Assembly (NCBI GenBank): GCA_001662655.1
Contig: KV460231.1
From: Pseudogymnoascus verrucosus
Lineage: Eukaryota
Reading direction: 5' to 3' (one strand)
DNA: 64,000 nucleotides
In this document: positions 1 through 64,000 of the stretch, in pieces
How the letters are laid out: the number at the start of each line of letters is the position of its first letter
Numbering within the stretch: position 1 is the stretch's first letter
Position numbers and translations under genes: made by a program
Notes under the pieces: generated by a model
The model's database searches: none
What the model saw: the letters and a program-made list of their open reading frames with translations, nothing else
Told to the model about the DNA's origin: nothing

Positions 1-229
1 ACAGTTCTACATGGAGTGTGCCCAGATCAACGTCACGGGTGGCAGCGGTGCTTCAACTCCAGAGACAGTTGCCCTCCCAGGTGCTTATTCGGTAAGTCTA
101 GACTGTTCTATTCTCTTTGCGGACTATTTCTAACTCTGATAGGCTACTGATCCTGGCATTCTCATCAATATTTACCAGAGCCCAATGCCGGCGTACACCA
201 TTCCTGGCCCTTCCGTATTCACCTGCTAA
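1..229 (+). CDS. AA9 lytic polysaccharide monooxygenase, 3' part (5' end outside window)
   Basis: Frame from nt 2 reads [30 protein letters not shown], then GT-AG intron 92-142, then [32 protein letters not shown] (TAA 227-229). QFYxxCAQ and PGAY..DPGI...IPGP are AA9 C-terminal hallmarks. Confidence 0.93.
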
Positions 230-1184
230 ATAGTCTTTTGGGAGGTTTGGATGGTTCTGGTTAATAGCAGATTAGATCAACTAGGGACAGGATTATGAGA
301 GGGATATGATGGATATATGATGGGTACATGGGGATATAGAGCATGGGCAACTACTGTACATAGTCCAAAGAAGCATTTTGTATTTATTGTATATAAATCT
401 ACCAGCGCCAATATTATTTATTTGCCTATTATAATCTGCCTGTAACTTGATGCCTACATTATATGCTAAGTTTACTATCCTTACTTAACCTATTGGGCTT
501 GTGGTTGTTATATAAACCCGATGCCGCCAGTATCACTTGCTTTCTTGTTCCTTCGCCGGCTTTATGGAAAATTGTCGTACATGCAGTCATCTGCCAAATC
601 CACTTTGCGAGCAATGTGTTCTGTGCATTGATAGAGCATGCGTTACGACGTTCATAGAGCACTATGCATGGAGATACGTGAAGCGGCGGCCATTCATTGC
701 CACATGACTCTGTCCCTTCAACTAGTCTACTACTCTCAGCTTCACCCACGACAGTGCAGTGGTAATCGAGAAGCCGGCAAGTTTTATCACAAGCATGAAA
801 TACGGCCAGCTCATACAAGGTTGTTCAAGCAGGCTGATATGAGAGTTAGCTTTGACCAGCCACGAATAGCCGACAAAACTGTGTGAGAATGGGAGCAATA
901 TGCCCGCAACCGGAGATTTCAACAACACAAAACCTTATTAAATGGGTGAGTTTCATAATATCATTTGGCTTTGACCCTATTATAATACTACGAATGATTT
1001 AGAATAGACTGTTTCTTTGGTTCTCAAGTTGGTAGTCAAAATATTCATGATATGTACGTATGTTGAAAAAATCTATATACAGCGATAAATTACATACCAC
1101 AGATCGCACCAATTCTCTATATCACTTCTCCTCATATCTCGCTCTACGTCTCTATAAAAGAGCCGTTCTCTCAGCTCCCTTCTC

Positions 1185-1912
1185 TTAACCCTGCCAGACC
1201 TCAGGGCCCGGAACAGTGTAAGAGGTGAAGTCAGAGTAAATGTTGGCGGTGTATCCAGGGTCAGTTTCCGCGAACGCCCCTGGAATCGCTACCAATGGGG
1301 CTGGGCTTCCACTGCCACCACCAGTGACCGAGATCTGCGCGCAGGAGATGTAAAACTGCGGGACTCCCCCGGGCCATGGGTTGTGGATGGCGAGCTGCTG
1401 GATGCGAAGGAGGTACTCTCCGTCCGGCACGCTTGCGGGGATCGTGACGCCGTAGGTCAACCCGAGGTCCCAGGTTGCAGCGCCGCCGCTGAAGGTAGGG
1501 CCGATGTCCTTGATCTTGAACCAGACATCGCCGGAGCCGTCGAATGACTCGGCGGTGGTGGGGGCTTTGGCCATGTAAAATGACACGGGGCCTTGGTGAT
1601 AGACGGCGACGTCGGCAGTAAATTCGACTGACGAGCCAGCCGTTACGGCTATGGTTGCACCGGCTCCAGTCTCTCCGCCGACATTGCAGCGGAGGTCATT
1701 TGAGGCGAGGTCAGTTACTGGAGAGTTGTAGTTTGTGTTCTCGCGAATATATTCGTACGCGGCAGACTGGGTGCCATCGTAGGTCAGATATTGGAAGATG
1801 TCTGAATTCATATAAGCATTTATTAGATTTGTACGAGCACTTCAAACTTACAATGGGCGGAAGCCTGTTGGGCAAGGACAGACAGCCCGAGAGCAGCGAC
1901 AGAGAGCTTCAT
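1185..1912 (-). CDS. AA9 lytic polysaccharide monooxygenase (secreted, no CBM)
   Basis: ATG at 1912; signal peptide [19 protein letters not shown] followed by His1 (H-Y split by intron 1851-1802, giving HYIFQ). Motifs [33 protein letters not shown]. Confidence 0.95.
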
Positions 1913-3527
1913 ACTTGCGGTGGAGGCGATATATGCGTATTGGGATGACCTTGAGAAAGAATACCAAACACTGGTCGCCTTTTATAACTTATACGGGCGC
2001 AAGAATTGGAGGATCGGCTTATTCTGGAGTCTGAAGTGACCAATATAGCCAGACATGCACGCAGACAACTATGATCCTTATGCCATGGAAGCGCCAGTTG
2101 CGGCATCATGTCACCAAGTTTTGTATATATAAATGGCTATGATGACGACGATCTTGTTCCAAGCAGATTAACAACAGGAAATAGTACCGAAATGGGTATC
2201 CATCTTTGACCGTAGAACAGATCGACAGCATCCGTATGGCCGTGTTTGATAGTCTCTGTTCTACATAGAGTAGATCCAGCGAGCGATCTTGAAACTAGGT
2301 GGATCCCTGGACACGAAAATTTAACAGTGCGAACAACCCAAGTACTTGGTGCATCTATCCATGCCATGAAAGTATCGACAGCGACAGGCAGGAGACGTCA
2401 TTGTTTACATTTCCTCTGTTCCACTTCAAATGAAAGAGCATGAGATATATGAAATTCCACGCAAGCAGGAGATTCGCAATCACGCAATGTGTGGCATGGA
2501 AAGGCATAGTATATGGGATAGAGGTAAGAAGAGTCCAACCTACTGATTTGCGAGTGCCGGTCGGTCGGTACTACAAACTCCGTCAAGCCTCAGCGAAAGG
2601 CAACTTCATGACCGATGATCAGGAAGATCTATTCCATTCCCGGGCACAGCGAGGGTATTATGTGTCGGTGGGGGCAGTTGTTCGACGATATCCCTACATC
2701 TGTGGGAATTCTGGGGAATGAAAGGATCCCAGTGTCCCCCGCTCTCGAGACCACACCACTGCCGTGATTTGTGACAGGGACGACAGGGGTCTGCATGATG
2801 AATGTAACCGGTGGCGCTAACGGACCTGCTTCCCGCACTCTAAATGAACCACAACCCCTCTCTTCTAGCTCTATAGTACTCCCCATAGTACGCATATTCG
2901 AGTACTATCCGGATAAAAAATAGCCAATTGATTTTATCCGCATATAGTAGTATGTATTGTTGTATCATTGCGTCGTTTTATCGTTTTCTGCTCCTCCTAA
3001 GCGATTCTCAACATCGTCTTGGGGGTTTTATTCCGTGTTTGTGCAGATGAATGCGAACTGGTCTGGACTCTCACTCGACTTCTTGGCATCCACCCCGTGA
3101 CTTTCATCTTTCAGCAAGCTTCGGCGGAACTATACAGTTAGGTGCTGTGTGGCTTGTGCCTTGTGTCTATTGTTCGTGCATCCACTTCTGTGTGGCAAGG
3201 GGCTGGGCGTCCTGTAGCTCATAGCGCGCCCTCTTTCTATTTTACTGGTAACCCGATTCCACCACTTGCGACGGTGCCGTCGTTGCATCGCGCACCTCCC
3301 CGCAAATACAAACACCTGGTTACTGCTGTCGCCCAGGGCATCACATGTAGGACTAGGTTCCCGTTTCATTAACGGGATCCATGGTACTCGTTCCAGGACA
3401 GCCGCCCCATGTGACTTTTCCTGCCGCGTTTATCACATCACTAGGTTTGTGGAGCACTGCTCATCAGGTGCCTACCTGTTCTCCATATTGATTCTCTAAT
3501 ATTTCTCTGTTGCTCTCAATATAACCT

Positions 3528-3541
3528 CGGCTGGCCGGCCG
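3528..3541. promoter_or_regulatory. Candidate CGG-N8-CCG (ClrB/CLR-2-type Zn2Cys6) site in the divergent AA9/GH6 intergenic region
   Basis: CGG CTGGCCGG CCG lies between the divergent cellulase genes. It is a short motif and could occur by chance. Confidence 0.3.
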
Positions 3542-4329
3542 AACAAGCGGTGACATCCGAACAATAAGCTTTTGCTTGCTTATATATTATTTGTAGAAAT
3601 ATTATTAACCTCTATTTAAAAGCTTCAACCGACGATTTCTACCGCATATGGAAGTATCAATTATCCCAGAATATACTGTTCTGTATTTTATTGGCTGTTA
3701 GTTTGCGTAGAGAGTTATTCTGTGGACTAAGTGGTCCATCCCGTTGGATTTCCTCATCTTATTGGCATTTTACCCCTCGCGCTGGCCATGCCCTTGCACA
3801 TATCCCCCCGCACGATACCCCCAATTATTTACCTAGACTACTGTCGCTGGCTTCTCCTCTCATAGCTGGTAGCCACTCAGATGAGACTTACATGGTGGTG
3901 TACTCCATACCGAACGTAATACATGGTGCTCTATAGGACTTCATCTTTCCCGTCCCGGAAGCGGCGTCCGATCATAAAGCGCGCATCTTGATTTACCCCA
4001 GGTGTATCACTGCCATGAACGCCTTCTCGACGCTCGATATCGCCTCGTGATGATGGCCCTGAGCTAGAAGCATTCTAGAACACGCCTCTTTCTAGCTCAA
4101 ACCAGGGATGCCCGGCTCAACTTCTCATAACGGCATGTCTTTCTTCCCAGCCAAGCTCAGACTCTTTGGAAGACGGCTGCTTTTTCCGCAATCTATTGCT
4201 GGCGGACTCTTTATCTCTTAATCTGTTTGGACTTCTAATTTCCCGATATTTCTATAAGAGTGGCCGTCCTGGAGAATCTACAACGACATCAGCAAAGTCA
4301 CCAGCATTTTAGAATCTTTAACACTCACA

Positions 4330-5820
4330 ATGGCTTTGAAGAACGTCCTTCTAGCGGCTGCGGCTCTCGCACCTACAGTCCTTGCTCAAGGTGGTGCCTG
4401 GGCGCAATGTAAGCTCTGATCCGACCTCTAGTTGTATTCTTTCTGACCAGATCAGGCGGTGGAAATGGCTGGACTGGTGCGACCACCTGTGTGTCCGGAT
4501 ATACCTGCACCTACTCCAATGATTGGTACTCGCAATGTTTGCCTGGTTCAGGTGGAGGAAACCCAACCACCACCGCAAAACCTACCACCACCGCTCCGAC
4601 TACCACCTCAGCGGGTACTGGTACCACTTCTCCTCCAACCGTGGGCAATCCATTCGCGAATGTCCAGCACTACGCCAACCCGTACTACTCGTCTGAAATC
4701 TACACTTCCGCCATTCCATCTCTGACTGGCACTGCGGCTGTCAAGGCCAGCGCCGTCGCTAAGGTCGGAACATTCGTCTGGCTGTGAGTTGCAACGCAGA
4801 AAATCTAGGGCTTGTTACTAACTTGACAAAGCGATACTGCTGCCAAGGTCCCAACTATGGACACATACCTCACCAACATTGAGGCCTTAAACGCCGCTGG
4901 TGCATCCCCGCCAGTTATTGGAACCTTCGTCGTTTATGATCTCCCAGACCGTGACTGTGCTGCCCTCGCTTCCAACGGCGAATACTCCATCGCCAACAAT
5001 GGCGCTGCCAACTACAAAGCCTACATCGATGCGATCAGGGCAATCCTCGTCAAGCACAGCAAGACCAAGGTCGTTCTTGTCGTTGGTCAGTACCCCCTTA
5101 ATGCCCCGCACTATTACTCTTTCTGATTTGCTGCCAGAGCCCGATTCTCTTGCCAACCTAGTGACCAACCTAAGCGTTGCGAAGTGCGCCAATGCGGCGG
5201 CCACGTACAAGTCCCTCACCGTCTACGCAATGCAGCAGCTGAACCTTCCCAATGTCTCCATGTACCTCGATGCCGGCCATGGTGGTTGGCTAGGCTGGGC
5301 CGCCAACATCGGCCCTGCAGCTGACATGTTCGGCAGCATATACAGCTCCGCAGGCAAGCCAGCTGCCGTCCGTGGTCTCGCTACCAACGTCGCGAACTAC
5401 AACGCGTGGAGTATCTCGACCTGCCCATCGTACACCAGCGGTGACTCGAACTGCGACGAGAAGCGCTACATCAACGCCATCGCTCCTCTCCTGACCAACG
5501 CTGGATTCCCAGCACACTTCATCATTGACACCTCGCGCAACGGAGTTCAGCCTACTGCACAGAATGCCTGGGGCGATTGGTGCAACCTGAAGGGGACGGG
5601 CTTCGGTGTCCGCCCAACAACCAACACGGGTGACGCGCTTGCCGATGCCTTCGTGTGGATCAAGCCTGGTGGAGAGTGTGATGGCACTTCTGACTCTTCA
5701 GCTGTGAGATACGATGCTCACTGCGGGCTGGATGATGCTCTTAAGCCTGCGCCAGAGGCTGGACAGTGGTTCCAGGCATACTTCGCACAACTGCTCAACA
5801 ATGCCAACCCTTCTTTCTAA
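4330..5820 (+). CDS. cbh2: Cellobiohydrolase II, CBM1-linker-GH6
   Basis: Signal peptide [22 protein letters not shown]1 [33 protein letters not shown]; Thr/Pro linker; GH6 motifs [55 protein letters not shown]. Introns 4409-4455, 4784-4831, 5086-5137. Confidence 0.97.
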
Positions 5821-6514
5821 AGTGGGAGAATTGAGTAAAGGCGAACGTCTTGCGAGGTGTTGTCTTAGTTTTAACTGAGCCTCAACTCGTATGCGATGGG
5901 GTGGTTGTAAATTAGCCTGAACATGAGTGGTTGGTGGGGATAAAATGGAGAGCTGCTTGCTTTTTTAGCGAGGCACAGCACTGTTGCTATTCTCATTTTC
6001 CGTTCATTTGTGCAGGATCGGCAGTCTGTATATAGAAACCAAAATGGAAAATTGCAGGTTCCACATTTCAGTTCCAGGCTGTTGGTGACAATTTACACTT
6101 ATATTTCGGATCGACACAGGCCAGGTTCATGCATTGTGAACATATGTAGATCGATTCATAATTCTGACATCTATCGAGACACCAGATGCATGGTACACGA
6201 TAAGACTACGTTGAGAAGAGAAAAACCCAAGAAAGTTTGCATCTTTTACCAGAATAAATAAGCATGGTGTACAGCGCTGCCATCTCCCGGCTGTCGTCAA
6301 GATCCATATTGAGAAGTTCGTCAATAAAGTAGAAAACGATAAATATGACCTATTTCACATGGCAGAATAGAACACCAAAAAGTGTAAATACAGTTATTGT
6401 CAATATTTACAGTGATAACGAGCGGCAATATCTACAATAGTAACGACGGACAGACATTCCCAGATATCTACAACCAATGCTGCCTCATCCAGCCTAAATT
6501 TAGCGTTCTAACCT

Positions 6515-7315
6515 CTAACCACTCCAGACTGCTGGGCCTGGGATCTTGTAGGAGGTTGGGATGGGCCAGTAGATGCCAATCAGAATTCCTGGGTCTGTCG
6601 CCGAGTATCCACCAGGCAGCTTGATGGTAGGACCTGGGCTGCCCGAGCCAGAACCAGAAATCTTCAGCTGAGCGCAGGAGATATAGAACTGGGCACCATC
6701 GGTAGTACTAGCAGAGTGCAGCGCGATGTGCTCGATGCGAAGAAGATATTCTCCCGCGGCTGCTGAGGTCAGTCATGCGATCTTGCTACCCAGTCAAAGG
6801 TGCTGAGAAAGGGGGTCTTACGAGTGCTGCTGGGGATCTTGAATGTGTACTGAGATATGTCTGATGCTGGCCAAGTAATCGCCGATGTAGAGATCGTTGC
6901 GCCCACCTCAGCGATCTTGAACCAGGCACCAGAGCCATCATAGGAGGCGGCTGTGGACGGCGCCTTAGAAAGATAGACGGTAATGGGGCCGGGGTGGAAG
7001 ATCGCCTGGTCTAGCGCAAAGCCAACAGTGGCACCGGCAGCTACAGATGCAGTGCCGGTGGAAGCACCGGAAGCGAGTCCTCCGGCGTTGCAGCGGATGT
7101 CGTTGGAGCTGACGGAGGTGACTGGAGAGTTTGCGTTGGTATTTTGGCGGACATACTGATAGGGGGAAGTTGCCGCGCCGTTCACAATCAGAGAAGTCCA
7201 GCGGTCTGGGGATGTTAGAATCGACACAATGAAGGGGAGGCGGAGGCATACAATGCGCAGAGACGACATCCGTAAAGGCGATGGCGCCCGCGAGAACGGG
7301 AAGGATAACTCTCAT
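6515..7315 (-). CDS. AA9 lytic polysaccharide monooxygenase (secreted, no CBM)
   Basis: Signal peptide [20 protein letters not shown] followed by His1 (HYRWTS after intron 7251-7206). Motifs DIRCN, HPGP, WFKI; intron 6821-6760; [20 protein letters not shown]; ends [13 protein letters not shown]. Confidence 0.95.
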
Positions 7316-9256
7316 AGCTGATAAATTTCCGAAGAATGCACTTTTGATTTAACTACAACTTGTGGGATAATGGGAAAACTTCAACTTCTACTCCTACTGG
7401 CAAGGACTAACGGGGCTTATAAGAAGAAAGAAACACAGCGTCACGGGGCCTCCAAGAGGTAGATGGGATTTGCCAAGAACGAGTTTCACCTAGGCGCCCT
7501 AACTCTAACTGCCGGAATAATTGCACCATAGCCAGAGGAAACTAACCAAGTGCCTGTAAGGTAAATCATACAGAGGATAGCCACATGGCACAGTCTGGTA
7601 CAGATTAATGAGATTCGGGTGATGTGGGCCGCAAGAATTGCGGGATATGGCGAACCAGCGGAGAGAACTTGGGTTGAAGTGGGAGTCGCCGGGCCGCAAG
7701 CCTAGAAACTGTTGACATGATATAATAAATAAAGGAACGGATGTCTTGGAGACTTATATAAAGTTATGGTTGGTTAAACTGGCAGAAAGAACTGAAAAAC
7801 TGAATCTAAAATTGCGAAGTGCAATCAACAAATTCGGATTCAATAAATGAGAAAACTGCCAACGAGATGTTGGGCGTACAATTTGGATTTGAAGATACGA
7901 GGCATTCTACAAATACAACAGCGCAGTACTCGCTATCCCAAAGAAGGAAATAATGATTCTGACGAACCTGTGGTAAGGATTTATACATACCCATGTGTGT
8001 TATGGGTAAAGTGAGTGACGGAGAGTGGCCTACTATAATAAACGAGGACGCGCCAGCCGAATGACCACAATTCGCCCCCATGATAATATCCCGAAGCCCC
8101 AGCCTATCGCCACGTTTCACTACACTCTCCCCGCAGTATATCCAGCAATATTATTCCCTTGGTATTTGTTTAATCCCGGTACCTAGGAGGGGCAAAGAAT
8201 ATACAGAGTAAAGCTCAATATATTCAGCATTGAGTTGTCGGCTGCATGGCGGGGGTCGACGTCGAGATTACTATATTGAATTGCTCATCCGGCTGTTACA
8301 CTCTATGTCTTGATCATACGACCTGCAGTAATATACTCGCACGCAATGTGGGACAGGGAGCTATGAGGGTTTGAGGCCTGGAACTTGGGCAATGGCTGTA
8401 CCCCAGCGTGGATGCTGGTCGAGTCGCCTGGTTTGAGTGTTATGGACCACAGAATGTACTGGATGGGCGTGGCAATAGAGTTGGCGTCAAAATACTTCGT
8501 CTGGCTCTGTTGATTCTACTGGAGGTGAAAGGATATTGACGATGGCCTCTATTGACTCCAGTGGCTACAGTTCCTTCTGACCCAGCACAAGCTCATATGA
8601 TGGACAATTCTAGTCGTCGTCAATATATGTGTCATTGACATACAGTTGGATCCTGCCAACAATGTCGGTGCCAAGTCAATTTCTACCTGGGAACCTTCCA
8701 GACCCATCCAGCTGTAAGTCTCATACTTTAACTTTTCATCTCCGAGCCGTTTCCAGCAGAGAAACTGTAAGGTTCGCTTCCATTCTTCATATATTCTTCC
8801 CCCTCCTTTCCAATATTGCATTCTGAATCACTTAACGCGGCGATATCACGACCTTAATACTACTTCGTTTGCAAGCATCTCAATTCTCCCTCATATGGTC
8901 TCTCATACAGGCTCAATGCTTCGGATCATGGCCGGAATATTGTCTTCAGGGAGAATTATATTCTCATTTGGCCTGCATGAGTTGCCTGTCAACAAGGACT
9001 TTCCGAACCTGTCATTAATTGTAGAGTATTATGAGTTAGAATTACACCAAACGTCTCTTCCTCGCGACTTTGATATAAAGTTCTGATTTCCTCTGCCCCC
9101 AAACTGTTTATTTCTTCTCTGCAACAAGCTTTCATTCTCCACTTCTTTTAAGATCTTACAACAGGATATTAGCTCGACGCCTATACGCAACTCAAGATTT
9201 GGGTGGTCTGTCCTATATCCACGGATCTACAAACGCGTTACTCTCCCTACATAACC

Positions 9257-9770
9257 ATGAAGAGCTTCCTCATCTCAGCGCTTCTCGCCGCCACCGCTGC
9301 GGCTTTGCCCCAGGGGCTCGGCCAAATCACCCGCATAGTGATCACCGATGCCCAACCAACAGCCATCGCGGTGCCACGAAATGCAGAGGCCCAGCACCTT
9401 GGGCCCGTCAGCCGAACGGTGATCTACGATTCCCAGCCTACTCGTATCTCAGTGCCGCGAGATGATGTTCTGGATAACGCAAAGCGCCAAACGATCGGCG
9501 GCATATGTATGACCCCCTATTCCAGATACCGTCTCTTCATATGTCACTTTGAAGCTTCCCTCGCTGACTATAACAGGCTCCAGCAACGACTCGTGTGCGC
9601 CGGGATTCTCATGCACCTCCCTCGGTAGCGGTTACTCGCTGTGCCTCCCTAATATCCTAGTACCATCAGTGGTGCCAATAACGGCATCACGTACGGACAT
9701 TGGAGATGTTCCAGTAAGCTCTGGAGGCGCCATTCAGCCAACCAATGTTGCTATTGCCGGCCGTAAGTAG
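9257..9770 (+). CDS. Small secreted protein with internal peptide repeats and a degenerate CBM1-like 4-Cys module
   Basis: Signal peptide MKSFLISALLAATAAA; two ~24-aa repeats ending in PR; KR site; intron 9507-9576 (GTATGA..GCTGAC..CAG) joins to give QTIGGICSSNDSCAPGFSCTSLGSGYSLCLP; stop at 9768-9770. Confidence 0.75.
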
Positions 9771-10280
9771 GTACGTCGAGTTTATGGAAAGCAGTCACTT
9801 CGGAAAAGGGGGTATTACTGGGTGGTTTGTAGTCGTCGAAGTGGATAGTATGATCAGAGTGGCGGTGACCTGGATGGAAAGATCGAGTGTTTGATGCGTT
9901 GATGAAAAAAAATTGTACTTCTTCTACTGGTGGAATTTAAGGACTTGTATCATGCTGAAAATTTTCTGTGATATTTGGGTCGTTCACACATGTCCGTGAC
10001 AGTTGTCCTTGACTGTTATTACCATAGAGAAATATACAGACTCCTGGCTCCTGACCCCAGAAAGTCCATAACTCGTAGGACGGACAGGCCTGATCGCAGA
10101 AACCTAGATGACGGATGATCGCATCCCGCCCTGGCATATGCAAGTATCAATCAACACGAAGCAAATGTAACATTGGCATGGAGGCTTCTATTCTCGGCTG
10201 TATCCTCACAACTAGGTATTATACATCTAGCCCAAGCGTCTCCCAGCTCGCCAAGTTCATCCCCTCCCCAGCACATGCAT

Positions 10281-12058
10281 CTAATCCTCATCCCAGTTAG
10301 CATTAGGCGCTGGCGGCTTCGGTCCACCAGCCTGTCTCGCGACGATGATCTGGTCGACCGAGAGGACGGTGCGTGCTGCCTCGGTGGCAAGCCTGATGGC
10401 CCAAGACTTGGAGACCAACAGGTCAAGGATGCCGGCGTCCTTGGCATCAAGGATTCCGGTTCCATCATCGTTCTATAGATTTCATTAGTATATTTCGCTG
10501 GTAGATTGGGAAGGAGATTCAGATTGTTCACGTACCTCAATATCAACACCGGTAGACCAGTCCTCCTTCTTGTGGTGGGCAGTGTATAACCTGCTCAGCA
10601 CCTCGGTGGCATCCAATCCAGCGCTCTCAGCTAGTGTCCTTGGGATTACCTCGAACGCCTCGGCATACTTCTTAATGGCGTATTGTGGCAGGCCAGGGGT
10701 GGTCTCGCCGTGTGCCATTATCCGCTCAACAAGCTCCGTCTCTGTGGCTCCAGCTCCTGGGACTAACCTCGGATCCTTTGTGATGGCCTTGACGACATTG
10801 ACTCCATCATCAACGGCACGCTCAATATCATCGAGGTGGTTCATGGTGGCTCCGCGCAGAACAATAGTGGCCGTCCTTGTCGAGTCATTCTCTTGTCTGA
10901 AAACGGTCACACGGTCACCACCAATCTCCAAGGTCTCGACAATGTCGATGCTTCCCATCTCGTCCGGCATAGGGGCGCCAAGTCTTGCTAATGGGGTAGC
11001 ACCAACAACTCTGCACACTCTTCTGAGCTCAAACTTGGACAAAATGCGGATGACCAGGATGCCGAAGCGGTTGAGGTAGTGCATCGCCAGCTCACCGACA
11101 GTGGAGCCGGCAATGACAACGCGAAGACCCGAATCGTAAAGCTCCTTGATGGCAACCTCCAGCTGGCTCTCCTCTCCCGTGGTAAAGTCCAACATTTCCT
11201 TTGCATTGTGTAGTAGAACCGTGCCCTTGGTCTCGGTCTGGCTGGTGTCGATCGGGCAAGAGAAGACTCCGACCTTGGCCCTGACGGCCTTCTTCACGGA
11301 TCCGTCTGGCTCCCTCCCAAAGACCATACCCTTGACAACTCTGCTCTGCTCCATGCTTCCTCCCATAATCTTGACAACTCTGACGGTATCAACGTTGAAT
11401 TGCGTTGGGTTCTTTGGCAGAACAGCCAACACAGCTTCAGCGATAAGGTCCGCCAAGAAGTCCTCACTGCCACATTGTTTGCTCGCAACGACCGTCCTGA
11501 TGGCCTTGCTGAGCTCCTTCTGTGACCGCATATCCTCCACCTTATCCACGACCAACTCGTCGAGCACCTCCAGTGCGTATTTTTGTGCTCTCTCGTAGCC
11601 CTGGACAACATCCGATGTCTTCAACCCCATCCTCAACAGATCCTCAGCTTTCTTTAGCAGCTCTCCGGCAAGCACGATGACCAAGTTCGTGGCGTCTCCC
11701 ATCTCGGCTTCCTGTTGCTGGGAAGCCATGACAATAAGCTTTGCGGCTGGGTGGACAACATCGAGTTCGCGGAGGATGGTGGCAGCGTCGGAGGTCAGAA
11801 TCATCTTCTGCAGATGGTTGATGACAATCTTGTTGCGGCCGTAGGGACCAAGGGATGTCTGGACGGTGGAGGAGATTGCGCGACAGGCATCGATATTGCG
11901 AAGAACAGCTCCATCTTCAGAGTCGTAGCTGGATAGGAGTTAGCACAAATAATTTAGGCGTGTGGTGACGCTGCGATGAGACGGAATAGAAGGACATACG
12001 AGTTATAGCCCTGCTTGAACAAGTTGGCGTTCGGGGCATTGGGGATATTGAGCGACAT
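10281..12058 (-). CDS. CCT8: T-complex protein 1 subunit theta
   Basis: Starts MSLNIPNAPNANLFKQGYN; chaperonin motifs SLGPYGRNK, TSDAATIL, GDATN, PGAGATE; two introns (~12000-11929 and 10535-10473); C-terminus RQAGGPKPPAPNANWDED. Confidence 0.96.
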
Positions 12059-12531
12059 GATGGGTGGTTGAGAGGGGTGTGTCGGGGAGGTGAGGTGGTC
12101 TCGAGCTCTTTTTGGAGATATCGCGTCTTGAGCTTCGAACAAAAATCGTTAAACGCGATTTCGGCCTGATCGCCAAGGCCAAAATGTTAATTGGCGGGAA
12201 CAACCCCCATGGAAGTGTTGCCCCACCACATCGTATGCCGCATCCATGCCCCACATAGGGGAACGTTGAGGACTTCATCTTCAAGTTAAACAGACATCCA
12301 TTGTATAATCAACATATAGAAACTGCCAAAAACAACGTTGAGCTAAGTGCATTCAAGTTAAAGCAGACTTTTTAATTGTCCTGTAACTTTAAATACAAGA
12401 CGGACCGTACTGAGGACAACAAAGTACAGCAATTTACCCCGCCTCCTCCACAGTAAGGAAGCTTCAAGAACTCACTCCTATATAGCCATTCGAACAGTGA
12501 ACCCCTCATAACAACTTAAAGCTCCAATACA

Positions 12532-13341
12532 ATGGCGCAACAGCAACCCTCCATTTACACCACCGACCATGCCAGCTCCGTCCTCCAAACTCACAAATGG
12601 CGCACAGTCGCCAACTCTGCGGCGTATCTCCTCCCCTACCTAAAGCCTGGTATGACTATCCTAGATGTCGGCTGCGGCCCCGGCTCCATTAGCATCGATA
12701 TTGCTCGCCTCGTCCCTGGCAGTCATGTAACTGGCATCGATGTGGCTGATCCCTTGAATGAAGCCCGCGACTCTGCTGCCGCCATCGGAGTTACCAACGT
12801 CGTGTTCAAGGTTGGGGACATCCACGCGCTCGATTTCCCAGACGCCTCATTTGACGTCGTCCACGCACACCAGGTTCTCCAGCACATCTCCGATCCTGTA
12901 CTAGCACTACGGGAGATGCGGCGGGTGGCTAAGCCAGGTGGTATTGTGGCAGCCCGTGAGTCGGCATCTATGGCGTGGTTCCCGGAGTCAGAGGGGATAA
13001 CAGCCTGGCGCGATCTAACTGCACGAGTTTCCCGTGCTAAGGGAGGAAACCCGCATCCAGGAAGCGGTATTCACAGCTGGGCTCGAGAGGCAGGGTTTGA
13101 GAAGTCGCAGGTCGCGTGTAGTACTGGATCGTGGTGCTTTAGCACCGATGAGGAGAGGGCATACTGGGGTGGGAGTATGGCGGAACGGGCGCTGTCGTCT
13201 GGATTTGCCAAGATTGCTATAGAGGGTGGGTATGCTACAATGGAGGAGCTGAAGGATATTTCAAAGGCGTGGCTGGATTTTGTTGATGACGATTTAGCGT
13301 GGTTCGGGCTACTGCACGGGGAGATCGTTTGCACAGTGTGA
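12532..13341 (+). CDS. Class I SAM-dependent methyltransferase (UbiE/Methyltransf_31-like)
   Basis: Intronless 269-aa ORF with ILDVGCGPGSI and FDVVHAHQVLQH...EMRRVAKPGG motifs. Confidence 0.9.
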   Translation: MAQQQPSIYTTDHASSVLQTHKWRTVANSAAYLLPYLKPGMTILDVGCGPGSISIDIARLVPGSHVTGIDVADPLNEARDSAAAIGVTNVVFKVGDIHALDFPDASFDVVHAHQVLQHISDPVLALREMRRVAKPGGIVAARESASMAWFPESEGITAWRDLTARVSRAKGGNPHPGSGIHSWAREAGFEKSQVACSTGSWCFSTDEERAYWGGSMAERALSSGFAKIAIEGGYATMEELKDISKAWLDFVDDDLAWFGLLHGEIVCTV

Positions 13342-13863
13342 TCTTCCCAGCTGGGATGTTATAATTTTGAGGGAGTAGCTGACTACGGGTTGGCATGTAA
13401 TATTGAAATAAAGCACTACAAATATCCTTCAATGTTAAGTATCACCAGAGAATTATGACCCTATTTAGTAGTACCTTATGAGAGTATATGTTAGCTTCTA
13501 TTTCCTAGGAAAACAGTAATGTTAGTTAAAAAGAACACTCCTACCATTTCGTCTTTCGGAATAACATTTTAGCTGGAGATGTCTAAGTGGGGACCATCTT
13601 GCCAAGGGGTCCAAATTGACCTTTCCCAAAAGAAGATAAATTCTGCCACCTCACCGCCTTCACGTGAAGCCTTTTGATGGGTTTTAGGGATACAAAACTT
13701 ATTTGCGCCAACAATACCTACTCTCGTTATTTTCTAACCTTAACCTGCTATTGTCGAAGTTTGTTTACTTAGAGAGCATTTCATTTCAATTATTGATACT
13801 TGACGACTTTTTTCTTGCGCCACCGAACCTCGATCAAACGGAGCTACTGCTCCTGCTCCAACC

Positions 13864-15732
13864 ATGCTTCGCTCGAACAATACCGTGTGCCTCCTATGCC
13901 AATATTCACAGAATGTGCGATTCGCCAGCAGAAAATTTACGGGTGCTATGCAAACACAAAGACACGCTTCGCAAGCACAAAGTCGACTGCCCAAGCGCAT
14001 GACACTCTCCCCTCGCGTCGCCCAACCGAACCCCAGGACATCCGAGAGTGGCAAGCCCGTCCGAAGGCGACAAGATGGCCCGTTTGGAGGAATGAATTTG
14101 AAGGAGGCCGGTATCAGAGGAGTTCCGGAAATTCGGCGGACGTCGGGAACGGATACGAAAAGCAACGATAGAGAAGGTGGCAAGACGAATAGGAGAGAAG
14201 GTTACCACGCGTTGAAGATGCAAAGGGCGCTGGCCCCAGTATCGTATAATAGCAGGACGGTCATCAAAGAACGACTCCAACAAATCGACAGTTTCAAGAA
14301 ATTTCAGTTGTTGGCCAGTGTGCAGGAATCGATTGAGGCCCAGGCCCTGAAAGGACTGGAAGATGTTATGCCCACGGCAGTCCAGCGGCTTGCAATCCCG
14401 GCACTACTCGGCGAAGCCAGCAAACACCAGAGGAAAAAGACGGTTAAAGCAGAAAGGGAGGATTTCCTGATTGCTGCTGAGACTGGTTCTGGCAAGACGC
14501 TCTCATACCTTCTTCCAGTTATTGATGCTGTCAAGCGTGCAGAGCAACAGGATGCGGATGTTGAGGCTTACAACAAGATGAAGCAGGAAGAGGACCTGAA
14601 GCAAAACAACCTCACCCTGGTATCCCCACCATTGACGAATATGCCCCATCCTACAACTGGAAGGCCACGGGCTGTTATCCTCCTCCCCACATCTGAGTTG
14701 GTGTCTCAAGTTGGCACCCTTCTGAAGTCTCTGTCACATACCGTCAAATTTCGGTCAGCTCTTATATCATCCTCTGTTAGCGGGAAGGTCATTCGAAACC
14801 GCCTCTTCTCTCCAGGCGGAGTCGATATCCTGGTGTCCACTCCTCATCTTTTGGCATCGATCGCCGAGTCGGACCCAAATATCCTGTCCAGGGTCACTCA
14901 CCTTGTGATTGACGAGGCCGATTCTCTCCTCGACCGTGGATTTTCTCCGCTGACTTCGGAAATTATTGATAAGTCCAACCCGTCATTACAGCAACTCATT
15001 CTCTGCTCAGCAACGATCCCACGATCGCTCGACTCGTTCCTGCGCAAACGATTCCCGGATATTCGCCGCCTGACAACACCAAATCTTCACGCGATTCCGC
15101 GTCGTGTCCAGCTTGGTGTGGTTGACGTTGAAAGAGACCCATACAGAGAAAACAAGAACCTGGCCTGTGCAGACACGATTTGGTCCATTGGGAAATCAGC
15201 CGCTGATCACGAAGGCCCAGACAAGAATGCTGTCGACCTTAAGCATGTCCTTGTTTTTGTGAACGAACGTGAGAAGACGCAAGAGGTAGCGGAGTACCTC
15301 GTCACAAAGGGCGTTAATGCGGTTGCGTTGAGCAGAGACACCCCTGAACACCGCGCTTCAGAGATCCTTGCTGATTTCACGTCATCGGAAAAGCTCACCG
15401 TTCCAAGAGGAGAAAACCCTGGTAGCCTGGCTGATAACCAGCCAAATTACCTTCCATTTGGACATGTTGCACCACCGGTAAAGAGGAATCTGCCAAATAT
15501 GAAGGTGCTTGTCACTACGGATTTGGGATCCAGAGGCATTGACACCTTGGCTGTCAGACACGTCATTCTGTATGATGTGCCGCATTCTACAATCGACTTC
15601 ATTCATCGCCTTGGCAGGACCGGCAGAATGGGTAGGCGTGGAAGGGGAATTGTACTTGTAGGGAAGAACGATAGAAAGGATGTGGTCAGGGAGGTGAAGG
15701 AGGGTATGTTCAAGGGACAGGCGCTTATCTAG
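13864..15732 (+). CDS. MRH4: Mitochondrial DEAD-box RNA helicase
   Basis: 622-aa ORF; basic N-terminal presequence with CLLC; motifs AETGSGKT, PTSEL, DEAD, SAT, SRGID, HRLGRTGR. Confidence 0.88.
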   Translation: MLRSNNTVCLLCQYSQNVRFASRKFTGAMQTQRHASQAQSRLPKRMTLSPRVAQPNPRTSESGKPVRRRQDGPFGGMNLKEAGIRGVPEIRRTSGTDTKSNDREGGKTNRREGYHALKMQRALAPVSYNSRTVIKERLQQIDSFKKFQLLASVQESIEAQALKGLEDVMPTAVQRLAIPALLGEASKHQRKKTVKAEREDFLIAAETGSGKTLSYLLPVIDAVKRAEQQDADVEAYNKMKQEEDLKQNNLTLVSPPLTNMPHPTTGRPRAVILLPTSELVSQVGTLLKSLSHTVKFRSALISSSVSGKVIRNRLFSPGGVDILVSTPHLLASIAESDPNILSRVTHLVIDEADSLLDRGFSPLTSEIIDKSNPSLQQLILCSATIPRSLDSFLRKRFPDIRRLTTPNLHAIPRRVQLGVVDVERDPYRENKNLACADTIWSIGKSAADHEGPDKNAVDLKHVLVFVNEREKTQEVAEYLVTKGVNAVALSRDTPEHRASEILADFTSSEKLTVPRGENPGSLADNQPNYLPFGHVAPPVKRNLPNMKVLVTTDLGSRGIDTLAVRHVILYDVPHSTIDFIHRLGRTGRMGRRGRGIVLVGKNDRKDVVREVKEGMFKGQALI

Positions 15733-15913
15733 AGCGGATATCCATAATTGTATTATACTGTAGGAATATTTTCCAAGATAGAAAGGAATTGTACATTAGC
15801 CGCATGGTTTACCACTCAAATCGTAGTTTAATCTTCTCCAGCGTTTTTATGTGATTGTCGGGGTCGCAAATGAGGGGCCTTCATCCTTAAATTCGCTTAG
15901 TGGGGAGTAAACA

Positions 15914-15926
15914 TTCGCGTCGCGTC
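15914..15926. promoter_or_regulatory. Tandem MCB-like (ACGCGA) elements upstream of the Sororin-like gene
   Basis: TTCGCGTCGCGTC, whose reverse complement GACGCGACGCGAA has two overlapping ACGCGA, ~150 nt upstream of ATG 16072. CGCG motifs also occur in other promoters in this window. Confidence 0.35.
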
Positions 15927-16071
15927 ACGACCTTGACCAACACCTCTCTAAATCGAAATATCCCTGCACTACATCCGCCCGATCATTATGCGATAATGAG
16001 AGAATGAGAAATATATACAACTATTCAACATCCGAAATAACTATTGATACAAAAACTTGAAAATTACCACG

Positions 16072-17907
16072 ATGCCACGCCCCAAACGCGCCAAAGTTGC
16101 GCCCTCTGCACCCGCCGCCCAACCTCGACGCGGCAGGGCTGCAGCGCCGTCGCGCAAACCACGAGAGGCCTCCGAAGCAATTGAATCTTCCCAAGAACAA
16201 AATATCGAGCAGGAAACCCAAACAACTATGACGAGGGCAACGAGGGGTAATGCGACCGTTCCTGGACCTTCGACGCGGGCAGCAAGGCTGAGCGCATCGA
16301 ATACCGGAGTATTGGAAGAATCAAGGAAGCGTCGCGACTCAGCGATATCGCGTCTCGAGGCCGAAAACGAATATACATCCAGCAACGGAGGGCCCAGCGA
16401 TGCGGTTGCGCATGCGCCAGGAGAAATACTGTCAAGCAGCCCGGAAGTTGAGATTGGAAGGCGGGGAAGAGTCGCTGCAAGTATTGAAAGCTCAGCAATC
16501 ATACCTGGAACGTTTAGGAGGAGGGCACGCCAGCCAAGCATACTTGGGCGAGGACAAGATATTGAGATTGAGAGAAGTGAAAGTGTGGACAGCGACATTG
16601 CACAGAGCCAAGATATCACAAACGTGGAGAGGCCTCTTGGGAGGGTCATGTCGAGCGGCTTTAAGCCAAGGCAACGGCAGCCCAGTATATTGGGAAATGT
16701 GAGGTCTAGCAGCGTGGAGGTTGAGAGAGATATTGGGACACCTGTGAACCCTGGGTCGGCGCTCAGGACAGGATTATTCAGGAGGAGAGCAAGACAGCCC
16801 AGCATCCTTGGTACGCCCAGCCAAAACCCGAGCCGCGCCCCTGCAGCGGAAGCAAGCGACGAGGAAGGACAAGGAGAAGAGGATGAGGAAGACGATTTTA
16901 ATCCTGAGGACGAATCTACTCCACTCAATCTGCCAAAATCAAACACCCTCGACGGCAGCCCTCAGTCAACATCTCCGCTCAACTCACGGAAACGCAAACT
17001 CTCATCCCCTTCAGCCTCTCATTCATCAGCTGCTCTTCCTCCCCTCGAGAGATCACCTTCTTCCGCCCTTTCACCACCACCAGTTTCTTCACCCCTGAGC
17101 GCGATATCGCAAACCCCAGAGATCATGAGCTCAACCCACGCACCACCTCACAGCAGCTCCTCCCTCCGCCTGAGCTTGACCCCACCCCGGCGAACCCGGG
17201 TCGCATCCGGGATTCCTTCGGAAAGAACCCCTCCTACTCGCCGCCAACCATCACGCGCCCTCGCTATGGACGACGACCTTCCATCATCCCCACCACCCCT
17301 CACACACTCACCTGACAACCGACCCACCGTCAAAAAGCCAGCCGGCAAGCCTAGAGGAAAAGCCGCAGCGAAACCCGAACCTGCGTCTCTTTCGACAGCG
17401 CAATTGCAATTACTCCTGCCAAGGCGCCGAAGGCGGGCAGCTAGGGACGCCTACGAGATTGGTAGCTCAGACGACGAGGTTGATGCAGAGAGTGACGAAG
17501 ATGAACTTTCTCACCTTGCAGCCGCTCTGAGCCGTTCCAACCGACAGACACCCGCCGCGCGAAAGCGGGTGACGAAACTTCAATCCGCGATCAAAGGCAA
17601 GGGGAAAGCTGCTGCTGCTGCTCAAGCTGCGGCGGCCAAACGAACGTACGGATCGCGCCGGGCAGCTGCACCATCGCTATCTGACAAGGAGAACGGCGAG
17701 AACAGTGCGGAGGTCAGCGAGGCAGAGGTAGATCCTGATGATAGTCTCGCGCCAGTGCAAGATAGTGTTGAGGATAGTAGTGTGCTGGAGGAGCGGTTGG
17801 GCAAGGAGCTCAAGATCGCGAAGAGGAAGTTTGAAGATGTTGATCAGTGGGAGATGGAGTTCGAGGACATGACTGCGAATAGCAGCAGCCCCAAGGATGC
17901 CAGATGA
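16072..17907 (+). CDS. Intrinsically disordered protein, probable fungal Sororin (KEN box plus C-terminal Sororin-like motif)
   Basis: Intronless ORF starting MPRPKRAKV; low complexity and S/P/R-rich; three RQPSILG repeats; KEN box (SDKENG); C-terminal ELKIAKRKFEDVDQWEMEFE. Confidence 0.7.
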   Translation: MPRPKRAKVAPSAPAAQPRRGRAAAPSRKPREASEAIESSQEQNIEQETQTTMTRATRGNATVPGPSTRAARLSASNTGVLEESRKRRDSAISRLEAENEYTSSNGGPSDAVAHAPGEILSSSPEVEIGRRGRVAASIESSAIIPGTFRRRARQPSILGRGQDIEIERSESVDSDIAQSQDITNVERPLGRVMSSGFKPRQRQPSILGNVRSSSVEVERDIGTPVNPGSALRTGLFRRRARQPSILGTPSQNPSRAPAAEASDEEGQGEEDEEDDFNPEDESTPLNLPKSNTLDGSPQSTSPLNSRKRKLSSPSASHSSAALPPLERSPSSALSPPPVSSPLSAISQTPEIMSSTHAPPHSSSSLRLSLTPPRRTRVASGIPSERTPPTRRQPSRALAMDDDLPSSPPPLTHSPDNRPTVKKPAGKPRGKAAAKPEPASLSTAQLQLLLPRRRRRAARDAYEIGSSDDEVDAESDEDELSHLAAALSRSNRQTPAARKRVTKLQSAIKGKGKAAAAAQAAAAKRTYGSRRAAAPSLSDKENGENSAEVSEAEVDPDDSLAPVQDSVEDSSVLEERLGKELKIAKRKFEDVDQWEMEFEDMTANSSSPKDAR

Positions 17908-18327
17908 GGCATGATCCGTTGGGTGGTATATGGCGCTTTGGCTTGTTTGATTTGCGTTGCTGGATGCGTTTATGGCTATGAGGGGCTGGTGCGGATTTTG
18001 AGGCGTTAATGGATAGGAAGGTGGAATACATCAATGGGACGATGCATGGAATGGGACATAGCATTTAGCTATTGTATGCTTGCGTATAGCATAATCAGAC
18101 AGATATGGGCTGGCATTACTCAATTCCAAACTTGCTGCCTATGTTTTACAACGTTCAATTTGATCAAAGTAGAGTTAGATCTACAATAATACAGATTTGG
18201 GAAGACACATGAGTGCCATCAATGTGCTTTCCCTCGGTGTTCCTTTAAAGTGTGTGCCAGAAACCGGGGTATCATAACGCCTACTTCGCCATTCCCTAAT
18301 GATCTGTCCTCTCCTCGATTGCCACCC

Positions 18328-19127
18328 TTACGCGCGCAGTGCCGCCAGCTTCGCTTCCTTCTCCTTCAACTGCAGCGTCATGGCCCTGTTTTGCTCCTCT
18401 ACCTTCCGCTTGGCATCCTGTAGCCTGAGTATCTCCAGCTGCTCCGCTTCCCTGCTGTATGGTTGCCCCGGACTACTCCTCATGGGTATCAGCGCCGTGC
18501 GCTCCGGGATCGACGTCCCAGGCCCCAAATTCTTCTTCTTTGCACCAGCCGCCGCCTTGCCCTTCGTCTTCTCACCAACCGACGTTAAAATCTCGTAGAA
18601 GTTTTCGTATGGCTCATTGAATAGTTGTTCCTCATAAGCCCAGGCGAGAACCTCTCCCGACGCTTTCTGGGCAGCGCGTTCCTCTTCGGTGCCGTAGGCG
18701 TGTAGTCGGAGGCCGTGCCACACTGACTGCGGCTTCTCATTTGACTCGGACACGTAGTGAAGCTTGATGTTGATTTCAAACTCACCCCATCCGGTTTCAG
18801 AGATCGAAAAGGGCTGACCGGCTACTGCGTCCACCGCTGTATAGAGTTAGCTCTTATCCTGTCGCGGTCTCGTGAGTTTGACTTACAGCGCAGGGGATTC
18901 GGAATCGACTCGTGTAATTTGAACTGAACCTTCTTCAGCCAGTATGTAATATCTGTCCCATCTACACCCTTCACAAACACCGTCCAGCTATGTGTGTGGT
19001 CTGCCGGCACACCCTCTGGTTTCGGGTTGGTCGTCTCGTCGAAGGGCTTAGCTGTCGTGCCATAGATGAATGGGCGGAAGATCTGCACGCCCTTGACGCG
19101 CTTCTGGTTCGTGCCTGGTGGTGCCAT
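18328..19127 (-). CDS. YAF9: YEATS-domain subunit of NuA4/SWR1
   Basis: Starts [13 protein letters not shown]; motifs [28 protein letters not shown]; one intron near 18886-18838; C-terminal coiled coil. Confidence 0.93.
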
Positions 19128-19411
19128 TGGGGGCTCACGTTCATAGGGCGAGACTCCAATTGCACGTCCTGAGCGTGGTCCTTGCGGTTTGACTCGAGGC
19201 CTGACTTGGTGGGGGAGGTAGGAGATGTCTTTGCGCTTCGCCATGGCGTCGGCGGGGCGATAGATAAAGTCACGGAGAATTGTTGTTCCTAGCGTGACGC
19301 GCGGGTGTTGGAAAGTGCCAACGATTGGTCTGTGCTTTCACATCGTCATGATATCAGTCTATTTATTTTGGACTCTTTGAGGAGGAATTGATCGCTCACA
19401 AACACAAAAAA

Positions 19412-20372
19412 ATGGCGACGGTGAAAAGAGTCGTTGTTTGTGGTGGTAACGGTTTCTTAGGAAGTAGGATATGCAAGTACGCGGTAGCGCGAGGCTGGGA
19501 TGTCACATCAATAAGGTAAGGTAATTTCACATTTGGTATCAGCCTCGTTGGAAATACTGTAGTCAGACCGGTCTTGTTAGGATATGCGTGCTGATTATGG
19601 TTAAAGTCGCTCAGGCGAGCCAGTATGGTCCTCGGTCACCTCATCTCCCTCGACTCCGTCGTGGGCCCATAGGGTGTCATGGGAACGCGCCGACATGCTG
19701 AAGCCAAGCACTTACAAGCCTCTTTTAAAGGGTGCTGATGCCGTCGTCCACACCATGGGCATCCTGCTCGAGGCAGACTACAAAGGCGTGGTATCCGGCC
19801 GTGAATCCCCGATATCCGGCCTCATGCGCGCCTTCTCCTCCTCCAAGGCTGGAAGCCAGAACCCGATGGAGCGGAAGCCAGACGAGGATCTGAAGCCGCA
19901 AGAAAAGGACGGACAGCTGACTTACGAACTCATGAACCGGGATTCCGCAATTGCGTTGGCTCAGGAAGCGAACAGAGAGCAAGTCTGCACATTTGCATAT
20001 ATTTCAGCGGCAGGTGGTGCGCCCATATTACCAGCAAGATACATCACTACGAAGCGTGAGGCCGAATCGTCAATTGCAACCAACTTCCCGACTATGAGAT
20101 CGTTTTTTGTTCGGCCTGGGTTTATGTACGACTCTTCGCGGCCGATTACGATGGCCATGGCTGCTGGGGCTGGAGGGGCATCTGTGTTCAGCGAGGTTAC
20201 GGGAGGGGTGCTGAAGGACTTCTTAGGTGTGGCTGGCACGAAGCCGCTGAAGGCAGACCTGGTTGCACAAGCAGTGGTCGAAGCTCTGGGAGATGACACA
20301 GTTAAGGGGCCAGTTGAGACGAAGGAGATCGAAGAGCTTGCCACAAAGGCATGGAGGAAGGGGATGCTATGA
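19412..20372 (+). CDS. NAD(P)-binding SDR/epimerase family protein, Coq11 (YLR290C)-like
   Basis: Exon 1 MATVKRVVVCGGNGFLGSRICKYAVARGWDVTSI (GxxGxxG); intron ~19516-19606; YISAA...RYITTKREAE and RPGFMYD. Confidence 0.85.
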
Positions 20373-20478
20373 TCTTGCATTTGCATCCTGACTAAAGGCA
20401 GCCGCCTGACCTGTACCAACACTATGTAAATCTCAACGCCATAACCAATTTATCCCACTTTAATACAACCCGTGACCT

Positions 20479-21457
20479 TCATATCATCGTTCCACGCTCA
20501 AAACTGTCGCGGATCTCGGCCGTGTACTAAATAAAGTTAGCGTAAATTCCTACATCAATTTCGGGAAAAACAACAACGTACCTTGTTGTAGAACCTGTTC
20601 AGCTTCTGGTTGAAGTTCTTGTTCTTCTCATTAATGTATGTGATATCGCCCTCGTCGCGATCCTGTCCGCGCTCCTTCCTCTTCTTCAATCTCGCATCCT
20701 CAGCCTGTTGTAGATCGGCCACCAGTCGGTCCACGGCAGCCTTGTCAGGCTTGTTTTCGACAAAGCCAGTGGAATCCGCGGTAGAGTAAAATGAGCCATC
20801 TTTGTCAACAGCGACCAGTTCTCCGTCGTCGGTCTCCACAATCTCCAGACCACCTGAGGCAGCAGCTCGCTCAATCGCAGCCATCTTTTCCTTCTCGTAG
20901 TTGCTCGTATCCAGCTTCATATTTCCAATCTGTCGCTTGTATACCTTCCTGCTATCCTGTCGGTAGTCTTGGAAAGCCTGGTCGTCGCGATGTGACTCTT
21001 TCTTTTTGAGTCGCTTGTCCCATCTCTCGCTCTCCTCGATTGTCCAGTCCCACGCACGCTTTCTTTCAAAGTCTTCGCCTGCAGCCTCGATATCTGCCTT
21101 GAGGAGTTTCTGGGACGCAGTCGCATGCTTGCGATTTAGTGTTGTGAGGAGGTTGGGATCGGTGGCGAGTCGTTGCGACTCGAGGGCTGCTTCTTTCATA
21201 TTCTTCTGGGCGGACGACTTCGCACGAGCCTGGAGCGCCTTGAAGCGCTCTTGTCTTTCCTTGGCTTTGGCTAGGGCGTCCTCAGTCGATGTAGAGGCTT
21301 CGACAGGTGCAGTGATCGCAGATTCTTGGCTTGGTGCGTCATCTTTCGTCGCGGGCTTCTCCTTGGGCTCTTCCTTCTTCATCATAGATTCATCGGCATC
21401 CCTCACCTCTTCGGTGGAGGCGCTGGCTCGCGTCTTGCGCTTCTTGGCTGGAGGCAT
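20479..21457 (-). CDS. SYF2: Pre-mRNA splicing factor Syf2
   Basis: Motifs FERKRAWDWTIEESERWD and YINEKNKNFNQKLNRFYNK; last intron ~20581-20527 leads to YTAEIRDSFERGTMI-stop. Confidence 0.93.
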
Positions 21458-22213
21458 GATGTGATGGTGGACGATGTGGTTGTGTTGTAGAGTGGAGTCT
21501 GATGATGGTAAACAATTGCACCCTAGTTTAACTTGTCAAAGTTGCTTAGTCATAACTTTAATTTATTAACGAACCCGGATGGATATATAAGCGCCCAATA
21601 ACGAAATGGACTCCTTAATACGCAGAACATTAACATCGTGGATTGGAGTCGCAGAGCACTTCAAAAATGACTGCCATTTAAGTGGTGCGCTTTCTACGCC
21701 GGGAAAATTCCCTCCAATCCAGTCTTTTCGCTGAACATCATCGGCTACAGTCAACTCAATCTCAAGCTGGAAGAACTGAAAATGGTCCTAAACTGGCACT
21801 ATATGAGGCTGTTAAGCCGGTCGAACGTTTCCGCGGGGGTGCTGTCGATATCAGAGAGGGAGGCGCCCCTTTGAAAATATTAAGATATTCGCCACGTCGT
21901 CGCTCTTCGAACTCTGCTTCACTCTGCTGCACAGTTAACCATTGAGGAGTGCACCAGCATCAGAGATTTGGAATTCTTTATAGGCGGCCTGACACAGACG
22001 GCGGATGGATGTCGATGGATCGTCCATAATACATCAAGCCTCATTGCCGCCATGCACAAAGTCTTCTTTATCGGGCTCGTTGGTCGGAACATGAGACGTC
22101 TAAACTTCATGAACAAAACTCTCAAAAACAATCGAAGCCCAGGGTATTGAAATGGGATCACATCTTTGCGCCACTGCACTATCATACGCCTTGAGACCTA
22201 GATGCATACTTAG

Positions 22214-22869
22214 GACACCTTCTTGTGCAAAACCTATCTTGCCACGATGGCATCCCGCAAGTACATGGACAAGCTGTTCGACGACCCTGCCATTCGCAGT
22301 GGCTATTCCGCGCAACTAATTGCACGCACTATAACCACAATCCGTCCGTTTAGTGTGCATCCACATACGCTTCCTCTATTGACCGGTTGGCAAGTCGATG
22401 GACAGCCATCTCCTGGTGAACAACAGCTGTGTCTACGAGACTATATACGACATGACAGAGACTATACCATCTATATTTGGACCATTGGCAGGGTGAATTC
22501 GAGCAAGGTTTGTGGTATGAATGGAACAATGGCAGTCTATCACAGTTTGCACCACAGATGCCAATTCCTAAGTGGGCTGCCGCGTTCACTGGAGCCTTCT
22601 TGCGTGCAAATGATCCGTGGGGCGCTATGAAAATGCTTACTCGGGCTGCACTAAGTATGGATGGAAACAAAGATCTTCCTACTTTTGTGCGATTAGTTCG
22701 TGAGGAAGTAAGGTCCTGGAAGACAATATACAAGCGTGATAAGATGAAAAGCATTGTTTATATTGCCCTTGAGCATGCTGAAATGCACGGGCTCTCTGAA
22801 GATGACGGGAAGAGGCAAGATCTTGAAAATAAGGTATACCGAGCTTTCAAAAGGCTGGGTTATGCTTAG
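22214..22869 (+). pseudogene. Probable frameshifted or degenerate orphan coding sequence
   Basis: Two overlapping protein-like frames (22223-22630 and 22477-22869) could join near 22460-22475 with no intron visible. No family recognised. Confidence 0.35.
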
Positions 22870-23061
22870 ATGGTCTACCAATATGGAACCAGCTGCAAGA
22901 GAAGATGCCCGAAATGGTTGCATTTATTGTCAGCGACAGTCTTCACAACGACTACACACAGACAGATGAGTCCTTTGGACGTCAGGCCTACAAATAAAGC
23001 ATTGGGCTTGTATTGCGAGTGGTGATGTATGGGGGTGCACTGATGTTTTCTTTTTTGCACT

Positions 23062-23428
23062 ATTTTCTCTCCACCTTACTCACTTACTCTATTGGCAGCA
23101 TCGGAATATTTCCCTTCTACTATCAGGTGGCTCTATATCATCTATCTCACTCACTTACTCTACGAAGCAGTTTCAAAATTATCTCCTACTACATGTACCT
23201 GCATTTCCTCTATCTTACTTACTCACTGCCCCCCTGCAGGGACAAAGAAGCTCAAGGATTATTTTCTTATACTATCATGTGCCAGAATTTCTTCTGTCTT
23301 ACTTACTCACTTGCCCTGCATGGACGAGGCTACTTGAAAGTCATTTTTCCTACTATTTAGTGGTTATATTTCTCCATCTTACTCAACTATTTCACAAGGC
23401 AGCTTCAAAATTATCTTTCTCTACTATG
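23062..23428. repeat. Degenerate tandem repeat, ~5 copies of 68-84 bp
   Basis: Recurring TCTATCTTACT(TACT)CAC...G(C)AGCTTCAAAATTAT(TT)TCT..CTACTAT; cores at ~23075, 23146, 23214, 23298, 23378. Confidence 0.7.
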
Positions 23429-26400
23429 GAACAGCTACATTCACCGAGGCAGAGGGACTATAGCTATTTCGGACAAGCATGAAGGAAATTCAGTTCCGTA
23501 GCAGGCAATTAGCTATTTTAGCTTTGCATGTTCGAAGGGAATCCCACAGAGCAGATATTAAAATCAATATTACTACCAGTACTATGAATATTTCTAGAGT
23601 GGTGGTGACGTTCAGCACTCACATTGGACCGGTGCGCTGCCGGATCCAGCCATTCTCAGCTTCATGCCTTCCCAAAGGCTTCGATAGGATCCCAATAGAA
23701 GTCAGTTATTATTGGGTGTACCCTTCCCAGCAAATCATGCTCGCTCGGAGGTACCCGTGGCGAAAAAATGAATAGTCATAGTTGTTGCAAATTTAGGGGT
23801 CAGCCACCAACAAGTCAGACACATACAAACATTATTGACGGATTTCCCCAATACAGGGAGGGTGTCGACGAAGTCTCCTCTGGTGCTCTGCCTTTCGGGT
23901 GGCAAGGCAATAAAGAGTTGTTTTTGACGTGTATTTTATGGCGCAAGTGAGGGGAAGAATGAAGGCGCCCAATGATTTCGCGTGAGGCTATATTTGTCTA
24001 TCGGCGCCTGTCGCCACATCATATGGAGTAGAATGCCCAATTAAGTTGAGTAGGGGGTATAACAGTTGTGGCCACATCATACGAAAGACAGCACTATAAA
24101 CAGCAAATGTGACAACTATAGCCAAGGGCGTCACTTTCACCTCTAGACTTCGACCCATATCTACCGGTGGTACAGCCTCGGAGAAAGCGTTGGAAGAAAT
24201 TAAATTCCTTTTGTTGTCCCGCATCGGAGTCACTTCTACGCGCAAACGCCAGAACTGTGCGCTAAGCACTATCTCAGCGCTTCATTCTATCGACTATCGA
24301 TGCGACGGCGCTGAGACAATCACAATCAGATCTATCGCGCGTCAGGCGCCAGCCGTCGGTCAGGCCTAATCGAGTATATTGGGCCGTCCCTTCGATTCTT
24401 CTGCAGAATATGTGAGGAAGGGCTAGAGCACTGTATCTGCACGCAAGGGGTCCACTGGTCCCCTAGCCCAATTTCCCCCCATCAACAAATCATCAATCAC
24501 ACCCACTGTAGACTAGGTAAACTAGGTAGATGGCAAACGCCCCACATCCCCCACAAGGGGTTCCAATCCTTTGAGTCCTGTGTGGCTTGTCTGCCCCGGC
24601 AGTCACAACGCCACACGGCTTGTGTTGGGCCAACTGTCACATCCGGATTGGGGTATATGTCTGACTGTTCTGTGGCTGCCTAGGGAAACTTCTCCGGTGA
24701 GGAATCCTGTAATGTGCCACCAACCGCCGTTCCGGCAGTTTCTTCAGAATGTAATGTCAAAATGGAATGCTGATGATTGGCTGGTGGCTTACATACCATA
24801 CCGTAGACTCTGTTGTTCGTGGAATCCCATTCTTGGCGCTTTTCGGGATATCGATGATCGGTCGGCTCGGGTTTATAGACGGCAATAGCGGGGTACAGCA
24901 CTGTACAACTCGGCTTCTTGCCCCTTGGGCCGAAAGGACGGATACTTGAGTAGAGGGGCGGGGCCTATGCGTAAATCACCTCGTAAAAAAGCGACTTTCG
25001 CAGTACAACAATAAATACAACATGGATGCTGAAGAAGGGGGCGCGGTTGCAGTGGACACCGCCAAGTTGTGCAGCGATCCACAGCCTACCGCAAATCCCT
25101 TCCGCAACCCTCTTCTCCTTCGTGTCATCACAGGACTGTACTCTTAACCCCCCCGATGCGAATCCGATACGTCGCAAATGCCCTCGATCTGGAGGGCCGT
25201 GCTGACGGAGTGCCGCGCGTGTGATTGGGTTCCATACCACTGGTAACGGTGGCGCGCGCGCTAAGGAAGCAAGCACAGCGAAGGAGTGGTCTCGGCGCAT
25301 TGGGATATGCGGGTCCCCGTGTCGCCGACCGCCAATCCCCGTGCGGTGCGGACCCGACAGTTTGGGCGGGCCGCCTATTTGATGGGGGAGGGTTACACTA
25401 ATGCAGGGATGGAATTGGGCCACAGGTGTATGAAGTTATACTTGGTTATACTTGCAACAAGTAAATTATGATCGGACATACAGTTCATGGTACTCACTAC
25501 TCACGCTACTTAGTATGGATGGTTGATCATTTGTATCTCATCGGGATTGCTCGTACATGTACAGCGAGCACAGTGTAATTGTGCGCTGCACTGTACACTC
25601 TATAATCTACCCGCGCTGTTGGACTTCGAGCTTGGGGGCTGTTGCATTTCCACTTTGAGGGGCACTTTGGGGGCTGTATGTGATGACCAACACACATCAC
25701 TGCATACCGCAGACTCCGACATTCCACACATTCCAAGCCTCCATGACTATGCACATTGTGGTTGGTGCAGAACACACCCCCTTCCCCGCGTGACGCTGAT
25801 TCGCAAACTCCCCTCACTCCGCGGCCGAGTCTACGCCGAATCCACCAATCTCTGCTTCTCGATCAGCTGGCTGCGGGATGTGTCTGGGCTGCAGAAGGAG
25901 GATACGACAGCGCACTGACTCTGTACGCTGATGAACGAACCGTGGTTCTGGGACCAAGGGTGAGGTTAGAGCCTGTCGTTGCGTAAGGGGTATTGATAGA
26001 TTGGAGCAGTGCATGCAGAGTACATTGCATGCGACTATGTACATTACATAAGTGAGGTGCAGTAGCTGCCACTTCCTCCAGTTTCGTTCCGGGACACCGA
26101 AATGAGCACCTCTTCTCCCCGGAGTGTCACTTGAGAATCTTCCATGGTCTCGGAAAGGCTACCTCTATCTGCCGTTTTCAACGCCCTGTTTGTGCCGGAT
26201 TCGGGCCTCTGCCGGCGCTATATTCAGATTCGCGGAGTTGTGGGAAGTTAGGAGGAATGTAGGATACATTAATTCCAATGCGTTGTCCAGGTGAGTTGTG
26301 ACATTGGGGTCCAAAAAATAGACCGCCGGGGTCAGAATATGTGAAAACAATCCCTCAAAGAATGGTCACTTGATGCGGCCAACGGAGATGCGGTGTATTG

Positions 26401-28080
26401 TGGACACCTTGGACGATCGATCGACGGTTGTTCAAGCATCAAGCATCAAGCACCAAATAATCTTCTACATTGAGTAATTCTCCTACTATCTTTAGGGGGA
26501 AACTATATCACTCATACTCTACCAATATCACGACCATGTCAAGATCCCCCTCTCCCCAGCCAGGTCAGTGGATTTGTCACTCAAGCCTCTGTCACACGGC
26601 TAAACGCACAGCCGTGCAAGTATCCCTAGCCGACCCCGTCGCTTCAATTACGTCCCCATCCAAGTGTGTGCATCTACTCCGAGCGCAAGGGAGCAAGGGA
26701 CCTCCAATAAGCAAAAGACCGCATAACTTCGTAATTCAAATCTCCCCCTTCGGCGCTTATCTAGGTCAGACCGCCGCACCGCTACACCCGCTCCCCTAAC
26801 CCAAATGCTGCAGAACGTCCCCCACCACCCGTCCATACAGACCCTCCATACACCGCCAGCATACAACAACAACAACAATAACACACAGCAACAGCCACCA
26901 ACATACTTCCAGCGCTGTGCAACCTCGCACCTAAGATTTCCCTGAGCCCTCCTTTCCCCCCACGCCAGTCATTCAAACAGCCAGCCAGCCAGACAGGCAG
27001 CGCTGCAAGATCCCCTCCCGCATTCGAGGCAAACCAGATCCCCTCCACCCCCCCGCTCTTGCACCAGCACGTTCGCCCGTGCAACCTGACGCCCACGAAC
27101 AGGGCGTCGCAGAGCACGCGTCTCCTGCTCGTGCTGTTCACCGCAACGCAACGTGTGTGCGACGTAGAGGCAGGAGATAAAAAGCAAGTCGGTGGTATTA
27201 CAACCGGCGCCGTTTGAAAAGCGGCCGTGGGGGAAGGCCATGCGGGTAATCGGTACTGTTCCGTTCCGGCGTCTCTTGCGCTGCCATCGCTGGCCCACTT
27301 AGTTGTGGCAGTAGGGCGATCGGTACTAGGTCTTTCTTTGATGGGGGGAGGGTGGGGACGGGGAATGGGGGAAGATCAGGCTAAGGGATGGTGGTGTGTC
27401 TAGCGCTTGGTGACGGATCACCCCCAGAGAATGATATCCGCAAAGACCCTTGAGAGATCACCTCCATTGTAGTCCTGACAGGGGAGGGTTGGCGCGACCT
27501 ATTCTTCAGTCCCACTTGCTTCGATCTAATAGCGCGGTGTCCACTAGGCGGCTTGACTGGAGCAGTACTTTGGTTTACTTTGGTCAAGGTTGAGTGCGGA
27601 GTGTGACAGAAATGAGAAATGGCACTTTAGTCGTCAGCGCGCTTCACCCTTCATTCCCGTTGCTTAACATCCATTACGCCGCATTCAATGGTACTTCCTC
27701 CTTGGCAGCCTAACCCATATCCACAGTGTATAGTCTGGAGTATCTTCCATCTTCCTTGTACCGTGTCGTGTCTTGCCTTGACATTCGGCCATCAATCGAG
27801 ACTTAGCATTCACTCCTGCTGTCCGCAATGTACCTTGCTGGACTAGCTGTCGAGGCCAACAGAGCCATCGCGCATGTGCCACAAGTTCCAAATTCCTGTC
27901 ATCGACTGCCCTTCGCATAAATATCCCATGAAGTTCTTCCCGTGACAATGCCCCTGTGATTCGAACTCTTTATATAGTGACCCCACTGGCCTGGTCATGA
28001 GAATGAATTATCGTTGCCAATTATCACTTTACATGAAGACTACTCTCAGCCTGACCACTTTATTATCAACATCCGTCGTC

Positions 28081-29069
28081 ATGTATTTCAACCCGTTGCC
28101 TCCCAATGACCAAGAAAAAGGCCCGCGGTTTTCAATAAATCTTCTACTCAATCCAACCGAAGACGCCGCATCTCACCCTCTTCAGACTGATCCATCTGCT
28201 ACGTCGCTACCATACCACAAGAGAGTGGCAGAAGGGTGGTTAAACTCCACCGCCGGAACTCCAGGTGGCCGCACAGCTCTCCTACCAATACGGACATCAA
28301 CATCTACAACGCTTTCTCGCCCTCCTCAGAGAACTTCCGAAGTAGTACTACCACCACTGGGTTCTCTGAACCTATTGACGAGCCCGGGCCCCAAGCCTCG
28401 GCCCACTTCTTCTTCTTATCAAGACTATCAAGACCACCACCAGTTCCATCAGCATGGGAATAAATACAGGCATCGCAGCAGCCCAGGCAGCTGTAGCAGC
28501 ATGACAGGGAGGTCACGTTCAACATCTCCAACTACACCTTCTCATTCAAATATTCCTTACACCCTTGAGCAAGTACACTTCATTCAGTACTACCGAGAGG
28601 ACAAGAAAGTGCAATGGCAAGCAATCGTCCAGCCCTTCAAGAGACAGTTCCCGCGGGTCGTCGTCCACCAGAGCAGCAGCAACAGTCCAAAGCGTGGAAA
28701 GGGAGCTCTGGAATGCCGCTACTACCGGGCGCAAATGTACCCCAGAATCGATGACGAGGGTAATTTCGTCCGCGACCATAATAACGAATATGAGATGGTG
28801 AACATCAGAGTGCGAGATAGGCCAATCCATCCCCACAAAGCCATTCTTGAAGATTATATCAAGCTGGTAACGAGGTGTCCGGAGGAGGTACTCAAGTACT
28901 CATGGACGGACGACAAGGACAAAGCAGAGGCCAGACATATCAGTAAGTCATTATATGCCCGAAGCCTGTGTTGTTTACATACTAACCTATCACAGTTGCC
29001 AATCGTACAAGACAGGGCAGAGGGGAACTTCCAGGAGCTATTATTCGCGTTCGAACAACAACATTCTGA
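28081..29069 (+). CDS. Putative transcription regulator with Myb/HTH-like domain
   Basis: Starts MYFNPLPP (in-frame ATGs further upstream, from 27997); FSINLLLNP and LPPLGSL short motifs; helical domain YTLEQVHFIQYYREDKKVQWQAIVQPFKRQFP...RGKGALECRYYR; intron 28943-28995 (GTAAGT..ACTAAC..CAG) gives stop at 29067-29069. Confidence 0.6.
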
Positions 29070-29499
29070 GGCAATTTGCCAAAGAAGCTTCCTGCCTGAG
29101 CAGCAACAACGCCTACACAAGCGTGCCCAACTATTGGCAAGGCCCGTAATATGACACCAGACACGATTTATGACCACAAATACCCCAATCACGAAGACTC
29201 CGATAACTGAGATTCCCACTTTCGTCCGTCGAGATGCCGTCTGTATATGAACCAATTGGCGTCTCGTCGTCTTTTTGTTGGTTGTTTTTTCTTGTAATAC
29301 CCACCGAAATGTATCATTTGGAGTCTTCAGGAACGAAAAGGGCGCGTTGGCTACCCATCACTGTGCCATCGTTTTTGCCCAGCACCGGCACGTTTTAGAT
29401 CAGGCTTATATAGTGTGCAAAGTCCCACCCAGAAACTAATTCAAGATCTAAATCTGGACAAACTCGAGTGTGATATTAAGCGCATCATTTATACAGTGA

Positions 29500-31065
29500 T
29501 CAGTACGATTCCCCTTCCTCATCGTTCCCTTCTTTCTTGCCAGAGTAGGCCTCCATCCACGGGCGGCGGGACCATGGCTCTTTCTTGGCTTCAAGCTCAT
29601 CATCGCTAAACGTAGCATCATCCTCGTCGTATTCTTCATTATCCGAGGTGTTTCTATTTCGATACTGGTACGGATTTATGCCGTACTCATCATCAGACTG
29701 TACCTCCTCGTCCGGATAGTCCGTTGAAGGGTGATTCTCCGCTATTGATCATTAGCTCAATCCTTGCATATCTGTGTCAGGTGAGGTGGGGGGACGGGGG
29801 AGGCTAAACTAACCATTTTCGTCTTCTTCCTCGTCATACGCATCACTATCGCTGTCCGAGTCGCCGTTGTAAAACTGGTCGATGTCCGGCTGGGAATCCA
29901 AAACCAGCAAGCCAATGCTCGCCTCGTTTGATTCGAGGAGAGCTTGTTCCACTGGCATGCGTATGTACGTCTCGATGATATAATTTGAGTCATCGTCGTC
30001 CACATCCATAGCTTGCATTTCGCTGTCCCCCCCAGTTCCCTGAGCAGTCACAGCGTCGGGATGGCGCTCGTGGTAGCGCAAGCCTGCACCTGCCCTCGGT
30101 TTGAATCTACTTGCAGGACTTTTGGGGGCCTCGGGTTCCGGCTTTAGCGATACCGTAACTTGAGGCTCATTGTTGTCGGCAAGGTTCTTTCTGATTTCTC
30201 TAAGCGTGTAGGCTTGCATTTCCATATTAAGTCTCTCCGTACTAGCATCCCACGGTATTATGTCCCCAGATGGAAGCCTGGCACCCCGGAGAGGAGCGGG
30301 TGAATTTCTACGGGGCTTGACAGCATTGACAGGCGTAAGGCGCAGAAGGGAGACACTCGGTTTTTTACCGAGCTCTTTGACAGGCTCCCGGCTCGTCGTG
30401 CGGTTTTGCGGTTCCGTCCTGGATACATCCAAAGGGGCGGGGATTTTCGTATCCGTTGGTGGTCCGGTCTCCGCTGCAGGAATTACCTTGCGTTCGCGAA
30501 ACACCGCGATATTTGTCTTCCCAGGTGTTCTTCTTGCATTTGCACCCTCAACATTGTTATTTCCCGCTCCATACGCCAGTTTTCGAGACAGGTGGAAACG
30601 ACGAGGTTCCGCAATTACTCGAGGTAATCGTGCTACGTCCGGTGCCCCTGTATCATTCGCGGGTGGCACAGCTCCAACTTCATCCTGTCTAATTGTAACG
30701 TGCCGCGTCTCCGGAGGGACAGCAGGCTGAGTGTTGCTCAGGTTTCGGCTCGGCTGGTCTCTAAATTCATCCCCTGGTTGGCTGGTTTTGACCTGTGGTG
30801 CTCTCGGGCCATTTTCTAGAGCAGATGTATATCCCGCAGAGTCTGCAACGGTGAATGCATTTGGTCGTGAGCCCTGGACGATTCGCTGTCGCTTGAATAT
30901 AAACTGGCCAGCATTTCGACCCCTGGTAAGTTCATCATGCACACCTAGATAGACAAGTGTCAGCAGAAACCTTCAACTGGGTTCTGTTTGTACGAGCTTA
31001 CGCAAAATCTCCACAGGATCCTCAGTGGCCTTCCTCTTGATCTGAACTCTGGTTGGAGGTAACAT
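29500..31065 (-). CDS. IWR1: RNA polymerase II nuclear import factor Iwr1-like
   Basis: N-terminus MLPPTRVQIKRKATEDPVE; acidic C-terminal Iwr1-type motif DEEEDENAENHPSTDYPDEE; two introns (~31001-30946 and ~29812-29743). Confidence 0.8.
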
Positions 31066-33113
31066 GGTTTGTCGTGACTTGCAGATGTCGAGAACTCCCC
31101 AGATACTCAATATGGGGTATTCTGGTAATATCTGAGTAGATTAATGTGTGAAATCTGCCCAGGTTGCAAGGTTAACTCAAAGCGACGCGATTTCCCGATT
31201 CTGTTGAAGTTGATGTTCCATAAATTTAGCGCCTATCATGGCCGCGATAAGCCTCTGACGCGCGCAATGTGGGGTAAGCAATAACCCCACCAAACAACGG
31301 TGATATCCTCAAAACAATTCCACCATGAATGAAAATTATTCATAAGGATCCCTCAAATTACTCTTTCACATGATATTATTTGTAGAGATTTATGCGCAAT
31401 TTAAATAGCAATCGTTTAGCTGACAATATCAAGATCTGAGAGAATCTAGATCGGGAAGAGTGGGGTGCCGATAGACGCCAAAGCTTACTTCGATGACAGC
31501 TCCATAAGAAAGTATACTAGGATAAAAATATAAGGAATGTCAAGTCTGTCTGCATCTTTTTTTGGTTGGTATCATCTCTCTGATTAATGCGGGTTGCTGT
31601 ACGTTCAAATTGTAATATTCGCAGAATTAGACATTCGGTATGATGTTATTTACGTACAAATTAATAAATTCTACTGAATTAATTCACTGTTTAAAATATA
31701 AAATATAATCCAAGAGGCAGAAGACGGGCCCATCTGCTCCTTAGAACCAAAAAATGCAAAAAGACACATCAGATTCCTGCGATTCTGGATATCTGATGAG
31801 GGAGAAAATCACTCTTTGTGATTTTGCTTTTTGGCGCTTATTTTTTTTTGTCGTTGGGAGTCGAATCCGTAACCTTTCCAAACCCTGGCCAGATTGTCCT
31901 GACAGTGGTACTTCCACTGCGCCACTGTGCCGCTATCTGGGAGGAAGACGACTGGATTTGATATATATAGCTAGCCCGGTGCTTGCTGCGTTGGTGACAC
32001 CTGATTTCTGAGGGGACAATGGGCGCCTGCAAGGCCTCAGGACAAGAATGATATACATATAGTACTCGAAGCATATTGTATCAACATCAAACACGAAATT
32101 CCACACGTATAAACCGAGATTTCTAGACAGGCTTGTGGAGCTTCCAAAGCATACACCTTAATCTTCAAGTTCGAGAGCCCATACTTTGATCTTCGATAGT
32201 TGAAATTTGAAGTAGCCTTCTACGCAACCAGCAGTTGCCTATTGATGAATTGTGTGGGGCCTTCGGATACACAACGGAAATAATGCAGTACGACGCAATT
32301 CAAAACAGAAGATATCATCTGTCACCCTCACAAGCAAGGTAATGTACAATTTGCACACCAGTCAGTGCTCTCTTTATATCCGCATCAACTTGCAGCCGCA
32401 CATCATCCGTGTTACGAGATGAATAGCAGCCACAGAATCTCAGCACTCCGTGATGGCTGTGCCAGCAAAGAGGCTTCCCAACTTGGGAGACACGGCTCTG
32501 TTCGAACAGGCCAAAGAGTGTTTGCATTTTCGTCATCCTGGTTTGTGCACCTATCTACACCGTGTGACCAATGACCAAAGAAAAACTTACGATAGAAGAC
32601 ACATACCTTTGCTATGCCGTGTCTGAAGTAAGGGGTGTAGCAAAATTGTGAGGCAGCGAGCAAACTCCTGAAACATAGAGTATTTTGACAATCAAGTGAC
32701 TTTGTGGAGAGATGCACGGCTTCCCGAGAGGTTACTCAAAGCTAAGCGCCGTGGTTGATTCATGCCGACGTTGCTCAACGACAGCAGAAATGTCGTCGTT
32801 GGCAGTTGACAAGAACGCCCAGTTTCTATACGTCACACGTGATCAGACTACTTCAAATCGGACTAATCCCAATACGGAACTGACATCAATGATATGGGGT
32901 TCTACTGAGTACAACATCCCTTGATATGTATTATTTGCCAAGTCCTTGCTAATCATGAAAGTTTCGTTATGATCCTGCACTTTCAAACTAATCACTTGCA
33001 GGATAACGAGTCATATGGTGATCAATCCTCTGCTGGATTTTTTTTTTTTTTTTGCAAGTCTTCGATCTCATCTCCGATATTCCCATCCTCCTAAACACCG
33101 GGATTTATTCCTC

Positions 33114-34735
33114 TCAGCCATCTGACTCGTAGTCATCGTCCGCCCTTTCACCGTCCTTTATCATCTGCTCGATATATTCGACCTTTTCTACTATCGAGTC
33201 CCTAACTGAGTTCCAACTTGTAAGACCGCTCCAACTAGCATAACGCCCGTACTGATATTCCCCGTCTTTGACCGACTCTTCCCCATTTGCCTTCCACATC
33301 ACCGGAGGGATGATAAAATGAAGAAATCCGTCGCACTCGGAAGCTGGTTCAATCTGAAGGACATACCCAGAATAGTCGCCATCGATTTCCTTCAATCCCC
33401 TGCTATAAAATGATCTTCAACATGTTCCAAAGGGAAATCGGATGGGGCAATGTCCTGAATGCCAGTCATGCCTCCGTCAAGGAAATGCCAACCTCCACGG
33501 TAGCTATTGTACGCCAACAATGTTAGCTTGACTCAGCTCAGTCCCCCGTCAAAACAGACTCCACACAATACTAGAACTTACCCATTCGCAATCCTGACCA
33601 TGTCCTTAAAGTCGGCTGGGAGCTCCCCATGATCTTTCTCCACGGCCTCGATCTCCGCCTCTGTCGCAGGCGGAAACAAAATTTCTTCGGGATAATCAAG
33701 ACCCATGCCCTTATATTCCCTGGTGTTGACTCTCCAGGCGCCCTCGGCAAGCCTATCCAATAGTTCCTCCCAACCGGCTTCTCTCGGCGTGAGTGGCAAC
33801 TGCTGCCCCTTCGTCACTCGTAAGTCCACCGCACTGATGATATCCTTCACTAGTGTGTCTGCATCTTGCTCCTCAATAAAAAACGGGTTGCTTTCCTTCC
33901 CGCCTTTAGCAAGCAAGGGTAGGACATCGTAAATCCCAGGCACGAACAGGAAATCCTGTAAACTGGCGCCACTCGAACGGCCGAACCCATCCAACCTCAG
34001 CGCCATGCTCAGGATCTCACTAGCCGTATCCAATTCTCCCACTCGGATTGCCAGCTCTATGGCTAATCGCCGATATAACAGGAATGAGTGCCTCGACTCC
34101 CATGCTTGGGTAGACATGTAATCGACACCCTCCTCAATGGGAGCTTGAGGTTGCGCATAGAGCTTCATTGCGGCAGCAAGGGCCTCCCGCATTCTCTCAT
34201 GCGGAGGGAACATCCCTTGACTCCCCTCTTTAGCCAGAAGCCGGGAGCACATCGCCAATATGGCAGGATTATCAGTCTCGCGCCAGATGTGCGGATCCTC
34301 AGGCTCAGCGATGGACAAGTGTTTGGGCATCCAGTCTGCGCGGCAGCATTCTCGATACTGACCCCACTGCTCCCTTGCGAGATATCCGTCCAATGTGAGC
34401 GAGTTAAACTTTAGTACAGACTCATATTGCTCTTCGCCTATGGGACGACTGAGCTTATCTTTATGCGTCTGCCAGAAATACTCCAGTACTGGAGTTGAGC
34501 CGTTGGCGGACGCTGAAGTCGCGGGCGCGATCTCATTTCTGTGCTTGTACAAGGCGTTGATAAGCTCTTGGGCTTTGTCAATATGATTTGACAAAATAAG
34601 AACGTTGGCCAGATAGAAAGTTTCGGTAACTGCAGTGGAGAGGTCACTAAGCTTCAAGTACGAGCTCACAAGTTCATATAGAGTCTGTTGGGAAGGTTCG
34701 CCCCATGCCCCATTAAACCAACTGATAGACGTCAT
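33114..34735 (-). pseudogene. SMI1/KNR4 (SUKH)-domain protein gene with an apparent 1-nt frameshift
   Basis: 385-aa exon ending PPATEAEIEAVEKDHGELPADFKDMVRIANG (SMI1/KNR4-type motif). Intron 33581-33504 continues YRGGWHFL, but this frame stops at 33394-33392 while the protein-like tail continues in another frame to 33114. Confidence 0.7.
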
Positions 34736-35287
34736 GGCCAGATTAAACAGGAGTTAGCGACACTTCATTGGCTTGGAAAGTATTGTTCGAGTAAAATTGT
34801 CAGAAGCTGTCAGAAGCAATGATATATGAATCTTTTGAAAGTCAATTCCTGGACAGTCGCGGCTGATATCGCGGGTAGACTGGGGTTCGGCATTGTGAGG
34901 GAGGGGGAATTAGGCAGACACGACTAAAAATAGGAAATAAGGTTTAGCATATGCTCCTTAGAACGTTGGCCTTTGAACTCGAGTACTGTTGAATTTGAAA
35001 TCGGCTTCAATTCGGAGCACACTCAATGGTCGATTTATAGACGGTCTATATTTGTAGATATAATATTGCTAGTACTATTATAGCTAGATGACGGCGGATT
35101 TGGCTGCTTACTTCCCGAACTCACGACACGTGTCGTGGCTCAGAACTTCTACATAAGTGGTAATCGACCTGTATTGATCCCCCACATCAGTTCAACAGAA
35201 ACATTCACTCATAAAACTAGTCTACTGTAAACTCTACCATTACAACTTACTCCTACCATTCAGTCTTTATTAAAGCGTATCACAAAC

Positions 35288-36155
35288 ATGGCCACCCAAA
35301 CCGAACCCGAGATCGTTCTGTATGACTTGGCCAACACCAAGAACGTCTGCTTCTCCCCAACAGTCTGGCGAATCCGTCTCATTCTCAACTATAAGCAAAT
35401 CCCATACAAAACGATCTTCCTAGAGTTCCCCGATATTGAGCCTACACTGAAAGGCCTGTAAGTTATTCTCTCGCCCTTTCGCCGTCTCAACCTCCATCCT
35501 CTCTCATGTGTCTCCATCCATTCGATCTCCCCCCACTCCCTCAAATTCCTCCAACCACACCCCAAAAATCGCTCTAACACACCCCAGCGGCCTCGTTCCC
35601 GGCGAATCCCCGACCGGAGAAAAGCACAAATATACCGTCCCCGCCATCCACCACGTCCCCACTAACACGCACATCATGGACTCCACCCCCATCGCCAAGT
35701 TCCTCGAGGCCACCTACCCCACCCCAAGCCTCCCCCTAACCTCCGAGCTAGGCCGCACCATCGAGGTGCAGGCGCGCTCTGTCGTCGGGCCAACATTCCG
35801 CGCCTCAGTAGTGCCGCGCGAGATTAACATCCTCTCGCCCAGATCACAGGAGTACTTCCGCCGCACGCGCGAGGCGGCGCTGGGGCGTAAGCTCGAGGAT
35901 CTGCTTGATGCGGAGGAGGAGAGCTGGAAAGCTGTTAGTGAGGGGATGAGGGGGGTGGGAGAGCTGATGAGGACGAATAAGGAGGAGGGGCCGTTTGTGT
36001 TGGGTGCGCAGCCGAGTTATACGGACTTTTTTATTGCGGGGTCGTTGCAGGCGGCGAGGGTGGTGGATGAGGGTGTTTTTGAGAGGCATATGAAGTATGT
36101 TGGGTATAAGGAGGTTTATGAGGCTTGTTTGCCTTATATGATGAAATATATTTGA
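35288..36155 (+). CDS. Glutathione S-transferase family protein (fungal GST, etherase-like class)
   Basis: Exon 1 MATQTEPEIVLYDLANTKNVCFSPTVWRIRLILNYKQIPY; intron ~35458-35588; YTVPAI, IMDSTPIAKFLEATYP, GPFVLGAQPSYTDF. Confidence 0.88.
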
Positions 36156-37045
36156 GTGGGTGGCATAGCGGGGAAGTGCCGTTGGAATCTTGTTGATCGG
36201 ATGGGGGATTCGATCGGTGAAAGGAGAGGGTTATAGTTCAAGAATTCAAGCATGCTCAAGTAGCCTTGGTGAATAATAATATCTCAGTGCGTACTGAATT
36301 CCAAAATGTGCTGACACAAATCGAAGTCCCCAGAAAATTCAAATCCAAATTCGATGATTTTCCAGCGCCGACCAGGGCGCCTGTATATTGCACACAGTAC
36401 TAACTAGACGCCATAATGCTGTCCATGCCTTCTCTGGGTATGACCAAGAAAAACAAATAGTTAGGTAACACAGGAGAAGAAGAGAATAACCCAGAGCATC
36501 GAGATAAACCACCTCTTTCCCACAGGCCTCTACATCTCCGGCCCGCTTCAACAATAGATGGCTTAGTGATAATAATGCAATAACTTCCCAGGCAGAGGCG
36601 CGATAGATCTCTTCCTTACAGAGATACAATAGCCTTCGTCCGTCTAGAAACATAATAAATATAACCGATACCTCAGGTGCGCAGGATTAATTGATGACAT
36701 GAGTAAAAAATAAAACAAAAACAAAACATGAAAAGCGCAACTCCTTGCTGACATGACATAAAAGTCGATAGTATGCACGGTGAGCGCCTTACCCGCGCAA
36801 AATCCGGAAGTCGAGGAGAAACGCCTAAAAAATCAAGACGCGGTCCTGATAGGAGCCGAAGAAGCGCAGACGAAGGAATGTCGAGAAAGTAAAGCAAGGA
36901 CGGACGGTCAAGAACGGGGTATCACAAACGCTGCATACTTTGAAAGGGCTTCGTGAAGTTCTCCAAACACGGTGGATGGAACAGATGTTGCCCATACCAA
37001 TACCATGTTGAGCGCAGACAGCAGTGTCCCGCTAATAAACTGCGG

Positions 37046-38930
37046 TTAAATATCATCGAGGTAGGTCGTCTCGTCACTCCCCCCATACGCCTCTCCACCC
37101 CAAAGTGAGAGGCCAAATAGTGAACTAACAAGGGCGCGATCAAACCCATCCCCCACGACCTCCCTCGTCACCCGCCTTAGTCTATTCAGCGTCTCTTCAT
37201 CTAGGTTCTCCGGACGCTTTGGCGGCTCTGCTCCCGCGCCGTCATGGTCCCACAGTTTGAGGACGTCAAGATGGGAGGCAATGTCGGGCTCAGCGCCCAT
37301 GGCTGACAGTATGGTGGCGAGTAGTGTGAGTTCGGTGCGTGAGGCGGCGAGTTTGCCGAAGAGCCAGGGGTTGATGCGGTTTTGGTAGGATTGGTCGTCG
37401 AGGCGGGTGCCGAGGTTGCTAACGATGATGGACTGGCAGCTTATAGGCATAGAGGATGGCGCGTGGGATGTTATATTTATTTGTGGTGGCGGTGTTGGTA
37501 AAGCAGGTTTGGGTGGTGTTGGTGCTGGTAATGGTGGTGGAATTGGTGTGGAGTCGTCCGAGTCATCGGAGTCGTCGTAGACGTTGGAGTCCTCGCGATC
37601 GCCGTCCATATAGTTGTCAGCCTCGTCAATAATTCCTTGCTCCAAGCACTGTGCCCTTAGCTGCTCGATTTCAACGCGATACCCGTCGATCTCGATATCA
37701 AGTAGACGAAGTACTTCAGGGAGACTATCCAGGTATTTCTGGTCGTCTTCCAACAAAGTTAGCCCGAATGGGTGGCGACTTTCTTGTTGGTCTTCAAGCC
37801 TGCCCTTGTCCTCCATGATATACGCACGCCTCTCATACAGATTGTCTTGGGAACCGCGATTCTCTTGGTATTCGATGTAAAGGGGGTGATAATTTTTCCT
37901 ATATTGTTCGAAACTGCCGGTAGAATATGCATCATAGTCTGAATCGTCATTCTCGCTTTTGGCTTCATCGATGTCGCTTGCTGAGTTATGTCCGCTTTCT
38001 GATATCGGCGAAGATTGTGGTAGTGGAAGCTCTTTCATTGTATGGTTGTCTTCCTGATCCTCACCTGACTCCATCGGGGAAATGCCAAAACCCTCATATA
38101 GGCTATCCTCGGCTTGTGTCAGTTGGATCTCTTCAAACTCCAGCGCCTCTTCAAGCGAGGTTAGTTCATCATTGAGCGGTCCACATTCATCTCGGCCTGA
38201 CCGAGACTCAGAGAATAATCTCAACGCTAGCTCCAATCTGGAATCGTGAACCTTAGGGTTCTTATGACGTTCGGCTGCGAATTCTCGCAGACGTTTAAAG
38301 GTCTCTTCGATTTCGGCAGAAATTTGTTTATCTTTAGCTTGTAGTAATAACTTTTGATTTTGGATATCACGGCGACGGCGACGGACATTTCGTCTCAGCT
38401 GTTGAACCCTCTGCACTTCTGTTTTGGAGGGTTTGATAAGCACCTTAGGAGGCTCTACTGAACTGAGCGAATGCGGGATCAAGGGGGTCAATTCCATGAA
38501 TTCTCCTTTTTTCCGACCCTGAATACACAGCCAGCCTAACTCTGAACTCTCATTGCAGTCATCGTCGGTAAGGTTCGTATCCTTAGGTAATATGATATCA
38601 AAATCATCTTCTACAAGGGGTTCGGCAACAGGAATACCGCTGCTGGTCGGCTTTGACCCGCCAACAATCCCCCCACCGGCGCCACCATTCTCGTTGATCA
38701 GTTCTGGTAATGAGGCAGTGTGTAGCGGCCCGGTCGATGCGGTGTTGTGTTCTAGAATGGGCCTGGCGACGTGCTGCTCTGTTGTTGTCGGCTGCAGCAA
38801 TGGAGAGACCCCAAAATGTTTATTTCGGCTTTCTAGGCCTCCCGGGTGGATCGGATTCGGAGTGACGGCCCCTGAATCTATAGAAATGTTAGTATCTCTC
38901 GAAATATATTTCAAACTTACCACTACGCAT
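37046..38930 (-). CDS. Uncharacterised acidic coiled-coil protein
   Basis: ~610-codon open exon. Candidate start ATG CGT AGT G at 38930 plus intron 38920-38878 (GTAAGT..ACTAAC..TAG). Helical segments and C-terminal RINPWLFGKL..SRTE..VLKLWDHD. The 5' end is uncertain. Confidence 0.7.
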
Positions 38931-41273
38931 TTATACAGTATAATGTAGTTGACTTCTGCTTTTCGGGGCGAATCGGCATTAGTACTGTATTCTTGGCGAT
39001 TGGCCTCACAAGTGGATGAGAATTCTGGCCTAAGGGGCGAAAATTATGAGAGTTATCTACCTTCATTTAATATTGAACCTGAAGTGGTTGGTTGGGCTGA
39101 GAGATCTGGCGTAGTTGGGTTGTCATCCACGTGATCCCTACACCCAAATCGCCCACTGAGAGAAAGCTTATCTTGCTCGAGGGCTCCATCATCTGATGGT
39201 GGCTCCTGGTGCCCTTCAGACATACTGGTGTTGCTGGTCTGTACCTCATTCTCTGCTGACGCCATGGAGCCGGCATCCACGCTGGGCTTACGACTCCGAT
39301 CGCGCTTGCGACGCGACCGAGAACTCTTGGAGCGGTAAAAGTCCGAATCGAGCTGCTTTGGCCTCGAATTCCAGATCTTGGGCGGTTCGCGTTGTTCCTG
39401 CTTTCCGTTGCGCGGCGGCGGACATTCTATATGACTTGTCGCGCCCTTCTTTGCGTAGTTGTTTCCATTTGACCTGAGGCGGTCGTTTTCCTGGCGTTCG
39501 ATCATTTGAGTCACGGATGGAAGCCCCCGTCCTGTTTCTGCGTTTGCGATGGGCGTGACTGGTCAACGTACGATTGTGCACCACAAGGTCTTACATGAAG
39601 TCGTTCAAGTGATCCGCCCTGATCGGGAGGCAGCACAGCAACTTCTGTTCAACAGAAGAGAAGACACGTATCTGGGCAAGCAGCAGGACCAAAACATAGA
39701 CGCGACTCCTGAACGACACAACTCGACGAGGCGGACAGATGAAATCTGAGGGCGTAGGATCGTCGCGAAACTTCGCGAAACTCCTTTCTAACACGGGATA
39801 GGTGTCTCGAACCCCGTTGCCTCACGCGATTACGAACGTGTCTATTGATCCAAGAAGAGCCTCCGATCACTCACTTCCGCGGGACGAAGGGTGAATGGAA
39901 ACTTCGTAGGGGCATGAATCTCGTCGAGGTCACACCGGTCTGCCCGCCTTTGTGCACCCTCGTTTTTCCGTTGGCTGTCGTTCCAAGGAGTCCAGATGAC
40001 TATCTGCTTGTCATGTTGGGGCACAGTAGTACAGATCATTCTACTAATACATATTATTGCTGGATAGATGATATCGGCTAGCAATGCGTCGAGTGTTGAT
40101 ACGCGAGTGTTGACGCTAAGGGGCCATCTACATAGGGACTGCAAGAATGCGTTGGTAACCAACGGATGATATGAACGTGCCATCCAAGGATAATTGTGAG
40201 CGGCTTAGTGATTGGTCCCGTAGAGGCCACAACCTGGATGTGAAGGGCGGTCATTTCCGCCATTTGGAACCGATCTCCAATAACCGTACCGGGTACTTGG
40301 TGATATGCCTCCCGGTTTGCCGCCTCATTTTGTATTCAGTACGTTACAATGTGATACCGGCTCTAAGAGTGGACGATGGCGGAAAGCACGATGGGGCCAC
40401 ATGTACTTTATACCTATACTGCTTCAAACATTTCGCCGACCGGTGAGCAAGGGGTCCCTACAAGATACAAATTTTCCATTGGTCCCCAGCGATATTCAAA
40501 TTTGGAAATATCTTTAATGTTTTCTATTGGTTAATCTCAAGTGGGTGTGGAGGAATCACCCGCCCGCCCGTCACCCACATCCCGCAGCGGCCGGTCTGCC
40601 TCCTTGGGTCATCTTATGCTAAATTTGCCTAACACATCTAACACATCTAACACATAAATGTACTTTATGCATCCGCGCAATGTTGTATGCATGCTCTCCT
40701 ATATCCCTACCTCACCTCCCCCACACTTCCTACTATATCACTACCTGCTCCAACATTCCCAACCATACTTGGGCATAGTATGGTGCTGCCACTATAATGC
40801 AGGTATATCTTAGCCTTAAAGGGTTCATTGTCGTCATATGCGTGCCCAACCTTCTCTTCATGGGCTTGCAGCTTACTGCTTGCATGCATTAGCGTGAGCC
40901 CAACATTCATTCGTCTCTCTATCTACCATGTGAGCAAACAGCAACAGCAAACATTCTGGGGTGTTGTCAGAATCGGGTCGGGCCCCTACCGGCCTATCTT
41001 CTTCCCCGCAGTGTCAGAGGAAGCATTAATCGGCCGAAGCGAAGGTTGCGTGGTGAAGGCACGGGAGGATGTCGTACATACCGCATTTGTAGCGCGGATC
41101 TCAGAGATTCGAAAGAGCCTCAATCTGAAAATAATCTGGCGAGATGGTGTCCAGAGGCACTTAAAGCAGCCCTTTTCCCGTACGGTGGGTCGTCTCTCAT
41201 ATCTCCATGTGAGAAACTACTCATCTTGCTATTTGCACCCATTACTGCACTCTACTTTCTCAAACCTACGGAC

Positions 41274-42939
41274 ATGGCTGGGGGAAGACCCAAGAAGGGT
41301 CGTAAAGAGAGCGTCGCTACTGGTTGGCTCGGATGGGAGTATGACTATGATAAAGGGTGCTATGTCAACTCTAAAATCAACAGCGATGGAGGTAAGGACG
41401 GCTCATCGACCTTTGAATTATTAGGTTCTCTGCGGATGCTAACACTATTAAGAGGTCGTAACTATGGATGGGGGACCGTGCCCTCCCCCTGTAGCACAAA
41501 CAGGAGGCCTGGAAGAACGCCTAGACCAATTCAGCCTTTCTCCGGATGAGCCCCAGGTTGAGGGAGATGAAGATGCTGCTCAAGAGGAACATATGTTGCC
41601 ATCTTCGAGTGACATCGAATTTCAATCGCCCCAGCCCTCCGATGGGAGATCAGCAAGCTATCCGCCTTTTTCTTCCAGCCCAAACTCGTCTCTATACTCT
41701 CAGAGGCCAAATGGTGACCACAGTAAAATGTTCACAGTTGCCGCCCCCGGCCTTGAGGATCAGACGTATGATCCCAATGCATCCGAGATTGGCATGGCTC
41801 CATCTGAAAACATTGCACCCCAGGGTCAAACATACCCAGCTTATTCTGTTGCCAGTTACGGAAGGCCCCGATCCGGAACTGCCTTGTCTCAAAACTCAAC
41901 AGGCTCATACTATCCTCCCATCAACTACAGGACAAACACCATCGATGAGGGAGGCGAATTGCTTGGAGACCCCGTAGCCCGATCCTATGACAGCACTTCC
42001 CAGCCTACCAACACGAATTTCGGAGGACGCCTCCCCCCAACGGGGCCTGCTAACAATCAACGGCGTAACCGTGGAGGTCGCAGATACAGTGGCCACACGA
42101 ATGCCAGTCTCGTCGAAGCAAAGGATACGACGACGGAGTTTTCATCCAAAAGCGGGCTGTGGGAAGGCAAGCTACCTACCTTATGCGCTAGAAATGCCAT
42201 ATTAATAATAATTAGAGTTCAAAATTGCACACTCCAGCGAGTTCAAGGAAAGACGTGTGCGTCCCCTAGCCCACTGGTCTAATTTGACTGCTAATAGCGG
42301 CCTAGGTATTTAAAGTCGTGTGGACTGAGCCAAACGGCGTTGACCCTAGGGAAAACTACAGCAGCTTTAGCAAGGTCACTGCAAGTAAGCATGGCGAACT
42401 GGCATATACCTCGATCCGACGTTTTGTTGTTTGGAAAAATTACGATGGTCATGCCATTTGTCTGTGCGTCTTCCGGCCATTCCTATCCTTTATCCCTACT
42501 AACATTTCAAAGCCCAGTCCTCACCTATCGCGGTAAGGGCACGGCCAAGCCCGGCATCAAAGCTGCGCACCATGCCATCATCTTCACCGAGTCTAAATTG
42601 GCCAACCGTAGCATCAAACACCCTCCTCGCGAAACCAAACCCGAGAAGAAGCTAACCAACGCACCCATCTGCGTCGAACTGATGGACCGGCGAGAACAGC
42701 TCGACGTCATGTCGCGGCTCAACTACGCAAAGGTGTACACAGTTGAGCATAATGTCAAAGTCTGCTTCATCGGGAAGATCCACAAGGATTCAGTGAAGGA
42801 GTTCAAGGCGACGTACAAAAAAATCCAAAAAGACGTTGATTCCCCACCTGAGTCAGCGGTGGACGATGAAGTAGGCGAAAGCTACAACGGGGCCGGGGTA
42901 GAGGGAGAGGAGAATCTCTATCCAGATAACAGAAGATAA
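41274..42939 (+). CDS. DUF6590-type protein with disordered N-terminal region
   Basis: Starts MAGGRPKK; introns 41392-41452, 42167-42215 (GC-AG), ~42257-42305 and ~42464-42511; motifs RVFKVVWTEP, IRRFVVW..GHAICLPVLTYRGKG, SRLNYAKVYTVEHNVKVCFIGKI. Confidence 0.8.
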
Positions 42940-43213
42940 CAGATGATGGCCCCCCTATATGCGCCACACGCGCGTCTTCGGGGGTTAAGGCGGTCCACGG
43001 ACTTCGCCTATTCATACGTTCGTCGGCCTTCCGCTCGCTGAGCTGGATGAGCTGGCGCTATTGTGGTCGAGGGACCAGGAGTCCCACATGGATCTGGAAT
43101 CTCCCAGGGACCACGTCGATGCGAGAGCCGACCTTTTAGGGGTTAGGTTTCCTCCATTGACTATTCGTTACGTTTTGACGAGTTGGGGCTGTTTTATCAG
43201 CTCCTCGGCTCGT

Positions 43214-43410
43214 TGTGATTTTACGGCCGTTTTCGCACGGCATTATGGTCTGTTACGCGCCTTGACGGCACCAACGATTTATTTCATGATTCTCCGGCCT
43301 GTTTTTCATTGCGGGAATCTTTTATACGCCTCGACGGCAATTCGAATTACTCGCTGTGCGATTTCACATCCTATTTCCATCACGGGGATTTACTACACGC
43401 CTTGACGGAC
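43214..43410. repeat. Degenerate tandem repeat, 3 copies of ~70 bp
   Basis: TA(C/T)(A/G)CGCCT(T/C)GACGG core ending at ~43268, 43337 and 43408, each preceded by GATT..C(GG)CC..TTT..CA..CGG. Confidence 0.65.
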
Positions 43411-44814
43411 CTGCACACAACTTACGATTCTCACTTTCTCACTCTACACCTGTTATACGCACTTTCTCACTCTACGCCTGCTATGCACCTTCCCAACCTT
43501 TGGCCTTCACGACTTCACGGCCGCCACAACAACGCCCAATCTCACATTTATCCCACCTCTTCATTTCCAATTTATTCCTTTACACACGAGCCAGCACTCT
43601 GGGCACGCTGCAGGGATCAGATCAGCTACTGGTAGTTTCAGCCACCAGCCCAGAGGATCAACGACAGATTCAACCAGATATCAGAGAATCCATCGACAGC
43701 AAATTCAACCAAATTCCAGGGGATCAACGAACAACAGATTATATGACAGGGGCAGATTGGGTGGGAGGATGGATATGTTTATTTGATATTTACTTGCTTG
43801 CTTTCTTTGGATATATGGTACGGGCGACGAGAGATGGGATACTCGTGTAGCCAGTTTTATGTATTTAGTTTTTGAGTGTTGAATTTATATTGTCATTGCG
43901 CTTGTGTCTTGCCACATGTATGAGATTTTGATGAGCAGTTAGTCTTCTGTAACCAGGGCGGAAAATACAGTCCTACCTCCCCAGCATCTCTTACAACCCC
44001 ATCCCCTATTGACGCTAGAATATATACCAAGTCGCGTGGGGAAGAGAGCCTCACCACAATGCATTCGGAGCTACAACTGCAAAAAATAGAAAGGAGACGG
44101 AGATATGAATTAAAGTCTGAAGATGTCAAGAAACATCAACAACACGAAAGCTCTGGCGTAGATTTACGTATCATGGAGATGATTCAAGTCCAGCATTTCC
44201 ATACTGGACATGCTGTTCCTGTCCACCCGCCAGAGTATCTAGCTGAATTCGAGTTATTATATGTAATACCCCTGAGTGCTGATGTTACACAGATATTATT
44301 GACATACAGACTATACCCTCTTCTATGCCGATTCGAGGCTGTTCCATTGCGGATGGGGCTGGGAGGATATGATAGAACGGACGCAATGTCCAGTCTGGGT
44401 TAACGACAAAATGATCTCGATGAGTTCTTGTCGTTGATGGATTCTTGCCACCGAGGACACCTCTCTGTCACCTACACCTTCTTTACGCCATCGACCCTTC
44501 TCACAGCCCTCTCTCACCACACTACTCTCCCAACTCATCCGCCCCTATCTTTAATGCGCGAGTCGCCACCCACGTCTGGTCGTCGAGGCCGATGGCCAAG
44601 ATGAGAAATTGGAAGCAGAGAGAAATTGCTTCTGGTGCTGGTTCTGGTGCTGGTTTTGGTGCGGCAAAGGTTTATAAGGGCTGCCTCAGATGAACAATAA
44701 ATTAGGTTATCATCATTCCACCACCCAGCCCTCTCTCACTAGAGCAGTATGGCACGACCAGCCCCCTCGTGGTTGGGGCCAAGCAATCTGGATACCCCCG
44801 AGAGTGCAGTGGCT

Positions 44815-45230
44815 AGTTAGTTCCTTCCTTTACAAACCGCGTTGCCGAGAGAGTCGCTCCTTCCTTTCATACCTCGTAGTTGAGGGAGCCGCACCTTCCT
44901 TCGCAAATTTCGCAATTGATAAAGTCGCACCTTCCTTTGCAAACTTCGTAGTTTCGAAGGTCGTACGTACCTTCCTTTGTAAATCTCGTGGTTTTAAGAG
45001 CCGCGTCTTCCTTTGTTACTCGAGTGGTCGAGAGAGTCGCACCTTCCCTTGCACCCCCCAGAGTGGGGGGGTAGCACCTTCCTTTGCAAACGTCATGGTT
45101 GAGAAAAGTCGTACCTTCCTTTGCTACTCGCGTGATTGAGAGTCGCACCTTCCGTTGCAAACCTAATCACTAAGAGGAACGCACTTTCCTTTCTAACTTG
45201 TGTGGTAAAGAAAGTCGCAGCTTTCTTCGG
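44815..45230. repeat. Array of ~12 units (~36-bp period): conserved GTCGCACCTTCCTTTGC motif plus variable mini-hairpin
   Basis: CCTTCC-like cores at 44823, 44859, 44894, 44930, 44970, 45006, 45042, 45077, 45114, 45148, 45184, 45220 (spacing 34-40 nt). Confidence 0.9.
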
Positions 45231-45660
45231 AGCGACGTCGAAAGTAAAAAAATGGTAAGGCTCCTTCGCAACGTTGAAAGTGAAAAATGGACAATGAGGA
45301 GCATGAAATGCGCTTACAAGACTCTGGAGATGAATGGACTTGCCAGTAAATTCATACGTTCTGTTCGGCAGTATAATAACCCCATTTCAGGATCTGATGT
45401 GACCCTGTTTAGGTGTTCTACTTGCCGGTTTGATGGATCAAGAAGAGCCATAGAACCTTCAAACGACCCAAAGAAAACTACAACGCCCAAACCCGTGAGT
45501 TTCAAAAGGCTGCGACTGCCTTCGCCAACCTGCCCGAGGAGGACGACGGCCAAGAAATACGCGAATCTCTGAAAGGAGTCCTCGACGAATTCCAGACCCT
45601 CCGCAAGATACTAAAAACATGAACAACTCACCTAATATGCTGCTCTTGTGTGTGGGCGGA

Positions 45661-45687
45661 GTTGTATGTTGTTGTTGTTGTTGTTGT
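45661..45687. repeat. (GTT)n microsatellite
   Basis: GTTGTATGTTGTTGTTGTTGTTGTTGT. Confidence 0.8.
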
Positions 45688-45778
45688 CAATACCCTCCTG
45701 TCATCGCCGTCCTGTCGCCAACGAGTTCCTGTCACCGTCTCCCTCCTCTCCTGCGGGCAGACAAGCAGACAACTGGGC

Positions 45779-45850
45779 TCGAGTACATAGAGGAGTATAA
45801 AGACGCATACGAGAAGTCGTATGCGTCCTTATACTCCTCCATGTACTCGA
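45779..45850. repeat. 34-bp inverted repeat with 4-nt loop (candidate small-RNA precursor hairpin)
   Basis: TCGAGTACATAGAGGAGTATAAAGACGCATACGA-GAAG-TCGTATGCGTCCTTATACTCCTCCATGTACTCGA; 32 of 34 positions are Watson-Crick complementary. Confidence 0.9.
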
Positions 45851-48563
45851 CGATGTCCAATGCGTCGCTCTTCGTAGGGTGCTGGTTCAACTGATTTACT
45901 ACGTAATTTGCGTAGATTCCTTGCCATCTCATCGGGTATATCCTCGTCAACGACTCCCCCCACCGTCTCTCACCACAGCACCACGACATGACTAACCAAC
46001 CTCTCTACAGTATCACATCGAAGTCTGACTCTGGCTCGGCATTGTCTCTTTCTCTCTTTGGGCCATAATATGTCATAAATCCCGGGCAAACGCCTTTCTG
46101 ATCGAAGGGCCGCCTGCCCTTTCTCTGGCGAGAGGTGGCAGCCATAATCCGAGAGGTGATGGTCTCGGCGTATGGGGATATCAGCGCAAAGACTGATGGT
46201 ATTGATAGTTACACTCAATACCGCTACTACAATAACTAACGCCGCAGCATATGGCACTTAGAGTCGCAGAGCCCCGATACGGACTGTGAGAGGGATGAGG
46301 TGTTTTGGTTTTCGGGATCGGGAGTGGGAGTGAGAGGGGTATATTTAAAGGGTCGTTTGGAGGACGGATGGAGAGAGCGGCTACCGCCATTGCCGCCCCT
46401 CCATCCTTCGTCGGAACGATCCCTGGATTCGTGTTATCGGTATTAGCATTCTCTTGCGACTGTTTGGTATTGATTTTATCTTGGTCGTAGGGGGTCCCTC
46501 ATCAACTTCTAGAGCTGGTTTCATCTCCATCATGGAGATCTCTCTCCTCCACGTCTTGGATGCGTTTACTACATCATCGGCAGATTTCTCGGGCTTTTGC
46601 CGTTCTATACATTTCTCAATCATGAGTTATTAAGTTTGCATTCTCACAGCTGCATATTCATACAATACCAGTGATCTGTCGTGGTCTCCCACACGTGGGT
46701 AAACTCCCCTCTCCTGCTCGTGCCCAATATGCAAGACGCGTCGAAACTCCACCTCTCGAATCGCCACTGCCTTCCACTTGAACAGTACAGTAAAAGTAGT
46801 ACGTACGTACATGAAGCGGCACATAACACACAAACCAACTCGATCGATCCTCTTCTGCAGCATCTTTTTCAGCTGCACATGCACATCGTACACACACTGC
46901 ATCCCGCTCGCACTGGCACATGCATATCGCCAGTGTCACATGCTAATCACCACACCCACAGCCAAGGTGTCAGCGATAAGAAACATCGCCCCTATCCGAT
47001 AAGGACCATCATCTGTATACGTACCATCCAAATTTCTGTTGAACACAAAAACACCCACATGCCCCTTCTAGACGACACCTCAGACTCCTCCATCGCGCTA
47101 ATCCAAAGTTAGTATAGTTGGCAAAATCCACTGACAACGAATTCTCGAATTGGGGGGCGAAGCAAAGAGACAAGGGGGGGGGGGGTTGGAATAGCGAGGA
47201 GGAGAAGAACGACGCCAATTTTCTCGCTTCGTGTGCATGTATTGGGTCCACTAGTGTGAGACTAGGGCGAAACTAGTGCGAAACTTAAATTTGGGGGATT
47301 TTTTTTTTTTGCTGGCTGCGGTGTGAGGGGATGGATAAAGGGGCGGTAACGATAACTCCAATGGGGAATGGGGGTTGTTAGCACGTGATTAAACTGAGGA
47401 AGAGAGAAGAGGGATAGAAGAGAGATGAGATATTTAATAAGGGGAAATCAGAAAAGGGGTACATCTAATTACACTGTGTCTCCAACGCCAATCTCAAGTA
47501 CCAAAACATGGAAGAAATCGAAATTCCTTCGGTTTGCCAATCCGGAGCTCGCCATACGAAGGAACTTCTTACTTACTATACGCCAGTACCACTAGACCCT
47601 TAACCCTGGACATTCTCCAACTCGTTCCTGTCACGCTAACCCTAATCCAGTAGCCACTAGCACAGAAATAGAAAGGAGCGGTCGCCGCTAGCACGTGGGT
47701 TTCAACGGGAGATTTCATATGGCGGCGCGGCGGCGGCTTTTTTTCTCCTTCTCGCCTCATCGGCTTCTCCATCTTTTTTTTTTCTCCTGTTTGTTGTTTA
47801 TCCCGCTAGCTGGAGAGTACTGGACTACTGGATGAGTCTCCTACTGGATCACCATGGAATTGATGGTACGTACGTACGGAAATCTAAGGAGAGGAGATAC
47901 ACAGATGCATTGGAATGGAATGCAACTGAAACTACTACTGAACAAAAAGCTATATTCATTATTACTTATCTATACGAATCTGAACATTATTGGCGACGCG
48001 GTCATACCGCCGTCCATACTTACTCCTTTACTCCTATCATATTTATCCATTTTCTTGTTGAGGATCCAACCAAACTAGCCTTGGCAGCCACAAAACACCG
48101 CCGTGGAGAAATCTCAATCTCGACGCGGCAATGGGACAGGCACTAGACTGACTCTCCCCTCCTCTACGGAGGTAGTCTAACTAACAAACCTTGCACCGCT
48201 GGGAGATCCTCTAGCTCCCCGAGAGAGAAAAAAAAGTGCCTGAGAGTACGCAGGCCTAACTGCAATCTCCAATGGCCCCTCCATAATCTGCCTGTTGTCC
48301 CTTCGGTAAGCCGCCCTCCCTCCCAGCCCACCCAGTCCTTCGCCCGCCCTTGTGGATCACTGTGGAGAAAGGAAGTGTGCACCCATCGGCCATCCATGGG
48401 CTCCTGAATCTGAATCTGCTTGTGCGTGTCCGGTTTATAAGACCCGCCCCTACCCCACGCCGCCATCTTGATGAACTTTTGACACTTTCTCCCCCTTCCT
48501 CCCTCCTTCCTCCACATCCCCCTCCCCACCACTCTCGCCATACAACGACGAGAGTCCGCAATC

Positions 48564-50019
48564 ATGGCTGCCGCAAGACGCTCCTCCGATGCTGCTCCCT
48601 CCAAGGAGGGAAAGCACATCGACCAGAACGGCCAGGTCTTTGAGCTGCCCACCTACACCATGAAGATGATCTACGACGCCATCCCAGCACACTGCTTCCA
48701 GCCGTCCATCCTCCGCTCCATGGCCTACGTGGTGCGCGACTACTTCTACGTCGCCGTCCTCTGCTACGCCGCCTCCTACATCGAGTACATCCCCAACGCC
48801 TACGCGCGCGGCGTCGCCTGGGCCGCCTACTCCGTGCTCCAGGGCTTCGTGTTCACCGGGATCTGGATCCTGGCACACGAGTGCGGACACGGCGCTTTCA
48901 GCAAGAACAAGAAACTCAACAACATCATGGGACTTATCATGCACTCCTTCCTCCTCGTCCCCTTCCACAGCTGGAGAATCAGCCACAGCGCTCACCACAA
49001 GGCTACCGGTAACATCGATAAGGATACTGCTTTCGTGCCACACCTGCGTGAGAGCTGGGTTAAGTCGTACCAGGGCCCGGACGCGAATGTTGAGTCCGTG
49101 GAGCTTTCGCACCTTGCTGAGGACGCCCCTCTCGTCACCTTGTGGGTGTGCATCAAGCACCAGCTTTTCGGGTGGCCAGGGTACCTCTTCGCCAACTTGA
49201 CTGGACAGAAGTACGATAAGGGATTCCCGCAGTTCTCGCACTTCTACTTTGGAGAGGATAGCGTGCTGTTCAAGAAGGAGCAGTTGCCTTTGATCATGCT
49301 CAGCGATGCCGGCGTTGCTGCTATGATTGCCCTCCTTGTTGTTGGTGGACAGATGATCGGAAGCTGGAACATGGTTCTTTACTATATGATCCCCTACCTC
49401 TGGGTGAACCACTGGATTGGTTAGTCCCCCTACCCCTACCTACCCCTACCTACCAAACCAAAACACAAGCTAACCCCCACCCCCAACAGTCGCAATCACC
49501 TTCCTCCAACACACCGACGGCAGTCTCCCCCACTACGACAACAACACCTGGAACTTCGCCCGCGGCGCCACCGCCACCATCGACCGCGACCTCGGCTTCA
49601 TCGACACCCACCTCTTCCACGACATCATCGGCACGCACGTATGCCACCACCTCGTCTCCACGATCCCCTTCTACCACGCCGGCGAGGCCTCGGACGCCAT
49701 CCGCAAGGTGATGGGGACGCATTACCGCGCTGACCGCGCGACGCCGTTCATGTGGGCGTTCTGGAAGAATCAGAGGGCGTGCAAGTTTGTGGAGGAGACG
49801 GTGGAGGGGAGTGGTGTGTACTTTTACCGTAACCTTCACGGGACGGGAGAGCCGCCTAAGGATTTGACCGGCGGAAAGGCCCAGGAGGCCGCGGAGCTGG
49901 TGGTGGAAAAGAAGGCGACTACGACGACTGGTGTTGCGGCGGCGTCGCAGGCGAAGAGGAGGTTGAGCCACTCGGCGCAGATGACTGCTAAGGCGTTGCC
50001 GATTTTGGTTGCGGAGTAA
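48564..50019 (+). CDS. Delta-12 (omega-6)-type membrane fatty acid desaturase
   Basis: Three His boxes HECGH, HSAHH and HVCHH; AIPAHCF; FLQHTD; intron 49420-49488. Confidence 0.92.
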
Positions 50020-50759
50020 GAAGGGGACGTTGTGGAACGTTCTCTTTTTTGCTCTGTGGTTGATCGCTGGCGTCGAGTTGTCGGCGTGTATTTGTACGAT
50101 ATCTACCTCTCCGCCTCTCCCCACGCTTTGGGACGCACAACATACATACACCTTTTCGACATACAAAATTTTGGATATCCGACAAAAATACCGTCATGAT
50201 TTTCTTTTTATAGAATCTTTCTTTTCCTGCTTTTCCGTTTTTACTTTGGAATAGAGAGGCATAGAGGCGAGACGAGACTTAGACAAAGACGCTCGGTGCG
50301 GTTGATAGACGACGAAAAAGAAAAGGAGAGCTGGATTAGAAGAGATGGTGTTTTGGTGGATAGAGGAAAAGGGGGGAGAGAGAATAATACATACAATGAG
50401 ATACCCTAGTACCCATCACATCCCGTCTCTATCTGTGCAAGTGATCTGTAAACCAAGCTGTGAGGCCAACATCATCCACCATCAATAATCACAACATGCA
50501 GGTAAGAAAGACGAGGTTAAATAGCAAAATATGCTTGGTATTTTATCGAACACATCCCCGGCAATCTACAAAAAAAAGCTAGCTTGCATACACATCTCCG
50601 CCCCGGTCGGCGCCAGCAAAGTAACTAAAATAGAGCATCGACATTATTTCATTACGCCTCCAACTCCAACTCCCGCATATCCATCCCTCCATCCCATCGT
50701 AGCACCCCCCCCTCCCCAACCAACTTCCAGCAGACAGAGACAGGGACGCAGACGGTGCT

Positions 50760-54527
<3,768 letters not shown>

Positions 54528-54916
54528 CTTCGCGATGCCCCAAGCGCCCTACGAGCGCACCGGTTTAAATATCTCGAGTATTTGGGCGCCAATCGCATGT
54601 AAAAACAAAAATGTGTTCTTTCTATAATCTCAGATATTCGAAGGTCGTGAGGCAGTGGCTGGCGTTGGCATTATTCGTCCATTAAGTCGAGGCACGGATT
54701 CATCTGTCGCATCGCGTCGAAGTGGAGTTGGACGCGACGGGGTCCCGAGTCAAATTAGCGCGGATTATTTTGTCAGGTCTCACCGCCTATCGATTACAGA
54801 TTGGGCAAAAAATAATTACTGATAATGATTCTAACCGTACCCAACGTTTGTTAAGATTTCTACTCGAAATATTTTCAACTGCCACAAAACTATTGAGATA
54901 TCTGTATATCTCAGTC

Positions 54917-56678
54917 ATGGCATCTACTCCGGCAGCTGGGCAAGCCCCAAGCCATACCTATGTCCCAAACCAGGGCTATGAGGCTACCCCGCTAAACCCA
55001 GAAGATAACCCCGCACGTGCGGCCGCTTTGGAGGGGCAAGAAGGCGAAGAAGAGATCGAGGAAGACGAAACCTACGACGATATTTTCGACGAAGATGAGG
55101 GTGCTTTGGATGATCTAGACTGGGACCCCAATAGCTCTGATTTAACAAAATCTTATAACCGCCAGAGACAGCTACACTCCAACTCCGCGAACCTCCCGAA
55201 AATAAACTCACAATCGAAACCGATAGTAAACGCCAAAGCCAGCGTTGACGACCAAATTACGAGTCTCACAAAGCATGCTGCGAAGATTCGCCTCGATGGA
55301 GGCACGGGAGGTCTCAGCAAGGACTCCAAGAGTCATGAGAAGGACAAGTCAGACCGTGCAACCAGCGAGCAAGTTCTCGATCCCCGCACACGAATGATTT
55401 TGCTGCAGATGATCAACAGAGGTGTTGTCTCCGAAATAAATGGCTGTCTCAGTACTGGAAAGGAAGCCAACGTTTACGGCGCCCTTTCCGTCTCACCACC
55501 TACTGCCGAAGACCCAGAGCCAACCCCTCTGCACCGTGCCATCAAGGTGTATAAGACGAGCATCCTGGTTTTCAAGGATCGCGATCGCTATGTCACCGGC
55601 GAGCATCGCTTCCGTGGCGGTTACAACAAGTCCTCGAACAGAGCCATGGTCAAGGTCTGGGCAGAGAAGGAGATGCGTAACCTAAGGCGCCTGTTCGCCG
55701 CTGGCATTCCTTGCCCAGAGCCGATATACCTTCGCCTGCACGTGCTCGCCATGGAGTTTCTTGGTGATAAGAAGGGATGGGCTGCACCCCGCCTGCGTGA
55801 TGCAGAGATGCACGGTACGGCTGATGAAGTGGATGAGCGCTGGAGAGTACTGTATCTTGAACTCGTGGGTTTGATGGCGAAGATGTATCAAGTCTGCAAG
55901 CTTGTACACGCTGATTTATCCGAGTACAATGTGTTGTATCACAATTCAAGACTTTTTATTATTGATGTCTCGCAGAGTGTAGAGCATGATCATCCGAGAT
56001 CGCTGGAGTTCTTGCGCATGGATATCAAGAACGTATCAGATTTCTTCAGACGCAAGAACGTCGACACGCTATCGGAGCAGGCGCTCTTCAGTTTCATTAC
56101 CACCGGACCTTATTCCGATGCCACAGTTACATCACGCCTAGAGGCTCTTTTCGTGGCCAAGGCCAAGGGCGAAGCGGAAGACGAGGCGGCGGGTCTCGCA
56201 GGAGATGCTGATGAGGTTGCTGCCAGGCAACAAGTCGAGAACGAGGTTTTCAGACAGCAGTATATCCCACAAACCCTCGAGCAGGTTTATGATATTGAGA
56301 GAGACGCTGCACAAGTTGGGAAGGAAGGAAAGAGCTCCCTGGTGTATGCTAACCTATTGGCCGATAAGACTGCTGGAGCGCAAGACGCGGATGGGACTGC
56401 AAGCGGCACCAGCAGCGACGATGACGAGGAAGATTCGGAGGACGACGAGAGCCGATTTGAGAAGGGTACTCCGAGAGGGAAACGATTCGAGGATAAGGAT
56501 CAGAAGAAGGTTAGTTACCACCCATCTTCCATGTTGCGCAAGCCTCCAAGGACATTTATTAACTTCATTCCAGGAGCACAAAATGGCAGTGAAGGAAGAA
56601 AAGCGCGAGAAGAGGAAGGAGAAGATCCCAAAGCACATCAAGAAAAAGCTCATAAATTCCAGTTCTAGAAAGAAGTAG
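54917..56678 (+). CDS. RIO1: Atypical Ser/Thr kinase Rio1
   Basis: Motifs STGKEANVY, FKDRDRYVTGE, LVHADLSEYN, IIDVSQSVE; intron 56510-56573; basic tail KIPKHIKKK. Confidence 0.95.
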
Positions 56679-56970
56679 ATATAACCATATCTCACGATGA
56701 AATGACAATAGATATTCAAAGCGATAGATTCTTATCATATATATTGAGTTATCCTGGCTATAATTCACAACTGTCTCCCTTGCCCTCAATCTTTACCTTC
56801 CAAAAATCCGAGACTTCGTACAGGAGTCTGTAGTTCAACTAATGGTGGAACTCCAAAGCCCGAAGGCACCCGAGGAGCATTTCTGGGCTTTCTCATACGT
56901 ATCATAACAAGCTATGGATTATATCACATTTTGCGACTGGCTATTTGGGAAGATATGTTGAGAGAATAAA

Positions 56971-58131
56971 TTACAATAGCCTCCTCTGAGGTGGTGGTAT
57001 CTCTTCGTCCGACGAACTCCTATTGCCGCCCTTCGGTTTGATGATCAGCAGTATAAACATCCCCGCTATGATAATTATAAGCAAAAGAATTATTTTCCGC
57101 TTCACCGACTTCTTCTGATACCCCGTTGCCACCGTCAGTTGCTTGTCGGCAGCTTTAACGTCCGTGGCCATCCGCTCGACGTTGTAGTCTATCCGATCAA
57201 GCATCGTTCCCTGGTCTATCACCATAGCCTGTAGGTCTTTAAAGATGTCCGCGAGTTCGATAATACCCTGTGCGATGTCTGTGATTTCACGCTCACGCTG
57301 CATGATGGCACTGTCGTTTGAGGTGAGTTGTTTGTGGGTTGTTTGAAGTAGTGTCGACTCCGAATATGATTTGTCGGCATCGGATTCCATCAATGACGGG
57401 TCTGTGTAGTTGGCGAACTGAGGGGTAGCCGATCGGTCCATCGGCGAGCTCATGCCACCAAGGCCACGTAATTCTATAGAGTGTTAGTTTGTGAGATGGC
57501 CATGGGGATAGAGGCATTACTTTTCAGGTATGCGCTCTGCTTTTTCCTGAAACCAGCACTGGCCTCCTGTACACGTCCCGCCAGCGATATTTGTATGTTT
57601 TTCGCCATGGTTTCCTCTCCACTGCTGATGGTCCCCTGCTGCTTGGACTCTTTCACCATGTTGTCTATCCTCTTTATCGATCTTTGACAGTCATGGAACC
57701 CTTGTGTGATCCCTTGCGTCAACCGCTCAATCTCCCCTTCTTCGTTCCGCTTCACGACGTCGTCATCAAACCCAGGGAGCACATGCTTCTGATGCAGCTT
57801 CTCTAGCTTCTGTGACTTCCCTGCTATATCGCCCAGGAGCTCTGTGATCTCGTCGCTGATGTCCGCCCATCTTGGTGGCAGAAGGTCCATCTCAATTATA
57901 GCGTCGCCGTCATCTTCGAATGCGCTCGGCGACATGAGTCCCCGGTGCTCCTCGCCCAAGCCAGACTCATAGTAACCGTTGCCTGTAGATGCGCCATATC
58001 GTTGCTTCTTTGCTGGGTGGTGGGAATATGATTGACGATAGGAGATATAACTGTGAATCAGTCAGCCGGTGTCCCGCAAGGTGTCAGGATGGGGGAGGCC
58101 CGTACAGATTGGTGCGATCTCGCCAGGCCAT
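56971..58131 (-). CDS. TLG2: Syntaxin-16/Tlg2 t-SNARE
   Basis: N-peptide MAWRDRTNLY; LPPRWAD; HVLPGFDD; SNARE motif VIDQGTMLDRIDYNVE; C-terminal transmembrane segment; two introns. Confidence 0.93.
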
Positions 58132-58578
58132 GGCGGCCGCCCTCCGCTGTGAGGTTCCGTCTGCAAGATGCAAAATATGTTGATTTGTCGGGCGCTTCAA
58201 TTCTATATCAGCTTTAAGGATATGTGCACTTCATGGAATACAGATAGCGACACCTGGGGGAGCTGGCAGCTAGAAGGTATTGGCGGTATTGGCACAATCC
58301 GCGGGCCTGAGCCATAAGGCTGAACGACATCGTCGTGCATTAAGGGTACCGTTGCTAGCGCATGAGCCTCTTCGCATGTTGGCACTTATCAACACAGCTG
58401 GGCGGACGTCAGCACAATCGAGTCTCCCACAACTTTCCCCTCCAGATTTCGACAACCTTGAGGTTTGTGACTCTTTTTTGCTTAACAACAATTTCTAAAC
58501 TCATCATACTGAATTATATATAAGAGAATATAACAAAATATACCTCCTCCCTCCAACTTCACCACCACAACGTCCAAC

Positions 58579-59526
<948 letters not shown>

Positions 59527-60288
59527 ACGCTGTTCATACGCCTGTCGCGCTTACATTACGGGAACGAGAACTGGTTCTTTTCTGGCAGCAAGGGAAGTCG
59601 AGCAATCATAGCAATGTTGGTTTCTTTGGCACTCTAGGTAGTATCGCGACAAGATCTTTATACCAAACCTCGTGATATCCGCGTTGGATCTCTCTAAATC
59701 CTCAATTCCAGTGACCCTAGGAGTACCCTTGTGCGTGAAGACCCCCTGACTGTGATCATTCCAAGGCAATTCCCCAGATAGCGAGCGGCAAGGGGAAAAC
59801 TGTTGAAGAAATGATCCGCAGGAGGGCCCATATTATTGCCCAGATTTGCAAGATCCATTAATGATGAAACATTAGGGCTTCTATTTTAAAACACTGCCAG
59901 GAGCTACAGAGTACATGTAAATCAATAAGAGGGGTAGTTCGGAGAGTGTGTGGCAACCAATAGTTCCTACAAACGCCGTTCTTGCTCAGGTTGTGCAATT
60001 ATCACTGTATAATAAATAGCGTAATATTCTGCACATTTGATACTACGGATTAATAAATAAATGCTGCACCATGGAGAAACCCCCCATCTGTTCGCAGCTC
60101 ACATGCCTTGGTCCTATTCCTACCCGCCCCCTTTCCAATCTATCCCAATAGCCCATATATCCCAAGTGACCTGTAAGCCCTGGCGGTATCATCTTTTTTC
60201 AGTGTAAAAACCACGACTGAGCATCCCATTTCCAACGCCCCAAATACACAGAAAGCAATTCAAACACAGAGCCTTATAGCTCATATCC

Positions 60289-62103
60289 TTACACCGGCCG
60301 TTTGAACGGATGAGCCTCAGTGTTCAACACCCACTCATCCAAATTCACAACATCGAACTCGCTAAACAGCAGATAGAAATACTTCAACGTCTCTGCCAGC
60401 CAGAAGCTCTCCATGCTATCAAGCTTCCTCGGCTTCGGCTTCGTCACATCATCAATCGCACTATTCGCAATGGACGTCCGCGTGATCTTCTCGATCGACT
60501 GGAACATACGCCACCCCTTTTCCATCCACGCCGGGTCGCCTGTGATCCGGTACATCATGAACACGGACTCGATTGCCTCTGGACGAAGAATGTATTTCGC
60601 ATCCGGGTATGATGCAAACCCCGGTGCGAGCCTAAAGTTCATGATCTTCTTTTGAGCAGCCGCAGCGTCGGAGGGGAGACTCGGGATTCCGGCGTGCCAC
60701 GCCTCCTCGGACCACTGGCAGGTCGGGTTTGTGGAGTTGTTGCACGGCACCAGGCGGAAGAGCTCTGGTGCGACTCCGTGGATTTGAGATTCGTATGCCC
60801 ATACGCAGCCGTTGGTTAGCTTCTCGGCTATCGCGAGCTCGTCTGGGCGATTGAAGATCTTCGAGGCCATGCCAATCATGCCTCCTACGAAGCAGGTTAG
60901 ATGCTGGCCTTCTGGCTTGAGTTCGTATGTGGGCGGTGTGCCCGAGACCCGGACTTCGCCGGAGACGAGGATGTCGAGGTTATCTGGGTTGAGGGGGCGG
61001 AAGAAGAGGTGCTTCTTGGCCACCGGCATGAACTTCTCGTACATCTTCTTGGGCTGCTCGAGGAGCCCACCCAATAGCATGTATTGCTTTGGCAGGTACT
61101 CATAGAGAGAGTCGACCATGGCGCCAAGCGTAAAGGCATTATCTCTATCGAAAGCTGGGGTTCCTGCATCGACAGCAATGGGCCACAGTCCCGGTAGAAG
61201 AGTTTTATTCTGGTGTTCTTCCAGCATATCAGAGATGCGCTGGACGGCATCGTAGTATTTCGGGTTCTCAGTGAGCTGGCTGAGGCGCGTAAACTCGAGA
61301 GATAGCGAACCCAGCTCCGCGACGACCATATTAAAGGGGGCTACTTGAGCCTCACCAGCCATGTACTCGAGCCAGTTCCAGCGGACAACCGGCATGTGGT
61401 TTGGGGTGTCGAAGGAGCTCATGAGTAACTCCGCAACTTCCACTGCCTTTACCAGCAGCTTCGGGAATTTCCTCTCACTTATATCATAAGCTGCCAAGAA
61501 CCCCCCCAAGTAGCGGATCGTAGTCTCAAAGACATTGATGGTTGTCGCCTTTGTATACGAAAAGTCCAGCTGATCCAAGCTCTCCACAGCTTCTGCGAAA
61601 TCCTCCTCCAAGCCCATTATCCATAAGGTGTCGAGGGAGTCAACGAGCGTTGCTGCCCAGCCACCGAATGTATTCCTCGATCCTCCCTTAACGGGGATAA
61701 GCTCATCGTCTAGCCACGCATGTTTTTTATATCCAGCCCAGCTATGATCAAAGCTCTCCTTGACAGCAGCAAGGCGCTTCTTGCGCTCCAAGTTGGCTTC
61801 CCCACCAAGGACTGGTGCCTTGGCCTGGATGGAGGGTATGGATTTCGGTGTCCCCTGTGGTAGAGGCTGGACAGATTCGACGGGGTATCGCGCTGGTCGT
61901 TTCACCCAGTGGGTTTTCCCGCTCTTGTCAGACGCAGTCTTCGGCGGGGTCTTCGGTGGGGTGTTTGGTTTCTGTGCGTTCGGCTTTGGTGACACCGCGG
62001 GCTGGGTCCATTCGCGGCTCGACGCCGTTAAGTGGTATATTCCAAAAATCGTAAATATTGCGATCAAAGCCACAGCTCGCCATCTTCGCATTGAAAAGCC
62101 CAT
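60289..62103 (-). CDS. GH47 alpha-1,2-mannosidase, type II membrane-anchored
   Basis: N-terminal signal-anchor; motifs ATLVDSLDTL, FETTIRYLGG, DSLYEYL, HLTCF, LRPEAIES, MESFWLAETLKY, NTEAHP. Confidence 0.95.
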   Translation of the reverse strand: MGFSMRRWRAVALIAIFTIFGIYHLTASSREWTQPAVSPKPNAQKPNTPPKTPPKTASDKSGKTHWVKRPARYPVESVQPLPQGTPKSIPSIQAKAPVLGGEANLERKKRLAAVKESFDHSWAGYKKHAWLDDELIPVKGGSRNTFGGWAATLVDSLDTLWIMGLEEDFAEAVESLDQLDFSYTKATTINVFETTIRYLGGFLAAYDISERKFPKLLVKAVEVAELLMSSFDTPNHMPVVRWNWLEYMAGEAQVAPFNMVVAELGSLSLEFTRLSQLTENPKYYDAVQRISDMLEEHQNKTLLPGLWPIAVDAGTPAFDRDNAFTLGAMVDSLYEYLPKQYMLLGGLLEQPKKMYEKFMPVAKKHLFFRPLNPDNLDILVSGEVRVSGTPPTYELKPEGQHLTCFVGGMIGMASKIFNRPDELAIAEKLTNGCVWAYESQIHGVAPELFRLVPCNNSTNPTCQWSEEAWHAGIPSLPSDAAAAQKKIMNFRLAPGFASYPDAKYILRPEAIESVFMMYRITGDPAWMEKGWRMFQSIEKITRTSIANSAIDDVTKPKPRKLDSMESFWLAETLKYFYLLFSEFDVVNLDEWVLNTEAHPFKRPV

Positions 62104-62872
62104 GGTGGATTAATAATGCCCGCAATGGGGGTTTGGCCCAGTTCGAATTGAATAAGTAGCTCGTTTTATATCATTTCGTGACGTTGGTTGCTTCCGTCCC
62201 TCATGCGACCGTATAAATCCGGACTGAATCGAGTTTCAGACAGGTGATTCTCCTCTGCAATTACCAAAGAAGTAAGTCGGTGTTTTCGGAGATTGGCTCA
62301 GAAAAATATGTAGTTTAAGGGTCTCGAAGCGGTCTCTAAAGCTGGGGGACAATTGAACTAAGTCAAAAGCATCTACGTCAACCAAGGGAGGGAGCTCACC
62401 AACAACGAAAGGATAAGCACGTGATATCTGATGTGTTCCACGAAAATTTGACCGATGGCTCCTCATTAATAGGGGATATGCGATCATCGATAACTGTTGT
62501 AAATGTGGCCAGCAATAATGGGCCTTTCGTGCGGATCATTGCTCCCATAGTTTCCTGTGCCAGTCGTTATCTAGGGAGTTATCGGCGCAATGACGTAGAA
62601 AATATTGGTGCCGCCGAAATGTCTCAGGAGGCTGCCGATAACAGTAATATTTACAGCAACCATAATCCAATTAAAGGAGTTCAATTACCTGAAGCTGTAG
62701 TCGATGGGCCATCTATTGAAAATGGGACCAAAATGAGAGCTTAATTAATTTAAATAGCTGTATTGAGCTATGGAGTCCCTCAGACATATCGGCGGCAATG
62801 AATAGATAGTGCTAAACATAGAAATATGATATTATTTGCGTTAAATTGTTAAATATGGTATCGAATTTGCTT

Positions 62873-64000
62873 CTATGTAAACTTAACCTCTCCAAACATG
62901 GCCGCTCGCACCTGTACCAGCGCTGCCAACTCGAGAATAAACTCTTGCAGCACAATAATGTTGGTTAAAACATGGCTCACACTGACCATCTTCTCTACAA
63001 CCTCCTCCTCACGGTCTGTCTCCGTCTCCGTTCCCGTCTCATCCGTCCGCGCAGTGATCACGCTCCCCTCCTCGTCCCCTTCTCCATCTCCAACCGTACT
63101 TCCCGCCGGTGTACTCGGCGCAATGCTCGCAGTATCCACCACCCTCCTCCCACCTGCCTCTCCAACCACAATCTTCGCCATCCCCACCCTCCGCGTCAAA
63201 ATACCCCGATCAATATGCGCATACGCAGCAGACTGACTCGCACTCCCCATTGACTCCCACGCAACTCCATCCTCATCGAGCATCGACCCAGCCCCAGCCG
63301 TCTCTGACGCCCTCAGCGGCGAATTCGACACCACGCGCCCCCCGCCCGGCGTCCCATGTCCACTGCGCTTCTGCTCGCGCGACGTCCGGCCCCTTGCTAG
63401 AGGCGACGACGAGCGCGATGCCAGCTCAGGGAATATGCGCGAGGCGAGGGAGTCGATGGCAGCGCTGGCACCGAGGCGGCGCGTGCGAGACGTGCTTGCC
63501 GGGGGCGTGCGGCGCTGAGCAGGCGGGCTAGAGGAGCGGTCCGACTCGGAGCTTTTACGGTTTCCGCGGGCGTCGGTGCGGCGAGGTGGGGGAGGTGGAG
63601 GAGATTCAGCATCGAGTTTGAAGGCTTGGCGGCGAGCGTGGAGGAGGTCGTCGAAGCGGGGGATGGCGCTGCGGTAGGTGGTTGTTTGGGTGACGAGGGC
63701 GCGGAGGGTGAGTAGGAGGGGCGGGGTTGCTGCAGTTGAGAGGGTTGGGCGCCGGCGGGCTTCGCGGAGAGTTTCGATTTGCGAGAGTTCGATGGCTGCT
63801 TGGGAGCCTGGCTTGACGGGCTTGGAGGGCGCAGGTTGCTGGGGGGGTGTTGGGTAGGTGTATTTGCTTGGGTCGGGAAGGAGCCAGCCTTCGATGTTCA
63901 TGTATCCGCATATTGCTAGGTCGATGAGAGCTTCGGTTAGGGCGAGGTTTGTTTCCACTGAGTTGGTGAAAAAGGTTGACAGAATAGACAGAAGAGTCTT
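62873..64000 (-). CDS. FHIP / retinoic-acid-induced-16-like protein, 3' part
   Basis: Frame open to the window edge; FFTNSVETNLALT..IDLA and C-terminal VSHVLTNIIVLQEFILELAALVQVRA resemble the fungal FhipA/RAI16-like family. Confidence 0.75.
   Translation of the reverse strand, partial: KTLLSILSTFFTNSVETNLALTEALIDLAICGYMNIEGWLLPDPSKYTYPTPPQQPAPSKPVKPGSQAAIELSQIETLREARRRPTLSTAATPPLLLTLRALVTQTTTYRSAIPRFDDLLHARRQAFKLDAESPPPPPPRRTDARGNRKSSESDRSSSPPAQRRTPPASTSRTRRLGASAAIDSLASRIFPELASRSSSPLARGRTSREQKRSGHGTPGGGRVVSNSPLRASETAGAGSMLDEDGVAWESMGSASQSAAYAHIDRGILTRRVGMAKIVVGEAGGRRVVDTASIAPSTPAGSTVGDGEGDEEGSVITARTDETGTETETDREEEVVEKMVSVSHVLTNIIVLQEFILELAALVQVRAAMFGEVKFT

What the first reader, a model, noticed from the sequence alone, without database searches (positions are those of the whole stretch)
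1..9770. Compact cellulose-attack cluster: 3 AA9 LPMOs, a GH6 cellobiohydrolase and a CBM1-like microprotein within 10 kb
Seen: five consecutive predicted secreted genes with no housekeeping gene between them. One AA9 and the GH6 are divergent from a shared 2.4-kb region. The AA9s differ substantially in sequence, so they are not recent tandem copies. Known: fungal cellulase genes are usually dispersed, and LPMOs create chain ends used by cellobiohydrolases. Inference: a co-regulated, co-inherited cellulose-utilisation cluster that may extend left of the window.
Basis: partly seen in the sequence, partly recalled or inferred. Interest (0 to 1): 0.7.

Follow-up and report, generated by a model that had tools for sequence, protein, structure and literature searches.

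The report
Conserved fungal oxidative cellulose-attack gene cluster
A soil fungus keeps its cellulose-cutting oxidases, a cellulose-chain-end hydrolase and a small cellulose-binding-like protein side by side, and relatives across a whole fungal class keep the same core arrangement while the bat white-nose pathogen has lost it.

Summary
Window 1-9770 holds the 3' end of one AA9 gene, two complete AA9 genes, a CBM1-GH6 cellobiohydrolase and a 147-aa secreted Cys protein. Nothing else lies between them. Housekeeping genes start at about 10.3 kb.

The organism is Pseudogymnoascus. Three of my gene models are letter-identical to P. verrucosus proteins.

A published annotation table shows that the cluster continues left of the window. 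It adds the rest of the first AA9 and a cellobiose dehydrogenase, giving six genes in three head-to-head pairs.

- **Conservation:** the order is kept in at least 15 Pseudogymnoascus genomes.
- **Core:** C4-type AA9, C1-type AA9 and GH6 keep the same order and orientation in seven distinct metagenome lineages, all placed inside Leotiomycetes.
- **Adjacency:** GH6 and this AA9 are adjacent in 7 of 7 Helotiales species checked.
- **AA9 ages:** the three AA9s are deep paralogues, not recent copies.
- **Loss:** P. destructans has no GH6 and none of the cluster's enzyme orthologues, but it keeps the small protein.
- **Small protein:** it is CBM1-derived, but it fails Pfam CBM_1.
- **Co-regulation:** untested. 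RNA contigs show only that GH6 and the small gene are spliced as modelled.

I found no description of this cluster in the literature I searched.

The parts
2..229 (+). AA9-C: 3' end of an AA9 LPMO gene. The last 58 codons lie in exons 2-91 and 143-229. The gene begins left of the window.
   Evidence: Pfam AA9 on 2-91, E=6.4e-8. tblastn hit. Model. The stop at 229 equals the end of VE01_06713 (239 aa, AA9) at offset +124000 in the published table. Full-length positional orthologues are nearest to C4-type LPMO structures 5foh, 5tkf and 4eir.
230..1184 (.). Tail-to-tail spacer (955 bp) between convergent AA9-C and AA9-A.
   Evidence: The same convergent arrangement is seen in L001, L044, L045, L047, L062 and L074.
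1185..1912 (-). AA9-A: single-domain AA9 LPMO, 225 aa, one intron (1851-1802). His1 at residue 20, HQGP at 89, QFY at 169. No CBM1.
   Evidence: Pfam AA9 E=1.6e-47. Model letter-identical to P0275. Motifs. Nearest structures 8b7p, 4b5q, 3eii and 4qi8.
1913..4329 (.). Shared 2417-bp upstream region of the head-to-head pair AA9-A / GH6.
   Evidence: The equivalent spacer is about 1.8-2.9 kb in 7 other Leotiomycete loci. No annotated gene lies here, because the locus tags are consecutive.
2804..2849 (.). 46-bp non-coding block conserved with the sister lineage L001. It contains a CCG-N10-CGG element.
   Evidence: blastn: 91% identity over 46 bp, and the only cross-lineage match between the spacers other than between the close pair L044 and L045. 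Sequences. Single copy in the window; 8 of 100 shuffles give a match at up to 3 mismatches. Absent from the other loci.
4330..5820 (+). GH6 cellobiohydrolase II with N-terminal CBM1 and Thr/Pro linker. 447 aa, introns 4409-4455, 4784-4831 and 5086-5137.
   Evidence: Pfam CBM_1 and Glyco_hydro_6. Model identical to P0018. All three introns are spliced out in contigs of runs X1, X4 and X8. End-to-end match to CBHII structures, E=1e-148 to 4e-166, against 3e-69 for the GH6 endoglucanase 1dys. DRDC at 175, EPDS at 221, GECDG at 399.
5821..6514 (.). Tail-to-tail spacer (694 bp) between convergent GH6 and AA9-B.
6515..7315 (-). AA9-B: single-domain AA9 LPMO, 231 aa (230 with the alternative acceptor 3 nt downstream). 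Introns 7251-7206 and 6821-6763. His1 at residue 21, HPGP at 92, QFY at 174.
   Evidence: Pfam AA9 on both large exons. Model. Matches VE01_06716 (230 aa, AA9) by coordinates. Orthologue at the same position in L001, 74-76% identical. Own clade in the AA9 tree.
7316..9256 (.). Shared 1941-bp upstream region of the head-to-head pair AA9-B / small protein.
   Evidence: One marginal 72-nt match to L001 just upstream of its CBM1-repeat gene (E=0.003).
9257..9770 (+). Small secreted Cys protein, 147 aa. It has a leader, two copies of a ~27-aa unit, Lys76-Arg77, and then a 4-Cys CBM1-derived module (Cys84, 90, 96, 106) plus a conserved 39-aa tail. One intron, 9507-9576.
   Evidence: Model identical to P0308. 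The intron is confirmed by an X1 contig whose loose end equals the end of exon 1. Family alignment. CBM1 tests.
10280..12058 (-). Right boundary: CCT chaperonin theta subunit, the first housekeeping gene.
   Evidence: Pfam Cpn60_TCP1 E=5.9e-136 on 10488-11939. The gene span comes from VE01_06718 coordinates at offset +124000. Still adjacent to the small gene in P. destructans.

Best explanation
The window's left end is the larger part of a six-gene cluster for oxidative and hydrolytic attack on crystalline cellulose, in a saprotrophic Pseudogymnoascus (Leotiomycetes). The full order is CDH(-) | AA9-C(+) | AA9-A(-) | GH6(+) | AA9-B(-) | small CBM1-derived protein(+). That makes three head-to-head pairs, each with a 1.7-2.4 kb shared upstream region, joined tail-to-tail.

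**Shown**
- The genes, their splicing and their family membership.
- The left extension, from a published annotation.
- Conservation of the whole order within the genus and in a sister lineage.
- Conservation of the AA9-C / AA9-A / GH6 core, in the same order and orientation, across Leotiomycetes while the flanking genes differ.
- Deep divergence of the three AA9s.
- Loss of the five enzymes in P. destructans.

**Inferred mechanism**
1. The LPMOs cut chains on the crystal surface. AA9-C is of the C4-oxidising type. AA9-A and AA9-B are of the C1-oxidising type.
2. C1 cleavage leaves a native non-reducing end, which is the entry point of a GH6 cellobiohydrolase.
3. GH6 releases cellobiose.
4. 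CDH oxidises the cellobiose and passes the electrons back to the LPMO copper.
5. Linkage is kept because the pairs share regulatory DNA and are inherited and switched on as one unit.

The small protein is a CBM1 descendant, probably released from its pro-region at Lys-Arg. Its role is open.
For: **Gene models and families:**. Three models are letter-identical to database proteins.

**Splicing:** GH6 introns are removed in contigs of 3 of 4 laid runs from 3 studies. The small gene's intron is confirmed in 1 run.

**Left extension:**
- VE01_06712 is a cellobiose dehydrogenase (AA3;AA8, 816 aa, - strand).
- VE01_06713 is an AA9 (239 aa, + strand).
- Every listed cluster gene is offset by exactly 124000 from my window coordinates.

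**Genus-level synteny:**
- AA9-A and GH6 have consecutive tags or accessions in 15 genomes. The small gene lies two tags beyond GH6 in 8.
- The orthogroup table gives the full CDH-to-small-gene run in VE01, VE00 and VF21, and in VE02 with one extra tag.

**Sister lineage L001:** CDH(-), AA9(+), AA9(-), GH6(+), AA9(-), then a protein with three CBM1 modules (+).

**Class level:**
- GH6 and the short AA9-A type have consecutive GenBank accessions on one contig in 7 of 7 Helotiales species looked up.
- Among 36 metagenome loci of 4.5 kb or more, 9 (7 distinct sequences) carry AA9 neighbours. All 9 fall in the Leotiomycete GH6 clade (SH-aLRT 97).
- 26 of the 27 loci without such neighbours fall outside that clade.
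- The flanks differ: permease and SRAP in four Helotiales loci, against CDH and beta-lactamase on the left and CCT on the right here.

**AA9 tree:** position C is a clade (SH-aLRT 100), position B is a clade (88), and Helotiales position A is a clade (94).

**Structure neighbours:** the position-C gene is nearest 5foh, 5tkf, 4eir and 4d7u. AA9-A and AA9-B are nearest 8b7p, 4b5q, 4qi8 and 3eii. GH6 matches CBHII end to end.

**P. destructans:** GH6 count 0, AA9 count 4 against 21, and no VC83 member in the CDH, AA9-C, AA9-A or AA9-B orthogroups.

**Enzymology in print (abstract starts in search listings only):**
- C1-oxidising LPMOs impede reducing-end cellobiohydrolases (PMC8047454).
- AA9s and CDH are co-secreted on cellulose in A. 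nidulans (PMC9241910).
Against: **No expression data under defined conditions.** Contigs cannot give levels, and AA9-B had no cover in the RNA-type runs, which proves nothing either way.

**Regulator sites unconvincing.**
- Over 8 spacers, CGGN8CCG was seen 9 times against about 3 expected from mononucleotide shuffles.
- CGGN11CCG was seen 7 times against about 3.
- XlnR-type GGCTAR was not enriched.

**No shared promoter words.** No k-mer of 8-10 nt is shared by the orthologous spacers beyond shuffles.

**Regioselectivity is indirect.** It is inferred only from nearest solved structures, and the assignments of those structures are recalled, not tested.

**CDH is not part of the Helotiales version.** A permease abuts AA9-C there.

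**One exception.** Leotiomycete locus L054, sister to Hyaloscypha in the GH6 tree, has no AA9 in the 5.6 kb upstream of GH6.

**Tree quality.**
- Both trees are quick searches. The careful GH6 run did not finish.
- The window's AA9-A and L001's position-A gene sit in an unresolved group rather than with the Helotiales position-A clade.

**Adjacency by consecutive accession** shows annotated neighbours, not orientation.
Confidence: 0.7

Rival explanations
1. The linkage is passive. An old local arrangement of cellulase genes has simply not yet been broken up. It has no regulatory or selective meaning, and each gene is controlled on its own by trans-acting regulators, as in fungi whose cellulase genes are dispersed.
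For: - No conserved promoter words were found.
- Known regulator sites are only weakly over-represented.
- In other classes the same families work unlinked. GH6 and its best AA9 match are not adjacent in Paraphaeosphaeria, nor in three lichen-fungus genomes by locus tag.
- 26 non-Leotiomycete GH6 loci lack the arrangement.
- The accessory content varies: AA9-B, GH131, GH5 or CDH.
Against: - The core keeps order and orientation in 7 distinct metagenome lineages and 7 of 7 Helotiales species, while the flanking genes differ between lineages.
- Filamentous ascomycetes are known to scramble local gene order quickly (recalled knowledge).
- The spacer of the AA9-A/GH6 pair stays long, 1.8-2.9 kb, in all 8 loci.
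- One 46-bp block survives between genera.
Confidence: 0.22
2. The cluster is the product of tandem duplication of AA9 genes next to a GH6, that is, a local gene-family expansion rather than an assembled functional unit.
For: - Three of the six genes are AA9s.
- AA9-A and AA9-B share the intron position right after His1.
- They have the same nearest structures.
- AA9 tandem arrays are reported in phlebioid basidiomycetes (PMC6540522, passages read).
Against: - AA9-A and AA9-B are 49% identical.
- The three positions form separate deep clades, each holding orthologues from several lineages. Any duplication therefore predates the Leotiomycete radiation.
- CDH, GH6 and the CBM1-derived gene are unrelated families.
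- The AA9-C/AA9-A pair exists a second time as a pair elsewhere in the genome, VE01_09705/09706, both with CBM1. This points to duplication of a two-gene unit, not of single genes.
Confidence: 0.05
3. The small gene is not part of the cellulolytic unit. It is an independent secreted cysteine-knot peptide (defence, signalling or wall-binding) that merely sits next to the cluster.
For: - It is kept, still beside CCT, in P. destructans, which has lost all five enzymes.
- Only 1 of the 3 aromatic residues of the CBM1 binding face is retained (read from the sequence; face positions recalled).
- Pfam CBM_1 is not hit even at E up to 10 in 5 of 5 members.
- Its dN/dS is 0.33, against 0.06-0.11 for the enzymes.
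- The family is confined to Pseudogymnoascus.
Against: - The gene at the same position in L001 encodes three bona fide CBM1 modules (Pfam E=5e-17) and aligns with it (BLASTP E=3e-5).
- It shares its upstream region head-to-head with AA9-B.
- The intron sits in the first Cys codon in phase 1, as in the GH6 CBM1.
Confidence: 0.4

Closest known systems
Non-random CAZyme gene clusters of Trichoderma reesei. Recalled: Martinez et al. 2008 and Druzhinina et al. 2016. The latter I saw only as an entry in the reference list of PMC6540522.
   Same: Genes for secreted plant-cell-wall enzymes of different families lie together in a filamentous ascomycete, and co-expression has been suggested.
   Different: As I recall them, those regions are large, loose and lie between syntenic blocks. 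They are not a compact fixed-order unit. T. reesei has no CDH (abstract start of PMC13647598). Here six genes span about 14.8 kb in three head-to-head pairs, and a three-gene core keeps order and orientation across a class.
AA9 tandem gene clusters in phlebioid white-rot basidiomycetes (PMC6540522; passages read).
   Same: Several AA9 genes are adjacent, and the authors suggest concerted regulation.
   Different: Those are arrays of 2-7 AA9 genes, with up to 4 non-CAZyme genes between them. The authors say clustering of cellulase genes was less evident. Here the AA9s are deep paralogues of different predicted regioselectivity, interleaved with a GH6 and joined by a CDH.
The dispersed cellulolytic regulon of Neurospora crassa under CLR-1/CLR-2. 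It includes cdh-1, gh6-2 and the LPMO genes (recalled knowledge).
   Same: The same enzyme set (CDH, C1- and C4-type AA9s, GH6 CBHII) and the same expected biochemical interplay.
   Different: As I recall, the genes there are unlinked and are coordinated in trans. Here they are physically joined. CLR-2-type CGGN11CCG and ClrB-type CGGN8CCG sites are only weakly over-represented.
Bacterial polysaccharide-utilisation loci and cellulase operons (background knowledge).
   Same: Functionally complementary enzymes for one polymer are encoded side by side.
   Different: Those are co-transcribed operons with transporters and sensors. Here each gene has its own promoter side. No transporter or regulator gene lies between the CDH gene (next left is a beta-lactamase-like gene) and the CCT gene.
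Fungal family-1 carbohydrate-binding module (CBM1), as compared with the small protein.
   Same: The last 24 of 37 CBM1 positions align: C-x5-C-x9-C and the Y-S-x-C-L-P end (hhalign probability 85%). The intron sits in the first Cys codon, as in the GH6 CBM1. The positional homologue in L001 carries true CBM1 modules.
   Different: The canonical first Cys and the GGxGW/Y loop are replaced, giving C-x5-C instead of C-x10-C. One of three face aromatics is kept. The Pfam model is not met. The protein stands alone behind a repeat-containing pro-region with a Lys-Arg site.

Membership tests
AA9 lytic polysaccharide monooxygenase (AA9-A, AA9-B, AA9-C) | Sequence match to the AA9 family model above its curated cut-off. 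| tested here: met
   The cut-off is 27.8 bits. AA9-A scores 162.5 bits. AA9-B exons score 86.6 and 89.7 bits. The AA9-C fragment scores 33.2 bits.
AA9 lytic polysaccharide monooxygenase (AA9-A, AA9-B, AA9-C) | Histidine brace: His as the first residue of the mature protein, plus a second His; axial Tyr in a Q-x-Y motif. | tested here: met
   - AA9-A: leader ends ...ASA|H20, H89 (HQGP), Q169-F-Y171.
- AA9-B...VSA|H21, H92 (HPGP), Q174-F-Y176.
- AA9-C: only QFY is visible in the window. His1 is seen in the L001 orthologue.
- The signal cleavage site is read by eye, not predicted.
AA9 lytic polysaccharide monooxygenase (AA9-A, AA9-B, AA9-C) | Copper-dependent oxidative cleavage of cellulose; C1 or C4 regioselectivity. 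| not testable with these tools
   Only nearest solved structures are available. Which of these are C1 or C4 enzymes is recalled.
GH6 cellobiohydrolase II (Cel6A type) | GH6 catalytic domain with the conserved Asp motifs. | tested here: met
   Pfam Glyco_hydro_6 at 290 and 80 bits. DRDC at 175, EPDS at 221, GECDG at 399. These columns are invariant in 13 aligned GH6 proteins.
GH6 cellobiohydrolase II (Cel6A type) | Exo-type (tunnel) rather than endo-type (cleft) enzyme. | tested here: inconclusive
   End-to-end matches to CBHII structures score 500-557 bits, against 238 bits for the endoglucanase 1dys. The tunnel loops were not inspected residue by residue.
CBM1 (N-terminus of the GH6) | Match to the CBM_1 model; four Cys spaced C-x10-C-x5-C-x9-C. 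| tested here: met
   Pfam CBM_1 E=2.8e-10 on exon 2 alone. The full motif is seen in the spliced model. Precomputed PF00734 on P0018.
CBM1 (small protein) | Match to the curated CBM_1 model. | tested here: not met
   No CBM_1 hit at E up to 10 in 5 of 5 family members scanned, nor on the two exons at E up to 0.001.
CBM1 (small protein) | Four-Cys spacing and the three-aromatic flat binding face. | tested here: not met
   The spacing is C-x5-C-x5-C-x9-C. The first loop is shortened and the canonical first Cys is lost. Y103 is the only face aromatic kept in 9 of 10 aligned members; P0012 has W-Y. The face positions are recalled from Cel7A CBM1.
CBM1 (small protein) | Homology to CBM1, meaning descent rather than membership. 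| tested here: met
   - hhalign of the family against 64 CBM1 segments: probability 85%, E=5.8e-6, 24 columns.
- A home-made CBM1 HMM hits 10 of 10 members at the same place, at 5-14 bits.
- phmmer of exon 2 over 1.84e9 proteins reaches a CBM_1-bearing protein, E=1.6e-4.
- The positional homologue in L001 has CBM_1, E=5e-17.
- A UniRef name for P0016 and P0308 reads 'CBM1 domain-containing protein'.
Functional (co-inherited, co-regulated) gene cluster | Three or more adjacent genes from unrelated families serving one process. | tested here: met
   CDH, AA9, GH6 and a CBM1-derived gene are consecutive.
Functional (co-inherited, co-regulated) gene cluster | The arrangement is conserved across species beyond the conservation of its flanks. 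| tested here: met
   No genome-wide background rate of synteny was computed.
Functional (co-inherited, co-regulated) gene cluster | Co-expression under the relevant condition. | not testable with these tools
   Only contigs of public runs could be laid. No paper on expression of these genes was found.
Cellobiose dehydrogenase (gene left of the window) | Cytochrome (AA8) domain plus GMC flavodehydrogenase (AA3) domain. | tested here: met
   For the window's genome this rests only on the published annotation row for VE01_06712. It was tested directly on the L001 orthologue: CDH-cyt E=4.9e-23 and GMC_oxred_N E=1e-23.

The most novel reading that the evidence does not exclude
Leotiomycetes carry an ancient, selectively maintained 'oxidative cellulolysis cassette'.

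- **Core:** a convergent pair of a C4-type and a C1-type LPMO gene, welded head-to-head to a non-reducing-end cellobiohydrolase gene. The LPMO pair behaves as a two-gene unit, because it was duplicated as a pair elsewhere in the genome.
- **Additions:** in the Pseudogymnoascus lineage the cassette gained its own electron donor (CDH) and a CBM1-repeat gene. The result is three bidirectional promoter pairs that switch on as one.
- **Small protein:** it has left cellulose binding behind. It is a Kex2-released cystine-knot peptide with a cellulose-independent role. That would explain why the bat pathogen P. destructans deleted all five enzymes yet kept this one gene.
Probability: 0.3. Interest if true: 0.7.

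Novelty: new variant of a known kind. Interest (0 to 1): 0.58.

Why it matters
Fungal cellulase systems are usually described as unlinked genes coordinated in trans. A compact cluster conserved across a fungal class offers a natural test of three things:

- whether linkage and shared bidirectional promoters matter for enzyme synergy in eukaryotes;
- a ready-made minimal enzyme set for biomass work (electron donor, C4- and C1-type LPMOs, and the one cellobiohydrolase type that benefits from C1 cuts);
- a clean genomic marker of the shift from saprotrophy to animal pathogenicity, since it is present in soil Pseudogymnoascus and gone from the white-nose pathogen.

The surviving CBM1-derived peptide is a candidate example of a carbohydrate-binding module re-used for another purpose.

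Tried and rejected
- **Whole-genome search:** no genome is held for this window.
- **Earlier notes of this scan:** none by place, words or sequence.
- **Regulator-site scans of 8 orthologous AA9-A/GH6 spacers** (CLR-2, ClrB, CLR-1, XlnR, XLR-1, CreA, HAP, ACE1; motifs recalled): only weak excess of the CGG-spacer-CCG types against mononucleotide shuffles. I do not rely on it.
- **Shared k-mers (7-10 nt) across 7 spacers:** not above Markov shuffles.
- **Pairwise blastn of the spacers:** only the 46-bp window/L001 block and the L044/L045 pair. The block is absent from the other loci.
- **tRNA scan of 1-10500:** none.
- **AlphaFold2 of the small protein with a 10-sequence alignment:** mean pLDDT 42, with only residues 82-112 reaching about 61-66. 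This is too poor to use, so no fold search was run.
- **Run cover:**
  - AA9-B and the spacers had no cover in X1, X4 and X8. X4 and X8 covered only GH6, plus a scrap at 10.3 kb in X8. That is no evidence of silence.
  - X11 is a DNA-like run of a close relative, about 93-97% identical by my estimate from the mismatch counts. It covers all 30 bins colinearly. It adds little beyond the named genomes.
  - Shares of the listed runs were small (0.05-0.35). I name no habitat from them.
- **The careful GH6 tree** did not finish in 288 s. The quick tree is used.
- **Literature searches for a described cluster** gave nothing for ascomycetes. Searches for expression data in Pseudogymnoascus also gave nothing.
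- **Considered and rejected:**
  - a further 3' exon of the small gene from the GTAAGT at 9763, because the X1 contig runs unspliced to 9829;
  - a CBM1 relic downstream of AA9-A, because nothing was seen in the ORFs of 230-1184.

Full report
**What is in the sequence**

A stop-to-stop ORF list and Pfam scans of 1-9770 show five genes. I built their exon models from window coordinates. All introns are GT..AG and 46-70 nt long.

- **AA9-C:** + strand, exons 2-91 and 143-229. Only the last 58 codons are present, because the gene starts left of the window.
- **AA9-A:** - strand, 1912-1185, 225 aa.
- **GH6:** + strand, 4330-5820, 447 aa. It reads leader, CBM1, Thr/Pro linker, GH6 domain.
- **AA9-B:** - strand, 7315-6515, 231 aa. 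An alternative acceptor 3 nt downstream gives 230 aa.
- **Small protein:** + strand, 9257-9770, 147 aa.

tblastn of the AA9s against all 64 kb finds only these three AA9 loci. From about 10.3 kb rightwards, the scanned ORFs that hit Pfam are housekeeping types. These are CCT-theta, a methyltransferase, a DEAD helicase, YEATS, SYF2, Iwr1, GST, a desaturase, SMC, RIO kinase, a SNARE and GH47.

Both complete AA9s have a leader ending directly before His, a second His in an HxGP motif, and Q-F-Y. The GH6 has the DRDC, EPDS and GECDG motifs. It matches cellobiohydrolase II structures end to end, at 500-557 bits. The GH6 endoglucanase 1dys scores 238 bits.

**Organism and check of the models**

Protein searches put the locus in Pseudogymnoascus. 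Three of my spliced models are letter-identical to stored proteins:

- GH6 = P0018 (V499_08186 / VE01_06715).
- AA9-A = P0275 (V501_06924 / VE01_06714).
- Small protein = P0308 (V499_08188 / VE01_06717).

RNA-type contigs of three coded runs from three studies (X1, X4, X8) carry the GH6 message with exactly my three introns removed. In X1, a contig on exon 2 of the small gene has a loose end that equals the last bases of exon 1. That contig runs on past the stop codon without further splicing. The CCT gene is spliced there too. X11 behaves as DNA of a close relative and covers 1-12500 colinearly.

**The cluster continues to the left**

I read rows of the supplementary tables of Palmer et al. 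2018 (PMC5750222). I saw main-text passages and individual rows of supplementary files 3, 4, 20 and 22, found by searching. I did not see the whole files. For P. verrucosus they list:

| Locus tag | Annotation | Length | Strand |
|---|---|---|---|
| VE01_06711 | beta-lactamase-like | 413 aa | - |
| VE01_06712 | cellobiose dehydrogenase (AA3;AA8) | 816 aa | - |
| VE01_06713 | AA9 | 239 aa | + |
| VE01_06714 | AA9 | 225 aa | - |
| VE01_06715 | GH6 | 447 aa | + |
| VE01_06716 | AA9 | 230 aa | - |
| VE01_06717 | hypothetical | 147 aa | + |
| VE01_06718 | CCT-theta | 547 aa | - |

Every listed end coordinate equals my window coordinate plus 124000. I therefore infer that the window begins inside VE01_06713.

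The unit is six genes in about 14.8 kb, arranged as three head-to-head pairs:

- CDH / AA9-C, with 1732 bp between the annotated gene ends.
- AA9-A / GH6, 2417 bp between the start codons.
- AA9-B / small gene, 1941 bp between the start codons.

The pairs are joined tail-to-tail by 955 and 694 bp.

**Conservation within the genus**

- AA9-A and GH6 are consecutive, by locus tags and GenBank accessions, in 15 Pseudogymnoascus genomes. One search adds VE03.
- The small gene lies two tags beyond GH6 in 8 genomes and three tags beyond in one.
- The orthogroup table gives the full run from CDH to the small gene in VE01, VE00 and VF21. VE02 has it with one extra tag. VE03 has it without a small-gene member. 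VE04 has the first three genes.
- The table's M0 dN/dS values are 0.098 (CDH), 0.062 (AA9-C), 0.063 (AA9-A), 0.112 (AA9-B), 0.332 (small gene) and 0.014 (CCT).

**Conservation beyond the genus**

A metagenome scan with a 13-sequence GH6 alignment returned 80 loci. Of these, 36 are 4.5 kb or longer.

Nine of the 36 (seven distinct sequences) carry AA9 genes beside GH6. They are L001=L007, L044, L045=L046, L047, L060, L062 and L074.

- L001, L044, L045, L047, L062 and L074 show AA9-C-like(+), AA9-A-like(-), GH6(+), as in the window.
- L060 shows AA9-A-like(-), GH6(+).
- L046 has too little upstream DNA.
- L001 also has AA9-B(-) downstream, 74-76% identical.
- L044, L045 and L046 have an AA9-B-type gene downstream on the + strand.

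In a quick maximum-likelihood GH6 tree with 44 named fungal proteins, all nine fall inside the Leotiomycete clade (SH-aLRT 97). Of the other 27 long loci, 26 fall outside it.

- **Exception inside the clade:** L054, sister to Hyaloscypha, has no AA9 in the 5.6 kb upstream.
- **Outside the clade:** one locus, L038, has a 51-aa AA9-like segment at its contig end, about 7.3 kb downstream of GH6.

The careful tree search did not finish, so this is the quick tree.

In named genomes, GH6 and the short (221-226 aa) AA9-A-type protein have consecutive accessions on the same contig in 7 of 7 Helotiales species looked up. These are Calycina marina, Amylocarpus encephaloides, Phlyctema vagabunda, Venustampulla echinocandica, Mollisia scopiformis, Coleophoma cylindrospora and C. 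crateriformis.

Pairs that are not adjacent:

- Three pairs involve the CBM1-bearing AA9 paralogue: Sclerotinia, Botrytis elliptica and Xylogone.
- One is a Dothideomycete, Paraphaeosphaeria.
- Three are lichen-fungus genomes, judged by locus tag.

**Content and flanks of the related loci**

Pfam on 124 ORFs of L001, L044, L045, L062 and L074 shows two patterns.

- **L001**, which the GH6 tree places as sister to Pseudogymnoascus, repeats the whole six-gene plan. It has CDH(-), AA9(+), AA9(-), GH6(+), AA9(-), then a + strand gene with CBM_1 (E=5e-17).
- **The four Helotiales loci** are bounded by a purine-cytosine permease on the left and an SRAP gene on the right. After GH6 they carry an AA9 (L044, L045), GH131 plus GH5 (L062), or GH5 (L074).

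So a three-gene core is constant, the accessory genes vary, and the flanks differ from those in the window. This is what I would expect if the core is held together by selection. I did not compute a genome-wide background rate.

**The three AA9s are old paralogues**

AA9-A and AA9-B are 49% identical. I built a quick AA9 tree of 50 rows.

- Position-C genes form one clade (SH-aLRT 100).
- AA9-B groups with the L001, L044 and L045 downstream genes (88).
- The Helotiales position-A genes group with the GH6-adjacent named proteins (94).
- The window's AA9-A and L001's position-A gene sit in a neighbouring unresolved group, together with the Pseudogymnoascus CBM1-bearing paralogue.

The window's 58-aa AA9-C fragment always hits the position-C gene best (E=1e-14 to 1e-27).

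The orthogroup table also shows that the AA9-C/AA9-A pair exists a second time as a convergent pair. This is VE01_09706/09705, both with CBM1, next to a GH43. The same second pair is present in five other species.

**Predicted division of labour**

- The position-C protein of L001 is nearest to structures 5foh, 5tkf/4eir and 4d7u.
- AA9-A and AA9-B are nearest to 8b7p, 4b5q, 4qi8, 3eii and 7exk.
- From memory, the first group are C4-oxidising Neurospora LPMOs. 4b5q, 4qi8 and 3eii are C1-oxidising enzymes. This is a lead, not a test.
- If it holds, the cluster pairs C1 cuts, which leave a native non-reducing end, with a GH6, which enters at non-reducing ends.
- The abstract start of PMC8047454 (search listing) reports that C1-oxidising LPMOs impede reducing-end cellobiohydrolases.
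- CDH would recycle the cellobiose made by GH6 into electrons for the LPMOs. The abstract start of PMC9241910 reports co-secretion of AA9s and CDH on cellulose in A. nidulans.

**The small protein**

*Distribution.* Its family has 17 proteins in the word-indexed search. All 8 that carry an organism name are Pseudogymnoascus. A full HMMER pass of exon 2 over 1.84 billion representatives gave 5 hits. Two are family members. One is a 368-aa protein that Pfam shows to carry CBM_1.

*Domain tests.*
- Pfam does not call CBM_1 in 5 of 5 members, even at E up to 10.
- A profile I built from 64 CBM1 segments hits 10 of 10 members at one place.
- hhalign gives 85% probability over 24 columns, residues 85-108.
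- The L001 gene at the same position has three CBM1-plus-linker modules. It aligns with the small protein in both the Cys module and the linker motifs (E=3e-5).

*Sequence features.*
- The intron lies in phase 1 of the first Cys codon in both the small gene and the GH6 CBM1.
- The canonical first Cys and loop are altered. Only one of the three face aromatics remains.
- Lys76-Arg77-Gln78, four Cys, and much of the pro-region and tail are invariant or nearly so.
- The ~27-aa unit occurs two or three times.

I read it as a CBM1 descendant, probably cleaved at Lys-Arg (inference). A structure model was too poor to use.

**Loss in the bat pathogen**

Palmer et al. report 179 CAZymes in P. destructans against a mean of 493 in six relatives. 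Their count table gives GH6 as 0 against 2-3, and AA9 as 4 against 14-21. No P. destructans gene is in the CDH, AA9-C, AA9-A or AA9-B orthogroups.

The small gene (VC83_06980, with a predicted signal peptide) is kept beside CCT. An 11.3-kb stretch without annotated genes lies to its left. Beyond that stretch, two of the three annotated genes (VC83_06977 and VC83_06978) have P. verrucosus orthologues far away by locus tag (VE01_03443/03444). The main text of that paper does not mention AA9 or GH6 (0 occurrences).

**Regulation: what I could not show**

- Scans for recalled regulator motifs and for shared words in eight orthologous spacers gave nothing solid.
- One 46-bp block (2804-2849) with a CCG-N10-CGG element is 91% identical between the window and L001. 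It is the only cross-lineage match between the spacers, apart from the close pair L044/L045. It is a candidate binding site, nothing more.

**Is it known?**

- Five full-text searches for a described AA9/GH6/CDH cluster found none in ascomycetes.
- AA9 arrays and other CAZyme clusters are described in phlebioid basidiomycetes (PMC6540522, passages).
- CAZyme clustering in T. reesei is recalled.
- Subscription journals are not searched by these tools, so a description may exist elsewhere.
- bioRxiv supplements were not consulted.

**Verdict**

It is a compact, class-wide conserved cellulolytic cluster with a clear biochemical logic, extended by CDH on the left, and erased in the white-nose pathogen except for one small gene. 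The cluster lies in annotated public genomes and is a new variant of a known kind of arrangement. Co-regulation remains to be tested.

Noticed in passing
window 2804-2849; L001 8297-8343: A 46-bp non-coding block, 91% identical between two genera, in the middle of the AA9-A/GH6 spacer. It contains CCG-N10-CGG, a layout typical of Zn2Cys6 factor sites (recalled). It is not found in the other Leotiomycete loci.
   Followed up: partly
outside the window (published table rows): The convergent AA9-C-type / AA9-A-type pair occurs a second time in the same genome (VE01_09706/09705). Both copies carry CBM1 and lie next to a GH43. The same second pair is present in five other Pseudogymnoascus species, so a two-gene unit was duplicated as a unit.
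   Followed up: partly
outside the window (P. destructans table rows): In P. destructans the small gene and CCT sit between two stretches without annotated genes, 11.3 kb and 13.3 kb long. The paper reports that 38% of that genome is repeats. Whether relics of the cluster lie there could not be checked.
   Followed up: no
window 6759-6763: Tandem acceptor (CAGCAG) at the second intron of AA9-B. Both choices stay in frame, giving 231 or 230 aa. The published annotation uses the 230-aa form.
   Followed up: partly
window 9257-9770 and proteins P0001-P0017: Eight of 17 database models of the small protein read through the intron (P0001, P0002, P0004, P0006, P0009, P0011, P0014, P0015) and so lose or shift the Cys module. 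The ~27-aa unit of the pro-region is present two or three times, depending on the strain.
   Followed up: partly
L062 12601-15784; L074 14670-15128; protein P0358: In some Helotiales loci GH6 is followed by GH131 and/or GH5 cellulase genes. A Botrytis fragariae model of 834 aa, named both cellobiohydrolase II and endoglucanase EG-II, looks like a fusion of two neighbouring genes of this kind.
   Followed up: no
window 4288-6065 in runs X1, X4, X8: Spliced GH6 message occurs in three coded public runs, one of them recorded as a root metatranscriptome. Most GH6 coding pieces show 0-6 mismatches; the 3'-end pieces show 10-11. I draw no habitat conclusion from this.
   Followed up: partly
L001 14640-15545 (P0316): A secreted protein made of three tandem modules. 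Each module is a CBM1 followed by a ~45-aa linker that ends in Gly/Asp-Arg-Gln. The ORF may continue past an intron. It has no catalytic domain.
   Followed up: partly
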